From positions 744,001 through 808,000 of the forward strand of contig JBDOQK010000004.1 in the NCBI GenBank assembly GCA_040437565.1: a DNA stretch of 64,000 bases. The letters run 5' to 3'. The notes below the pieces were generated by a model, which did no database searches, was not told where the DNA came from, and saw only the letters and a program-made list of their open reading frames with translations. Source of the DNA: Albugo candida (taxonomy: Eukaryota). The translations under genes were made by a program, and so were the position numbers. Positions 1 to 64,000 of the stretch are shown here, piece by piece; the stretch's first letter is position 1, and every line of letters starts with the position of its first letter.

Positions 1-1907
1 ATCGTACATCGTGTACCGAAAGCCTCTGCTCGATAGAGATGCTGCGTCAATTTGCTCAAAACTTGCTCTGATGCGTAATGATTTCGCAATAGAATCGGAT
101 GATTGGCAGCCTTCCTCAGCTGTGTGAATATCGCGGCATCAGACGAAGTTTCTTTCACGTGCGAATAATCCAATTCCGTCAACATTTCCAATTGGCGTTC
201 CACTTTGCTTCTTTTTTTATGCTTCATGGATTTCTTCGCAATATCACGTGTTGCCTGCTCCTTTTTCTGCTTGATGACGGACTCCAAAAGCTGTTGATAT
301 CGTTTGCGTTGAGCTTCACCCAATACCACCATCTCTGTGTGTTCCTTCTTGGCCACTAGCTGATTCAGCACAAGCCGCTTTTCACGCCGAAGTATAAATG
401 GCGCCAAGATTTTTCTGATTTTCCAGCATTTTGATTCTTCGGTCCCATCGAAAAACGACAGCAACTCATCGGAATCACAATCAAACATCCGAGGCATCAA
501 GAAACTCAGTAGCGCCAACAGCTCAGTAAGGTTATTTTGTATCGGCGTGCCCGATAACACTAAACGGATTTTCGATCTCATGGTTGATATCCGCTTAAAG
601 CGAGACGACTTTGAGTTTTTGATACTGTGGCCTTCATCTAAAATCATGTACCCAAATCGAAAGCTTCGAATGAAATTCCGATCATCTTGACATGAATCTC
701 GCTCAAAGTACGTGTACGTTGTTAAGATGATATCAAACTGGTCGGGCGTGAGAGTCTCTTGAAGGTTCAGTCGATGCTCCTTTGCACCGTGATAAATAAT
801 CACACGTAATGTTGGTGCAATCCAAGCAAATTCTCGTTGCCAATTGCTCAGCACACTGGCCGGTACAACAATCAAGTGCGGTCCTTGACTTGCTTCCATG
901 TGCTCTTTGCGATCAAATTGCTTGTTTTCATGTGTAGAGATGGAATGCAAGAGTAGGAGGAACGATATGCTTTGCACTGTTTTGCCCAGACCCATTTCGT
1001 CTGCAAGCACTCCAGACACATTGTTTTCGCACAATAATAAGAGCCAATTCAATCCGACGACTTGGTAAGGCTTCAAAACAAGCTTGTCGCTGATATTAGG
1101 AATGTGATCTTGCGTCACAATCCGGCTTGCAGACTTGCCATTTGGTGTATCGATGGAAGCCAAAGAAACGTGATCTTCATTTGGTGCGTTGTTGTGTTGT
1201 CCATTGGACCACTCCAGAATAGATTTTCGCAACTTTTGTGCAAGCTGCTCACATTTCTTCAGAATCTGACCGACCTCACCGTGATTCTTGCCATGTGCAT
1301 CTTCTTCTTCTTCGTTCCAATGCTCAAACTTTTCCACTATTCGCTCTCTTTTTTGATGTTTTGGACGATCTCGTCCGTGCGTGTGACCACGCTTACCTCC
1401 ATTTCGCTCTAAATCCAAGCTACTAAACCATTCGTTGGCCTTTCCATTGATATCAGACGGTAAGCGATCCTCTGAAACATCAGCTGATCCTTTATTCTTT
1501 TGCATCTCGTACAAGTACGCATCATCTTCGGTTGCACGCGCATCGGTCCCTCGATCCGTCTTCTCATCGTTCTCATCATCCGATTCTGTAATGATTCTAT
1601 TCCTTCGTCTCCCCGTCGGTTTTTGTGGAGCCGTGAATTTTTCCTCTTCCAAATCACTCATTGCGGTCTCACTACTATCATTCGAACTATCATCGTCAAT
1701 AAGCAATGGTCTTTTCCTCTTTGTCGTGTCCTCAATAGCTGTTTTCTTGGTAGTCCGATCTTTTGTTACCTCATTCAATTGTGACTCATTTTGAGCAGAA
1801 TTTGGGCTCGTAGAAGGCTCAATAGAGATCGTATCGATCGATAAATCAATTACTTCGTATTTGGATAAGGTCCCCGCTGCGAAAAATGTATCACTACAGA
1901 AATGCAT
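1..1907 (-). CDS. SNF2-family chromatin-remodelling ATPase, Fun30/SMARCAD1-like; 3' end runs off the window
   Basis: Hand translation of the minus strand from ATG 1907 (in-frame TAA just upstream) gives SGVLADEMGLGKTVQSI (motif I, ~1015-965), YMILDEGHSIKN (motif II, ~650-615) and LSGTPIQNNLTELLALLSFLMP. Absent from the ORF track, presumably because its stop lies outside the window. Confidence 0.9.
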   Translation of the reverse strand, partial: MHFCSDTFFAAGTLSKYEVIDLSIDTISIEPSTSPNSAQNESQLNEVTKDRTTKKTAIEDTTKRKRPLLIDDDSSNDSSETAMSDLEEEKFTAPQKPTGRRRNRIITESDDENDEKTDRGTDARATEDDAYLYEMQKNKGSADVSEDRLPSDINGKANEWFSSLDLERNGGKRGHTHGRDRPKHQKRERIVEKFEHWNEEEEDAHGKNHGEVGQILKKCEQLAQKLRKSILEWSNGQHNNAPNEDHVSLASIDTPNGKSASRIVTQDHIPNISDKLVLKPYQVVGLNWLLLLCENNVSGVLADEMGLGKTVQSISFLLLLHSISTHENKQFDRKEHMEASQGPHLIVVPASVLSNWQREFAWIAPTLRVIIYHGAKEHRLNLQETLTPDQFDIILTTYTYFERDSCQDDRNFIRSFRFGYMILDEGHSIKNSKSSRFKRISTMRSKIRLVLSGTPIQNNLTELLALLSFLMPRMFDCDSDELLSFFDGTEESKCWKIRKILAPFILRREKRLVLNQLVAKKEHTEMVVLGEAQRKRYQQLLESVIKQKKEQATRDIAKKSMKHKKRSKVERQLEMLTELDYSHVKETSSDAAIFTQLRKAANHPILLRNHYASEQVLSKLTQHLYRAEAFGTRCT

Positions 1908-2240
1908 CTCAGGTTACATATTAGCGTTTAATAGTGTACAATTACGAACTGAATTTCGAGCAATAAGACTTTTCCTTGACGTAATATATTCTGTTTTGAT
2001 TTACAGGATGCTATAATAGCGTTTTTCTCACAGCATCGTAAAGAGACCTTCAAGTCGCTGGTAACATGAACGCTTCCTTTACCGCCACATACTTGCAATT
2101 CATTCCCGTTTTGATCCAATGCAAGCTTCCGGCCAGTTACGTGCTCTCGCAATCCAAGACCCATCCGTTTCGAACAAATTCGATCAACAGGTCATCATCC
2201 AATACCGGTAAGAAACCGAGAGATAACGGTTTGTTTAGGC

Positions 2241-3858
2241 TCAGAGATCGAAATGATGTATTGCTGGAATGAATTTCCATGTGATTAGCGCGCCTAGAAA
2301 CGATACAAAGCTACATATAAACAGCAAAGAATCCACCCCATAATCAGCGACAAGTGAACCAAACATGGAAGCACCCAAAGAAGCCCCGAATTTGCCACTT
2401 GCTGCTGCAATTCCATTTAGTTTGACGCGCACAGAGCTCGCGAAAATCTCTGCTGGAAGGCAAAATGTGCTGACATTTGGACCGAAATTCGAAAAGTAGA
2501 ATGTTGTCGCGTATAAAAATAATAATACAGGTTTCACGCTCAATAATTCATCGTAAAAGGCGCCAATGCATAGAAACAAAATGCTCATCACCAAGAACCC
2601 AAAAATCTGAATCGATCGGAAAGAGATCTTGCCCACGACAAGAACAGTAGTGAGATACCCGGGAAGCGATATCATACTCACAATCATCGAATACCACGCC
2701 AAGTTGTCCAAATGAGAAGAATCAAAGTTGTACGTATCTTCCAAAATGATTGGTGTGAAGATAACATTTCCATAGAATGTAAAGTCGAAGAGTAACCATC
2801 CAAAGGAAGCCCCAAAAAGCCTATTACGTACTTGTGGATCTCGTAAAACCATTCGTAGTGCACTTTCGTTAGCGTCGGGCGTATTGAACGATGAAGGTTG
2901 GTCTTTTGAACTGTCTTGGGCCTTGAAGGCATCGTACAAGACGATCAGACCTGGAAGTGCACCACCACCGAGAAGTAATCGCCAGCCCCAAAATGGATTC
3001 GTCTTTGTACGTAATAAAGCAAACGTTGCCATTGGAGCAAGCAATTGGCCGATTCCTTGGAAACTAAACACTGCGGCTACGATTCTTCGATGATTTGGAT
3101 CATTCTGACTAGCCTCAAACGCGCTTGTTGCCGATAAAGGGTACACTCCACCTACCCCAATGCCCAGAATCAGTCTACATCCAGCGAGAGAATAGTATAA
3201 TGCATCCCCATGAGCAGGAATCAAAGCACTGGCAACGGAACCAACAACTGTGAGCAGCAATGTGACTATCATGGCCTGAAGACGATATTCAGCGACTTGA
3301 AAACATTCAATATGATGAGAGCACATACTTTTTTTCTTCCCAGCGATGCGCCAATATACCCAAAGCACAGCTGACCCAAAATCGCACCGACTAAAGAGCA
3401 GGAAGCCACTGCAAATGTCAAATCTGCACTGGATGGCGGAGAAACCTGTTCGATCATTATTTGTGCATAATTTATCACTGATAAATTGTACTACACCGAT
3501 ATAAATAAGCACATTCAGACAACCTTTAAATTGGACTGCGTACCGCTGTGCTCAAATTCGCGATCGCTGAAACCACAATTCGTTTTTCGAAAATAGAAAA
3601 CGACGATTCTGAAGCTCTCGATGTCGAGTCGCGTGAACATTGATGGCGATTTGGAACGAAACGATCAATTATACGTGTCTTCCAGCAAGTTTTTTCTTTG
3701 GGAATCAGATTTTTGAATTCATTTAAACGAATTGAATCGAATCGAAGCGGTGAGATGGAACTAACGAGGTAGAGCTTTTCGATTCTCAATCCTTTATCAG
3801 GCGAACTATCGTCGTTTGTGGTTAAAGCACAACTTGAAGAACCATCTTGAAGATGCAT
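2241..3858 (-). CDS. MFS inorganic phosphate:H+ symporter (Pho84/PHT1-like), 3 exons
   Basis: GIGVGGVYPLSA, VFSFQGIG, WLLFDFTFYG, NFGPNVSTF, AEIF and NGIAAASGKFG motifs. Two 53-nt GT-AG introns (3543-3491, 3328-3276) join the three ORF pieces in frame. Confidence 0.9.
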
Positions 3859-4009
3859 GGAAGCTGGTCGAGGGCGCGTGATTGTCGATACAAAGAGATT
3901 TGATCAGTTTTCTGTCATTAGTGACTTTATATTGTCGCAGTATATAGCAAACGGTATAAGACAATATTTTATAAACACATACACTTCATCATATCATTAT
4001 TATACAAAA

Positions 4010-5647
4010 ATGATGTCCTTACGCGAAGTCGATATTCTACATGAGGAAAATGGACTCCGAGAAGCGTTTCTCGACGAGACAAATGCGCATCAACGACAAG
4101 GATACTACTGCTCGTCCGCTGATCAACCGCTCTACGACAATCAGGACGCATCGTCGACCTCTGAAGATGAATCGTATGAACTATTATCAGCTCGGGAGGC
4201 CCCAGTTTTAAAAAATTACCCTTATAAGCGCAAATCGCATCCATTTCGCGGATTTTCAGACTCAATGCAGCCAGGATCAGGTTCATATTGCATCCATAAC
4301 CGCTAGAATCTATCACGTTGTATCGTATCGTAGTCAAAAGCTCTGTACTCACAATGACAATTGCTGTGGTCGGAGGAGGGATTCTCTCGCTTCCTTACGC
4401 TGTCAAACAAGTGAGTTGGACCATCTTGATCGATCCGAATGCTAATGTATGTCAATAGTCGGGCTTCATAATGGGTGTCGGATTGATCCTTTTATTCGCC
4501 TTCATTACTCGATTCTCGGTTGGCATGATCTTGCGAGCAGCCGATACAGTTGGAGCCTCATCATTTGCAGAGCTTGCCAAGTTGACACATGGGCCAAGAC
4601 TCGAGTTATTCACTAAAATGGTCATCTCGTTGAATCTGTTTGGAACGAGTGTTGGATACGTACTTGGGGCTGCAGAACTATTACAAGTGGCGCTGAATGT
4701 AATCTTATGAGCTTTCTTCTCTCTTTGCAAATCCTCACATTGTCTGTAGAGCTTGGATCCGGATGTTGGTTTCAATCGACAAGAAATTATCGTTTTCTTG
4801 TGCGTTGTGGTGATTTTTCCCTTCAGTCTTTGTCGCTCGCTCGGATCTCTTCGATTTGCATCTCTTATTGCCGTCCTCTGCATCGTGTATATGACCATCA
4901 CGATCGTGGTCAAATACTATCAGTTTGTGTCGTTGGGTTATGCGCCGAGCATAAAGTATCAACTCCATCACTTGGTGCTCTTTGAAACAAATATTGAGAG
5001 ACTGCTTGAAGCTGTACCACTCATCATATTTGTCTACACTTGCCATCCAAATATCATGCCCATTTGCTCAGTCCTCAAACGACCATCGACACGCCGAATG
5101 CATAAAGTGGTGGATCGAAGCCTCATTATCGCGACAGCCGTTTACGCAATTTGTGGAGTTTTTGTCATTTTCACATTTGGCGAGGCTACCAAATCCAACT
5201 TTCTGCAAAATAATTATCATCACAGTACTGCAATGATCATCGGTGCCATTGGATTCAGCGTCGCGCTTGTCCTCACTGTTCCGCTTTTCATCCATTCAAT
5301 GAAGGATATAGTGAAGGTAAGAAATTCTCCGGATGCGACACTGAAAGCTCAGTCGATTTCAGTCTGTAGATTCGAGAAAAGCATCTCTGCTCGGCCGCCA
5401 ACGGATAGTGAGCAGCATACTTGTGGTCTCAGTAGCGTTTGCTTCCATTTGTGCCACTAACATTGCAACCGTACTGGGCATCCTCGGAACGACTACGAAT
5501 CCAATCATTTGCTTCCTTCTTCCTGCTATCATTGCACGTTCCATCCAAACCGATGCGATAGAAGTGGAAAAACGAATTGCCGGTTGTATAGCGATACTTA
5601 TGAGCGCCATTTGCATTGCTTCATTTATTTTCAACGTCAGAAAGTAA
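4010..5647 (+). CDS. Amino-acid transporter (AAAP/Aa_trans, SLC38/AVT-like), multi-exon
   Basis: Spliced reading gives SSVLTMTIAVVGGGILSLPYAVKQ, FVYTCHPNIMPI, FTFGEATKSNFLQN and VLGILGTTTNPIICFLLP, with many hydrophobic helices and GT-AG introns between ORF fragments. Start taken at ATG 4010. Confidence 0.88.
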
Positions 5648-5701
5648 ATTCTCGTCTCTGATAATGTGAGGAAAAAGTTGTTCATTTATTGGCGCCATTG
5701 T

Positions 5702-7215
5702 CTAAATACGAAAGCCGGAAGCAGGTAGCAAATCGATACAGTCTTCCACCAACGCCTTCTGCAGAGGATACACGTTCTCCATCCCGCGCTGTTTGGCTTC
5801 TTCAATAGATTTTGTAGCAATCTCACGGAATCGAGCGTCATTGATCTTGATTTTCTGCAACGATAATTTCTCATTCAAAAGCGAAACTTGTTCATCTTCC
5901 GATAAAAGTTTCCGTCGTGCATCCGCTTGTTTCTTTTGCTCAATTGCGATACGCAGATGATTCCTTCTTCCCTCTTCTTTCTCCTCACGTAATTGTTTCT
6001 CCAATTCTTGTCCATACATCTCCCAATCTCGCATCAGCTCTTTCGCTTCTTGCCGCTCCTGCATTCTCTCCTTTGCTTTGAAGTCGAGTTGTTGCTGTCG
6101 ACTACGATGAATAGCTTCCAGATCAGCTGCTCGACGATCCGCACGGTCTTGCAATCCTTTCTCTTCCTTTTCACGAACTTCATTAAACTGATTTTGGATG
6201 CGCTCATCATTCTTTTGCTCCAATTTCACCAAATTCTGTGTCGCTAAATCGATCATACGCTGTTTTCGCGCTTGTTTTTGTTCAAACTTCATCCGCTGCA
6301 TTTTTTGCCCTCTTGCGATTTGTTGCTGCTTTTTCAAAGCGTCCTCTGCACGCTTCAACTCTGCAACTTGCTCTTTCTCCTTTTCTGCTTGACGTAATGC
6401 CAGTAATTTTGCATTTGCGGACTGTGTCTCCTCGCTGGCTTTCTTCATGCGGCATTTGCGTTCATTTTCGACCTCCTGTTCTCGCTGTAGCTCTTCATTT
6501 ACCTTTGCTACAATCCTTTCGCCTTCACGCTTTTCCTGCAGCAAAACTTTTCACCCCGCCTATATTTCGTACTTAATTGAATGACAAACCTGGATTAGTG
6601 TGTCGATGTAACGCTGCTTGTATTCCTCTAATTGCTCCTTTTGCATCTTTGCCAATCTGATACGCTCGTTCATGTTGATTTTTTTCTTCTCCAGATCTTT
6701 TTTCTCGCTCTCAAGTACATCCTTTAATAACTTAGATGCATAAGCATTCTCTATGGCTTCATTCTGATTCTCCAATTGCCTTTTTTCATGCTCTTGTAAA
6801 TGTCGATGCTATTATTAACACATAAAATAGGGATTCACTGTCCGAATAAGAGGTTTCGTACATAAATGACATCGGTGAGCAGTTGTTTGCTTCGCAAAGT
6901 TTTCATCCGATCCGTTTGCTCGTAAATCAATTCATTTGCGCGCTCAATTTGCTGTGTTCGCGCTCGAGTCTGGATCTGCCTCTCTTCCTCATCCATTCTC
7001 AATCGCACCTTCTCTTCACGATCTTCTTTATCCTTTTTCCATCGATCTTTTTTCTGTCTCATAGCATCCAAAGTGTTTGGCCATTGCGAATAGCGATCGG
7101 ATGATTTCTGCTTCAATTCAAGTCGTTTGGTCTCTTTGTCAGAAGGTACCGATGGGGATATAGTGCCCGCAATTCGTTGATAGTTGCTATACGATACCTT
7201 TGTCACGTTCGCCAT
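5702..7215 (-). CDS. CFAP210: Coiled-coil ciliary microtubule inner protein, CFAP210/CCDC173-like (TPH family), multi-exon
   Basis: Three E/K/R/Q-rich ORF pieces separated by short introns. The N-terminal SQWPNTLDAMRQKK...ANELIYEQTDRMKTLRSKQLLTDVI pattern resembles CCDC173 as I recall it. Confidence 0.65.
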
Positions 7216-7667
7216 TCTTGGAGTTCTATCGCAACAAAAGCTTATAATCAAGACGTTTCATGCTTCACTCGCTTAATTATATTTATAGATTATACCTGGA
7301 ATACATCCAGATTATAGAAACGATCTCCCCTTGCCCTCTCTTCTCAATTAAAGACACCCTCTGAGACTTTGTATGAATACTGCAAAGGTGCAAGTTGCGT
7401 GAATGTCGCGTCAAGAATTTCTTGTTGATCTTATTCATCATTTCATCCACGACCAACGAGACAAGAGCATACTTGAGGTCATAAAGCAGTGATCCCGGGG
7501 AGTTCCCACACTGCTGGTTCATAGCGCATTCAAAGGAAAAGTACTCTTTTTTGATTGTGTGATTTGTGGCTGTCCCAAGTTGTCGAATCGTCTTGCTCGT
7601 TTCATTCGCTTTATCGGATAAAGTAAAAGCTAGATTCAAATTAACAGAATTTTCATCTGAAAGAAGT

Positions 7668-10552
7668 ATGGATTCGGAATCACAAGAATACAAACATGAG
7701 AGTGATACAGATCGTCCTATGGAACACTCGCCTCGTGGACGTTATATACGTGTACGCATTCGATTCTTTGGCGCGATTGTTTCCATAATTTAATATCCTG
7801 TTTGTGTCTATATCGATAGTTTGAAACAAAACTAGGCTCTGGGGCCTACAAAACAGTCTACAAAGCGTATGATACGGATCAAGGCATCGATGTGGCGTGG
7901 AATGCCATTGGTATTGGCCTTTTACCTAATACAGAGAAAACCAGAATCATACAGGAGGTCCAACTACTTCAAAAACTCGAGCATAANNNNNNNNNNNNNN
8001 NNNNNNNNNNNNNNNNNNNNNNNNNNNNNNNNNNNNNNNNNNNNNNNNNNNNNNNNNNNNNNNNNNNNNNNNNNNNNNNNNNNNNNGCCTACAAAACAGT
8101 CTACAAAGCGTATGATACGGATCAAGGCATCGATGTGGCGTGGAATGCCATTGGTATTGGCCTTTTACCTAATACAGAGAAAACCAGAATCATACAGGAG
8201 GTCCAACTACTTCAAAAACTCGAGCATAAGAATATCATCAATTTTTACGGGTCATGGTTTTGCAAAGAGAAAAACCAAGTCGTCTTTATAACTGAAATAA
8301 TGACTTCAGGGACGTTGAAATCCTATATCAAACGCGTTCAGTTTGTAAAGTGGAAAATTATCAAACGATGGTGTTTACAAATTCTCGAAGGCTTACATTA
8401 TTTGCACTGCCAGAATCCAGCCGTCATTCATCGAGATTTAAAGTGTGATAACATTTTTATTAATGGAAATACCGGTGATCTCAGGATTGGAGATTTGGGA
8501 CTCTCTACCCAGCTAGCTGTACACAAGCAGTCACGAGCACAAAGCGTACTAGGAACACCGGAATTCATGGCTCCAGAATTGTATGACGAAAGTTATGACG
8601 AGAAAGTAGATATTTATGCATTCGGAATGTGTGTTTTGGAAATGGTGACCAAAGAAGTTCCATACATTGAGTGCTTGAATCCAGCACAGATTTATAAGAA
8701 AGTGACAGCTGGAATCCGACCAAGAGGACTGAAGCGAGTCGTAAGTCAGGCAGCCAGAGAATTTATAGAGCTGTGTCTGTCTCGTGGAAATGGAGAAGTA
8801 GAAGTAACAGCAGAATATCTCATGTCACATACTTTTCTCAAGGCTCAAGACGATGACAATGACTATGTCAAACTCTTGGACGAAGATGAGCTTGCAAGAT
8901 TAGAGAATTCACAACACAGCGAGATTGTAGATGCTCAGAAGCTCGCATCTCGAGCCGGTATGGAACAGCATCTGATCGGCTCTTCTTGTCCGGCTTTAGC
9001 TTCGGATCAAATCCCTGTCACTGCTAAAGCCTTTCACGAATTGGGTCAGAGCGAGGCTGTCTCAGCATCCATTTTGAATGGTACATTGGAGACAGTACCC
9101 GAGACACAAGCTAGCGATCCAAAAGCAGGAGCACTTCCCGTTGATGAACCTTTCTCGGGAAACAAGTCAGATCAACAGAACGTAAAGCAATTTCTTGAAT
9201 CGTTACCCGGTAACGAACACAATGTTCAAAACACAAGGATCAACGTGATGATGGGTAGAGGTGATCGTCTGACGCTCGAAGATGAGCAATGTCAAGGTGA
9301 GGAAGATCCATCCCAGGGTGGCGATGCACGTTATCAATCGGAACGATCGACTAGATCTAGTGAGGATACAACGCTGACGTGTCCCGCCTCCGATACTCCA
9401 TCACTTGCCTCATCTCGAAGCGCTCATTTTGATAGTGGTCCGAGCATACAGACGAAACGGGGTCGTGGACACGATATCAAAGCGTCCAAAGATCCAGACA
9501 ATCCGCACAGTATTCTCCTGAATCTGCGTATCACGATTGATGGCAAGTCGAAAGAAATACAATTTCCATTCAATTTGTACACCGACAGCAGTCACGAAGT
9601 TGCTTGTGAACTTGCTTTGGATGTCGGAATTCTGGAACCAGAGCTGGAAGATATCTCAGACTCGATCAACTTTCTTGTGACCGAAGGAAAAAGCAGCAAT
9701 TTACCGCACGTGGACCAAGATGTGTGGGAAGAAGCTCCTGAACCTTATTCGTTTTCGTCAAAGCCGCTACCTCACGTGTCGAAAATGACATTTCACACGA
9801 ATCCGATGCAAGGAACGACGATGCTGAATGCACGGACACAAAGCCCGTCGTACGGATTACAAGACAGCTACGAAAGTCAGCGTACAAATGGATCGCATCA
9901 TCAGCGGAATCACTCGCTGCGAGGTGATGCAGTCTTGAACGAACCTCCTCCACGCGCTGGATCTGCTGTTCCATCTGATTTTCGTGAAGGACGGACTTCA
10001 CCGCGACGGAGGAGACCGCTTATCACAATGAGTTCGAGCGAATCTCAACGAACTTCGGACGAGTGGGGAGGACGTACATCGGATGAAAGGGAGCACGAGA
10101 TGGCGCTGAATGGCGACACGCTTTCACACTCATCAAGAGCGTACGCGTTTGACGATCACGATTCGAGTTTGGAGGCGGAAATACGTAGTGAAGAAGAGAA
10201 ACATCAACGAGAAATACAACGATTCCGTAAGAAGATCCAGGAGCTGGAGCAGAAGCAAAGAGCAAAAGCCAGACAAGAGCGATTGCTCAGTGGGGAAGAG
10301 TACGCAAGCGAATTGGATTATCCTCCAAGCGATCTCAATGTTTATGTGCGGGGTCGATCCCAGCCAATGCAACAATCACAGGCTCCCGCACTTTTCCATC
10401 ATCATCACTCTTTTCGGATGATGGGCAAATCTCCTCCGAAAGAACGGATGAATGGCGGATTTGGGCATCCCGGAGCACCCGCTGGCACGGATGAAGGCAA
10501 ACGACGACTTTCCACCGTATCGGCGATATCCTCCGAGGCTCTGCACAAGTGA
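7668..10552 (+). CDS. WNK: WNK-family Ser/Thr kinase
   Basis: Exon 1 MDSESQ...SPRGRYIR splices to FETKLGSGAYKTVYKA. VAWN has no subdomain-II Lys, the Lys being in the Gly-rich loop. IHRDLKCDNIF, IGDLGL and GTPEFMAPE present; later KEIQFPFNLYTDSSHEVACEL (CCT-like). Contains an artefactual 143-bp duplication and a gap. Confidence 0.95.
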
Positions 10553-10854
10553 ATGGAAGCTTTGTTTGATCGAGCGAATTGTAAAGTGAGCAACCTCTAA
10601 ATCGCGTCAAAGTTTGGAGGAAAGCATAGATTTGAGAGGCAAAAGGACCAAATGTTTGGGTAAAGAGTTCCAAAATCAGCGAATTTCGGGCGCTGATGGT
10701 ATTTGATAATTTGAAGAATATAAGCTCCAGAGGCTCATGGCATATTGCGTCATGAATGCGTGTTGGATTCACTCATTTTTCACGGTCTGTACCCTTCGAC
10801 TGCCTTTACATCTTGGCGCTATTTCGATCTTTATAAAACGTCTCATTGCGGAGA

Positions 10855-11429
10855 ATGGTCGCGCCCTCCAGCCTCGAAGATATGACGGGAATCCGCCTTC
10901 ATCCAAGGCTCAAGTGAGCTGATTTCGATCTCAACGCATGTCATCTGTTGTAAAGATTGCGTTGTAGGCCGACGACAACGAAAATGAAGCACATTCTCTC
11001 TCAGATTTTGCAAGAAAAGCTGGAGAAGAATGTGTATCAAGCAGATAAATCGGCTGCGCTGACGAAAGAATTGACCGATGCGATAAAGACGCAATTAAAA
11101 GGTATGTCTTAACTGGTCCGAGTACGCGCTAATGGCGTTGGATTCCATAGCTGGCAACTATCCGCGCTTCAAATACATTGTGCAGGTGGTTTTGGGTGAA
11201 CAACGAGGCGAAGGCGTTCGGTACGTATCTCTCGTTCCGCTTTTGCTGATCCTGAAAATGTCTTTCAGAATGGGATGTCGATGCTTATGGGATGCTGGAA
11301 TCGACTGTTATGCTTCTGAGACGTTTGTTAATGTACGAGTGGCTGAGCGTGCTTCAGGATCACCACTAAGGCTTTTTTTAGGACAGCTTATTTTGCGTCG
11401 CAGTGGCGTATGCGGTGTACCTGTATTAA
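10855..11429 (+). CDS. Tctex-1 family dynein light chain (TCTEX1D2/DYNLT2B-like), 5 exons
   Basis: Spliced product ...KPTTTKMKHILSQILQEKLEKNVYQADK...YPRFKYIVQVVLGEQRGEGVRMGCRCLWDAGIDCYASETFVNDSLFCVAVAYAVYLY*, with four GT-AG introns. Confidence 0.9.
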
Positions 11430-11918
11430 GGAAAGAATGATTGCGTTCGCGTATAATTACGACGACATTACGATATTGTAGTGTACGTACTATTTGACCG
11501 ACAAAAGCAGACGAGGGGTAGTCAGATCAGATCATTTAGAAAATTAAAAATACAGAAAAGGTTTTGTGTTTATCGAAAGATTGAGAAAACAATCACTACT
11601 TCTTGTGTATCAAAAAAATTCTATCTTTCTGGAAGCAGCTGAAGAAAGGAGCTTTTATGCGTCAGGAGTCGAGACAAGACTGTTTTCTTTTTGCTAGTCT
11701 GATTGTTCATTAGTATTGATGTATCGAATGCCACACGTTTGCTCAAAGCAGTTTTCTTCTGCAAATAGTAACATATCGCTGGCAAGACAAGAACGTGATG
11801 GACAGAATCTTTGGCACATCTCTCGCGGTCGTGCATTTAGAAAATTGAAGAATCATATATTCAACTAGATTTATTTCAATTGTGAATTTTATCGGTCCTG
11901 CACAAGTTTCTCAGTGTA

Positions 11919-12146
11919 ATGTGCATGTCCCGGACTCAGTTCTGCCTGGTTATGCAAGCAATATGCTATAGTGTACAGTCATCACCGAGATGCAAAATCC
12001 CTGTAAATGGTATCATTTGTTTGGATGATGTGACAGAAGGAGACGTCGTATCATTGATAGAGATGGGAGAGTTTCAAAGATTCATGAAGTGCGTCACCTG
12101 GAACGAAGGTAATAAGGAATTGAAAGCCGTTGTCGACAACTTTGAT
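11919..12146 (+). CDS. Small putative secreted protein, version A (partial; truncated by the gap)
   Basis: Hydrophobic N-terminus MCMSRTQFCLVMQAICYSVQS; clear homologue of the ORF at 13128. No family recognised. Confidence 0.6.
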
Positions 12147-12246
12147 NNNNNNNNNNNNNNNNNNNNNNNNNNNNNNNNNNNNNNNNNNNNNNNNNNNNNN
12201 NNNNNNNNNNNNNNNNNNNNNNNNNNNNNNNNNNNNNNNNNNNNNN

Positions 12247-13355
12247 TGGAGAAGAATGTGTATCAAGCAGATAAATCGGCTGCGCTGACGAAAGAATTGA
12301 CCGATGCGATAAAGACGCAATTAAAAGGTATGTCTTAGCTGGTCCGAGTACGCACTAATGGCGTTGATTCGATAGCTGGCAACTATCCGCGTTTCAAATA
12401 CATCGTGCAGGTGGTTTTGGGTGAACAACGAGGCGAAGGCGTTCGGTGCGTATCTCTCGGTCCGCTTTTGCTGATTCTGATAATTTCTTTTAGAATGGGA
12501 TGTCGATGCTTATGGGATGCTGGAATCGACTGTTATGCTTCTGAGACGTTTGTAAATGTACGAGTGGGTGAGCGTGCTTCAGGATCACCACTAAGGCTCT
12601 TTTTAGGACAGCTTATTTTGCGTCGCAGTGGCTTATGCGGTGTACCTGTATTAAGGGGAGAATGATTGCTTTTGCGTATAGTTACGACGACAACACGATT
12701 TTCTTTCTATTTGAGCGATAAAGCAGACGAGGGGCAGTCAGATCAGCAAATTTAGTAAATTAGAATACAGAAAGGGTTACAAGTTTATCGAAGGATTGAG
12801 AACAGTGGCACTATTCCTTGTGTCAATAAAACTCTGTTTTTGGAAGCAGTTAAAGAATTAAGCTTTCATGCGTCAGGAGTCGAGGCAAGACTTTTGCTTT
12901 TTGCTAGTCTGATTGTTCGTTAGCATTGATGTATCGAATGCCACATGTTTGGCCGTAGCAGTTTCGTTCTACAAAATAGTAACTTTACGCTGGGAAAGTA
13001 AGAATGTGATGGACAGAATATTCGGCACATCTCCCGCGGTCGTGCATTGTAAATCTAAGAATCAGATATCCAGCTCGATTTATTTCAATCGTGAATTTTA
13101 TCAGTCCTGAAGAAGTTCCTCAGCATAATGTGCATGTCCCGGACTCATTTCTGCCTGGTTATGCAAGCAATATGCTATAGTGTACAGTCATTACCGCGAT
13201 GCAAAATCCCTGTAAATGGTATCATTTGTCAGGGTGATTTGCCAGAAGGAGCCGTCCCATCAATCATAAAGATGGGAGACTTGCACAAAGATATGGCATG
13301 CGTCACCTGGAACGAAGGTGATAAGAAACTGGAAGCTGTTGTCGACAACTTTGAT
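12247..13355 (+). repeat. Diverged direct repeat of 11021-12146 (~1.1 kb)
   Basis: Collinear by eye, with many substitutions and small indels in the intergenic part, unlike the apparently exact duplications at other gaps. Confidence 0.9.
12248..12654 (+). CDS. Second, partial Tctex light-chain copy (allele or paralogue)
   Basis: Same exons as 11022-11429 with near-identical coding sequence but substitutions in the introns; starts at the gap edge. Confidence 0.7.
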
Positions 13356-13972
13356 CTCAAGGTCCATGTATGGCTGCCTACGTTTTGAGTTAGTATCAAC
13401 CCTTCGGGATTCTTTTCGCTTATATCTGGTCGGGGAGGGATTCTGGGTAATTTAAATGTCTGTGAGATGAAGAGTTCATTCTTTGAGTTCATTCTTCATC
13501 TCACAGACAATTAGATTACCCAAAATCCCCCCCCCGACCAGATATAAGCGAAAAGAATCCCGAACGGTTGATACTAACTCAAAACCTAGGCAGCCATACA
13601 TGGGCCTTGAAAATCCATAAGATTGTACATGGTGAAAATATATTTGAAAAAGAGAGTTTGAAAGCGGTGCCATTGACAAATGGAAGAAATGTAACGAATA
13701 TTGCACATGTCCACTTTTCCATCCGAGATGATAACCTCGTACCGTCCCATTACATCGATTACACGGATGATATGAAACAAATACCTTTTGCAATGAGGCT
13801 AAATACTGATGGACTTGATGTAAATATCTATGCATCAGGATCGAAAGGAGAATCTAAACTCGACTGGACATTTGGATACAAGCAGTTGTGCTCACAAAAA
13901 GCTCAATTTATCAAACCGGGAGGCACCTTTCTGATTGGGCTGACAGAAACCCCAGCATCACAAGAATCTTAA
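13128..13972 (+). pseudogene. Small putative secreted protein, version B (~197 aa when reconstructed), interrupted by a foldback insertion; possibly rescued by splicing
   Basis: The 5' ORF (13128) and 3' ORF (ending 13972) join in frame as ...VVDNFD-L-KIHKIVHGE... once 13360-13610 is removed. Confidence 0.7.
13357..13610. mobile_element. Foldback/MITE-like element, ~250 bp near-perfect hairpin
   Basis: Left arm TCAAGGTCCATGTATGGCTGCCTACGTTTTGAGTTAGTATCAACC...GAGATGAAGA (13357-13473) is the reverse complement, with few mismatches, of 13493-13610 (...GGTTGATACTAACTCAAAACCTAGGCAGCCATACATGGGCCTTGA). Loop is 19 nt. Confidence 0.9.
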
Positions 13973-14859
13973 CATCAGCGAATAATCGCTACAATGTTTG
14001 CATGTTTCAATAAAGCTGGTCACTTTGGTTGATGGCCTCGAATCCATCCCAAGATTAGGTCACCTGGACTCACGCGCGCCTTCAGTTCTAATCATTAAAC
14101 CGGTAGCGAGAGAATCTTAGTTAATGCACTTTTACAGTTGCAATTATAGGAGTGCATGCTCCTCTTCTTACTTATATAACCAGAATGCCAATTTTTCTTC
14201 CTCAGTATCTATCCGCTATGCGAGAAAACCAAGAAGATAAGGGCATTGCCTCATACCAATCTGGATTCCTCAATGCGAAGGACATTCTTATGGCTTGCAA
14301 CAGACTCGAATCCACTCTTTCCTCTGAGCGCCCTCCATCAAATCTTACAGCTTGGTCTATTCTATCAATCCAAGACGCTCAGTAATCCGCCAAGATAACT
14401 GCTAATTTCCATAGCACGATACAACTGCAGAATTACATCCTTTTATCCAAAAAAAACCAAAGCTATCTTGCGCACAATTGCCAATAAGTAAGAGAACACA
14501 ACATGTCCTCACTACGATTGAATAGAAAGTGGACTTTTCCCTTCGCTTGACACATAGACTCTAGATCAGAGGCGAGATGACCACCGGTGCTGCAGCGGCT
14601 TATACTTCAGCTTCAAAGTCGACGGAGATATTCCTTGAACCTCTTCCTTCATGAATTCTTTGCAAGGGGATTTTAGCGTGGTGATGCAAATGGGGCCAAT
14701 CGTCACGCGTTCATGCTTCTAATGACATTCACAATTTTAATTTTCCGGATGAACCATTTAAAAAAGCTATCAGAAAATACAGAATCAACCATTTATTCTA
14801 TTACGCGTGGGACAAGCTGGCAAGACGGATGCTCGACCTGCGACTTCGTGTACCACTAG

Positions 14860-15760
14860 TATCATACATCCGAAATGATCTGTTCGTACGACTGTCCGCT
14901 CATAGAACACCCTGAGCACACAGAGACGATAGAAACTATTTCAAAGCATCCGATTAAACACTGTTACACCGATCGTGATCCATTGGCGAAGGAGAATCTC
15001 AAGCCTATATGAATACCAACGAAGACTTTTGAGAAACTGGTGACACAATGCTCCAGTCTAATACAGTTGTGGTATATGGGCTGCCCAACAAAGACTCCAA
15101 CGACCATTTTTCGTCGAACGGCTATAATAATACGACAGACAATTACAAACGCTTCTTCTGACTGCTAAAGAATGCTGATCGAAGCAAAAATCGTACCATT
15201 TACATTCTCGAGCCGGATGCGATCGGCTTGTTTATGGACCCTGATGAAGTGAAAAAAGGTCCCAAATATGAGAAAACCCTCCGAACGGCAATCAGAATGC
15301 TGAGCTGTCGAGATTTATCAAGTGGGATCTACATTGATATTGGGTTCTGGTGCTTAGGAACGATGAAAGCCGCAGAAGTTACATTGTATCTACAAGGATA
15401 AGAAATGCAAAAGGTTTGTTCCCAATACTTCCAACTTTCGATTTGATGCGGAAATGGATGTCTCGTGTGAGTGGTTTTGTCAGGCTTCTCAATGTAATTA
15501 TGCGTTTATCGTGAACATATTATTTAGCTTTTTGAGTCGACCAGCTTCCGTAAGGTGGTGTAATGTCAAACATGCTAGAATCGGTTTCCCACCCACAAGA
15601 GGCACTGGGTATAAGTACATCAAATACATTCTATGGGTCAAACTCCCAGGGAAGCGATGGAGAAGGCAGAAATCGATAATCAGTCGCGATGTTGGTACCT
15701 CCGGACGGCAAATTTTCCTACGAGCACTTTATGATCCTCAGGAACAATGGCTATTTTGTC
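14860..15760 (+). pseudogene. Glycoside hydrolase family 6 (cellulase/cellobiohydrolase) pseudogene
   Basis: Motifs in the expected order: CYTDR, VVYGLPNKD (15066), IYILEPDAIGL (15198), IYIDIGFW, NTSNFR, WCNVKHARIGFPPT, ILWVKLPG/SDG. In-frame TGA at 15159-15161 plus frameshifts. Boundaries approximate. Confidence 0.85.
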
Positions 15761-15913
15761 TGCGAAAAAGAACTATTCGAGATAAAAAATCAGTGAGTCT
15801 CCGCACCCATATAACCCACGTTGCAGGAAGGGCTCTGTTGGTCTCATTGAGCCTGAAGAATGCATTTAACGTTATATGAATGCGGGTAGTAAGTCTGGTA
15901 CAATTTATCATTC

Positions 15914-17283
15914 TCACGCCAGGATCAACGGTGTCAAAAGCAGTATGCATGTACACAAATCAGATACCGAGAGAAGCAACGCTCCATTATCTTCCTTACC
16001 AGAACCTGACAGCGAATCGTCCGAAACAACAGATTTCTTCTCAACTTGTCGATCACGCTGTGCTCCCGTGCATCCGTTCTCGCGTTTGCACTCACCTCCT
16101 GTCACATTTTCCTGACGACTTCTCTACCGACATCGCCACCAACCGAACCGTAACCCGAATTCGAGTCGGATTCATTCTCTGTACCACCCAATGCGTCCGG
16201 ATTGGTGAAATTGCTGAGACACGTTCCATACCACCACACGCTTGAGACGAGGACGAGTAACAGTATGCACATTGGTTTCCTGTCGATATTTCATCTAATC
16301 CGCATTGCTGAGAACGCATGTTGCATGTTGCAGCTCCATATTGTCCGGCATAGATACATTTATTGGGATCAATTTTTTTCTGGCAAAACTGGCCTTTGTA
16401 ACCACCGGTAGAAACAGCGAATCCACCGTCCGCTGGTCACTGGACTGACGACTTGAGTTTAGTGGCTGATGTATTACTTTCAAGGTCCGCCTTTTTGGTC
16501 ATGGTACAATCCACATCATTACTCGCCAATGAATTCTGAATTCACCGGAATGGCTTTCATCATGGAGGCGATACCCTTCTCGTATGGGTAAGAGAAAGGC
16601 ATGCTGGATGGTCCATTGCTCCACATTCGAGAGCAGCTATTCGCCAGTCTTCCTCCGTCGAGCGCTCATTTGGTACCAATATCTTTACGATTCTTGATGC
16701 AATCGCCACCTTCGCCTATCAAGCACTTTTATCCTGCAACATTTCAAGGTTGACATGGAAGGGAAGCGGAATGATTGAGAAGATGTGAAAGTTCTCCTGT
16801 TCGTCGATATCGAGCAACTTTTACCAGCTACAATCCTTCAGCCCTGTCGGGTGACGGAAGCTGAACGTAAGCGGAATCGGCTCCAGTGCACGCGCTAAAA
16901 ATCTTCCATGTTTCGGGAATAGTGAAATCGAGTCTTTGAGGCAAATTGGGGTTTTCCAGATATTGCTCCGTGTAATCCTGGCTTGTTCAGCACTTTCCAT
17001 CCAAGCTACAAACCATTCTACAGAAGCTATCAAGGTCCTTTTGCCCAACATGAAATTTCCTATTCCTGGCTTTCCATCATTTGTACACAATTTTGACGGA
17101 ATCTTGTCGAGTTGAATGCGTCTCAAAGAATTGCTTTGAATTTCCGTCACGTGAAGAAACTTTGGTTGTGCGACTCGCTAGTCGAGCACGAATTTCTGTG
17201 CCGCCTGAGCAGCTGCTTGGGTCAGCACCGCTGGAGATTAGTGTCTCTCCACACAAGGCGAAAATGAGACAGAAAATAAGCAT
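15914..17283 (-). pseudogene. Decayed gene for a Cys-rich secreted/surface protein (signal-like N-terminus, EGF-like segment, hydrophobic GPI-like tail)
   Basis: One frame from MLIFCLIFALCG reads protein-like through several stops; then GGYKGQFCQKKIDPNKCIYAGQYGAATC...CAYC; ends in a Ser/Gly linker and ALLLSVSDLCTCILLLTPLILA*. Confidence 0.5.
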
Positions 17284-17430
17284 AGCATCGATCGATACGC
17301 ATAGACGAAAAAGTAATAAAAAACGGAGCANNNNNNNNNNNNNNNNNNNNNNNNNNNNNNNNNNNNNNNNNNNNNNNNNNNNNNNNNNNNNNNNNNNNNN
17401 NNNNNNNNNNNNNNNNNNNNNNNNNNNNNN

Positions 17431-18481
17431 CTGTCGATATTTCATCTAATCCGCATTGCTGAGAACGCATGTTGCATGTTGCAGCTCCATATTGTCCGGC
17501 ATAGATACATTTATTGGGATCAATTTTTTTCTGGCAAAACTGGCCTTTGTAACCACCGGTAGAAACAGCGAATCCACCGTCCGCTGGTCACTGGACTGAC
17601 GACTTGAGTTTAGTGGCTGATGTATTACTTTCAAGGTCCGCCTTTTTGGTCATGGTACAATCCACATCATTACTCGCCAATGAATTCTGAATTCACCGGA
17701 ATGGCTTTCATCATGGAGGCGATACCCTTCTCGTATGGGTAAGAGAAAGGCATGCTGGATGGTCCATTGCTCCACATTCGAGAGCAGCTATTCGCCAGTC
17801 TTCCTCCGTCGAGCGCTCATTTGGTACCAATATCTTTACGATTCTTGATGCAATCGCCACCTTCGCCTATCAAGCACTTTTATCCTGCAACATTTCAAGG
17901 TTGACATGGAAGGGAAGCGGAATGATTGAGAAGATGTGAAAGTTCTCCTGTTCGTCGATATCGAGCAACTTTTACCAGCTACAATCCTTCAGCCCTGTCG
18001 GGTGACGGAAGCTGAACGTAAGCGGAATCGGCTCCAGTGCACGCGCTAAAAATCTTCCATGTTTCGGGAATAGTGAAATCGAGTCTTTGAGGCAAATTGG
18101 GGTTTTCCAGATATTGCTCCGTGTAATCCTGGCTTGTTCAGCACTTTCCATCCAAGCTACAAACCATTCTACAGAAGCTATCAAGGTCCTTTTGCCCAAC
18201 ATGAAATTTCCTATTCCTGGCTTTCCATCATTTGTACACAATTTTGACGGAATCTTGTCGAGTTGAATGCGTCTCAAAGAATTGCTTTGAATTTCCGTCA
18301 CGTGAAGAAACTTTGGTTGTGCGACTCGCTAGTCGAGCACGAATTTCTGTGCCGCCTGAGCAGCTGCTTGGGTCAGCACCGCTGGAGATTAGTGTCTCTC
18401 CACACAAGGCGAAAATGAGACAGAAAATAAGCATAGCATCGATCGATACGCATAGACGAAAAAGTAATAAAAAACGGAGCA
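17431..18481 (+). repeat. Apparently exact duplicate of 16280-17330 across a gap (assembly artefact)
   Basis: Identical ORF translations at offset 1151; both copies abut the 100-N gap. Confidence 0.9.
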
Positions 18482-19480
18482 CTTTTGCGGTGAAATATGG
18501 CGGCCAAGACACTATGCAGATGATCTTTAGCTGCTAATGAACTAGTTTGTCAAAACGATATTGATGGTTCTAGATATGAAGGGATTCTTGATTGCAAAAC
18601 GCGATGCCGAGAGACTTCTCGATCTCTATCACCCCACAAGATACATATTGACCATCTCTTGTATCACATGTCGGATTCTCTCCTTCGTGTTCCACCTTCA
18701 CATCATGCATTGAATGTACAATTTTCCCTAATACTTTTGTGAAGAGCCATGACGACTCGGAGAGGCGAAAGAACAAAGTCGCACTGGTGAATTGGGAGTT
18801 AATTAAATAAATATTATATTGAGTAGGAAAGAAAAATGAATCTAAAGCGGCTGAGATTGTCAAAGGTTTGATCACATGGATGCATATGAGAGTGGTTATA
18901 ATTTTTTGGTCAAACGATACGCTCCGTTCATGAGTTCCTTCAGTCGGGTAGCGCGATAGCAAATCTTATCACGAGAGTATTTATATAACGTCGATCACAA
19001 CTCTTTGATTCTAATGTCAACTTATCCGGTGTACCCGCGTTAAGTGAGTGTGGTGACGTCAAAGAGGCCCACATGATCAAAGCTGTCGACGATGTGATGT
19101 CTTATCATTATGTTGGTTGTACTTCGAAAGGTAAACTTGTGCCTTTGCGTCTACAAATGCAACGTCTACTGGAAGACAGTATGTATAATTTTCCACGTTT
19201 TGAGCCCCGCATTGCAATCTCGGAGTATACTTGCCTAGCAAATTCGGCACATTATGCATTGCCGTGAATTGATTCAAGTTCAAGATTTTATCGGATTCCA
19301 GAACTCTTGTCGTAATCGATCTTTTTTTGAGCTGTTTCGCGCTCATAGATCGATCATAGCAGTTCTTGTTATACTGGGTAACATTTATGCGCTCTGTCAC
19401 GATTCATTGATAATTATGCTTATTTCCACATTGTTGACCGGGTGGATTGGTTAGATTTTTTCGACTATATTGTTTTTGAA

Positions 19481-19585
19481 GCTTGTTGAAGCTGGCTGAC
19501 CGGTTACTAACTTACTTTGGCGGTCAGATAACGTCATGAAACTGATAGAACTGGTTGATTTTCCGGTGAAATCTTCACCAGGAGT
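19481..19585 (+). repeat. 5' LTR-like remnant
   Basis: GCTTGTTGAAGCTGGCTGACCGGTTACT...ATAACGTCATG..CTGATAGAAC...CGGTGAAATCTTCACCAGGAGT matches 22990-23085. Confidence 0.7.
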
Positions 19586-21093
19586 TAACGGAGCGACCAG
19601 CGGAAGTCCCTAAAAAGAATTGTTTTCGTTATCGATAGACAATCGTCTATAGCCCGAAGTCTTAGCTCCAAATATCTCTGGGATTGCTGAAGGTTTCAGT
19701 TCCCCTTGGCAACGAATCGGAGAATCATTCTCTTTGTCGACAGATGATGGCAAATATCACCTACAAGAGTGCTGATGGGAAGGAAGCGATAGCGCTGTGT
19801 ATTGCCAAAGTTCTGTGCAGCACTTGCTTAGAATTGTTGTACAATGGCCCTCTCGTGTGGATTGATGACTTAATTGCACGTCGCGTGGTCGTATTAGGAA
19901 TTACTTTCTCTGCTATATGGTGTTCTAACAATATGTCGGAAACCTAATATGAAGCTAATATCGGAATAAATGTTTTTTTTGGAAGCGCGAGATGCGTTGG
20001 CGTGAAAAAATTGTCTCCGGTGAAAGCGTTCGACACAATCCCGAAAGAATTCAAGCTTTGATTGACTTTTCGCATCCAAGAACTGGATCTAAGTTGCAGC
20101 AATTCATCTGCGCAGCGAATTGGGTGCGAAACTATATACCGTGCTTTGCTGTGATAACCCAGCCACTGCTAGTTTTTACGGAATTTTTTTGACTGCAGTT
20201 GATGGTCGCGCCCAACACAAAGTGGAAATAATCGTCCTCACCGTGATCGGATGGACTGACAAACAGACACGCTGCGCTCTCGATCTGAGAGAAGCCATCC
20301 GAATGCAGTGCCGCTGACGCATCCACGTGACGATATGACGATATTTGTATGTACTCATACCAGTAAAATTCATTGGGGTGCGATGAACACTTAAATATCA
20401 GTGGACCAAGCAATGCTCTCACTCGCGGACATGGAACACCAGACGCTCGTGTTTCTTAGTGGAACATTAGCAGACCCAAAAATACTGGACCGTTTTTGAG
20501 AAACAGCATTTTCCATTTTGAAGATGGGCAATACTGCTGATTGTATCTTGAACAGACAGCAAGGATTTCATCTATAAGCGGAAAACCGCTATCTCAAGTT
20601 CATTTTCGGTCCTCATGCGATTGTTTCCACGGTACTGAGGTTTACCATTGACAAATTACAGCGTTGGGCTGCATATATGATCGGCTTAAACAACTGCATC
20701 TGCGATATTACTGGGGTAGCAAATGTCTGGGCAGATTTATTATCCTGTTGGGGATCAACACATGCTTCAATTGTGCAGTTGTACAGCTTGACCCGACTCC
20801 GAAAGAGATCAAGAAGGTTGAACACCAATTTCCACCATCGAAACTCACATGCTATGAAGGAGAGAATGGCTATGCGGAAAAGTGGACAGCATGTACTTAC
20901 ATCCCTATTAGACCGACTAATTTGTTCATTCGATTGTGTTTGGCAGCCCATTTCAGTTGTGGAGTTTCAATGATTTTCATTACACTGATTAAATGGTTAC
21001 TCTGCTACCTTCCTATCCTATCATGATCCCCTAACCGTGTGAATATCATTTCATTATGGCTTTAAATCTAAGGAGGTAGATATGTTTCAAGCT

Positions 21094-21295
21094 TCTCTGC
21101 TTGGGTGGGCTCAAATCGATGCCCATTCTGCCGGGGGTAGAACCAACGATCCGCGACACGGGATCCGCTTGCTTAACGGACCAAGCTGACACCACCTGTG
21201 ATCGATGGGTCAGGGCATTAGTTTCCGTGCCAACAGTGCGTTGGTTCGATCCCCGGCGGTGGTAAATGGGCAGCGGTGGACCCCCTCGGCAGAGA
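21094..21295. other. GC-rich imperfect palindrome of two tRNA-like units inside the gypsy relic
   Basis: 21191-21264 has ACCACC/GGTGGT acceptor-like ends and a GGTTCGATCCC B-box. The minus strand of 21094-21190 carries a related CGTTGGTTCTACCCCCGGCAG..AATGGGCA..GCAGAGA unit. Confidence 0.45.
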
Positions 21296-22989
21296 TAAAG
21301 AATTCTCCACGTAAATGTCAATCTACTCGATAAAGCTGCGGACGTGGCAAGACCGCTTGCAACTACACCAGAGAACAGCCTTTACAGGAGTAGGGCCGCG
21401 CTCTTCAGATCGTTACATACCAGTGATTGGAATGTAGTAGATAGCCACCAAACTAGCAAGATGTGTCTCAGTATAAGCACTATTTGTGAGCACTCTCAGC
21501 TGAATCAGCTGTGGAGAACATCGTGGCATTGAAGACAAGTAGCGTCAGTTTTTTCATAAAAAGTACTTGGTGTTTTGTCTTCCTCGTGATTTGTCTTGCA
21601 TTAATCCTCCGTGAAGCAATCTAGGCGACAGCTTTGTCGATAGCTTGATTGACTTTCGTTTCTTTGGTAAATAGAAGTACGTGTAGTATCATTTCTAAAC
21701 ATCTGTCCTACCGGTAATGTAGACCTAACTAGATATGTTGTGGTACCGGTACCTAACCCATCACTTGCATTGCTCGATTAGTGAGCCAAACCATGCACAG
21801 GGATCGCTGAGTGAAGCTCTTTATGCGACCAAACTCAACGAGACAATACATTTCGACTATATTTACACGGGGAGAAGTGCTCAAGATAACAAATGGCTTC
21901 TTGTCACGAAGGACGATGCTTCTAAGTTTACTTGATGCGAACAACGTCAGTACACTCGATGACAGCCGCAGATTGCTTGCTAAGATGGTTTGTAAATTAT
22001 GGTGTATGTCATACATGACTTTCAAAACAAGACACCCATTTCAAGAAGGAGCTGTTCCGTGAAATGCAACGAGTACTGGGATAAGTACTCCTCCCTTCAT
22101 CCCACTCAGATACCTGTGGACAAAAAGAATGGTCGAGCGAACGACTAGAGGAGTTCCTAAATGTATCAGGATACTGCTGAGCGAATGGAGAATGCAAGCA
22201 GACGAGTGAGACAAAGTTATTTCTTGATACAGCGTATCTTGAATCAGTCACCATCCACGACACTCCATGGTGAAAGTCCAATCAAGGCTTTGCTGACTTT
22301 TCACCGATACGACCACTTAATGGAATTCTCGCGGATTCCCCAAGTTAAGGAACGGCGACAACTCTTCAGGAGATATGGAATACGAAAAAAAGACCAATTA
22401 GTTTGGTTGAGCTACGCAGACAAGTGTCGGTTTCTTCGCACAGATCGAGAGAAGATATCATAGAGTGCACATGGCAATTGAAAAAACGACGAAACAGGTA
22501 CAGTTGGATGCTGGAGATTTTGTGTTATACGCCGACGTGTGGGCGGAGACCCATAACAAAATCAGAACGAAATGGAATGGACCAGCCCAAGTAACCAGAA
22601 CAATTTCCGACTGGATTTTCAAGATCCGAAATCCGGTCACTCAACTACACGTGAGGTAGTCCCGTATAAATTCTATGCTGAAAGCGACTCAGATGTTTCT
22701 GGAAATTTGCTGGAGATGATTGCTCACAAAAGTGAGAATCATGTTATCGAGCGACTTATGCTCACTGATTTCACAAACCGACATTGCAATACGAAATGCT
22801 GATCAAACGGAAAGATTTGTCGAGCGTGGAAGATACATGGGGGCTTGTAGAGAAGCTAATGGAGGATTGCCTGTGCTGGTGGGATTGCAAATCGAAGTCA
22901 AAAGGTACGTGCAGGAAGAAGATGCCACAAGATCTGAATATACCTTTGCAAAGAGCGATGTAGAGGATGCTATATCCGCTTGAGCTGTT

Positions 22990-23085
22990 GCTTATTGACG
23001 CTGGCTAACCCGTTACTTAGGCCGCTAAATAACGTAATGTACCTGATAGAACCAATAAAGTTGCGGTGAAATCGCCACCAGGAGT
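22990..23085 (+). repeat. 3' LTR-like remnant
   Basis: GCTTATTGACGCTGGCTAACCCGTTACT...ATAACGTAATG..CTGATAGAAC...CGGTGAAATCGCCACCAGGAGT, preceded by TGTT at 22986. Confidence 0.7.
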
Positions 23086-23721
23086 CTCCGAGAATAGTTT
23101 TTGAGCTGCCCGTGTGGTGCTAGGTTGCTACAAGTTCGAGCTACCTAGTCATATCTCCGCTAAATGGTTACAGATCCATTTGACGAATAGATACAGCTTG
23201 ATTTACCAAAATATGTATCTATCAGGCTCTAACTACGCAATGGAAGCTCAGTAAAAAAAGGGTTTCCATGTTCTGCGTTGAAGCACTGAGAAAAAGATAC
23301 TTTGATATCAGTGAACACATATCTAGGGTATGCTCGACACTTCCAACACTCGTTTCAATTTGCTTTATCTATTACAATGACTTATAATCGAGGGAAGGAA
23401 ATGAGTACGAAGCCTTCTGCATCTCTGCGCTTCGATCAAACGAATGTGCTATCGTCAGAAGAAGATTTTGATTTAAAAGCGGGTTTTAAGCTGGTATCTA
23501 TTTGGTAGCTAATGTGAAGCTCTATTTACTCAGTATTCTCCCTTAAAATTCAGGTACATACTATAGACTTTCCGATCAAGTCCTAGGACTAGTATGTAAA
23601 TGTAGCATCCTGGAGAAGTCGTTTAGTCGTCTTTTACACTTGTAATTTTCCATGATGTTGAACAGCGATCGTCAATATTATTCTTTCAATCTGAAATTCC
23701 TTCCGTTCGATCACCAAGAAT

Positions 23722-23913
23722 TCACTGCTGCCATTGCCTGCTCAGCCAATTCCAATTGTCTCTTGATATCGAAAGTACTAATTTCAACATCCGATCGCGC
23801 CAAGATGGCTGTTCGAAGAACCTGCTGAGTTTACGAGCCGCAAATGCCACGCTGTGCCTGGTCCTTATTGCAATGTACAAAGAAATCCAATATTCCATGT
23901 CGTCAGTCATCAT
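23722..23913 (-). mobile_element. Ty1/copia reverse-transcriptase remnant
   Basis: SLYIAIRTRHSVAFAARKLSRFFEQPS resembles the copia RT C-terminal pattern GSLLYLA..TRPDIAFAV..LSQF..NP. Confidence 0.65.
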
Positions 23914-24927
23914 CGAGATGCATCAATGGAGATACAAAGTTTTCACGTCCATTCGATAATGAAAGCACTGTTTTGTCATCCTTACGAACATATACACTAG
24001 CAGTGTCATTCATCGTACATTTGAAGATGGAAAACAAAAAAAACAGATTGAGAATACTTCAAAAATGTGACTTTAGGCTGTTTTATATCTGGAAAGTTTT
24101 AGGAAGGATCATCATCAAATTTGCCGCTTCGATGATGAGTTAGCCAGCCATCACCGGGACCAAGAATATCGATGATTCCACCACCACGTCGTGCTGTGAG
24201 AGCAGACTCCAATCTCATCCATGCACAATAAATCAGCAAGAATAACACATGTAATAATACACTGCTCTCAAGGTAAACGACGAGTAGATGAAAATCATTT
24301 ATGACGTTTCACACTTGTGCATCGAATACTCATTTTGATGCCTGTATGTTACAAAGACCCCACAGGCTGGTTTAAAATGTCGTCACTCATTCTGTCAACG
24401 AAAGATATCATCATGGAGTCGCTTAGTTAGTGGTGTATTCGCGCTCCATTTGATCAGTAATCATCTTTTCGAGTACCAAACGGATCAACTAGCGACGTAG
24501 TTGAAAGTCATTAATAAATCTGTTCGGAGGTGAACACTAATTGTATTATAATAGCACCTTGACAGCACATATCTCGGCCCAACGAGTAGAGAATGTAAAA
24601 AGTACGTGTCATCTTGTCGCGACTTGTAAGCCTTATTGCCAGAATCGCATTTGCTGTCTTAGTGCGCGTCCTCCTTCTTGTCACTGAATTATCGCTTATG
24701 CCCTGTGAGAAGAGTCTTTCTAAAAATGCATATTCCGTCAGGTTCTTTGGGTACGTGCAAACAGCGCTAGCCAAGGATGATATCTCTGATGTGTGAGGTA
24801 TACGAGATTGTGTACCTGAAGAATCACACGCAAGTGTCGTGGAAGTCCTCGACTGAACTTCATTCACATTATGATTCATACGACTTTGGTATTGGTCAAA
24901 ATGTATCTGTAATGAACTCCAATTTGG

Positions 24928-27432
24928 ATGTTCGTAAAAGCGCTTGCAATTATCGCGCGTGTGTATCGTTGGATTACTACAGTTCTCATGGGATGGATCA
25001 AGAATCGAATGAAAGTGGCAGCAATAAAAGCTCATGACGCGCTTGCTCAGGGAATAGATATAATGGCTCCGGCATTATACTCTACAAAAACCAAAGAGTT
25101 TCAGAAGCGATGGCTACTAATTTGTCGTTATCTCACTTCCATTGAGACAATAAAGCCCGAGAACCAAGAAAAACTGATCAGTGACTCGCACATCCTAGAT
25201 ATACTGCATAAAATGACCTCAATTCTCGCAGCAGAAGAGCGTGTTTCTGATCGATTGAAGATGAGTTTTACAGCACAGACAGAACAAGAAATAATCGAGC
25301 GACCTTGTATGAAGTATCTGATGGAGAAGGAAATCGTATTATACATTTGTGAACTCGGTGCGAATGATGCGCCGCGAGGAATGCTGATGGTTGCGATACG
25401 ATTCATGTCAGCTTTGTTGGAAAATGTCGACGCTGAAGTCATATTTGACGAAGAACGAATTCTAGAATCATTGTGGCAACTCGTTCAAGTTGCGGGATTG
25501 AGAGAAGCAAAAGATGACCACATTCGGAAAGCATTGATGTACCTTCTAAACAGACTTTGGAAGCAATTACGAGCTCATCCATTGCGCATTAAGCAGTGCT
25601 TCAAGCTGGACGATAGCTGCACTGATCGAAAAATACTCGAGTCATCGAGTAAAAATTGTGCTGCATTTACGCAACTTCTTCCACATATATCCGCTGAAGG
25701 TGAGATTGGATCTGAATGCCGTGAGGCGCTCATAATTGCTTCTAGCATCTCTCAAGAAGATTTGGTTCATTTCATTGTAAAGTGTACTCCGTTTTGTCAA
25801 TACGTTGTAAACATCATAAGTATTGAATTCAAAACACTTATTGAAACTCCATCAGCAACAGAAAGTGATTCTAGGGGGTATGGAGACATCAACAATTCCG
25901 AGAATGCAGACTTGGTGAGGTTTAAGACCTATCTAAAATTTTGTTGTCTTTTGGCGGCAGTGGGCCATTATGAGACAGACGGAGCTTCCATTGCATCAAT
26001 TATCACCGAAGAATTTCAAGAACGATTTCTCAACGGCCCGTTCATGAGCGCATTTATCGATAAGTCGCTGTCTGGAGCATGCACGTCGACAATGTACGCT
26101 CACGTGATCCTGGATGTCCTGGTGTCCTGCAATTCTACTTTGCAATCAAATCCAATCCTTTACACTTTTGCCAAGTTTTTCTTTCAAGAAACATCGAAGG
26201 CCGACCAGGATGACACACAGCTTTCCGCCTTGATCCTGAACCGTATCGATACGTCCCCGTCGTGCTTGACAGTGCTGACGATTGATCTAGTCACATCGTT
26301 CCTGGAGCTTGATGATCCACAAATCGATCAATGGATATTGGGGTATGAACCGCTGGTTTCTGTAGCCGAAAAGCAGAAGGAAATTGAGCACAAACTGTTG
26401 AAGACGGGAACGGTTAACTTTGCATCCAGATTCCCGTATTCGTTTATCGCCTCGAATATCGATCTGTACAAGCAGCAGATCGACAAACAAGAGCTGGAAA
26501 CAGCAGAACAGCCCTCACTTTCACTTCTTTCATACATTGTGGAAGCGGAAATCATGACAACGCGACGTACTCGGCCACCTTCGATTAGTTATTCCGATGT
26601 GGAAGTTTCTTGCTTACAAGATGCTCGACTAAGGTCTGAGTCCACAGAGCATTTTTCTCAGCTGAGTGAGGCGCACCGATCAAAAGGAAGGACCAATATT
26701 GATGCACTGGGTCGTAAAATGGGACTCCCTCTTCCTACACATCCCCAAAACTTCCCATACAGTGAATTTTCATCGCGACAAAATGCAGAAAAAGCAACGG
26801 CTCGAATTTTCAAAGTGTTTTTTTCACGTTTGGAAAAGCTTTTGGAAGCATCCACCGACGAGAACTTGGCGCTATCCGGGCTGATCTCTATCCTAGCACG
26901 CAACGAAAAATGCTTTGATCAGATTTTCGATATGGAAGAAAAGCATACGAAAAGCATCCGAAGCGCTTTGGAAACGGTGCATGCAGTTGCTGTGGAACGA
27001 ATTCGTGCGCTTTCCGACGGTCAACAGCGTCTTGAGCTGGTACAGAAACTGCTCGTAGGTGGCCGAAATGACAGCCTTGATGCGCTCATCAACGATGCGG
27101 AAGATCGATGGATCACTGCTTTTATTATCCTGCAAGAAATTCTGAAGGAGCTGTGCTCTATACTGTATGTTTACGAGCATCGTGGTGCCATTTTGTCGAC
27201 TAGAGTACGCACCAAGGCGGATTCAAATAAAGCACAAAATAATCAGAAGATTACACCTCCGATGGATAAAAATAAGAAGGATCCCGAGGACGATTCAGGA
27301 GCGGATGATGTTCCTTTGAATGAGACGGATTCAGGCGAATCGTTTGAGAATGCGTCGAGAGAATTCGAATCGCTCCTCTTGGAGGCAGAAATCAGCATGA
27401 ATGAAATTCTGGAATATCGCGATAAGAAATAG
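24928..27432 (+). CDS. FHIP/FAM160 (RAI16-like) FTS-Hook-interacting protein
   Basis: 834-aa ORF; PCMKYLMEKEIVLYICELGANDAPRGM near the N-terminus and IFKVFFSRLEKLLEASTDENLALSGLISILA near the C-terminus fit the family. Confidence 0.75.
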   Translation: MFVKALAIIARVYRWITTVLMGWIKNRMKVAAIKAHDALAQGIDIMAPALYSTKTKEFQKRWLLICRYLTSIETIKPENQEKLISDSHILDILHKMTSILAAEERVSDRLKMSFTAQTEQEIIERPCMKYLMEKEIVLYICELGANDAPRGMLMVAIRFMSALLENVDAEVIFDEERILESLWQLVQVAGLREAKDDHIRKALMYLLNRLWKQLRAHPLRIKQCFKLDDSCTDRKILESSSKNCAAFTQLLPHISAEGEIGSECREALIIASSISQEDLVHFIVKCTPFCQYVVNIISIEFKTLIETPSATESDSRGYGDINNSENADLVRFKTYLKFCCLLAAVGHYETDGASIASIITEEFQERFLNGPFMSAFIDKSLSGACTSTMYAHVILDVLVSCNSTLQSNPILYTFAKFFFQETSKADQDDTQLSALILNRIDTSPSCLTVLTIDLVTSFLELDDPQIDQWILGYEPLVSVAEKQKEIEHKLLKTGTVNFASRFPYSFIASNIDLYKQQIDKQELETAEQPSLSLLSYIVEAEIMTTRRTRPPSISYSDVEVSCLQDARLRSESTEHFSQLSEAHRSKGRTNIDALGRKMGLPLPTHPQNFPYSEFSSRQNAEKATARIFKVFFSRLEKLLEASTDENLALSGLISILARNEKCFDQIFDMEEKHTKSIRSALETVHAVAVERIRALSDGQQRLELVQKLLVGGRNDSLDALINDAEDRWITAFIILQEILKELCSILYVYEHRGAILSTRVRTKADSNKAQNNQKITPPMDKNKKDPEDDSGADDVPLNETDSGESFENASREFESLLLEAEISMNEILEYRDKK

Positions 27433-27580
27433 AGTTTTGAAAGGCATCCAGTTCGAGAGTGTATGAGTGTATAGAATATATCCACTTAGGATTTTGAATA
27501 CAGTAAACAAGGCAACTGTCATTAGCTTATCTTTAAGTAGTGCAAATGTGAATATTGAAAGTATCGCTAAGCTTTATGCG

Positions 27581-27952
27581 TCAAGCTTTGAAGCCTTTTG
27601 TAAGTCGGTGTGCTACGAATTTGCTCGTGTCCAAGTATGCCAATGTCACATGTTTGATGCATTCTCTCTCACGAGATGATAATTCTGAGTCTGGTTTACT
27701 AGAACTACACTTGTCCCATGCAATGGCAGTAACTTTCTGAATGGCGTGTTGGATCAATGCACGTTGCTGTTCTTCTAAAAGAATTGCTTGAACGGCAGCG
27801 GCTCCATTGGAAGCAGGTCCCAGGTTTGAACCACTTAATGAGGAGGAGCTTCCATCGTTCATGGGCGAGGTGTAATCATACGTAGGTTCCTCATAGCCAT
27901 AAGAAGTATCTGACTCGGTCTCTTTCTCTTTACCAAAGCCGAAAAGCGGCAT
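27581..27952 (-). CDS. Small Tim chaperone (Tim8/Tim13-like) with incomplete twin CX3C motif
   Basis: EEQQRALIQHAIQKVTAIAWDKC..PDSELSSRERECIKHVTLAYLDTSKFV follows the Tim8/DDP pattern. Confidence 0.85.
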   Translation of the reverse strand: MPLFGFGKEKETESDTSYGYEEPTYDYTSPMNDGSSSSLSGSNLGPASNGAAAVQAILLEEQQRALIQHAIQKVTAIAWDKCSSSKPDSELSSRERECIKHVTLAYLDTSKFVAHRLTKGFKA

Positions 27953-28330
27953 TTTGGTCCTTCGAACAGTTGGTCCTGGTTGATTTGGTACTTTGCTAGC
28001 GTACTAGGTTTGCGCCGAACCTTGTGAAGGTTCGGTTATAAATATAAGTAAGGCGTCGTAAGCTTCTGGTCGAGTCCCTGCCTTTATTTCCTTTTGACCG
28101 AATGCTATCTAGTATGAAGTAGTCAGAGGATGAGCAACCTCTTTCTTTTCTACGCAACCATCCAATGGCTCAAAATTGTTCTATGGCCGTCAAACCCTTC
28201 GTCAAGTAATGTACCTTCTGAAATAGTACTCTCACAAAACTAATAGATTTTGCTGCTGACCACAGCTTTCTAATAATCTGTTTACTCAGATTCCCCCATT
28301 TCTCCTTTTGTATCGAACAAGTCATTTGCA

Positions 28331-28921
28331 ATGCCGAGTGAGAATCCACACGTTTTTTTTGATATCGCAATCAACGACAAACCTGCCGGTCGAATCGAAT
28401 TCGAGCTGTTCGCTGATACCGTGCCACGTACTGCCGAAAACTTTCGCTGTTTGTGCACCGGTGAAAGAAGCGAAAATGTTGGCGGCGTCCAGAAATCGCT
28501 GCACTATAAAGGCAACGTGTTTCATCGAATTATCCCGAAATTTATGTGCCAAGCTGGCGATATCACCAAAGGTAATGGCACCGGCGGATTTTCCATTCAT
28601 GGAGAAAAGTTTGCAGATGAAAACTTCACGAGGAAGGTAATTATCCTGTATGCTCGTGCATCATATATCATATTATATCATTTTTTGTCTTTCTAGCACA
28701 CTGGCCCAGGAATCTTGTCCATGGCAAACGCGGGACCCAACACGAACGGTTCCCAGTTCTTTATTTGCACGGAAAAAACTGCTTGGCTGGATGGAAAACA
28801 CGTTGTCTTCGGCCAGATTGTCGACGGAATGGATGTTGTAAGAGAAATGGAAAAATACGGTACAGACTCTGGTAAACCAAAGGGCAAGGTTGTCATTGCG
28901 GATTGCGGCCAGCTTTCGTAA
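28331..28921 (+). CDS. Cyclophilin-type peptidyl-prolyl isomerase, 2 exons
   Basis: [45 protein letters not shown] and [10 protein letters not shown]; intron 28637-28696. Confidence 0.97.
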
Positions 28922-29036
28922 TTCATGATTTCATAGAACTGTTTTTTATGTAAAGAACATTAAAATGAACATGACCAATTTCCATATTTTATGTTCACAA
29001 CATTTATACTAGTTTCCTGCAGTGCATCGCAAAAAA

Positions 29037-32004
29037 ATGGATTCACCGCGCCCTGGAACACCGCGCTCATATGGTGAAAGCTCGCATGATATGGATGGTG
29101 TATATCGGTCAATTTTTCAGCAACCCGTGCTCAGTATACCGCCCACTGCACCATCGTATTCTTGGATTGAATTCCTTTTGATTCCAGAAGCATTAGAGCA
29201 GCATGTACATATACGTAATTTATGATAGCTGGCATCTATTACACATAATATACTAAAATAACGGTTTACATTGTGAAATATAGCTTGTCACTTTGAGGAA
29301 GGAAAAGCAGCAAAATGAGCATAGCGAAATCTCAGCGATAGAACTCATTCGGGAGTTTTTGGATCAAGCGCAACTTGTATCCGATGAAGGTAATAGCGGA
29401 AACCAACGATTCATCTCTCTGTTGGCAACTGCTGCGAAAGTTGTTGTGGAAATGAACATCTCTTTACCAGAGATTGAAAACTTGTTTCCAATTCACTATC
29501 AACGACTTTTGATGGATGGATTAGCCGCAATGAAGACAAATGAGCTCATGTTTAGTCGCTGGATTATTCGGGCGATCACAAAACAGCATTTAGCGTCACC
29601 ATTTTGCGCGGAAAGTAAGATTGCAGCTGAAGAATTCGCAGCAGGTGCCCAAGTCGCGCTCGGCGATTTTTTTGCAGATCAACGCGCCATTGCGCAAAAT
29701 TTGAAGAGCTTGTTATCCGACGTGAAGACCTTAGAGGCAAATCCCGCGTGGATGGATCTTGGGGTCTACTATTTCAATATTGAACAGTACGCTATCGCTT
29801 TTGAGTGTTTCGGCTCCGCTGATCCCAAATCAGATGATTTTGCGCCTTTGGAAAAAGAGCGGCTAGAAGGTTATCTTTTGGCATGCAAAAGCGTACTGTC
29901 AAAGCAGAAGCAGTCCAGCAAACAATGGATAAAGGAAGCATGGAAAGCTCAGCGCTGGGATGAAATCATACAAAAGTTGAATAAAGAAATATTGACTGCT
30001 GATACTGAAGATGACGAGATTGGCATTTGCGTAGATGATCGAACACTATTGGAGGAAGCAGCGTTCCGTCAAGCACGGAGATGTGCCGAAATGTCGACCT
30101 CGTCCACAGCTGAGAGGAGGATTTCGCGCATGTTTTATTCAGAACTAGTAGTGTCAAATACTGGTTTTAGATTGTGGACTGCAACCACTTCAGAGCTTGT
30201 CTTCGTTCAGGATGAGCTTCATCATCGCTTCATCAATTTGCTTTACAGTGAGATGCAATCAGAAGCAATGGACGCGCTCGATGAAAGTCCAAATAGCTCC
30301 ATTGAAGAATCCGTGACGTTTGCTTCGCTGGCTACGAAAATAGTGGACCTCTTTTGCTTCCTACTGGAAAAAAGCAAAGGAACAGAACAACAAAAGGTCG
30401 CAGACGACAAAGTCGATCGCCTTTATCGCACCTTTGAAAATTTGCTGGTGGGTTTTCCTGCTCTACACTCACTTCCAGGAACTCGACGGTTTCTTTCCCA
30501 ATGTCCCAGTCTCCATCTGAATTGGTCGGATCAGGATCATACCATTGCCCAATTATTCTCTCAAGAATTACGACTTCAGAAGATCGATCGGAAGCAGCAA
30601 ATCGCGGACTCGGTAACGAAATATTCCCTTGGGACAAAGCAGGCAAAAATGGAGTTTTATTCTACACTCCTGCAGCGTGTAAGTAACGCGAAGGAGGACG
30701 ATACATTGGAGTTACTGACAGCTATAGCTTGCTGCATGGTGGACAATCGTTGGAACATTCTTTATGAGTGGGAAGGCCGTATGCGTGACTCAACTGATGA
30801 AACTACAACGATTGTGCGCATGAAGCTGCAACTAGCTGTTTGCTTTGGGGACATTGCGAAATTATTGGCTTCGGACTCACACTTACTTGAAAAATCATCT
30901 CACTCATTTGAAAGCACAGAACAAGCGCTCGACTTGACCAAAAGCCAAACGCTTTTCTCAGCCTTAGTGTCTGCACAAAAATCCCTCAACGTGGATTCAA
31001 CTAAACCATTTAGCTTCTCATGGGATGACATTCTGGATGAGATCCCACAATCACTGCTCCAACAAGTTGTGGATATTGCTGCTGGGTTGTACTCTCATTG
31101 TCTCGTTCAATATAAATCTCGCAATATGTTCGATCTCACACCATTCGGAGATCTCGCACTTGTAGCATTTGCAAACGCTACCACTGATCAGGAGACATCA
31201 AAGGAATTCAGACAAGATATCGCCAAATTACTCCAGTCTGGAGTCTCAAAACTGGTGCAACGATGTCCGAACAATTCTCAATGGCACTTGGCTCGAGCAA
31301 GTTTGCTACTGAATCCCATCACTCCCCACCTCGTATCAGGTTCATGCTGCTTTGTTCACTTCATCAGATGATGCTGATACCTTTCTACTTCTAGACCCTC
31401 GAGCTGCTCTCTCTGAGTATATACTGGCTGCTTCCCTCGCGACAAATCATTTTTCCGAGTCTCGTGCAGTAACGGATGTCATCAATCAAGTTCACCTAGT
31501 CAAATTGGTAAGCGGTCCAGCTTGTTCAAGACTCCAAAATTGATGACTTTTCTATCATAGAGCCAATGTCTTGTACAGCTCGACAATGTCGTTGCAGCCG
31601 CTGTTGTCTATCAGTATTTTGCTCCAGAGGAGGTCAAATACGGTCTTCAGCTGGTATCACAAGCGTCAGACACATGCGACCAAGGCTATTTTCAATATTT
31701 TTGGGAGGTATGCAATGTACTGGATACGCCTCACCCAATTAACTGCGTTATGTAGCTTTCATTCCTTGAGGTACTGATGCAAGTATTTGCAAATCCAGCC
31801 CGATACAACCAGAGGTATTCCATTTTTAGCCTTTTCCAAGTCCAATTTGCTATCGCTCTCGCTCATAGTGCTATAAAGCTTTTGACGAATCTTGTCCAAA
31901 CTCCTGAGCTCAACGCATGCAACTCGGAAACCGTCTTGGAAACTCTGAAACATCGAATGCTTCGATGTTATTTCCGACATTTATGTCGCCGTTATTTGGT
32001 ATAA
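29037..32004 (+). CDS. INTS8: Integrator complex subunit 8-like protein, multi-exon
   Basis: RPGTP..SWIEFLLIPEALEQH..AIELIREFLDQA at the N-terminus and AAVVYQYF..GYFQYFWE..FLEVL at the C-terminus parallel metazoan INTS8 (WFEFLL; YYDYIWD..ILEYL) as I recall it. Confidence 0.7.
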
Positions 32005-32076
32005 TCTTAGCATTTATTTGCAAAAATAGAAGTTGAAGGAGTTCAGAGCATTTCTTTCATAATCGATTTCTCCGAC

Positions 32077-33609
32077 ATGATGCACAGGAATCCTATTCTG
32101 GGCGGAACCACGTACGATCCTCGACTCAAGTCGCATAGTAAGCCTCAGAGATTCAAAATTATACAACCGACAATGCGAATCGACTCGAAAGCGCTCATTG
32201 TGCCTTCAATATCTTCTGAAAAACGATATTTTGAAACGAGCGCCGCTGAAATCGGTAAATTAGATCGTAATTCCTTGCTTGAGAGCAAGTTCGCTCCGCA
32301 AAATGTCGACAAAGTGCTTCGATTTTACGCTTTTTTTTTGGAGACTGTTGATGAGAGTAACTTGGAGGAATTGCGTTTGCGGAAAAGTGTCGTTTTGGTC
32401 TATGTAAGCGACAACACCTTTGAAATTCAAGAGCCTCGAATGTTGAATAGCGGAATTCCTCAAGGCGCTTTTCTCAAACGCTGTCAATTACCAAAAGTGA
32501 GTGGCTTTTACGTGGCCAGCGATCTCTCCCTGGGAATGGAACTTGCAGTTTTTGGCCGCATTTTTAAGATTTGTGACTGTGATGCATTCACACGCGAGTA
32601 TTTCGCGAGAATGGGTTGGAATATTGGATGCAGTATCATCATACCGGAGGACAAGTATACTGTCACAAGAAAAGAGATCACGAAAATGTGTGGAGGCGAT
32701 GTCGATCACTTTTACGGCAAGAAACGATATCCTTTGAAAACATTCATGGAAGCCTCACTTGGTAATTCAGTTCGGTCGCATCTCCAAAGCGAAAAGAAAC
32801 GAAAGTTTCTTGCTAATGCTTGCAAAATATTGTGTTTCCATTGTGAACACGACGCTCAAGAACAGTTGTATGGAGCTCTTAAGCGATACAAACTTTGTTT
32901 TTTCCTCGAAGACGATACCATGGAAATCAAGGAAGTGTTAAGCCCTAATTCCGGCCGACTTCCATTTCCACTCTTGCTCAAGCGTACGCGTCAATTAAAA
33001 GCGTGGACCGAATTTTTGAGCGATGAACAAGATCGTGGTGTTGAAGAGCCTAAGCCACGGGAAGCTTATTTCAACGAAGAAGACTTGTACGTTGGTGCGG
33101 TTTTGAACGTTTTCGGAAGAGAATTGAAGCTGGTTGATACAGATGCCTTCACCCGTGACTACTATCGCGTTGTTTGGGGTATGGAGCTGGCAGAACCGAT
33201 GTCCACTGCCCCAGAAGAAATAGCTTCACCCACCAGAAAGCCCCTAGCTGAAAAATCCACCTTAGACCCCGCTCAAGCACCCAAGAAAGATCTTTTGAAG
33301 TTGGTTGAGTTTGATCGCAAAGTTCTCCGATTTGTGGCCAAGTTGATTTCCAATCGCAAAGAGCAAGCTCAGCGGCGCGTGGTGATTGCGTATTATCTCG
33401 CAGATGATACGATCGCCATCTTTGAGCCCGAACAGCGCAATTCGGGTATATCTCCAGGCAAGTTTCTCGAAAGAGGACAGTACAAATCACCACAAGGAAA
33501 GCCGTACGTATTTTCTCAGCTTGCCATCGGTGAGGAACTAACATTCAATGCCCACCGATTCGAACTTTTGGACGCGGATGAGTACACAAAGAAATTTCTT
33601 GCAGCTTGA
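32077..33609 (+). CDS. EFHC1/EFHC2/Rib72-like axonemal protein with three DM10 domains
   Basis: Three repeats of K(V/I)LxF...(Y/F)xxD(N/D)TxxIxE...NSG...(F/L)LxR...DxDx(F/Y)T. Confidence 0.92.
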   Translation: MMHRNPILGGTTYDPRLKSHSKPQRFKIIQPTMRIDSKALIVPSISSEKRYFETSAAEIGKLDRNSLLESKFAPQNVDKVLRFYAFFLETVDESNLEELRLRKSVVLVYVSDNTFEIQEPRMLNSGIPQGAFLKRCQLPKVSGFYVASDLSLGMELAVFGRIFKICDCDAFTREYFARMGWNIGCSIIIPEDKYTVTRKEITKMCGGDVDHFYGKKRYPLKTFMEASLGNSVRSHLQSEKKRKFLANACKILCFHCEHDAQEQLYGALKRYKLCFFLEDDTMEIKEVLSPNSGRLPFPLLLKRTRQLKAWTEFLSDEQDRGVEEPKPREAYFNEEDLYVGAVLNVFGRELKLVDTDAFTRDYYRVVWGMELAEPMSTAPEEIASPTRKPLAEKSTLDPAQAPKKDLLKLVEFDRKVLRFVAKLISNRKEQAQRRVVIAYYLADDTIAIFEPEQRNSGISPGKFLERGQYKSPQGKPYVFSQLAIGEELTFNAHRFELLDADEYTKKFLAA

Positions 33610-34053
33610 GACCTTTTGCCAAAGATAGTATCAGTAAAAATGCGAATTCATAGCGCAAATATATGAAACTGCATTGATGAGGGATCGCTTAGAGCATAAC
33701 GCAAGTTCGGAATCCTCACCATCCTCAAGAAGCAGTTGACGATGAAATTTAGATGCACGCAAAGGAAAGGTCCAAGATATAAAATGATCAACACTTTGTT
33801 TCCTTTGTGTCACCGTCTTCTATTCGATAAAGCGCTGTTGATTAGTCCTGTATTCGGGTCGGCTTCTCGTCCATTAGTTTGGGTTCTGCGATCAGGTAAG
33901 GATGTCTAATATGCTTTGTCTGCCTCTATTCTTTGAGTAGAGAAGACACCAAAGTTGATGTATGATTGATCAAACTAACCTCATGGTGTTACGTCGCTTT
34001 TGCTGGTTGCGTAGTCATCTCCTCACCTATATTTTCGAGCCAATTAAGACACA

Positions 34054-34599
34054 ATGCCTCATTCATTCGGTACAAGAGCAGGCACGCGTGACACGTTCTC
34101 GCGTCCGTTCCGTCAACGCGGTATGATCTCTATGTCGACGTATCTTCGCACGTTCAGAGTCGGCGATTATGTCGACGTCAAAGCCAATTCAGCGATCCAC
34201 AAGGGGATGCCGCACAAATACTATCATGGACGCACAGGCCGCGTCTTCAATGTCACCAAACGAGCCGTAGGTGTGCGTGTAAACAAGGTTGTAGGAAACC
34301 GTGTCATTCCAAAGCAAATCAACGTTCGTGTGGAGCACGTGCATTTGTCTAAATGTCGTCAAGGCTTTCTTACCCGAGTCAAAGCAAATGAGCGTCAAAA
34401 GATTGCTGCACGTCAAAGTGGAGGTAAACAACATTCTCACAATTCAAGACGCACAAATTAAACTGATTTAACCTGTTTTATTGTAGTTCGCAGCCAAATC
34501 AAGCGCGTACCAAAGCAGCCGAAAGAAGCGTACACGCTCAAATGCAAGAATATCACACCAATGACAATGGCCCCTCAGCCATTCGTAGATTTGATGTAG
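34054..34599 (+). CDS. RPL21: 60S ribosomal protein L21 (eL21), 2 exons
   Basis: [46 protein letters not shown]; intron 34424-34486. Confidence 0.97.
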
Positions 34600-34831
34600 G
34601 AGCATTGGGTTTGCTGATAGCTTGAAAGAGGCAGAGAAGGTAGAGATGTTGAACAAGCAGCCGTCGGCTTCGAGTCATTCTTCTCTCGTGACGTCTTCTT
34701 TGGTTTCACCATAGCGCACGACCAAAATCAANNNNNNNNNNNNNNNNNNNNNNNNNNNNNNNNNNNNNNNNNNNNNNNNNNNNNNNNNNNNNNNNNNNNN
34801 NNNNNNNNNNNNNNNNNNNNNNNNNNNNNNN

Positions 34832-35487
34832 GAGCAGGCACGCGTGACACGTTCTCGCGTCCGTTCCGTCAACGCGGTATGATCTCTATGTCGACGTATC
34901 TTCGCACGTTCAGAGTCGGCGATTATGTCGACGTCAAAGCCAATTCAGCGATCCACAAGGGGATGCCGCACAAATACTATCATGGACGCACAGGCCGCGT
35001 CTTCAATGTCACCAAACGAGCCGTAGGTGTGCGTGTAAACAAGGTTGTAGGAAACCGTGTCATTCCAAAGCAAATCAACGTTCGTGTGGAGCACGTGCAT
35101 TTGTCTAAATGTCGTCAAGGCTTTCTTACCCGAGTCAAAGCAAATGAGCGTCAAAAGATTGCTGCACGTCAAAGTGGAGGTAAACAACATTCTCACAATT
35201 CAAGACGCACAAATTAAACTGATTTAACCTGTTTTATTGTAGTTCGCAGCCAAATCAAGCGCGTACCAAAGCAGCCGAAAGAAGCGTACACGCTCAAATG
35301 CAAGAATATCACACCAATGACAATGGCCCCTCAGCCATTCGTAGATTTGATGTAGGAGCATTGGGTTTGCTGATAGCTTGAAAGAGGCAGAGAAGGTAGA
35401 GATGTTGAACAAGCAGCCGTCGGCTTCGAGTCATTCTTCTCTCGTGACGTCTTCTTTGGTTTCACCATAGCGCACGACCAAAATCAA
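34832..35487 (+). repeat. Apparently exact duplicate of 34076-34731 across a gap (artefactual second RPL21)
   Basis: Identical including intron and 3' flank at offset 756; both copies abut the gap. Confidence 0.9.
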
Positions 35488-35498
35488 TTCGAGAATAA

Positions 35499-37192
35499 TT
35501 ATATTTTCTCCGCTCCTGCATCATCGATAAGCTTCTGAATTTGGAACTGTTTCTCAATCACGAGTCGAACATCCTCAACGTCTACTAGACTCTCTAAAAA
35601 TGGAAGCAAGTGCAATAGCTCTCGGTCCTGCTCATCGTCGAACCAGCTCTCAATTGGAATCCCGTTGTTGACCTGTCGTATACATCAAAACCACATGCAC
35701 CATGAATACATCCAGCAGACTAGATGCTGTGCGATGACTTACTTGGTATCCAAACGCATGAGGCGAGTTATCGACCAGTACCACTCGAGCTAAATCACGC
35801 CCGAGAACGTTCAAGTCTTTCAGAAAGTTTCCATCTACTTCTAGGCAGTCCTCACGATACAGTCGATATCTAATTCAAAGCTGATCAATCACAATTTCAA
35901 ATGTAACAAACTCCCTACTTGATCAAATCGCGATTGGGATCGAGTAAGTTCAATAGTTTTTCAGCATAAACGCGTTGGGAAGCAGTAAATACCACAAGCT
36001 CAAACTGTTTTGTGACTCGCTTCAAGAAATAATGCATGTGCGGACGCAATGAGACATTCACATTGTAGTTTGTTCCATTGAAAAAGACCTGTCGAGGTTC
36101 ATGTCAGCGGCGATCTCCATTGCAATTGAGCATAGACTGCGTACATCAAATTGGAAGTTGGGATTCTCAATCGTCTCCACACTACAGTGGACCAAAGTTT
36201 CGTCCAGGTCGAGGACCTGAAATACGAAGGTGAAGAGCGTTTAAGATAGCAAAGACTGTGGCGTGGTACCAAGCAAATGTTGGGCGTATGAGATGATCTT
36301 GGCGGCAATACGACTGGACGTTTTTTCTGGACTATTGTTTCGTATGCTGGAAGATTCTTCATGAAAAAGAAACTGTGATTGTGTAAGCAATGAACGATGA
36401 TGGTAAAGTTTCCAGGGTGACTCGCAATGCGGCTACGTACGGATCAAACTCTGTGGCTTCAACAGCACTCTGCTCTTCATTTTCATCCGTAGTGCTCACT
36501 ATGCTGTCTTCATAAGCAAGCATACATGGCTCTGTGTCATCAAACTGTTCTCCATCATACCACGAGCTCACAGATCGATCTGATGTGTACCCATTACTAT
36601 CTCGACGATGTAGATGCTTGACGCCTGGAACGCTGACTGATGACGAAGTAGAGATTGAATTTCTGCTTTGTCGATGAGGTGGCTGTACTTTCAATGCCGG
36701 TGAGAATATGGTCGCACCAGAATCCGATACATTTTGTTTTGCTTCAGAATGCTCATTATTCTTTACATACAGTACGTTTTGCATCGTAGAGCCCCTTTCT
36801 CTTGATAAAGTGTCATTTTTTCCTTTCATTTCTTCATTTCTGAGATCATCATCATACTCATTAAGAAGCTTTCGGGGTGAGAAGAATGGTTCATCATTGG
36901 AATTGATTGCTAATTGCGGAGTATCTTCTTTATCCGAACTCGGACAGCCATTCGTATCGGATAGAGCGACAGGATTCCGCCTTCGTAGTTTTGGTTTTGT
37001 ACTTTTCATATTTTCTGCATAAATGTATTACGATGGGAATCAGCTGATAGGACCGCATAGAAGCATCATAAAACCTCGTTTTTTTATCGATTGGCGCTTC
37101 ATTGGAGTTGATGCAATAGGCGAGTTTGGATCATCATAATTTCCAGTCGCTGGTACATTACATTTGGGGTCCACAGAGCGTTGGTGCTTCAT
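35499..37192 (-). CDS. FCP/SCP-family CTD small phosphatase (CTDSPL2/SCP4-like), multi-exon
   Basis: VLDLDETLVHC (DxDxT) at ~36215-36185, FTASQRVYAEKLLNLLDP, KDLNVLGRDLARVVLVDNSPHAF and NGIPIESWFDD; Ser-rich N-terminus. Start could instead be 37279. Confidence 0.92.
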
Positions 37193-39857
37193 TCTATCCG
37201 GTCCGAGCTTCTGATGATCGAGAGTTCCAATTGCTGTGAATTCGACCAATCCAATACATGTAACCATATCCGATAGCATAGATTCTTAACATTCGAGGCA
37301 ACGAAGGCATTGTATCGCAGCAGAGTGATCGACCTTCGATGCACAACTGCAGCTACGAATTAGTCTCCAACAGCAGGTTAATCAAGGAGACAGTCATCCG
37401 CGATGAACTGTAGCGGTTTTTTCGACGAAAGTATTAATCCAGACTCAAAGTAGCGGAGCTTTCTCAAGGATGATCGACCACTAGTTATCAATGCCTGTGA
37501 ACAAAACCGGTAGAATATTTCTGTCTCGTTTTGCAAAAGTTTCAAGATATGTCAAGATCGCACCATCTTATACATTCAAAGGTACGAGAATTACGGAATT
37601 ATCGAAGTGACACTATATCGCGATGATTTGCTCTTTATTCGCACTTCACCCACACTCTTCTCAGTCTATTCAGAAGATCAATCGCTTCTGTTTACGGCAT
37701 CATTCTGTATCGGGGGGATGTACTCTACTAAGGCGCACTTGCTATTCCTCAGTGCATTCTACATCTCTGCATAAAAGTTGGGGATCGTTTAAAGCTGTGA
37801 GGCCCGGGATCTAGGTGGTTGATGAAGTAAGCAAGGTATCAATCTACAAAACATCCGACGATCAAGTTTTTTGTATTTACAGAGGTTGACTATCAGCTCA
37901 CTATATGAAAGCATAACAAAGCTCCAAATTTGTCGAGCGTGGAGCTGACGAGACTCAGTATCACTGTATCGAATTTGAATAAAATCGAAAAAGCCTGGCG
38001 AAGTACCCATCACAGATGAGGCACGGAAAACTTACGATGAGATTTCCGGATACCTACGCGCGTTCTCGATTAATGATGGATATTTCTTTGATCGGCTAAT
38101 TTTATTATCCTATTCTTGACACATTGTTTCGATGTATGGTGTCCTGGCAGCGAGCTCATCTGGTGTCGGTGGTTCGTACTGATGCAATGAAAGCTGCCTC
38201 CGAGATCGATATGATCAATGGGTGCCGATAAAATAGACAGACGCTTGAACTTTTTATTATCTAATTCGTCGAAAGAGCTATAAGGCCACTTCTCTCAAGT
38301 GTCTATCGGCTTGACAATACAGAAATGATTGACCTTGGATGCGACATCCGCTTGCAACCCGTATCTGTTGTGATCGTTCAGTATAAAGACTAGCAAAGAA
38401 ATAAGAGAGATATCGTCATATCGCTTGTGTGCCAGGAAGAGATTTCAGGTATTCAGTATGATACACATTTAAGAGTTTATCGCGTAAGTCATTTTGCCAA
38501 GGCCTAATCCAGCCGACTGGGGGCTATTGGAAGCATTAGGTGTTAGGAGTTACATCTTCAAAGTATTGCTTACGTTCTTACAAGAAGGACAGCGGGAGAA
38601 GTGTCCAACTATGTTACTGCAGACCTCCAGGTAAACCCTTCACCCCCTTGCAAATCATCTCGACGCATCGTGTCAACTACAGAGATACCGCTCAACCTTA
38701 GTCTTATAAGCATACTGAAGCGTAAATCAAGGGTCACCTAGTGCATCCTCCTTCCTCTTGCGCCATCGCAATGCGACATCTACAGCAATTTCGATCAACT
38801 TTCTGAAGAAGTCGCTTGGACTCGAGTTTCACGGCACCACATGTATCGATTTCAAGGGGGTGATTTCGAGCTTGGCAAGTGACTCCATAACGAGAACTTT
38901 CTCATCACAATATCTTTGCGGCAGAAATTGGTACAGTACCACATACTTCTTTTAATCTGGTGTACGGGGGCATGCAGCCTGGGCAGTTCATTTCTGGTCA
39001 AAATCAAATCAGTGCTCTGTGAATCTGTCTAGTACATAGTCAAACGCAGCGCTAAATGTTGACTAAGATTTAGCCGGTACTACTCCATCAAAATGTTCGT
39101 GAACGGTAAGCCAGATGCTATGGATATACATTTAGCATGCAGACTACATGAATCGAGTCATGCGCATCACCAAAATGTTGCAGCTTCTTGTGATGATTGG
39201 TCTATACTCATGTGATATCAACTGCGATCGACATCGCGTATTTGGGTGGCGTTTGAACCTTGGAGTCGGTACACCTAAGGTGGCGAGAGTACAATGGCTT
39301 CATACCTCTTTTTATCACCATATGTAGGCACTAACAGCGCTCGAGCGCGGACGCTGATGCAGGTCAGATAGTAGGCAGCGTTGGATCCACCAGCCTGGTC
39401 ATGCTATGGGTTTTCTCACGTGCAATTTGAGCTCTTTACTTATGCAATATATTTAATGCGGCTCATCTACTATGTGTGTAAATTCGAGTGCTCGCGCCTG
39501 GATATCGGATATATAATTTGGACGCATCTTGTCATCGATCGGTTCTTCTGTGGGTGTGTTTAGTAAAATCATATACAACTGAAAAACAATGAGTCAAATC
39601 AAAATGATATGAGGTAATTTGCGAGCATGATCCCTTCACCTCGTTGACAAAACATTCTTATCGTTGCAGGAATGCTAATCAGAGTAAAGTCATTTGCAGT
39701 ATTGCCCGGCTTGCCGTGAATGTATTAAGATTTACGGCATAGGTAAAGAATGCGAAATTGAACGTATTCCAGCTGCATCAGTCATATTTGTATGGGATTT
39801 GGTTGCTAGACATATACACTTTCGATATGTTAGTCTGGCTTTGTTCAAGTTGTCGCA

Positions 39858-41369
39858 TTATTCTATAATTGCCAGGTTAAGATCAACAGCTTGTGAAAGA
39901 CCAAACAGTTGGGGAATTAAGCTGAAAGCCATAGGTCGGAGGCGGTTTGCTTGTACAGTTCCGTAGTCGCATATTTTACGACACCCGATGCTCCTAGCTG
40001 CAGATGCGCAAATAGCTTCGATCGTTTGTTGCGAACCAACGCCAGTAAGAATCCATCTAGAATTCATGTCCACTACATACACACTGGTATGAAACGCAAC
40101 ATGGGCAACAATATGATCGAAGATGTCGATAAATTCATTGCGATGAATCGTAACGAGCAGATAATTTTGCGGTGCTGGAGGATGTAACGACGTCTCCGGC
40201 TGTCCGCAGAAGCTGTTAGGAAATACTGTAGTACTAAAGCATTTCTTGCACTTGTCTGCAATATAGAAACGATGCGGCGCCCTTTGCAAATATATGAAGC
40301 TGCTCATGTATGTAGTGAGACGAACGCCCGAAATCGAAGATCCTGGCTCAAGGGTCTTGATGCAATGCTCACACTCAGCATTCTCAATGTCAATCAGTCT
40401 GAAAGTCGTTAAATCGGATTTGGACGTCATCCATGGGCTTGGTGGTCTGATAACATGTAAACATTGAGATGCCTCAACATTAATTCCAGGATATTGCATG
40501 ATATCTGGGTGTAGACCGGGTTTCATTTCCGTGTGATCATGAGCGGTTTCTATCGACTCCAATGTTCTACATCCGGACAAATTGTATATGGGTATGGTCC
40601 CAGACCCGATAAATATCAAAGCAGAAGAATCCTCTTCACCTGAATCAGAATGCCCCAGTCGCGTCAAAATGTTTGTCGCTTCTGCGAGTGATTGAAAGCA
40701 CTTTGCGCGGTTTGTTTTACTGAATGTCACGCGAACCTTGTGGTAAGGTTGTTTTTCAGGCAATTCATTTAGATCAAACATGTGCGTTATACAATATGCA
40801 CGTGACAATGTTTTCATCCCACCGCATTTTTGAGTACACCTTAATGAATGTTGTCCCGATGAATAATACCAAAACATCCAATGATAGACCGTCTCTATGA
40901 CCACCCAGTATTTTTTTATGTAGCTGCCATGATTGCTCAGACACTCTTGACAAGTGGTCACTTCTGTAAGATATCTGTAGTCCACGGCGATACATTGCGC
41001 CGTGGATGTATCCGTTGGAGGAGCCATGTTTGTCACAGACTGTACCCCAATTTGTGCTGGCTCAGGAAACGAAATGCTATCGCAAGTATCCATGCCTTTG
41101 CAGACATCTCGAAGAATGGTCGCCGAAAAATCATCAGAAATGTCGGCGTAATACGTGAATTTATCCGCTGCAAGAGGATAGGAGACGTTATGTGCTCCTT
41201 CTCTAATAAGTGTAATATTATCACCGTGAAAATTACTCAGTATGCAATCGCGGCACTTGAGTACCCGCCTATTTTTTTTTGGCGTGGTAAAAGTAATTCG
41301 TGTACTTTTACAGCAGCCTAGACTCCCGATCAAGAAGACGAGGGCCAACGGTGAAGCTTTGCGGACCAT
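39858..41369 (-). CDS. Secreted Cys-patterned protein, candidate Albugo CCG (CHxC)-class effector
   Basis: Signal-like MVRKASPLALVFLIGSLGCC, then CRDCILSNFHG at residue 39; intronless 503 aa in a gene-sparse region; further CxxC modules downstream. Confidence 0.75.
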   Translation of the reverse strand: MVRKASPLALVFLIGSLGCCKSTRITFTTPKKNRRVLKCRDCILSNFHGDNITLIREGAHNVSYPLAADKFTYYADISDDFSATILRDVCKGMDTCDSISFPEPAQIGVQSVTNMAPPTDTSTAQCIAVDYRYLTEVTTCQECLSNHGSYIKKYWVVIETVYHWMFWYYSSGQHSLRCTQKCGGMKTLSRAYCITHMFDLNELPEKQPYHKVRVTFSKTNRAKCFQSLAEATNILTRLGHSDSGEEDSSALIFIGSGTIPIYNLSGCRTLESIETAHDHTEMKPGLHPDIMQYPGINVEASQCLHVIRPPSPWMTSKSDLTTFRLIDIENAECEHCIKTLEPGSSISGVRLTTYMSSFIYLQRAPHRFYIADKCKKCFSTTVFPNSFCGQPETSLHPPAPQNYLLVTIHRNEFIDIFDHIVAHVAFHTSVYVVDMNSRWILTGVGSQQTIEAICASAARSIGCRKICDYGTVQANRLRPMAFSLIPQLFGLSQAVDLNLAIIE

Positions 41370-43364
41370 TCTTTTATGTTTTGGATTTGTACACTAACAA
41401 TGCAACAGTATACGCGTATAGCAACAATAGTTTGATTGTTTGTGATCGTACAATGTGTCTACCTATCGGCACGATTTTCTTGAACTCAGCAACCTCGAGA
41501 TCTCTCAAGAAATGTGGGTTCTTATCGTACCCAGACTTCTGCATCTCGCCATTTTTTAGTACGGTATTGTGTTTAATGGCATCCTCTCGTACAGACGACG
41601 AATATAACGCTTCTCGTAAAATCGCTCTAATTAGTGTAAATAAGTGTATTGAGATCCCTCGCATTGTAAAGCATCGACTTGATTACTTGGAGCGACCACT
41701 CAATGCTTAGAGATCGAAGAAGGCATCTTTTGCTTTCGACATTACGAGCCATGCGTGTGCAACTACTAAAGTGACAATTGAGGACGCTTAATCCCATTTT
41801 TAAGACAAAGTGAGGTAATCTCTTAGGTAGGAATAGATTTGGGTCGGTGGAGAAGGTTTCGATAAGAAAACTCGCTGATGAAAATCTGAGGAATAAGAAG
41901 TTGTTTTTGCATGACACCTGAAACTGTCCTTGATGTTTTCATTGCGTTAAATGAATCGTTAGGAGGAATTGGTCATAATCCTCACAATCCAGCATTCATA
42001 TGCGACCTGGTTTTCATTTCAACGCATTAGATGTTTAGATATGCTCTTTGCTACCAGACATCAATGCTACTTTACATTGCTCTCCAAAACAAAGAGACGG
42101 CTATGATGTTATTGCCCGTTTTCAAGCACTACGCCTTGTAGATGCGTATTGAATTTGAGTGGAGATGAGGTGCTGTAGAATCCCAAGCTTTTATAAAATT
42201 GCGAAATGAGACAGTAGATGCTGTCGTTTAGGAGAGTGAAGTCGCCAACGCATTAGAAGCACAGCACATCAACTGAACAGTATGATGGTCAAGTGCACCC
42301 ACAAGAGCGCTTGGGCAAGGTCTATCTTGAGATAGTTGCGAGTTTTTAAGCCCGTAGTGTGTACGAGATATAGAAAGCACGAACTGGTTCTGTTCATGCA
42401 CGCATGAAATACGGCATCATAATCGGTGGTGACTCTGTATTTCAGATGTTGGGAGACACTCCGGGCTAGCATGGGCTCCTACCCAGTTCCGCTGAGATAT
42501 ATAAATATAACTGAGGTAACTTCATCTCGTATCTAGCTTATCTAGATCCCATTCGTTTCACACGGATCCTTCAGTAAAATATATCTGCTAATTTCTCAAG
42601 TCATACCTTTAATAACAGTCAGCTTACCGGGCTCTGGCTGTCACTTTAGCAATGTGCATGCTTTTCATCTGTATTGTGGGATACTGAATCCTGCTTCTTT
42701 GCTGTAAAGCCTCATCAAATATGTGATTCATACTGCACAAATCGATGTTACCCACCCATTATTGGAATGCTCCATGGATTATCGCACTCATATAAACGTA
42801 ATTTCAGTAGCCTACGCAACGACTGTCCTGCTATCATACATTCTAGCATTTCGTATGAACTCCGTCAGTGGCAAATTGCTCCGTACTTTCGAAATTCGAT
42901 TTGCCGATCTGTGAAGTGGTCATGCCACTCACTTGAAACCAGCCAAGTAAAATGCAATAGCACCCGTTATGATTTGAAGGACAGCCAACTTACCTTCTCA
43001 GGCTCGCTTTAACTCACGTTACTTCCCGCACGCATAAACATCTTTGATGCATCCAATTCCTCCGTACAAATTTGCATCAGCAAATCCATTTTCTTCAAGA
43101 ATTGTTTTCAAACACATAGTCCATGAAAATCGATCGATTTAATTGGCGGTTATTCTAAAGCAAGTAGCGATCACGAGACAATGTACACGTGACAGCTATA
43201 GTGAGGTAGAACATTTTTTCGAGATAGACTTGTGCTCACTGAGAAGATTAGGCTCACACACATCTACATCTAAATATACCACTTATGCCTCTATTTACTC
43301 GCAATTTGCCGGTCAATAGTAATAGTGTCATCGTGTGTAAATACGAGTGCATTGTGTTGATTGA

Positions 43365-44612
<1,248 letters not shown>

Positions 44613-45206
44613 TCACTGCAGTGGGATCACAAAAGATGCATTCCTCACGGCACTACGTGCAAGAAATAGAAGAGGATACAATATCCCTAATCGTTGGATC
44701 TCGAAAGTGGTTCTATTTGGACCTTCTTGGATAAATAGCTCATGAAAGAAAGACAATTTCGCATTCTGTACGATATGCGATAACTCCTGAGCAACGTCCG
44801 AAAGGATTGGCTCCAATTCTGATCTCTTCAGCTCAGACAAGACGCAATTAGACTGAAAACTTGAACCAAGTGCTTTGTCCTTTTTCACCAGTTGACTTCA
44901 TTTTATTGCGTGTAGCGCTGCGTCACCCTTTTTTTTCGATGGGCTTTGTGCCATTTGTCCTATGGCTTGACGTATTTCCGTGTAATAAAGAGATCTAATG
45001 GGCAAGGCGCCTCACTCAATTCTACTGACTGAGAGGTATGAGACGATGCTACCACTTGGAATTTCCATACTTTCCACAGCCAATTGCTTTCTTAGTCATT
45101 GCAAATTGGTGGCCGCCAGCAAGCGCCTTCACAATATCCCAATAGCGAGTCTCCGCCTATCGAATGACACGTATGGCTCCGAATTACGTGTCCACATATC
45201 ACAGCA

Positions 45207-46221
45207 ATGCTAGACTATCGCGAGACATTTTCGGGTGTGATTGGAGCGTGTTGTTGTGTCTACGCAGGTCTTCCGTTCGAGGTGATAAAAGTGCGACTTC
45301 AAACACAGGAATCGACGCAGCATTACCGAAATGTTTTGCACGCTTTCCAACGGATCGCAAAGGAGGAAGGAATCACAGCGTTATGGAAGGGAGCTCTTCC
45401 AGCACTATCAAGCTCCATCCTAGAAAACGCGGTTCTATTCAGTGTGAACGGAATAGCCCATCGAGCAGTTTTGGCGCTGCACATGCGCCGAAGAAAAGAA
45501 GAAGACTGCGAGTACACGTTGACGAGCGTCGACGAAGCGCTCATGGGAAGTGTTGCAGGCATTTTCTCTGCTACCGTACGTCATCGTCTCTCTTGCAAGC
45601 TTGTTTAAAGTGTTATGTATCAGGCTATCACGCCACCTGAAGCGATCAAATGCAAGCTACAATTCCAGAGAGGCCGTGCTGGAGAAGGAGGTTCGCTTCC
45701 GCCATGTGGAGGCTTGTACTGACCCTCACAAATGCCGCTCCATAGAGTTTCGTGGGCCCATCGATTGCGTTTTGAAGACTTTGCGTCAAGAAGGCATTTT
45801 AGGTCTGTTTCGGGGCTATTCGGCAATGCTGCTACGCGACATTCCCTTCAATTTTTTCTTTTTTGGCGCATACAATTTTTACACGTTGTCCTTTACAAAG
45901 CTCCTCGGTGTGGAGTCCAAAAAAGACTTACATCCGTTGATGATCCTTGTTTCTGGAGGAATGGCTGGCGCAACAGGATGGAGCATTGTCTTCCCTGCGG
46001 ATGTGCTCAAATCGCACATGCAGACCGCATCCGTGTCTTCAGCCAAGTCGTTAGGACTCCGGGATGCTGCTCGTTTGGTATACAACACACACGGTTATCA
46101 AGGCTTTTATCGCGGATGGACAGCAGCAGTTTCCCGTGCGTTTCCAGCAAATGGCTCATTATTTCTTGGCGTCGAAATGACACATCGTATTTTTCGCTTT
46201 TTGGAGTCAGAGAGAGAATAA
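45207..46221 (+). CDS. Mitochondrial carrier (SLC25; carnitine/ornithine-carrier-like), 3 exons
   Basis: Three PxD/ExxK signatures (PFEVIKVRLQ, PPEAIKCKLQ, PADVLKSHMQ) plus RAFPANG. Confidence 0.93.
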
Positions 46222-46430
46222 TCGCTCGATTTCGACGTTTTTTGTGGAAATTGAATCAAGTGATTCGATGTCAGTTGCTTGCTATCGTTTGAGCTCTCGA
46301 GCCAAAGCCATTGACTGAGAAATACTCGAAGGAGGAAACCAGTTTTATCGCAGACTCTGATGCTCAAAATGCATACATTGTATTGCCCCTACAACAAGAA
46401 TCCTCGGTGCTTTACTCTCGAAGCGCATGC

Positions 46431-49313
46431 TCATGAAGCAGTACTGGTGTGAGTTTTGGTAGCCATCAATTGAGCCACATTTGCTTTCAAATCTTCCAGC
46501 AAAGTTCCAGCATCCTCAATTAGCTCGTTTTCTGCACGCAAGACGTCGTAACACATTCGCTTCTTATCATCCGAGATGCAGGGAGGGTTCTCAATTGTTC
46601 GCATATCATCTTCCGCTACTGCTTCTCGGCTCAATGCGCTTGCTTCGAGTTGATCGATGAGACGACTGCTACTCTCGCAAATGTGAGTGACACGCGGCTT
46701 TAATCGACGAATTTGGAGTGAGAAATCTTCCAAATCGTTTCGATATTGGATTTCCGCTTGCGAAAGATGTGGCTGTTTCTCTCGCAATTTGTGAATGATA
46801 CAAGCCGCACGCTTTTGTAGCTTTTGCTGAGTATCACGAGCTTCATTCAGTTTTTCTTCAAGCTTCTCGGCCATGCTTCTACTCTCCAAAATCGACGTTT
46901 TCGCATTATCAGCTCGGTCACGGAGCGATTTCGCCATTTCTTGCAAAAATTCGCTTCGATCGCAAATGGCTTGATTCAATTCGTCCATGTACCCGATATC
47001 CTCATACAAAACTCGGACCCGTTCCAGAGCGAATTTGACAGTGCTTTCATCGGCATCCTCCAGTCGTGTGGTTCCACTCACTCTCATGCCTCGTGCCGCA
47101 AGAATTCCCGCTTTTTCTTCCAGTATATCGACAAATGGCCGGGTACTCGCTGTCCATCCATCGATCTTCCCTAGCGAGGAAGCTTCTCGTTTACGTATCA
47201 ATTCCGGGTAGAGATCATTGGTATTCATTCGCGGACCTCCCACAGCGGAAGCGCTCATATTTACAAGCTCGAGACTTCCCGAGGCCAAACGAACGAGCAA
47301 AAAATGACCCACAAACACATTTTTCAATGTGTGCGCTCCAATTATTCGTGAAGACGTTTTTTGAGCATTTGTGTGGGACTCTGGCGGAGGACTGAGACTA
47401 AATACCTGACGAACACTTGTCTGAGGAAGCTTCTCGAAGCTTTTCCCCGATATGAGACGAACGACCCAGTCCACATTGAGAACGTAGATACCAGTCGAAT
47501 GGAATCCATAGACCAGACGTTGATCATTAGCGTCGCATTCGAGCCTTAATCTCCCTGCAGTCATGTCAATTCCAAGATGGAAAGAGTCGAGTAATAGCGC
47601 GGTGAGTTTTAAGTCGAGCAAATGAGAATTGCTTTTCCAGCGTGGACGCACTGGCTGATCAAGTAAGTGAAGCTCAATGTGACCTGACGAGTACGAAAGG
47701 GCTAAGAGAGCATTGACTGGCGCATGTGAATCGCTTGGTACTTTGTAGGGAATGTGGATAAACGAGCATGCGGTCATTGATGCGTTTGACTCTGTTTGAT
47801 TGGATGAAGGGAATGCTTTTGTTGAAGATAATGGACCTTGAAGAGCCAGAGGCCACGTCTCGGGAGAAATTCCACTATTGTGAGGCTTCAAATAGTGATA
47901 ATAATCGTTGAGTTTGGATGAAGCTTTACTCGGGCGTTCATTTCCATTGTCAGTACAACAAGCCCAAGCTTTCTTCAGCCAATACTTTTGTGACTTGAGC
48001 ACGGCCACATGAGCCTGAATATCGCTCGGAGAACATTCCGACGGTGTACCAGCCTTCATTTCCCCACATCTCATTTTGTACAACTCCAACCGTGCGTCGA
48101 TTTCTGTGCGTAATGATTTTAAAGTTGATTTATGAAGCTTGGACTCATACGGCACCAGAGGGCAAAGTATGTATACAGCTCCGTCCGATCGAAGGATGTA
48201 ACATGCGAAAATATCCCAAAAACTTGATCCTTGACCAATGGAGAAGCCTACGGTTCGTACACGTTGTAAACTACTTATATTTGCTGAAGAAAATGATCCT
48301 TTTGCGATAGGAAATTCCAAAATATGCTTTTGTTCGGGGATCGAGGTGTCGTGTTGAACATTATATAGCAACAGCTCATCGCTATCGCTGAGTACAGCCA
48401 AGTGAGAACAGCTTAGCGGATGCCATACCGCATCGATCGCATTGTGCACGGCTCCGATCTGCTGCACGATCGCATTCTGGTCACCGTACAAATTCTCCGA
48501 AACGGAGATCACCTTGTAGCTTCTTTTACTGCGAGTCGAAATCTGACTATTGATATAGATTTGGACGCGTTGGCATAAAGCGCGGAAGCCAATTGTCTTT
48601 CTGGAATGAAGACCAGATTTCTCACTCACTTCATTCAGTGAAAGCGTTTGCGTGGAGCCGTCTTCGAAAGTGACATAAAGATGCTGTGTGTGATGTTTGG
48701 AAGACGTCGCTTTTGGAAGTACATGCAGTACATTGAGAGATTCGCTTCCAAGTCGATTTTTTGAGCCATTTTGCACACATTTATCTCGCTGAAAAGTATC
48801 CTCTTCTTCGCATTTATGGGACTTTGGTAGAAGGACAACTTTAACCCAAGCGGAAGAAATCAACGCGATGCAAGTCCCATCAGAGTTCCAGTCGATACGT
48901 TCCACCATTGTGATTTCTTCTGCACTTAGCGGAGGCTCTAAGGTCACATGATATAAACGATTCTGAGCATTTTCTTCTCTTCTGAAAGGATCAGAGGCCG
49001 TCGCGTTGAAAACTTTGCTCTGCGCATTCGATTTCGTCGATTGTAATACGTTTAGGAGATAAAGCCGACGACCGCAAGAGCCTATAAACACACTCAAACC
49101 ACTGGATGGATCGATATCGAATGTTTGTAAGTTTGTATTTTGAGTTGATTTCGAGTACGTTGGAGGAAGAATAGACGCTGCAATCTCAATGTCATCTTTC
49201 AGTCCATACGCTGGCAAATCACGAACGCTTTGTTCGTCTAATCGCGTTGTTCTCTCGTCCGTAGCCATTCCATCAGTATTCCATGACATCGTCATGCTTA
49301 TGATTTTATGCAA
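46431..49313 (-). CDS. NUP88: Nucleoporin Nup88/Nup82-like
   Basis: WHPLSCSHLAVLSDSDELLLYN and YILRSDGAVYILCP in a beta-rich N-terminus; C-terminal coiled coil with PHLSQAE. Confidence 0.8.
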   Translation of the reverse strand: MHKIISMTMSWNTDGMATDERTTRLDEQSVRDLPAYGLKDDIEIAASILPPTYSKSTQNTNLQTFDIDPSSGLSVFIGSCGRRLYLLNVLQSTKSNAQSKVFNATASDPFRREENAQNRLYHVTLEPPLSAEEITMVERIDWNSDGTCIALISSAWVKVVLLPKSHKCEEEDTFQRDKCVQNGSKNRLGSESLNVLHVLPKATSSKHHTQHLYVTFEDGSTQTLSLNEVSEKSGLHSRKTIGFRALCQRVQIYINSQISTRSKRSYKVISVSENLYGDQNAIVQQIGAVHNAIDAVWHPLSCSHLAVLSDSDELLLYNVQHDTSIPEQKHILEFPIAKGSFSSANISSLQRVRTVGFSIGQGSSFWDIFACYILRSDGAVYILCPLVPYESKLHKSTLKSLRTEIDARLELYKMRCGEMKAGTPSECSPSDIQAHVAVLKSQKYWLKKAWACCTDNGNERPSKASSKLNDYYHYLKPHNSGISPETWPLALQGPLSSTKAFPSSNQTESNASMTACSFIHIPYKVPSDSHAPVNALLALSYSSGHIELHLLDQPVRPRWKSNSHLLDLKLTALLLDSFHLGIDMTAGRLRLECDANDQRLVYGFHSTGIYVLNVDWVVRLISGKSFEKLPQTSVRQVFSLSPPPESHTNAQKTSSRIIGAHTLKNVFVGHFLLVRLASGSLELVNMSASAVGGPRMNTNDLYPELIRKREASSLGKIDGWTASTRPFVDILEEKAGILAARGMRVSGTTRLEDADESTVKFALERVRVLYEDIGYMDELNQAICDRSEFLQEMAKSLRDRADNAKTSILESRSMAEKLEEKLNEARDTQQKLQKRAACIIHKLREKQPHLSQAEIQYRNDLEDFSLQIRRLKPRVTHICESSSRLIDQLEASALSREAVAEDDMRTIENPPCISDDKKRMCYDVLRAENELIEDAGTLLEDLKANVAQLMATKTHTSTAS

Positions 49314-49520
49314 GGTGTGATTGGTACAAAATCCGCTCTAAGCGTACAGAGAAATGAAGGGGATACGTTTTCAGAGTAGGGAGCAATATCGGCGCGAAGG
49401 CAATCAATAGGGGAAACGTTTACGAGAAATGCGATTCTGTCGATATTTTGATTAAGAAAAGATTATTTGTAGTTTGACTCATCCACCGGATTGTAAACCT
49501 GCACATTTCCCTCAGTTTGT

Positions 49521-52500
49521 TCATTGATTATGCTGACGATACTCAATGACACATTTGACATCTTTCTTCAGTCGTTCCAATGTCCCTACGCGGAAGGAAA
49601 CGCAATTTATTAGCACGACTATGGGCAAAAAAAACCAGTTGTACCCTTACCTGGTGTCGCAAGACGATAACGGATCTGGAAGCGCGTGTGACAGCTGCAC
49701 TCACAAAGCACACACGCGGTGCAAGAGGCGCACCGTACCGCAGCTTCGCACTCACACATCAACGGATTTTGTAACACGACCGATGAATTTAACAGCGCTG
49801 CGGATGTTATCAAAGGTAGCTGAAGCGAACGAAGCTGCGTCAAGCGCTTCCGATGATGTTCTTTTGGATGGTTCGAGTGACATTGGAAGCAAAGGCGAGT
49901 GGGTTTGTACTGAATTTGTCTTGGATGGTTCTGTTGGGAGCAAGCTAAACATCCGAGACATAATTGATGGCCGTTAATGAGGTCTCTGTCGCAAAGATCG
50001 CAAACGAAATTGGATGCATCGTCATCGTCTTCAGTTATATTGACTGCAGCTTGCAGTGGTACCTCTTCATGGCCCCAGTACTGCATTTCTTCTTGGATAA
50101 TTGCTTCGAGACATGGGTACAGCGATTCGAGGAACATTTTCATCTGATCATGTCGCTGTTGGATTACTTTGGGAATAACGAGTGACTCCACCGGTGCAAA
50201 TGACCATTGTTCTATATCTTTGACGCTATCGGTTGTCAGCGCGAAACCACACCGAACGATAGCTAATCCTCGCTGATGATACTTTTTAGCGTTTTACGAC
50301 CAGAGGCTGCACATTTCATACCTTGACGGCCTCGATGATCGCTCTTCTTGGATTGTGATGTCGTCCACTAGCCAGCCGACTGCAAGTTATCGCAAACTGA
50401 AAGGTCAAGTCACACAGTCAATGGAGTTGCCGACACCATAACGTTTTGCCGTACCCAACATTCCGATAAGATTCCCTGCTGTGAGACGCCCTGATATATC
50501 CATTCCCAAGTCAAAAACACGCATGGACTTCGAGATTTACTATTGGTATATTGACTCTCCACAACGCGCCAGAAATGCATTCGACCTTTGTTGATATTGA
50601 TAAATTCGTCTTCGTAAACTAAGACCGTGGACCAAGTGTATCCGGCCGCTCTATAGGGATTTTTAAAGAGTATCATAGTGCTGAAAAATTGGGGGCACAT
50701 CGAGTCAAGGAATTCATATGCACTACCTGGCGGCACAAAGATGGTAATCAAAAAGCATCGTCTTTTGGCTGGCATCGTATCCCGCCGCCATCAAAAGCGC
50801 AAGCAGCGCCTTTTGTTTTCTGGGCTCCAAGCGGTCAAATATGACAATCTCTACGCATCCAGAAAGCACCTATCCGAATAATATAAGTGTCACGCGAGTT
50901 CGAGTCAACCATAAATGCGTTACTTGCCATGAATGCAAAATCCGTTGTACCGTTTCCGGGGTCAGTGAGCCTCCCTCGAGCCCCAGGAACATTGATATGA
51001 AGCATGGTGCTTTTGAAATGCTTTGGATGAGAATCTTGAGGAGTGTATTGGAGCAAGCAATGAATACCACCAGGAAATAAATCCCATTGAAAACTTTGAA
51101 TCAGATCCCGATGAAGCTATCCAAGATGAATCAGCTCAAGCCATACAACAGGCGACGCAACAAACCTGTGTGCAGTGCTTTGTTATATTTAATGCATTGA
51201 GCGCGATGATATTGTCTTTGACTCGAATGAAAACTGCCGATTTCGTGGCGCAGTCTAAGGCGACAATTTCCTGATCCGAATCAAGTTTGCTTGAATACCC
51301 TTCCAGGTAGGTCTGATACGTTCCCAGCGTCATCACAATTTCACCGACATATTTCAATTCTGCGGATCCGTTATTGCATTGTATGATGTAAAATCGATCA
51401 AAAGTGAAGCGCGTATCAAGACCGCAACTCTCCAATACGAACGGCCAGAGCCAGATATACTGATTCAGACCGCTATTCATTCCCTTCACGATCAGATTTG
51501 CGCCTGGTGATTCAAGGCATCTGCATTGACAAATGAGGAAAATCACTGCAGGAATCGAATTCTTTCTCACCTAAAGAAAAAGTCGATCTCTTCTTGCTCA
51601 AGCTGATAATGCATTTTTGAAAAGGTTGGTGTTAAATCAACTCGAAAAATACTATTCTCATTCTCCATCGCACATACAAATCGTTTTGTCAGATTTTGTG
51701 GTATAGACTCTATATTCATCCAAGGTACATTTCGATTCGCTCGCTGAACGGTTAAGCCACGTTTCTCGGTACCGTTCGACTTCTCAGCATTACGGCTTGT
51801 TGCTTGAGTATACTTTGTTCGTTGCTCTGCGCCGAATGTGGCAGTAGGTGGTGGAGGTTTGTCCTGATGATGCCGATGGGGTGATCTTTGCATAGGCCTG
51901 ACCATATCTCCAGCCGCTATAGCTGTCTTCATGCCATTCTTGCCATCATCATGTCGAGGATGAACACCCGTAATCGCGGTAAGCTTTGGTAGACGTTGCT
52001 TGGGTGCCGAGACCTTGACTTGTTCGTATGGTGCGGACTCCTTTGCATTCTGCAAGCCCGACACAACATCTCCTGTGATTTTTTTGCGCTTATACTGTGA
52101 CGCCGTGTGGCGATAGCGTCTCGATATGTCCGATTGATTAAACGACAAACCGTCATCGATCGGAACCGCCTTTCTTTGGCGATCCCGAGATTCCGAGAGC
52201 TTTCGTATATTCCGCATCAGCACTTCAAAATCAATATGCAGAGCTTGGGGGTTATCGTTGATTTTTTTAACGTTGGTTAGACAAGCCCAAGTGCAAAAAA
52301 ACTGGCTTGGATGGATGCCGGTAGGAACATTAGCACAATGGAAATGGAATGCAGATCGACAACTGAAACACTCGACTTTATCCGAATTCTTGATGGTCAC
52401 CCAGCATGCATGACACATTCGCAAAGAGAATCGCCCCTTCGCATTGGTCTCTTCTGAAGTGTTTGGTTGACACTTTTCCATAGATTCAGAAACATATAAG

Positions 52501-52577
52501 CATTGAGCGGACAAGCGTACAGGAATATTTGGTTCACCGAAAGGCTTAAATTTCTTAGCAGGAGCAAGTTTCGGCAT
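49521..52577 (-). CDS. PHD-finger plus degenerate JmjC/cupin-like and C-terminal Cys-rich chromatin protein, multi-exon
   Basis: CHAC..CFSC..FHFHC..FFCTWAC (PHD); EFININKGRMHFWR..LTWEW (JmjC-like 3' strand); CDLC..CLGC..CFQC..CASC..CECSCH. Exon limits approximate. Confidence 0.65.
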
Positions 52578-53329
52578 CGACTCTACTACCGAACGATTAC
52601 GGTCCTAAAGATACTACTCTTCTACGTATGGGATGTGTATTCTTTATTCCTAGGAAAGTACAAAACAGGTATCTATATCAGAAAAAGCTATGGAAAGCCG
52701 AGGCATTTCCCCCTAATTTTACAAAACAGATGTAATTTGTGATGGATATCGCCCGTCCCATGTGGCGAATGTAGGCAAGTTCAGCTCTGCGAAAATCACG
52801 TAGAGCATAAAACACGTTGGATAATGCGTACGTACCGTAAATATCTGTGTCAGGGCGCATTCTGACGCCAGTTTTCGTTTTATAGAAAAGCGCACAAAAT
52901 CGTGACTATATGACCTCAAAATATGGTAATGATATCATTGATTTCGGCTTTCCGAAAGTACAGAGATGATGTCTGTGCCCACGATACTCTATACCATGCA
53001 GTATCAGCCGTCTGTTTTGCAGTAATTGATAGCAAGTCTTCTATAAACGGGGGCTAAACTGGTTCTGAGAAGAAATAAAATTACTGTAGGCAGCATGTGC
53101 TGTAGAAAGGCGTATTGCATCAGCTGTAGAAAATTGCGATAATCGACCCATGTTACGCTACGCGTTGTAACAATCGCATGTGACGTCTTGCTCGCTTGAT
53201 GTATGTATCCATCTATGCGGAGTAGTTCAAATGATTAAATAGGTACTATTTTGAATGCGAGGCGTAGGGTGATTATAAACAATCTAGACGCGATCTGAAT
53301 GCGAATATATATGCTGACCTGGGGAGAGT

Positions 53330-53730
53330 AATACCTATTACAGAGAGTTCCCCAGCATGAGACATTTCTTGTGCTCAATCTGAGGTTCGAGTAGAGAAAT
53401 ATAGAGTAGGACAGACCATGTCCGAATGGATACTCCGCCAAACATGCATCACTTCCGCACAGCGTGTCGACAGGGGCGTTATAAGGAATACCGTTANNNN
53501 NNNNNNNNNNNNNNNNNNNNNNNNNNNNNNNNNNNNNNNNNNNNNNNNNNNNNNNNNNNNNNNNNNNNNNNNNNNNNNNNNNNNNNNNNNNNNNNNTGTG
53601 CTCAATCTGAGGTTCGAGTAGAGAAATATAGAGTAGGACAGACCATGTCCGAATGGATACTCCGCCAAACATGCATCACTTCCGCACAGCGTGTCGACAG
53701 GGGCGTTATAAGGAATACCGTTATAACAGA
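53330..53730 (-). pseudogene. Fragment of a GH3 beta-glucosidase C-terminal region
   Basis: IPYN..CLAEYPFGHGLSYSIFLYSNLRLS matches the GH3 (Y/W)PFGHGLSYTTFxYS motif. In-frame stop just upstream and no catalytic domain nearby; appears twice because of the gap duplication. Confidence 0.7.
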
Positions 53731-53880
53731 GTTAGACCTAAGGTCGCGCAAGAACTGCACTACTGAAATGAGTCTTGTAGGCCGCTTGTAAACACATCCC
53801 ACACGGCGACAGCAATAGCGATATTTTTAGCCTTAAAACGCCAGAAGCCGTAGAATTCTCTAGTTTTATTGCTTTACAAA

Positions 53881-55656
53881 ATGGAGTTTCCTGTTAAAAA
53901 TGACTTCTTCACGACAATTCCTTTCACCCACCAAGAGCAGATAGGACTGCTATCGATCGTTGAGGAAAGTGTTCGCTCTGTCAGAAAAGTGATCGACGAT
54001 AAACATTGGAAGGAGCAACCGTGCAAGCATAAGGATGTCACTTTATCCAAACTTAATTGTCTCGATGATAGAGACTTTGCGGTGGACCAGACTCAAGGAG
54101 CTTGTCCTTGCCTTATCATGCGCTCCTCTACATTTGTATCAGGTACACTAAACGATGTTCTTGAAGTGATATCGACTCCAAGGACGGAAGAATTTCGTAA
54201 AACTATGAGCTTCATCCACAAAGATCGCTTTTTAGATGGTATTTGCCTGCATTCCATGTTGCTCCCCGATGGCGAATTTAGCAATGACAACACGCCAGCG
54301 TTCGCATCGATCAAATGGAGTGCATTTAATGACGGCAAAGCCTGCCATAACCCGAATTACTCAACCGGGACAGATTATTTATACGTCGAATACACTGGGA
54401 TGGCGCAATCAGGTGAAAGTTCGAACGGTACTTTTGGATTCTGTGTGCAAGAATCAATCGTGCGGGAGCGGGAAGTGCCAAATCTGTCAGGATTTGGACT
54501 ACGTCGAGGAGACTGTCATCGAACAGGTCTCATTGTACTTCCAAGTTCACGAGAAGACGTCGTTCAGGTTTTTAGCGTCATACAAAATAAGATACTTCCT
54601 GATTATCTACATCCGAAAAGTAATGCAAACCCTCAAATGGCTTTCGAGAAAATTATGACTCGTAGAGTGACAGCAATACGCAAACTGGATACCCTTCTGG
54701 AAAGAAGCCGGTTGAGTAGACTAGAGTTTGTGAAACGCAGCATGTGGATCTCCGATGATCAGCGGAAGGCCTGTGCTGTATGTATGCGATCTTTTGCAGC
54801 CCTTCGGCGTAAACATCATTGTCGTATTTGCGGGGAAGTCGTCTGCTCCACGTGTGCACCATTACGCCAGTGTGTGATGCATGATAGTGATCCACAACAA
54901 TCTCAGTCGGATAAAAAACAGAAACAAGCTCGCATCTGCACATTTTGTACTGTAAAAGCAAGAGCATCTCGTCAAGGGCGTCGATTTAGCGCAACGAAGC
55001 ATCAGATAGATGACCAAGAAAGCCTCTCTATGGAGAATTATCTATACAAAGTTCGTAGCACCATTTCGTCTCAAAGATCTACGAATTCAGCACATTTATC
55101 GGCCGATAAACCAGTCTATCTCTTACGTGATATAGTTACTGCCCGCTCCGAGTCGTCGATGGCTAGCAGCTTCTCGATCTACAAAGAAGCTTCCAAAGTG
55201 TACGAGAGCTCAGATCTTGCAAGCGATATTGACGCGGGTAGTGCTATTTATTCTGCAATATCTTCAAAATATCTTCCCGACGATGGAGAAAATTCTTTGC
55301 TGAGTGAATGCTCTTGCTCCGACACATTTAGTGTATTTGATGATTCTAGATCAGTATGCAGTGCTCCTGAAGCTACCTCTTATGTCCAAAGTATACAAAT
55401 TGTTAGGTCTGTGCCACAGCCGAACGACAATGATTCCCTTTCAGATGTATGGGACAGTGATGAACCCGAAGAGGCTGCCTCCGATTGTGATAAGATAGTA
55501 CAGTCATCTGCCTTACTGAATCAGGCCAACAATGAGAACAGAGATTTTGATAATCTTTTGGATTTTGAGAAAATTAATCTCATCGATCCGAAGGCGATCG
55601 ATCAGGGTCAGCACGAACCAAATGCGAGTATGGCAGCTGATGAAGTCAGAATTTGA
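53881..55656 (+). CDS. START-like plus FYVE domain protein (oomycete-expanded architecture)
   Basis: SIKWSAF..DYLYVEYTG (START-like); WISDD..CAVC..RRKHHCRICGEVVCSTC..RICTFC (canonical FYVE); Ser-rich tail. Confidence 0.88.
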   Translation: MEFPVKNDFFTTIPFTHQEQIGLLSIVEESVRSVRKVIDDKHWKEQPCKHKDVTLSKLNCLDDRDFAVDQTQGACPCLIMRSSTFVSGTLNDVLEVISTPRTEEFRKTMSFIHKDRFLDGICLHSMLLPDGEFSNDNTPAFASIKWSAFNDGKACHNPNYSTGTDYLYVEYTGMAQSGESSNGTFGFCVQESIVREREVPNLSGFGLRRGDCHRTGLIVLPSSREDVVQVFSVIQNKILPDYLHPKSNANPQMAFEKIMTRRVTAIRKLDTLLERSRLSRLEFVKRSMWISDDQRKACAVCMRSFAALRRKHHCRICGEVVCSTCAPLRQCVMHDSDPQQSQSDKKQKQARICTFCTVKARASRQGRRFSATKHQIDDQESLSMENYLYKVRSTISSQRSTNSAHLSADKPVYLLRDIVTARSESSMASSFSIYKEASKVYESSDLASDIDAGSAIYSAISSKYLPDDGENSLLSECSCSDTFSVFDDSRSVCSAPEATSYVQSIQIVRSVPQPNDNDSLSDVWDSDEPEEAASDCDKIVQSSALLNQANNENRDFDNLLDFEKINLIDPKAIDQGQHEPNASMAADEVRI

Positions 55657-56062
55657 AGCGAAGGATGATCGCTGTAGTCGAGCGTACTTTATGTTTTTTT
55701 AATTGAGTATCCGGACTGAATCCGTTTTCTCTTCGACTGCTACCACTCTTTGGCCAATTCTATAAAACATCCAGTTGCCTAGTTTTTAGAACGGCAAAAT
55801 TTCCAAGCACCGGTACAGTCATTAAAATCTACTGTCTCATCTCCGAGTCAGTCAAATACAAGTATACAATATAGAAGCGAGAATATAACATTGAAGCGAC
55901 TGAAGTACCGAGTCACCAGGTAGAAGCTGACGTGATCGCAGCTGTAGAGCTCAGTAAAAGCGAGAATGTTAAGCAACCTATTTGAGCCACATTACGGACG
56001 GTATAAATTCCCTGCGAAAGAGCACCCTGCATAAAATTTACGGTGGCCACATGACGTCACAT

Positions 56063-56773
56063 TTAAAGTAGATGAACTTCCTCTTTAGGCGTTATTGGCA
56101 TATTGGCGTACGTCGACATATCGTCGGCCTCACTACCATCTAATTCTACTTTATCGCCTTGTTCGGGCGACTTTTTCTTTTTCCTGAATGCTACTGCGCC
56201 AATAAACACGGCTATTGCTACGCACGGCATGACCGCAATCAGTATGATCCAAGTGGTGGTGAGTCCTGTTCCTTTTTTCACTGCAGTTGATTGCGTCTGT
56301 TTCATCAGATCATCTGGATCATCGTTGATTTTGTTGGAAGCTTTTCCTCTGACCAGTGTATCAGGCTCTGCATCATTTTCCGAACTGCTGCTCGATAGAG
56401 ATACAGGCGATTTGTACCAAGTAGGAGGCGGTAAACATTGCTCGCTCGTGTCTGATGTATTCATTGCGACACAGCCAATGACTCCATTCGACAACATCGC
56501 ACAACAGCTCCCATATTTGAGAGTGTGAAGTCCACTCTGATCCACGTCTCCTGGTGTTGGGCACGCAAATCTGGTGATATGATCCACGACGCCAGCGCAT
56601 GGTTCAGGAACAGTACAAAACACTCCTTCGGCGCCTTGTACGGAGACCTCACTCATCTCCCGTTCAACACACGTCTTCGTACTCTCACGTTCGGGGCTCT
56701 CTCCTCTCACAAGAACCATGTGATTCTGCGTCATGCGTATGGCAAACGCAAGCCATAGAGTCATACAAATCAT
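56063..56773 (-). CDS. Type I membrane protein with small Cys-rich ectodomain
   Basis: Hydrophobic N-terminus; VSVQGAEGVFC..PCAG..ACPTPGD..CC..GCV..C; Ser-rich linker; TM WIILIAVMPCVAIAVFIGAVAF followed by RKKKK. Confidence 0.8.
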   Translation of the reverse strand: MICMTLWLAFAIRMTQNHMVLVRGESPERESTKTCVEREMSEVSVQGAEGVFCTVPEPCAGVVDHITRFACPTPGDVDQSGLHTLKYGSCCAMLSNGVIGCVAMNTSDTSEQCLPPPTWYKSPVSLSSSSSENDAEPDTLVRGKASNKINDDPDDLMKQTQSTAVKKGTGLTTTWIILIAVMPCVAIAVFIGAVAFRKKKKSPEQGDKVELDGSEADDMSTYANMPITPKEEVHLL

Positions 56774-57187
56774 ATTTCCTGAGCTGTTTGATGAGAATAC
56801 GTGAGAAGCGTGATGCTCTACGTGGCCGATGTAATTTTAAGGGACTTTCGGTGAAAAAATCGCAGAACACTCAGCTTTTACTGTTCTCAGCTCTCTATCG
56901 AGCGGTAAAGTGTATGGATACACACTTTACTTACTCGGTTTAAAAATAAAGTGAGCTGAGAATGCGAATGTTCCAAATGTCTTACTTATGAGTGACATGG
57001 CATTTCATTCGCCAATACACGGCGCGGCTCGTAATGTAATGACTAGAGGCGCGTGTAACGCTCCTTCACTCATAAAATGGCTCATCAACAATTAGGAATC
57101 TCACCGTTCATCAACTCAGTTGCTTTAGGAGCGTTAGTCATCAAATGAACACTCCGTATGCTGTGGTTTTGTATCGGAAGAGTGCTA

Positions 57188-59012
57188 TCAGTCGGTCTTT
57201 CGGTACTCATTCCACCAATTTGTGACAGAAAAAGCCCGCCAGAAGAAAAGTGTTCGATCGATCTTGCCATCTTTGATGCAGTCGCTTTGGAGTGTATCTC
57301 GAACATCGAGGTCTGTGTCCTCATCGGTGTCCCAGCTACGTTTTGTTAGCGACCGCGTAAGCTCTTTCTCATCCCGTGCATCTACGAGTCCATCCAATTT
57401 CCCGTGTGGTCGGCCTGGATTTACGTTGTTGCCAGCTTTTTCGCCTAGAACAAGTGTTGAATACAGCGTGAATACATCTTCGTCGAGATACTTTCTCGGA
57501 TTGCTTTCCATGCATTTCAGTAAACGAGAGAAATGCGGTTGTAATTCACACAACGGAATGTGTAAATTAAACGCTAATTGCGTGTAAATTGTAAATTCTT
57601 TCATCAATACCTCTCGCGACGGAATGGAATGCAGTCGGTCGATTTCAATCAATAGATGTCGTATGATCGATTTGAGCTTCCGACCCGCTTGTGGCTCATT
57701 GAATTTTGCAGCAAGGACCAGACAAACGGACATGTAAAGCTTCCGATTCGCTTTGGTGACACACTACAAAAACATCGTCAAAGGAAGCTCTTGCAATCGG
57801 ATGTTACGACAGCGTACGTGATCTAAAATGAGCTTTTCGAACAAGACACAGGCTAAAGCTGCAGTAGCGACTTCCAAGTCTAATCGCTGGCATATGAGAA
57901 GCGTTTCTCGCTTCAAATTTCGTATTTTGCTAAGTGACAAGTCGGTCGTGAGCCAAGTGTGCTTTTCTCTGAATTTTCTATTGAGCTCCTGGGACCAAAA
58001 TCAGATCGAGCTGTAAAAGTAATACAATTTCGTCGCACCTCCTTGAGCTCATCGGGCTTGACGAATAAAAGGATACTGCTAATAACGGGACCGATGATCT
58101 TATCACCTCGGACTACGTGACGATGTCGTCCTTGTCGGAATTCTGGATCATCCAGATAGTTGGGAATATAGCAAGTTCCGACGGGATGCGTGTCCTGAGC
58201 ATCGCGATCTTGATCGCATTTCGACCACGTCGCGTGCAACAACCGAAAATATGCTTTTCCACGCCAATCGTAGCAACGATCTTCAGGGTTGCTCACAGAT
58301 TGTGTGCGTTTCCGTCGTGCAGCTGTCTCATTTCCATCATACTGAAGCACATCGTCACGCGAGTTTTCAAAAACAGACAAAATTCGTCGACACCTTCAAA
58401 ATCGCTGATACTGCGACTGGATAGCCACCTCCACTGGAGAAAAAAATGCGTGATTCAAGCAATCCTCGCTGATTTTGCACATCCTCCCACCGCCTCACAA
58501 TGGCCGATGACACGCAATATTTCGTTGCTAGTCGATACCGAAATTGCGCTGGAACTTTGACCCATGTCGCATGATTTCCAGGAAGACGACGTCCAGCATT
58601 CGATTCAGTGTCTCTTTGTGTGTGTTTGGCATCGTAATACTCATCTTTGGGCATCGCGATATTTTCTTTCTTGAGAGAATTGGAGAAGCATTCAAAGTGT
58701 CTCTCGTTGCTACTTGAAGCCGTATTGTCTACTGTCAAGTCTGCGAGCATTGGAATATTTTGTAGAAAATCGAGTGCTGCGATATCGCGCGTCACTTTCC
58801 GAGAATGTGAGTGACAACGTACTCTATCGGAAAGAGAAGACTCAGAAGGAATGAAGGAGACAGTGTTCACAGCTATTGGAGCTTGCAGCGCACCGAGTTG
58901 GAGAAGACAAAGGTACGGATCGATCGTGCGATATCTCTTGTGGTAGAGCAAAAGCTATGCTCTCTTGCTTTCGATGCAGATCGACATTGTGGCAATTTGA
59001 TGCTTCTTGCAT
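57188..59012 (-). CDS. CABLES: CABLES-like cyclin-box protein, multi-exon
   Basis: YIPNYLDDPEFRQGRHRHV, LNRKFREKHTWL..LSLSKIRNLK, ALACVLFEKL and NRKLYMSVCLVLAAKFN. 5' end uncertain. Confidence 0.85.
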
Positions 59013-59530
59013 GCTATAGTACACGTTTATATTATATTATAATATAATCTTTATGATTGGTTAAAAAGAAGAGATGAGTTAAACCAATCTAATTCTAGGA
59101 ATATCGAAAATGACACGATCGACGTTTTTTCGGCAATACGCAACCATCGACAGCGAATTGGACGTACTTGCAACGTCTTCTCCATTAGATATATCTCAGT
59201 TTTCCAAAATACTCCAACTTGTCTGAGAATTTAGCTTTGTTGCTTCTATACAATTCAGAAATGTCACATAATGTATCGTAGATTGCCAGCGGACTCGAAG
59301 ATGACGATACGCTTCACAAGCAGTTTTACGAGATATTCGATCAATTCGAGCACCAGAAGTAAACATTCTACTGTCTCCTGCATGAATTAATATTTGATTT
59401 TGATAAATTATGCAGATCCATCAGTTGTGCNNNNNNNNNNNNNNNNNNNNNNNNNNNNNNNNNNNNNNNNNNNNNNNNNNNNNNNNNNNNNNNNNNNNNN
59501 NNNNNNNNNNNNNNNNNNNNNNNNNNNNNN

Positions 59531-61538
59531 TGTGCGAGTGCGATGCAAAAGGTTTTATCGTTTTTTGACTCCAACACGCAACAAAAATGGCACATTTTTT
59601 TCCAGAATTGTTTTGTGCAAGGTACGACATACCTCTTGTACCTCATTCCACCAGTCTCTGAGTACGATTGCATTTGTAGTGCTGCGGGGACACACATTGC
59701 CGGATTCATTGCATAAAGTTGACGTGAAAGGCCTACAGACATCACAGCTCGTCCTGGAATGCATCCCAGATTTGCTCTATCTACCGGAGAATCATCAGGA
59801 GGAAGCAGAATATTCAAAGCAATCGAAACCGTCCGTGAAACGAAAAGCACTATCGCTCCAAAAAGACCGATCAACGCGTACTCGCGAGAAAAAGGGAGCT
59901 GGAACACATGACAATGGAATTTTGTGCTCCTTTCAATCACAATCTCAAAATGTGCAAATTATCAACGTTAAGGATGAAAATGTCACGAATATCGTAAAAG
60001 TACTTCGATTTGCAGGAACACCTTTCATCCTCGAAGGATGCAGTCCCAATTGGTTAGGCTTCCATGAAGACTGGATCGATGAGGATACGTGTCATCTCAA
60101 CATTGAAGCGTTTCTACGTGGAATGGAAGATGTCAAGGTTCCCGTCCTTGAACGAAATTATGAAGAGACAAGTCCGATAAAGCGACATCTTCTTTTAGGA
60201 GAGTTTGTACGAGAGCATTGGCTTTGCGATGATCCCAAGTATTATATGCATCAATGGCAGTATCCTTTGGATGGAAAAGTGGTCGATTCAATGTGTTACA
60301 AGTCCACAGCGCTCTCTGTACTGGGAGATAACCTGCTTTCATATTGGCTTGATAGTGTCCGTGGAGATAATCCTTTGCAATATCTTTTCATGGGTGGAAG
60401 TAATACAAGCAGCCGGATGCATCAAGATCGTGGTGGTCTAGATATTCTCATAACACCAATTCTCGGAGCCAAGCATGTCGAGATGCTTCATCGCGATGCA
60501 GGTCGATTCGACTCGGTTCATGAAGACGTTGATTTTCATCATATCGACTGCAGAAAATCTCCGTTGTTAGCGTTCATTCCAACGTGGTCTGTTGATGTGA
60601 ATCCTGGCCAGATTTTATTTCTCCCAGAAGGTACTTTCCATGCATGCAAAAATATCACGCCTTGTCTTTCCCATCATCAGTTTCATCTTGATACATTCAA
60701 TATGCTGGGATTCCTGGATTCATTCATCAAGCAAGATGCACCGAAGATCGACCATGCTGAGATTCTATGGAATGCAGCACACGATGTCATGGCAGCTGTT
60801 GAAGAAAAGTTTGGCGAAAACGCTCCAAAGCGATCGTTTGACCCTTTGACGATCAGACAGCTTGAATCGTTAACTGGACTTCGACACGCGGTATGTCACA
60901 TATCAATGAGAGAAGCTGTCCCTACAAAAGATGCATGGGATTGGAGAAAACTTTTGAACGATGTCGAGACGTTGCTCAATATCGTCGAATCGAGCAACAG
61001 CGGTCGTGCAATGGAGCTATACACCGAGTCCATCTCGAGCTCCTTCTCCAGCAAGCAGTATGAAGCTCCTTCTGTTTTGCACTTTACGGACAAAGACGCA
61101 CTCGAAGATCATTGGAAAAAACTGCTGGTACACGTCGGTGACGTAATATCTGTTCGAGCGTTTGAAACTCGTCTGCATGCTCAAGTGCTCAAAGTCGTGG
61201 AAGACACCGATTTTGTACAAGTTCACTACGTGGATTGGGAAAGCATTTACGATGAGCATCAACCCATAGAATGTCTACTGCGTCGAGACGCATCCGGTCG
61301 GCTTCGTCCATTTCGAGGTGTACCAAAGATCTACGACAAAGTCCTTATCCGCTGGGGACCACAACGCGAAGTGTTTCAAGCAATTATCCACAAAGTGACC
61401 AAATCACACGCTTGTTACGTGCAATTTATAAAGTTTCATAGTCAGTGGAATCAATGGATTTTACCGCAATTTATATACAAAAAAATGCACAAACAAATGA
61501 AAAACAAACTGATGAAAAAGAATGGAAAACAAGAGTGA
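59531..61538 (+). CDS. JmjC-domain oxygenase with two C-terminal Tudor/chromo-barrel-like modules; 5' exons unresolved upstream of the gap (possibly from ~59110)
   Basis: YLFMGG..SRMHQD..PGQILFLPEGTFHACKN (HxD..H triad intact); VQVHYVDWESIYDE and YVQFIKFHSQWNQWI. Confidence 0.85.
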
Positions 61539-61573
61539 AAGTTGGGTGATGTTGCTATTCCATCCATATCGCG

Positions 61574-61966
61574 TCATTCTTTGGATACGCTGTGAATGGA
61601 AATAATGTTTCTACCACTTATCAAAACGAGACCGAGCGATCGAAGGGTGTCTGATTCACAAAGAGTATCATCGGGGAACCATTCTCTTTGTTTCTCCACG
61701 TCCAATTCGCTGTTGGATCGCCATTCCTTTGCGTCCGTCAAAATTAGATTGAGTTGCTTATCGAGACAGTGAAAATAACCGACGATCACGCGTCCGTCTG
61801 ATATCTTAATGCGAAAAAGACGCGTCTGATACGTTGCCAGTCGTCGTATCGACTCGTGGATCTCTTGTTTCGGTTCATTTTCGTCATTGAAAGCTCCCTC
61901 TAACGTGTTTTCTTCAATTGAATCGCTCCATTTAGAAATCGGACGTCCATTTTGCGATAAAATCAT
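61574..61966 (-). CDS. Sm/LSM-domain protein, NAA38/Mak31-like (NatC auxiliary subunit)
   Basis: RIKISDGRVIVGYFHCLDKQLNLILTDAKE (Sm1) and RSLGLVLISGRNIISI (Sm2). Confidence 0.8.
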   Translation of the reverse strand: MILSQNGRPISKWSDSIEENTLEGAFNDENEPKQEIHESIRRLATYQTRLFRIKISDGRVIVGYFHCLDKQLNLILTDAKEWRSNSELDVEKQREWFPDDTLCESDTLRSLGLVLISGRNIISIHSVSKE

Positions 61967-62089
61967 ATTTTCATCCAATCAGAATCGAGTTTACGCCTTG
62001 CAAAAATGAAAGTGAAAATGAAAAAATTGCTTCGATTTTAGCAAAAAAGTTGCAACGAGAATCACTAATTAAAGATACAATGACTGCAA

Positions 62090-64000
62090 TTAGCAAAGCT
62101 GAGACTTCAATTCCCGTAACTTTGCAACAGCGTTTTCAGCCGATGGACGTTTGGATGGATCTATAGACAGACAACTGGCAATCAGATCGCGTAGCTCTTG
62201 AGGTGCTTTCAAAAGGGCGGGAGCATTTTCATGAGGTGCGAGCGTCTCACCGAGTTGCATTTTATTGACCAACATGCAATCGGCCAATGTACTACCAATC
62301 TCATCGACCATGTACTTGAACGGTCGAGTACGCGTCCAAATCTCTCCGAGAATCACACCAAACGCGTACATGTTGGCAAGTCGAGGATCCATATTCTTGG
62401 TCTTCATGATGATTTCCGGGGCGGACCAAGGGATATCGCCTGTGCCAAAAGAATTCTCCAACGTACCAGTGCTTAGTAGGACACGACTTGAGCATGGAAC
62501 GCAGTGGAATAGACTCATTTTGCATACATTGGCGTCATTGACAAATATTGTTCGACTAGAAAGCTGACGGACATACGCTTCGGTATCGGCAGAATGGAGA
62601 TACTGAAGTGCTTGAGCGACATCCAAACACATGCTGAATTTGTGAGAGGAATTGAGTCGGTATTCTGCGTCAGCTAAGACGGTTGCTAAGGTTCCCTGCT
62701 CCAAGTATTCGGTCACAATGGAATAATCGGTTCCTGCGATCCAACTGACACCAATCATACTCACGATATTCTCATGTTGAAGATGTGCAACTTGCTTAGA
62801 GTATTGGATAAGTGCTTCCGTTGCGGCGGGATCGTTGTATTCAGCTTCGACGCGCTTGACAACGATACGTCTGCTTTCCATTTCTGCTATCCAAATGTTG
62901 TTGGGACTCATACTTTTTCCAAGTGTGATGTCGTTCTGATTGAGTTCGATTAGACCTGTTGTGTCTTCGACGGAAGGGACAGAGTTTTTCTCATTCTTTC
63001 TTAGTAATTCAGTTGACGCGGTTTCGCTCGACGTTGGCGAGATATCTTCTGAGCGAAGAAGTCTGCGAACGACGAATACGGCAAGCAGGATCCCAATCAG
63101 ACATGCGGCAATGATGAAGACGACCACCATCGTACTTGCCAGTGGTGTATTTCCTCGAGGTCTCGATATTCTCGGCTCATTAATCGTATCCAAATGTCGA
63201 AATGTTGCGTGCTTTGATGGAGAATTCTCAAGGCAGACTAAATGCTTCCTTTGATGCGATTGTTGTTGGAGACCCAAATTGCAATTTGCATGGAAAAGAA
63301 TCGACGACGAAAGCCGTAGGCGTTCGAATGTTTGCATCAGTTTGCTGTACACATTGTCGGTGACAATTGTGACACTTTCTTCCTCGAAAGTAATTCCATC
63401 ACTGTAGTGAGAACTCTACTCAGTCGATGAGAATGAACGCATACAACTTGAGGACGTACATTTCAATGTGTACATTGGGATCGAGACGTTGGATGAATGC
63501 CGGAATCGTCGGTAAGATCAGTCTTGGCGATCTATAAAATCGTCTTCTTCAATACGCGCATGTGGAATCGGATGGGACGACACGTACATTTGTATCTCTT
63601 TGGGTGGGTCCTCTGCAAAGTCCAAAGTCGTCAGATACGAATCGATGATTTCCCTTCACATGCAAAGGCATTAGACACAATTCTGTAATTATTCAAATGA
63701 TCAAATAAACTCACAAACGCTGTATCGATGACGGTAATCGCAATCGCACACTTGAGTTCTGAAAGGTAACGCCGTGGAAGGATCTTTCCAAAAACAGCAT
63801 TAGCGCTTCTTTTCACTGAGATATAATATCGCACGTACAAATGACGGAGTGCTGATAGCTTTCGGAATGCGTTTTCGGAGATAGCAATCACAGCTGAGGC
63901 GGCTTGATTGTTGCTAAATGACCTGAAAGTAGCGCTTGCATGAGTTTTGTTTTCTTCATTACGGTACATACGGCGAGAACGTACAAGGACGAGAGTAATG
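62090..64000 (-). CDS. Receptor-like TKL pseudokinase with TM helix and probable LRR-like ectodomain; 5' end beyond the window
   Basis: TM VVVFIIAACLIGILLAVFVV; kinase fold (IVVKR, HENIV, WSAPE, FGVILGE, RPSA) lacking HRD and DFG. Upstream short exons bounded by GTACGT donors encode ISENAFRKLSALRHL-type segments. Confidence 0.75.

Follow-up and report, generated by a model that had tools for sequence, protein, structure and literature searches.

How did a near-perfect foldback of 254 bp, at positions 13357-13610, come to sit within an open reading frame (ORF) of the 64-kb stretch of Albugo candida DNA that was analysed here, and that is called the window throughout? A previous interpretation drawn from the letters alone, here termed the sequence-only reading, took it for a Tourist-like MITE that had split a candidate effector gene and that might be spliced out of the transcript.

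The hairpin, as that reading described it, is real. Its arms lie at 13357-13473 and 13493-13610, on either side of a 19-nt spacer, and when aligned to each other they are identical in 110 of 118 columns, with seven mismatches and one gap (93 % alike). An inverted-repeat search pairs them as two overlapping segments, namely 83 nt at 95 % and 42 nt at 90 %, and they are the sole inverted repeats of at least 30 nt within the window. The DNA fold of 13340-13630 reaches -124 kcal/mol vs -27.4 +/- 3.8 in 200 shuffles (z = -25.3), none of which (0/200) folds as well. The premature stop attributed to the hairpin holds too: the ATG ORF 13128-13388 ends at the TGA 13386-13388, inside the left arm, and this copy of the gene is truncated there. 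Codons of the 5' frame start at positions that are 0 mod 3 and those of the 3' frame at 2 mod 3, with 251 nt between the two.

The hairpin-bearing gene, the R copy, has an uninterrupted relative in P0038, an annotated Albugo candida protein of 245 aa, and the window also holds the beginning of a sister copy, the L copy, upstream of it. Each of the two lies directly downstream of a copy of a Tctex-1 gene, and the L copy is annotated as one uninterrupted ORF (P0038) in another assembly; L and R are probably tandem paralogues. The L contig ends with TTTGAT, just short of the point where the L and R structures diverge. Two more gene calls belong to the locus: P0001, from a separate public assembly, which runs from ~13456 through the palindrome centre and the right arm to the stop codon, and P0037, the truncated 75-aa call of the window itself. 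The features, in window coordinates, are as follows.

11919-12146, plus strand: 5' part of the upstream sister copy L, 76 codons, 97 % identical to P0038 residues 1-65.
12147-12246, no strand: assembly gap of 100 N, concealing the remainder of the L copy as well as the beginning of the second Tctex-1 gene.
12247-12807, plus strand: second copy of the Tctex-1 family (dynein light chain) gene, PF03645, E 1.6e-09, its 5' end lost to the gap.
~12328-12375, 12446-12493 and 12558-12606, plus strand: introns of this second Tctex-1 copy, from a spliced contig (run X20, record 14).
13128-13355, plus strand: native 5' part of the R copy, 76 codons up to D-N-F-D, with a plausible signal-peptide-like N-terminus.
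13356-13360, plus strand: first junction, CTCAA, through the end of which (13360) an L-type contig aligns.
13357-13473, minus strand: left arm, an inverted copy of the gene's own coding segment, collinear with P0038 88-125.
13386-13388, plus strand: premature TGA, met where the 5' frame enters the inverted copy.
13472-13497, plus strand: palindrome centre, in which the 12-mer GAGTTCATTCTT stands twice (13472-13483 and 13485-13496).
13493-13610, plus strand: right arm, native coding sequence homologous to P0038 88-126, sharing the frame of the 3' part beginning at the C run.
13527-13535, plus strand: C run, 9 C here, which shifts the frame relative to P0038 and P0001 (both 8 C).
13611-13972, plus strand: native 3' part of the R copy, from tblastn with P0038, with the stop codon at 13970-13972.

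Run X20 holds cDNA, and its record 14 contains three GT..AG skips of 48-49 nt in the Tctex-1 gene.

The origin of the two arms can be read from the comparison with P0038. This protein reads in a single frame across the 5' part of the interrupted ORF, a homologue of the right arm and the 3' part, and the right arm is therefore native coding sequence. The earlier supposition that the 5' and 3' ORFs are one gene is likewise upheld, P0038 carrying both in one frame, with 82 % identity over 100 % of the 3' part. In tblastn, residues 1-65 of P0038 fall on 13161-13355 and residues 96-245 on 13520-13969 (79 %, no gaps), both on the plus strand, and residues 85-99 fall on 13486-13530 in the other plus frame. 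Residues 84-125 match the minus strand at 13483-13358, where 32 of 42 residues are identical (76 %, E 4e-16); in other words, the left arm and the "loop", taken on the minus strand, encode the same residues as the right-arm region. The "loop" is not foreign, because 13472-13483, once reverse-complemented, specifies K-N-E-L, just as found before the copied segment in P0038. The homology, orientation and lengths of the arms are direct observations. Over the 38 residues outside the centre, both arms agree against P0038 at six positions, while P0038 is matched by the left arm alone at two and by the right arm alone at three; by this measure the arms are each other's closest relatives. Gene conversion between the arms of a palindrome could likewise produce arms so related.

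In the R copy, 132 nt occupy the place of 59 nt in the relative, the new sequence being the reverse complement of nearby sequence and replacing the intervening stretch. The length of the lost stretch agrees between two sources. In P0038, D-N-F-D and F-I-S-Q are separated by 22 residues (66 nt), which becomes 59 nt after subtraction of the 5 + 2 nt shared at the junctions, and run X1 contains an L-type contig (record 3, 471 nt) that aligns over 13200-13360, continues with 59 other letters and then aligns over 13493-13744. Seventeen substitutions are listed for this contig between 13610 and 13714, of which 13 reproduce P0038 residues and three change no residue; the one left, at 13664, would give T where P0038 has R.

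The first junction is CTCAA, five letters that occur both where the native gene continues (D-L-N in P0038) and in the copied segment's end once this is reverse-complemented; it would accordingly be a microhomology, and it is no TSD. The second, or return, junction is the palindrome centre, which carries a 13-nt tandem repeat. Both CTCAA and TCTT, the short motif at the return, are consistent with the letters of the window, with the codons for D-L-N and L-F in P0038 and with the positions, 13360 and 13493, at which alignment to the L-type contig stops and resumes. These microhomologies are in part inferred, because the L copy is known at the junctions from the protein P0038 and the X1 difference table and not from its nucleotide sequence.

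We consider it very likely that a switch-and-return template switch, or a fold-back repair, made this inverted duplication in the downstream copy R. One switch-and-return event would have copied ~123 nt of R's own coding sequence, from the K-N-E-L codons to the W-A-L codons, as the reverse complement, and the inverted copy would have replaced the 59 nt of native sequence just upstream. The switch and the return would have occurred at the microhomologies CTCAA and TCTT, respectively, with the tandem repeat at the return; the same product would be expected from fold-back priming at the small inverted repeat AAGA..TCTT during the repair of a break. The outcome would be a palindrome of 254 bp in which the right arm has kept its native coding sequence. 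Both the molecular mechanism and the direction of the change, with R derived from an L-like ancestor, are what we infer from the comparison, and the polarity rests on parsimony because the searches described below returned no homologue beyond this locus that could serve as an outgroup.

The closest process in the literature is the four-point template-switch model (Loytynoja & Goldman 2017, PMC5453318; Monttinen & Loytynoja 2022, PMC8794818). In this model a single switch-and-return event puts the reverse complement of nearby sequence in the place of a stretch, with junctions at short homologies, and an inverted repeat able to form a hairpin arises because the copied fragment overlaps the sequence after the return point. 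The present locus shows such a replacement and such a hairpin, with junctions that probably lie at short homologies too. The model was made for "short" events, whereas the tract copied here (~123 nt, with a 117-bp stem) is much longer, a point that counts against a template switch. Here, moreover, the event lies within a protein-coding exon whose frame was destroyed, the return point has its 13-nt tandem repeat, and the polarity was assigned without an outgroup. Work on yeast and mammals has made familiar another kind of palindromic duplication, in which a double-strand break is followed by fold-back priming at a short inverted repeat. The locus resembles such duplications in that the palindrome centre coincides with a native inverted repeat (AAGA, 6 nt, TCTT) and the other end would have been rejoined at a microhomology; it differs from them in scale, with an arm of 117 nt as opposed to the usual kilobases to whole chromosomes, and in its spacer, which lies in the orientation of the inverted copy.

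The insertion of a Tourist MITE is not borne out by this comparison, in which the right arm is native (P0038 85-129) and the left arm its inverted copy. The trinucleotides TCA and TGA, once taken for a 3-bp TSD, are reverse complements of each other within the palindrome (13357-13359 and 13608-13610), not a direct repeat, and the TGA overlaps the native codons TTG-A.. of W-A-L-K, also present in P0038. The GG(T/C)CC ends that had been likened to PIF/Harbinger termini fare no better, since the right "terminus" consists of the W-A-L codons, which P0038 has as well, and inspection by eye found no direct-repeat TSD of 2, 3, 8 or 9 nt at alternative boundaries. As to copy number, BLAST of the 64-kb window with the left arm matches the two arms only, the next match being 19 nt long (E 0.067). 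When the whole of run X1 was examined at 80 % likeness, no loose ends at 13357 or 13610 were among those listed for its 18 records; loose ends at two short dispersed motifs were listed, so that dispersed sequence is detectable in this manner. Where an empty site had been expected, the related copy carries 59 native nt together with the right-arm segment, and no empty-site allele was found. Within the 64-kb window and the contigs of this one run, the hairpin is present as a single copy with no empty-site allele, the very situation that the sequence-only reading had named as speaking against itself. Its argument that deletion of 251 nt restores the frame is right as arithmetic but is not evidence of an insertion: 39 native codons would be lost as well, and the in-frame result is for that reason a one-in-three coincidence. 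Patterns of 24 nt from the arm and 33 nt from the ORF matched 0 stretches of a metagenome collection that is evidently without Albugo, and no literature on MITEs of Albugo candida was found, as judged by titles and the starts of abstracts. A published RepeatMasker table for A. candida lists 0 Tourist/Harbinger, 0 hAT, 0 PiggyBac, 468 Tc1 and 1,052 MULE elements (PMC13585763).

An older insertion might nevertheless be imagined, in which a foldback MITE entered before L and R separated, R retained the original element, L lost most of the left arm, and the right arm became coding. The foldback is built like a MITE, with a length of 254 bp, long inverted repeats as its termini and the trinucleotide T-N-A at both ends, and gene conversion from arm to arm could explain why the arms are closer to each other than to P0038, but we think this history improbable: a second copy was seen neither in the window nor in the X1 contigs; K-N-E-L of P0038 is collinear with the inverted arm and not with the R sequence before the right arm, which such a history does not predict; TCA and TGA are complementary, as parts of the palindrome; the table cited above lists 0 Tourist/Harbinger elements; and an ORF would have had to be regained in frame over 64 codons. 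The locus does resemble a MITE in a pathogen effector gene in its size, its long inverted arms, its position in a gene for a small, putatively secreted protein and the truncation of the ORF, and it differs in that the coding sequence of the host gene itself supplies half of the "element" and that no TSD, empty site or other copy was seen. Still less credible, in our estimation, is that splicing removes the hairpin, alone or within a longer stretch, as an intron, with R still making a shortened secreted protein. Some GT...AG pairs are in frame, such as those from 13362 or 13368 to 13621 and the one from 13318 to 13589, which has a TACTAAC box 11 nt upstream, and the stem would bring the intron ends together. 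Against this, about one third of GT/AG pairs are in frame by chance, AAG is a poor acceptor, and the branch box and TAG at 13572-13589 are altered in the L-type contig; the in-frame splicing proposed earlier also finds no support in the three neighbouring Tctex-1 introns, confirmed by RNA and only 48-49 nt long, or in the intact relative P0038, in which the right arm is translated. An assembly artefact, which the sequence-only reading had itself foreseen in the form of a chimera, is hardly conceivable. The surrounding assembly is poor, with gaps that have duplicated flanks, and the contigs of other runs break inside the arms, but a chimera would give identical arms and these are 93 % alike. 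Furthermore, the left boundary is crossed without a difference by X1 record 4 (13200-13432) and X14 record 8 (13226-13460), and P0001, which comes from another assembly, spans both the centre and the right boundary. For a stretch of which the hairpin makes up a fifth, seven of the 24 runs listed contain 0.90 or more of the words sampled; among these seven, contigs were compared for X1 only.

A question of a different kind is whether L and R might be alleles of one locus that the scaffolder placed in tandem, which would leave the inverted duplication unaffected. We see this as a real possibility, though distinctly the weaker one. Six of the seven 100-N gaps in the window have flush direct duplicates, five of them 100 % identical, and flush identical gap flanks are typical of unmerged contig overlaps; L and R are homologous right up to both contig ends, with no difference over the first 81 nt. 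The X1 depth is unequal, at 11-15 for L-type ORF contigs vs 32-38 for R-type ones, and X14 gave R-type pieces only. On the other hand, the difference between L and R amounts to 16-20 % both between genes and in the ORF, whereas the within-isolate heterozygosity reported for A. candida is 0.03-0.65 % and the between-race divergence ~1 % (PMC4384639). The L-like and R-like Tctex-1 variants are equal in X1 depth (32.9 of 66.4), and the 76,894-nt public contig that carries P0038 also carries relatives of other window genes. Within X1, depth is unequal over the ORF yet ~33 for both types over Tctex-1, which counts against our preferred reading. Run X19, considered as a sister lineage for its low word share, turned out to be the same sequence at low depth and was rejected as such.

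The gene itself is no more than a candidate effector. Oomycete effector classes are expected to bear motifs such as RxLR, CHxC or CCG after a signal peptide, and regular expressions for RxLR, CHxC and CxxCxxxxxG found none in the 5' part of R or in P0038. From the first ATG, the N-terminus has a hydrophobic core, with a 9-residue Kyte-Doolittle mean of up to 2.28; the annotated P0038 begins at a later ATG, without this core. Pfam returned nothing above threshold for the 5' part, the 3' part or P0038, and homology searches with both ORF parts at near length returned calls from the same locus only. Among 1.84 billion representatives searched, three reached E <= 0.001, namely the same locus and two repeat proteins; the latter (one with a K-V-E-Y-T-F-G-Y-K repeat, the other with leucine-rich repeats) were rejected as chance matches. 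The ESM Atlas gave no lead (best feature score 0.81, own model pLDDT 0.29, structural TM <= 0.41), and AlphaFold2 of P0038 without an alignment gave a mean pLDDT of 34.9. Judged by its sequence, the gene appears to be an orphan: small, fast-evolving, found only in Albugo candida and without a known motif. Both of its parts were under frame constraint, as L and R have 0 gap columns over the 228-nt ORF part vs 18 in the 462 nt upstream, and the L-type contigs of X1 have no indel over 13611-13972 and five indel events over 13973-14041, right after the stop codon.

The R copy would yield 77 native residues and nine foreign ones before the stop, and in the assembled isolate it carries the further frameshift in the C run, the length of which is polymorphic (X1 "left out 1" at 13530). 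Because of this truncation and frameshift, R is most likely a pseudogene, and its function has probably been lost. In the RNA run X20, record 16 covers 13756-13935 at a depth of 2.6 and no contig covers 13081-13719, and none of the runs listed as containing the stretch is marked as RNA; both results are neutral as to expression or splicing. If made, an R transcript would bear the 117-bp stem.

Such a stem invites another idea, which we regard as unlikely, though less so than the older insertion considered above: R might be a newborn hairpin-RNA gene under the gene's own promoter, whose diced stem silences the intact sister copy. Were this so, an oomycete would have built its own off-switch for a candidate secreted protein in a single step, and the locus would exemplify how a hairpin RNA can be born when an exon of its target is duplicated in inverted orientation. 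The stem is indeed long (117 bp, -124 kcal/mol), and its arms are homologous to the sibling gene, the presumed target. Rfam gave 12 sub-threshold matches, all below the gathering scores, 11 of them to ten unrelated miRNA families, and matches of this sort are expected of any long hairpin. In the plant model, MIRNA genes originate by inverted duplication of target-gene sequence. The locus is similar in that its stem derives from a gene with an intact sibling nearby and lies behind an existing promoter; it differs in that the stem has seven mismatches and one indel, with no sign of compensatory change. MiRNAs made by template-switch mutations (TSM) are described by Monttinen et al. 2023 (PMC10710096), and homologues of RDR and DCL are reported for Albugo, one DCL having altered catalytic motifs (PMC4791657).

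The locus illustrates that a long hairpin in a pathogen gene need not be a transposon and that an in-frame "excision" is no proof of an insertion; it is the comparison with the sibling copy that reveals half of the hairpin to be the gene itself. It offers an unusually large and clean example of what is very probably a single switch-and-return (or fold-back) event inside an exon, with junctions that are readable because an intact comparator lies nearby. A long stem homologous to an intact neighbour and placed behind a promoter is also the raw material that has been proposed for new small-RNA genes, and since stem, promoter and intact homologue are found together, this locus would suit asking whether Albugo makes such RNAs. 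For the biology of white rust its bearing is modest, in that many sequenced samples carry a probably disabled version of one of the two copies of this uncharacterised gene.

The downstream copy (R) of the orphan gene is interrupted by a near-perfect palindrome at 13357-13610, the only inverted repeat of at least 30 nt in the 64-kb window, with arms at 13357-13473 and 13493-13610 and a 19-nt spacer. One arm matches the other's reverse complement at 110 of 118 columns, with seven mismatches and one gap, and 13340-13630, folded as single-stranded DNA, reaches -124 kcal/mol against -27.4 +/- 3.8 in shuffles, none of 200 of which folded as well. The ATG-initiated ORF at 13128-13388 enters the left arm and ends at the TGA 13386-13388, and a second frame, open over 13487-13972, extends from the centre of the palindrome as far as the TAA at 13970-13972. 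Sequence and repeat search thus bear out the arms, spacer and stop described in the sequence-only reading, whose frame arithmetic for the two parts was also correct.

The palindrome is genuine. An assembly chimera, raised earlier as a possible objection, is ruled out by contigs from two public sequencing runs, X1 (record 4, 13200-13432) and X14 (record 8, 13226-13460), which span the left boundary with no difference from the window, and by P0001, a 171-aa gene call from the separate assembly of another run, which starts at about 13456 and continues through the centre and right arm to the stop. P0001 differs from the window only in a C run one C shorter and in TGG for TGA at 13468-13470; with both changes, in that assembly its frame stays open between the palindrome centre and the native stop. 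The C run (13527-13535) counts nine C in the window, against eight in both P0001 and an X1 contig. Among 24 listed runs, 16 contain half or more of the words sampled from 12900-14100, and seven contain at least 0.90 of them; X1, X14, X19 and the cDNA-containing X20 were compared with the window as contigs.

Of ten long ORFs of the window, four have letter-for-letter counterparts in the protein collection, and three of the four clusters concerned include named proteins of A. candida, a crop pathogen. Database searches used the two ORF parts separately, never as a mended ORF. Those restricted to 'near' length returned, with either part, calls from the same locus only, and a search of 1.84 billion representatives gave no real additional relative. 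P0038 emerged when the 3' part was searched at 'longer' length; it is an annotated 245-aa A. candida protein, 82% identical over the whole query and encoded on a 76,894-nt public contig. Its ORF is uninterrupted and of the type of L, the diverged sister copy upstream in the window. The tblastn placements of P0038 are as follows.

11952-12146, L contig: residues 1-65, 97%
13161-13355, R: residues 1-65
13486-13530: residues 85-99
13520-13969: residues 96-245, 79%, ungapped
13483-13358, minus strand: residues 84-125, 32/42 identical, E 4e-16

From this placement, the right arm is native coding sequence of the gene and the left arm an inverted copy of that sequence. The 'loop' belongs to the copy as well: 13472-13483, read in reverse complement, specifies K-N-E-L, which in P0038 are the four residues preceding the segment. 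The arms are therefore at odds with the excisable PIF/Harbinger-like MITE suggested earlier, and the proposal of an intron is unsupported, the right-arm segment being coding sequence in P0038. A BLAST search with the arm found no dispersed copy in the 64-kb window, the next-best match being 19 nt (E 0.067).

Run X1 allows this structure to be checked. Its R-type contigs are identical to the window at a depth of 32-38, and over the orphan ORF its L-type contigs reach 11-15. One of the latter (record 3, 471 nt) aligns with 13200-13360 and 13493-13744, separated by 59 unmatched letters, the number predicted from P0038 alone: the spacing from D-N-F-D to F-I-S-Q is 22 residues, or 66 nt, less shared edges of 5 nt (CTCAA) and 2 nt (TC). 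Of its 17 substitutions in 13610-13714, 13 reproduce P0038 residues (for example K->E, H->Y, E->R, I->V, P->T, L->W and N->R), three are residue-neutral, and one, at 13664, is discordant, predicting T against the R of P0038. L-type indel events number zero in 13611-13972 and five in 13973-14041, immediately past the stop, so that both parts were kept in frame during most of the L/R divergence. This is a real gene whose 5' and 3' parts form one unit, as first supposed, and P0038 runs uninterrupted across both.

At the interruption, 132 nt of R (13361-13492) stand against 59 in the L-type, and about 123 of the 132 are the reverse complement of the following stretch, K-N-E-L to W-A-L. The first junction would lie within CTCAA, which the native continuation (D-L-N) has in common with the end of the copied stretch (...TTGA) in reverse complement. 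This explains why TCA/TGA had been taken for a mismatched target duplication. The return junction would fall at TCTT, where there is a 13-nt tandem repeat (GAGTTCATTCTT at 13472-13483, repeated at 13485-13496). Such a geometry would match a four-point switch-and-return template switch with point order 1 < 3 < 4 < 2; in the model as presented in PMC5453318, the 1->4 fragment gives way to 2->3 in reverse complement, and a new inverted repeat results if 2->3 overlaps the sequence after point 4. The same product could arise during break repair, by fold-back priming at the small natural inverted repeat AAGA, 6 nt, TCTT, and the two mechanisms are indistinguishable here. Over 38 residues outside the centre, both arms agree against P0038 at six positions, and P0038 is matched by the left arm alone at two and by the right arm alone at three, a pattern that fits a duplication inside the R lineage after the L/R split. 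Divergence is 7% between arms and 16-20% between L and R.

The window contains seven 100-N gaps, six flanked by flush direct duplicates.

7987-8086: gap
12147-12246: gap, cutting off L
17331-17430: gap
34732-34831: gap
44058-44157: gap
53497-53596: gap
59431-59530: gap
11021-11600 and 12247-12807: Tctex-1 family dynein light chain gene, two copies (Pfam E 1.6e-09)

Five of the six pairs are 100% identical (122-1051 nt; e.g., 16280-17330 = 17431-18481) and are contig overlaps unmerged by the scaffolder; apparent tandem duplications in the assembly, including ORFs repeated across gaps, are therefore mostly artefacts. The ORF at 7820-10552, long and single-exon, encodes a protein kinase domain (Pfam E 1.4e-32) and spans a gap across which 143 nt of the ORF are repeated, so the true kinase is shorter than its 910-codon open frame suggests. 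The sixth pair, 11021-12146 / 12247-13355, has 87.9% identity and comprises a diverged L copy of the Tctex-1 gene and the first 76 codons of the orphan ORF, the L contig end (...TTTGAT) corresponding to position 13355 of R. The contig break here was probably repeat-induced, since the overlap begins with 81 identical nt. The second Tctex-1 copy has three GT..AG introns of 48, 48 and 49 nt, confirmed by an RNA contig.

L/R identity by region
Tctex-1 exons: 95-100%
Tctex-1 introns: 88-96%
Between genes: 82-84%, 18 gap columns in 462 nt
ORF codons 1-35 (13128-13232): 95%
Remaining ORF: 80.5%; no gap columns in the ORF

L and R are quite probably tandem paralogues. The other reading is that they are alleles of one locus set in series by the scaffolder, as the flush duplicates at other gaps, the unequal L-type and R-type ORF depths in X1 and the absence of L-type pieces from the X14 contigs would suggest. 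Their divergence of 16-20%, however, exceeds the values reported for A. candida in PMC4384639 (heterozygosity 0.03-0.65%; about 1% between races), the L-like and R-like Tctex-1 variants are equally deep in X1, at about 33 each (32.9 of 66.4), and P0038 shares its public contig with relatives of other window genes. At 12442-12583, X1 has the L-like variant only (depth 57). Its depth asymmetry over the ORF possibly reflects a mixed sample, polyploidy or a copy-number difference.

The effector identity of the orphan gene is unproven. Its protein matched no Pfam family, contains no RxLR, CHxC or CCG motif (as generally defined) and gave no lead in the ESM Atlas; AlphaFold2 pLDDT for P0038 is 34.9. 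Read from its first ATG, the protein opens with a hydrophobic core that could belong to a signal peptide; the public P0038 annotation, beginning at a later ATG, lacks this core. Between L and R, pN/pS rises from 0.4 in codons 1-35 to 1.2 in codons 36-76; a conserved N-terminus with a fast-changing mature part (pN/pS ~1.2) fits either a secreted, fast-evolving protein or weak constraint. Codons 1-35 are conserved at synonymous sites too (pS 0.09 vs 0.17), a possible sign of gene conversion or of an overlapping nucleotide-level signal. Nearby, 13006-13046 (41 nt) and 14271-14324 (54 nt) are short motifs present at other loci as well: contigs of X1, X14, X19 and X20 match them alone (81-90%), with flanks unlike the window on both sides, and one such contig (1,148 nt) comes from the RNA run, X20. 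A piece of promoter or UTR in common, or a coding motif of paralogues, could account for them.

The truncation expected earlier is confirmed, R stopping after 77 native and nine foreign residues, and the nine-C run (13527-13535) of this isolate is a further frameshift relative to P0038 and P0001; for both reasons R is most likely a pseudogene. We infer that a self-templated inverted duplication put one of the two copies of this lineage-specific gene out of action; the R palindrome adds a new example to a known class of mutation. The R locus may be transcribed, since an X20 contig covers 13756-13935 (depth 2.6, vs 11.1 for the Tctex-1 transcript) and X20 contains spliced cDNA (the Tctex-1 gene shows three exact GT..AG skips); DNA carry-over is the other possible source. 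RDR and DCL homologues, one DCL with altered catalytic motifs, are reported for Albugo in PMC4791657. If R is transcribed from its own promoter, a 117-bp stem with homology to the intact sibling would form part of the RNA, and there is a small chance that R is a newborn hairpin-RNA locus.
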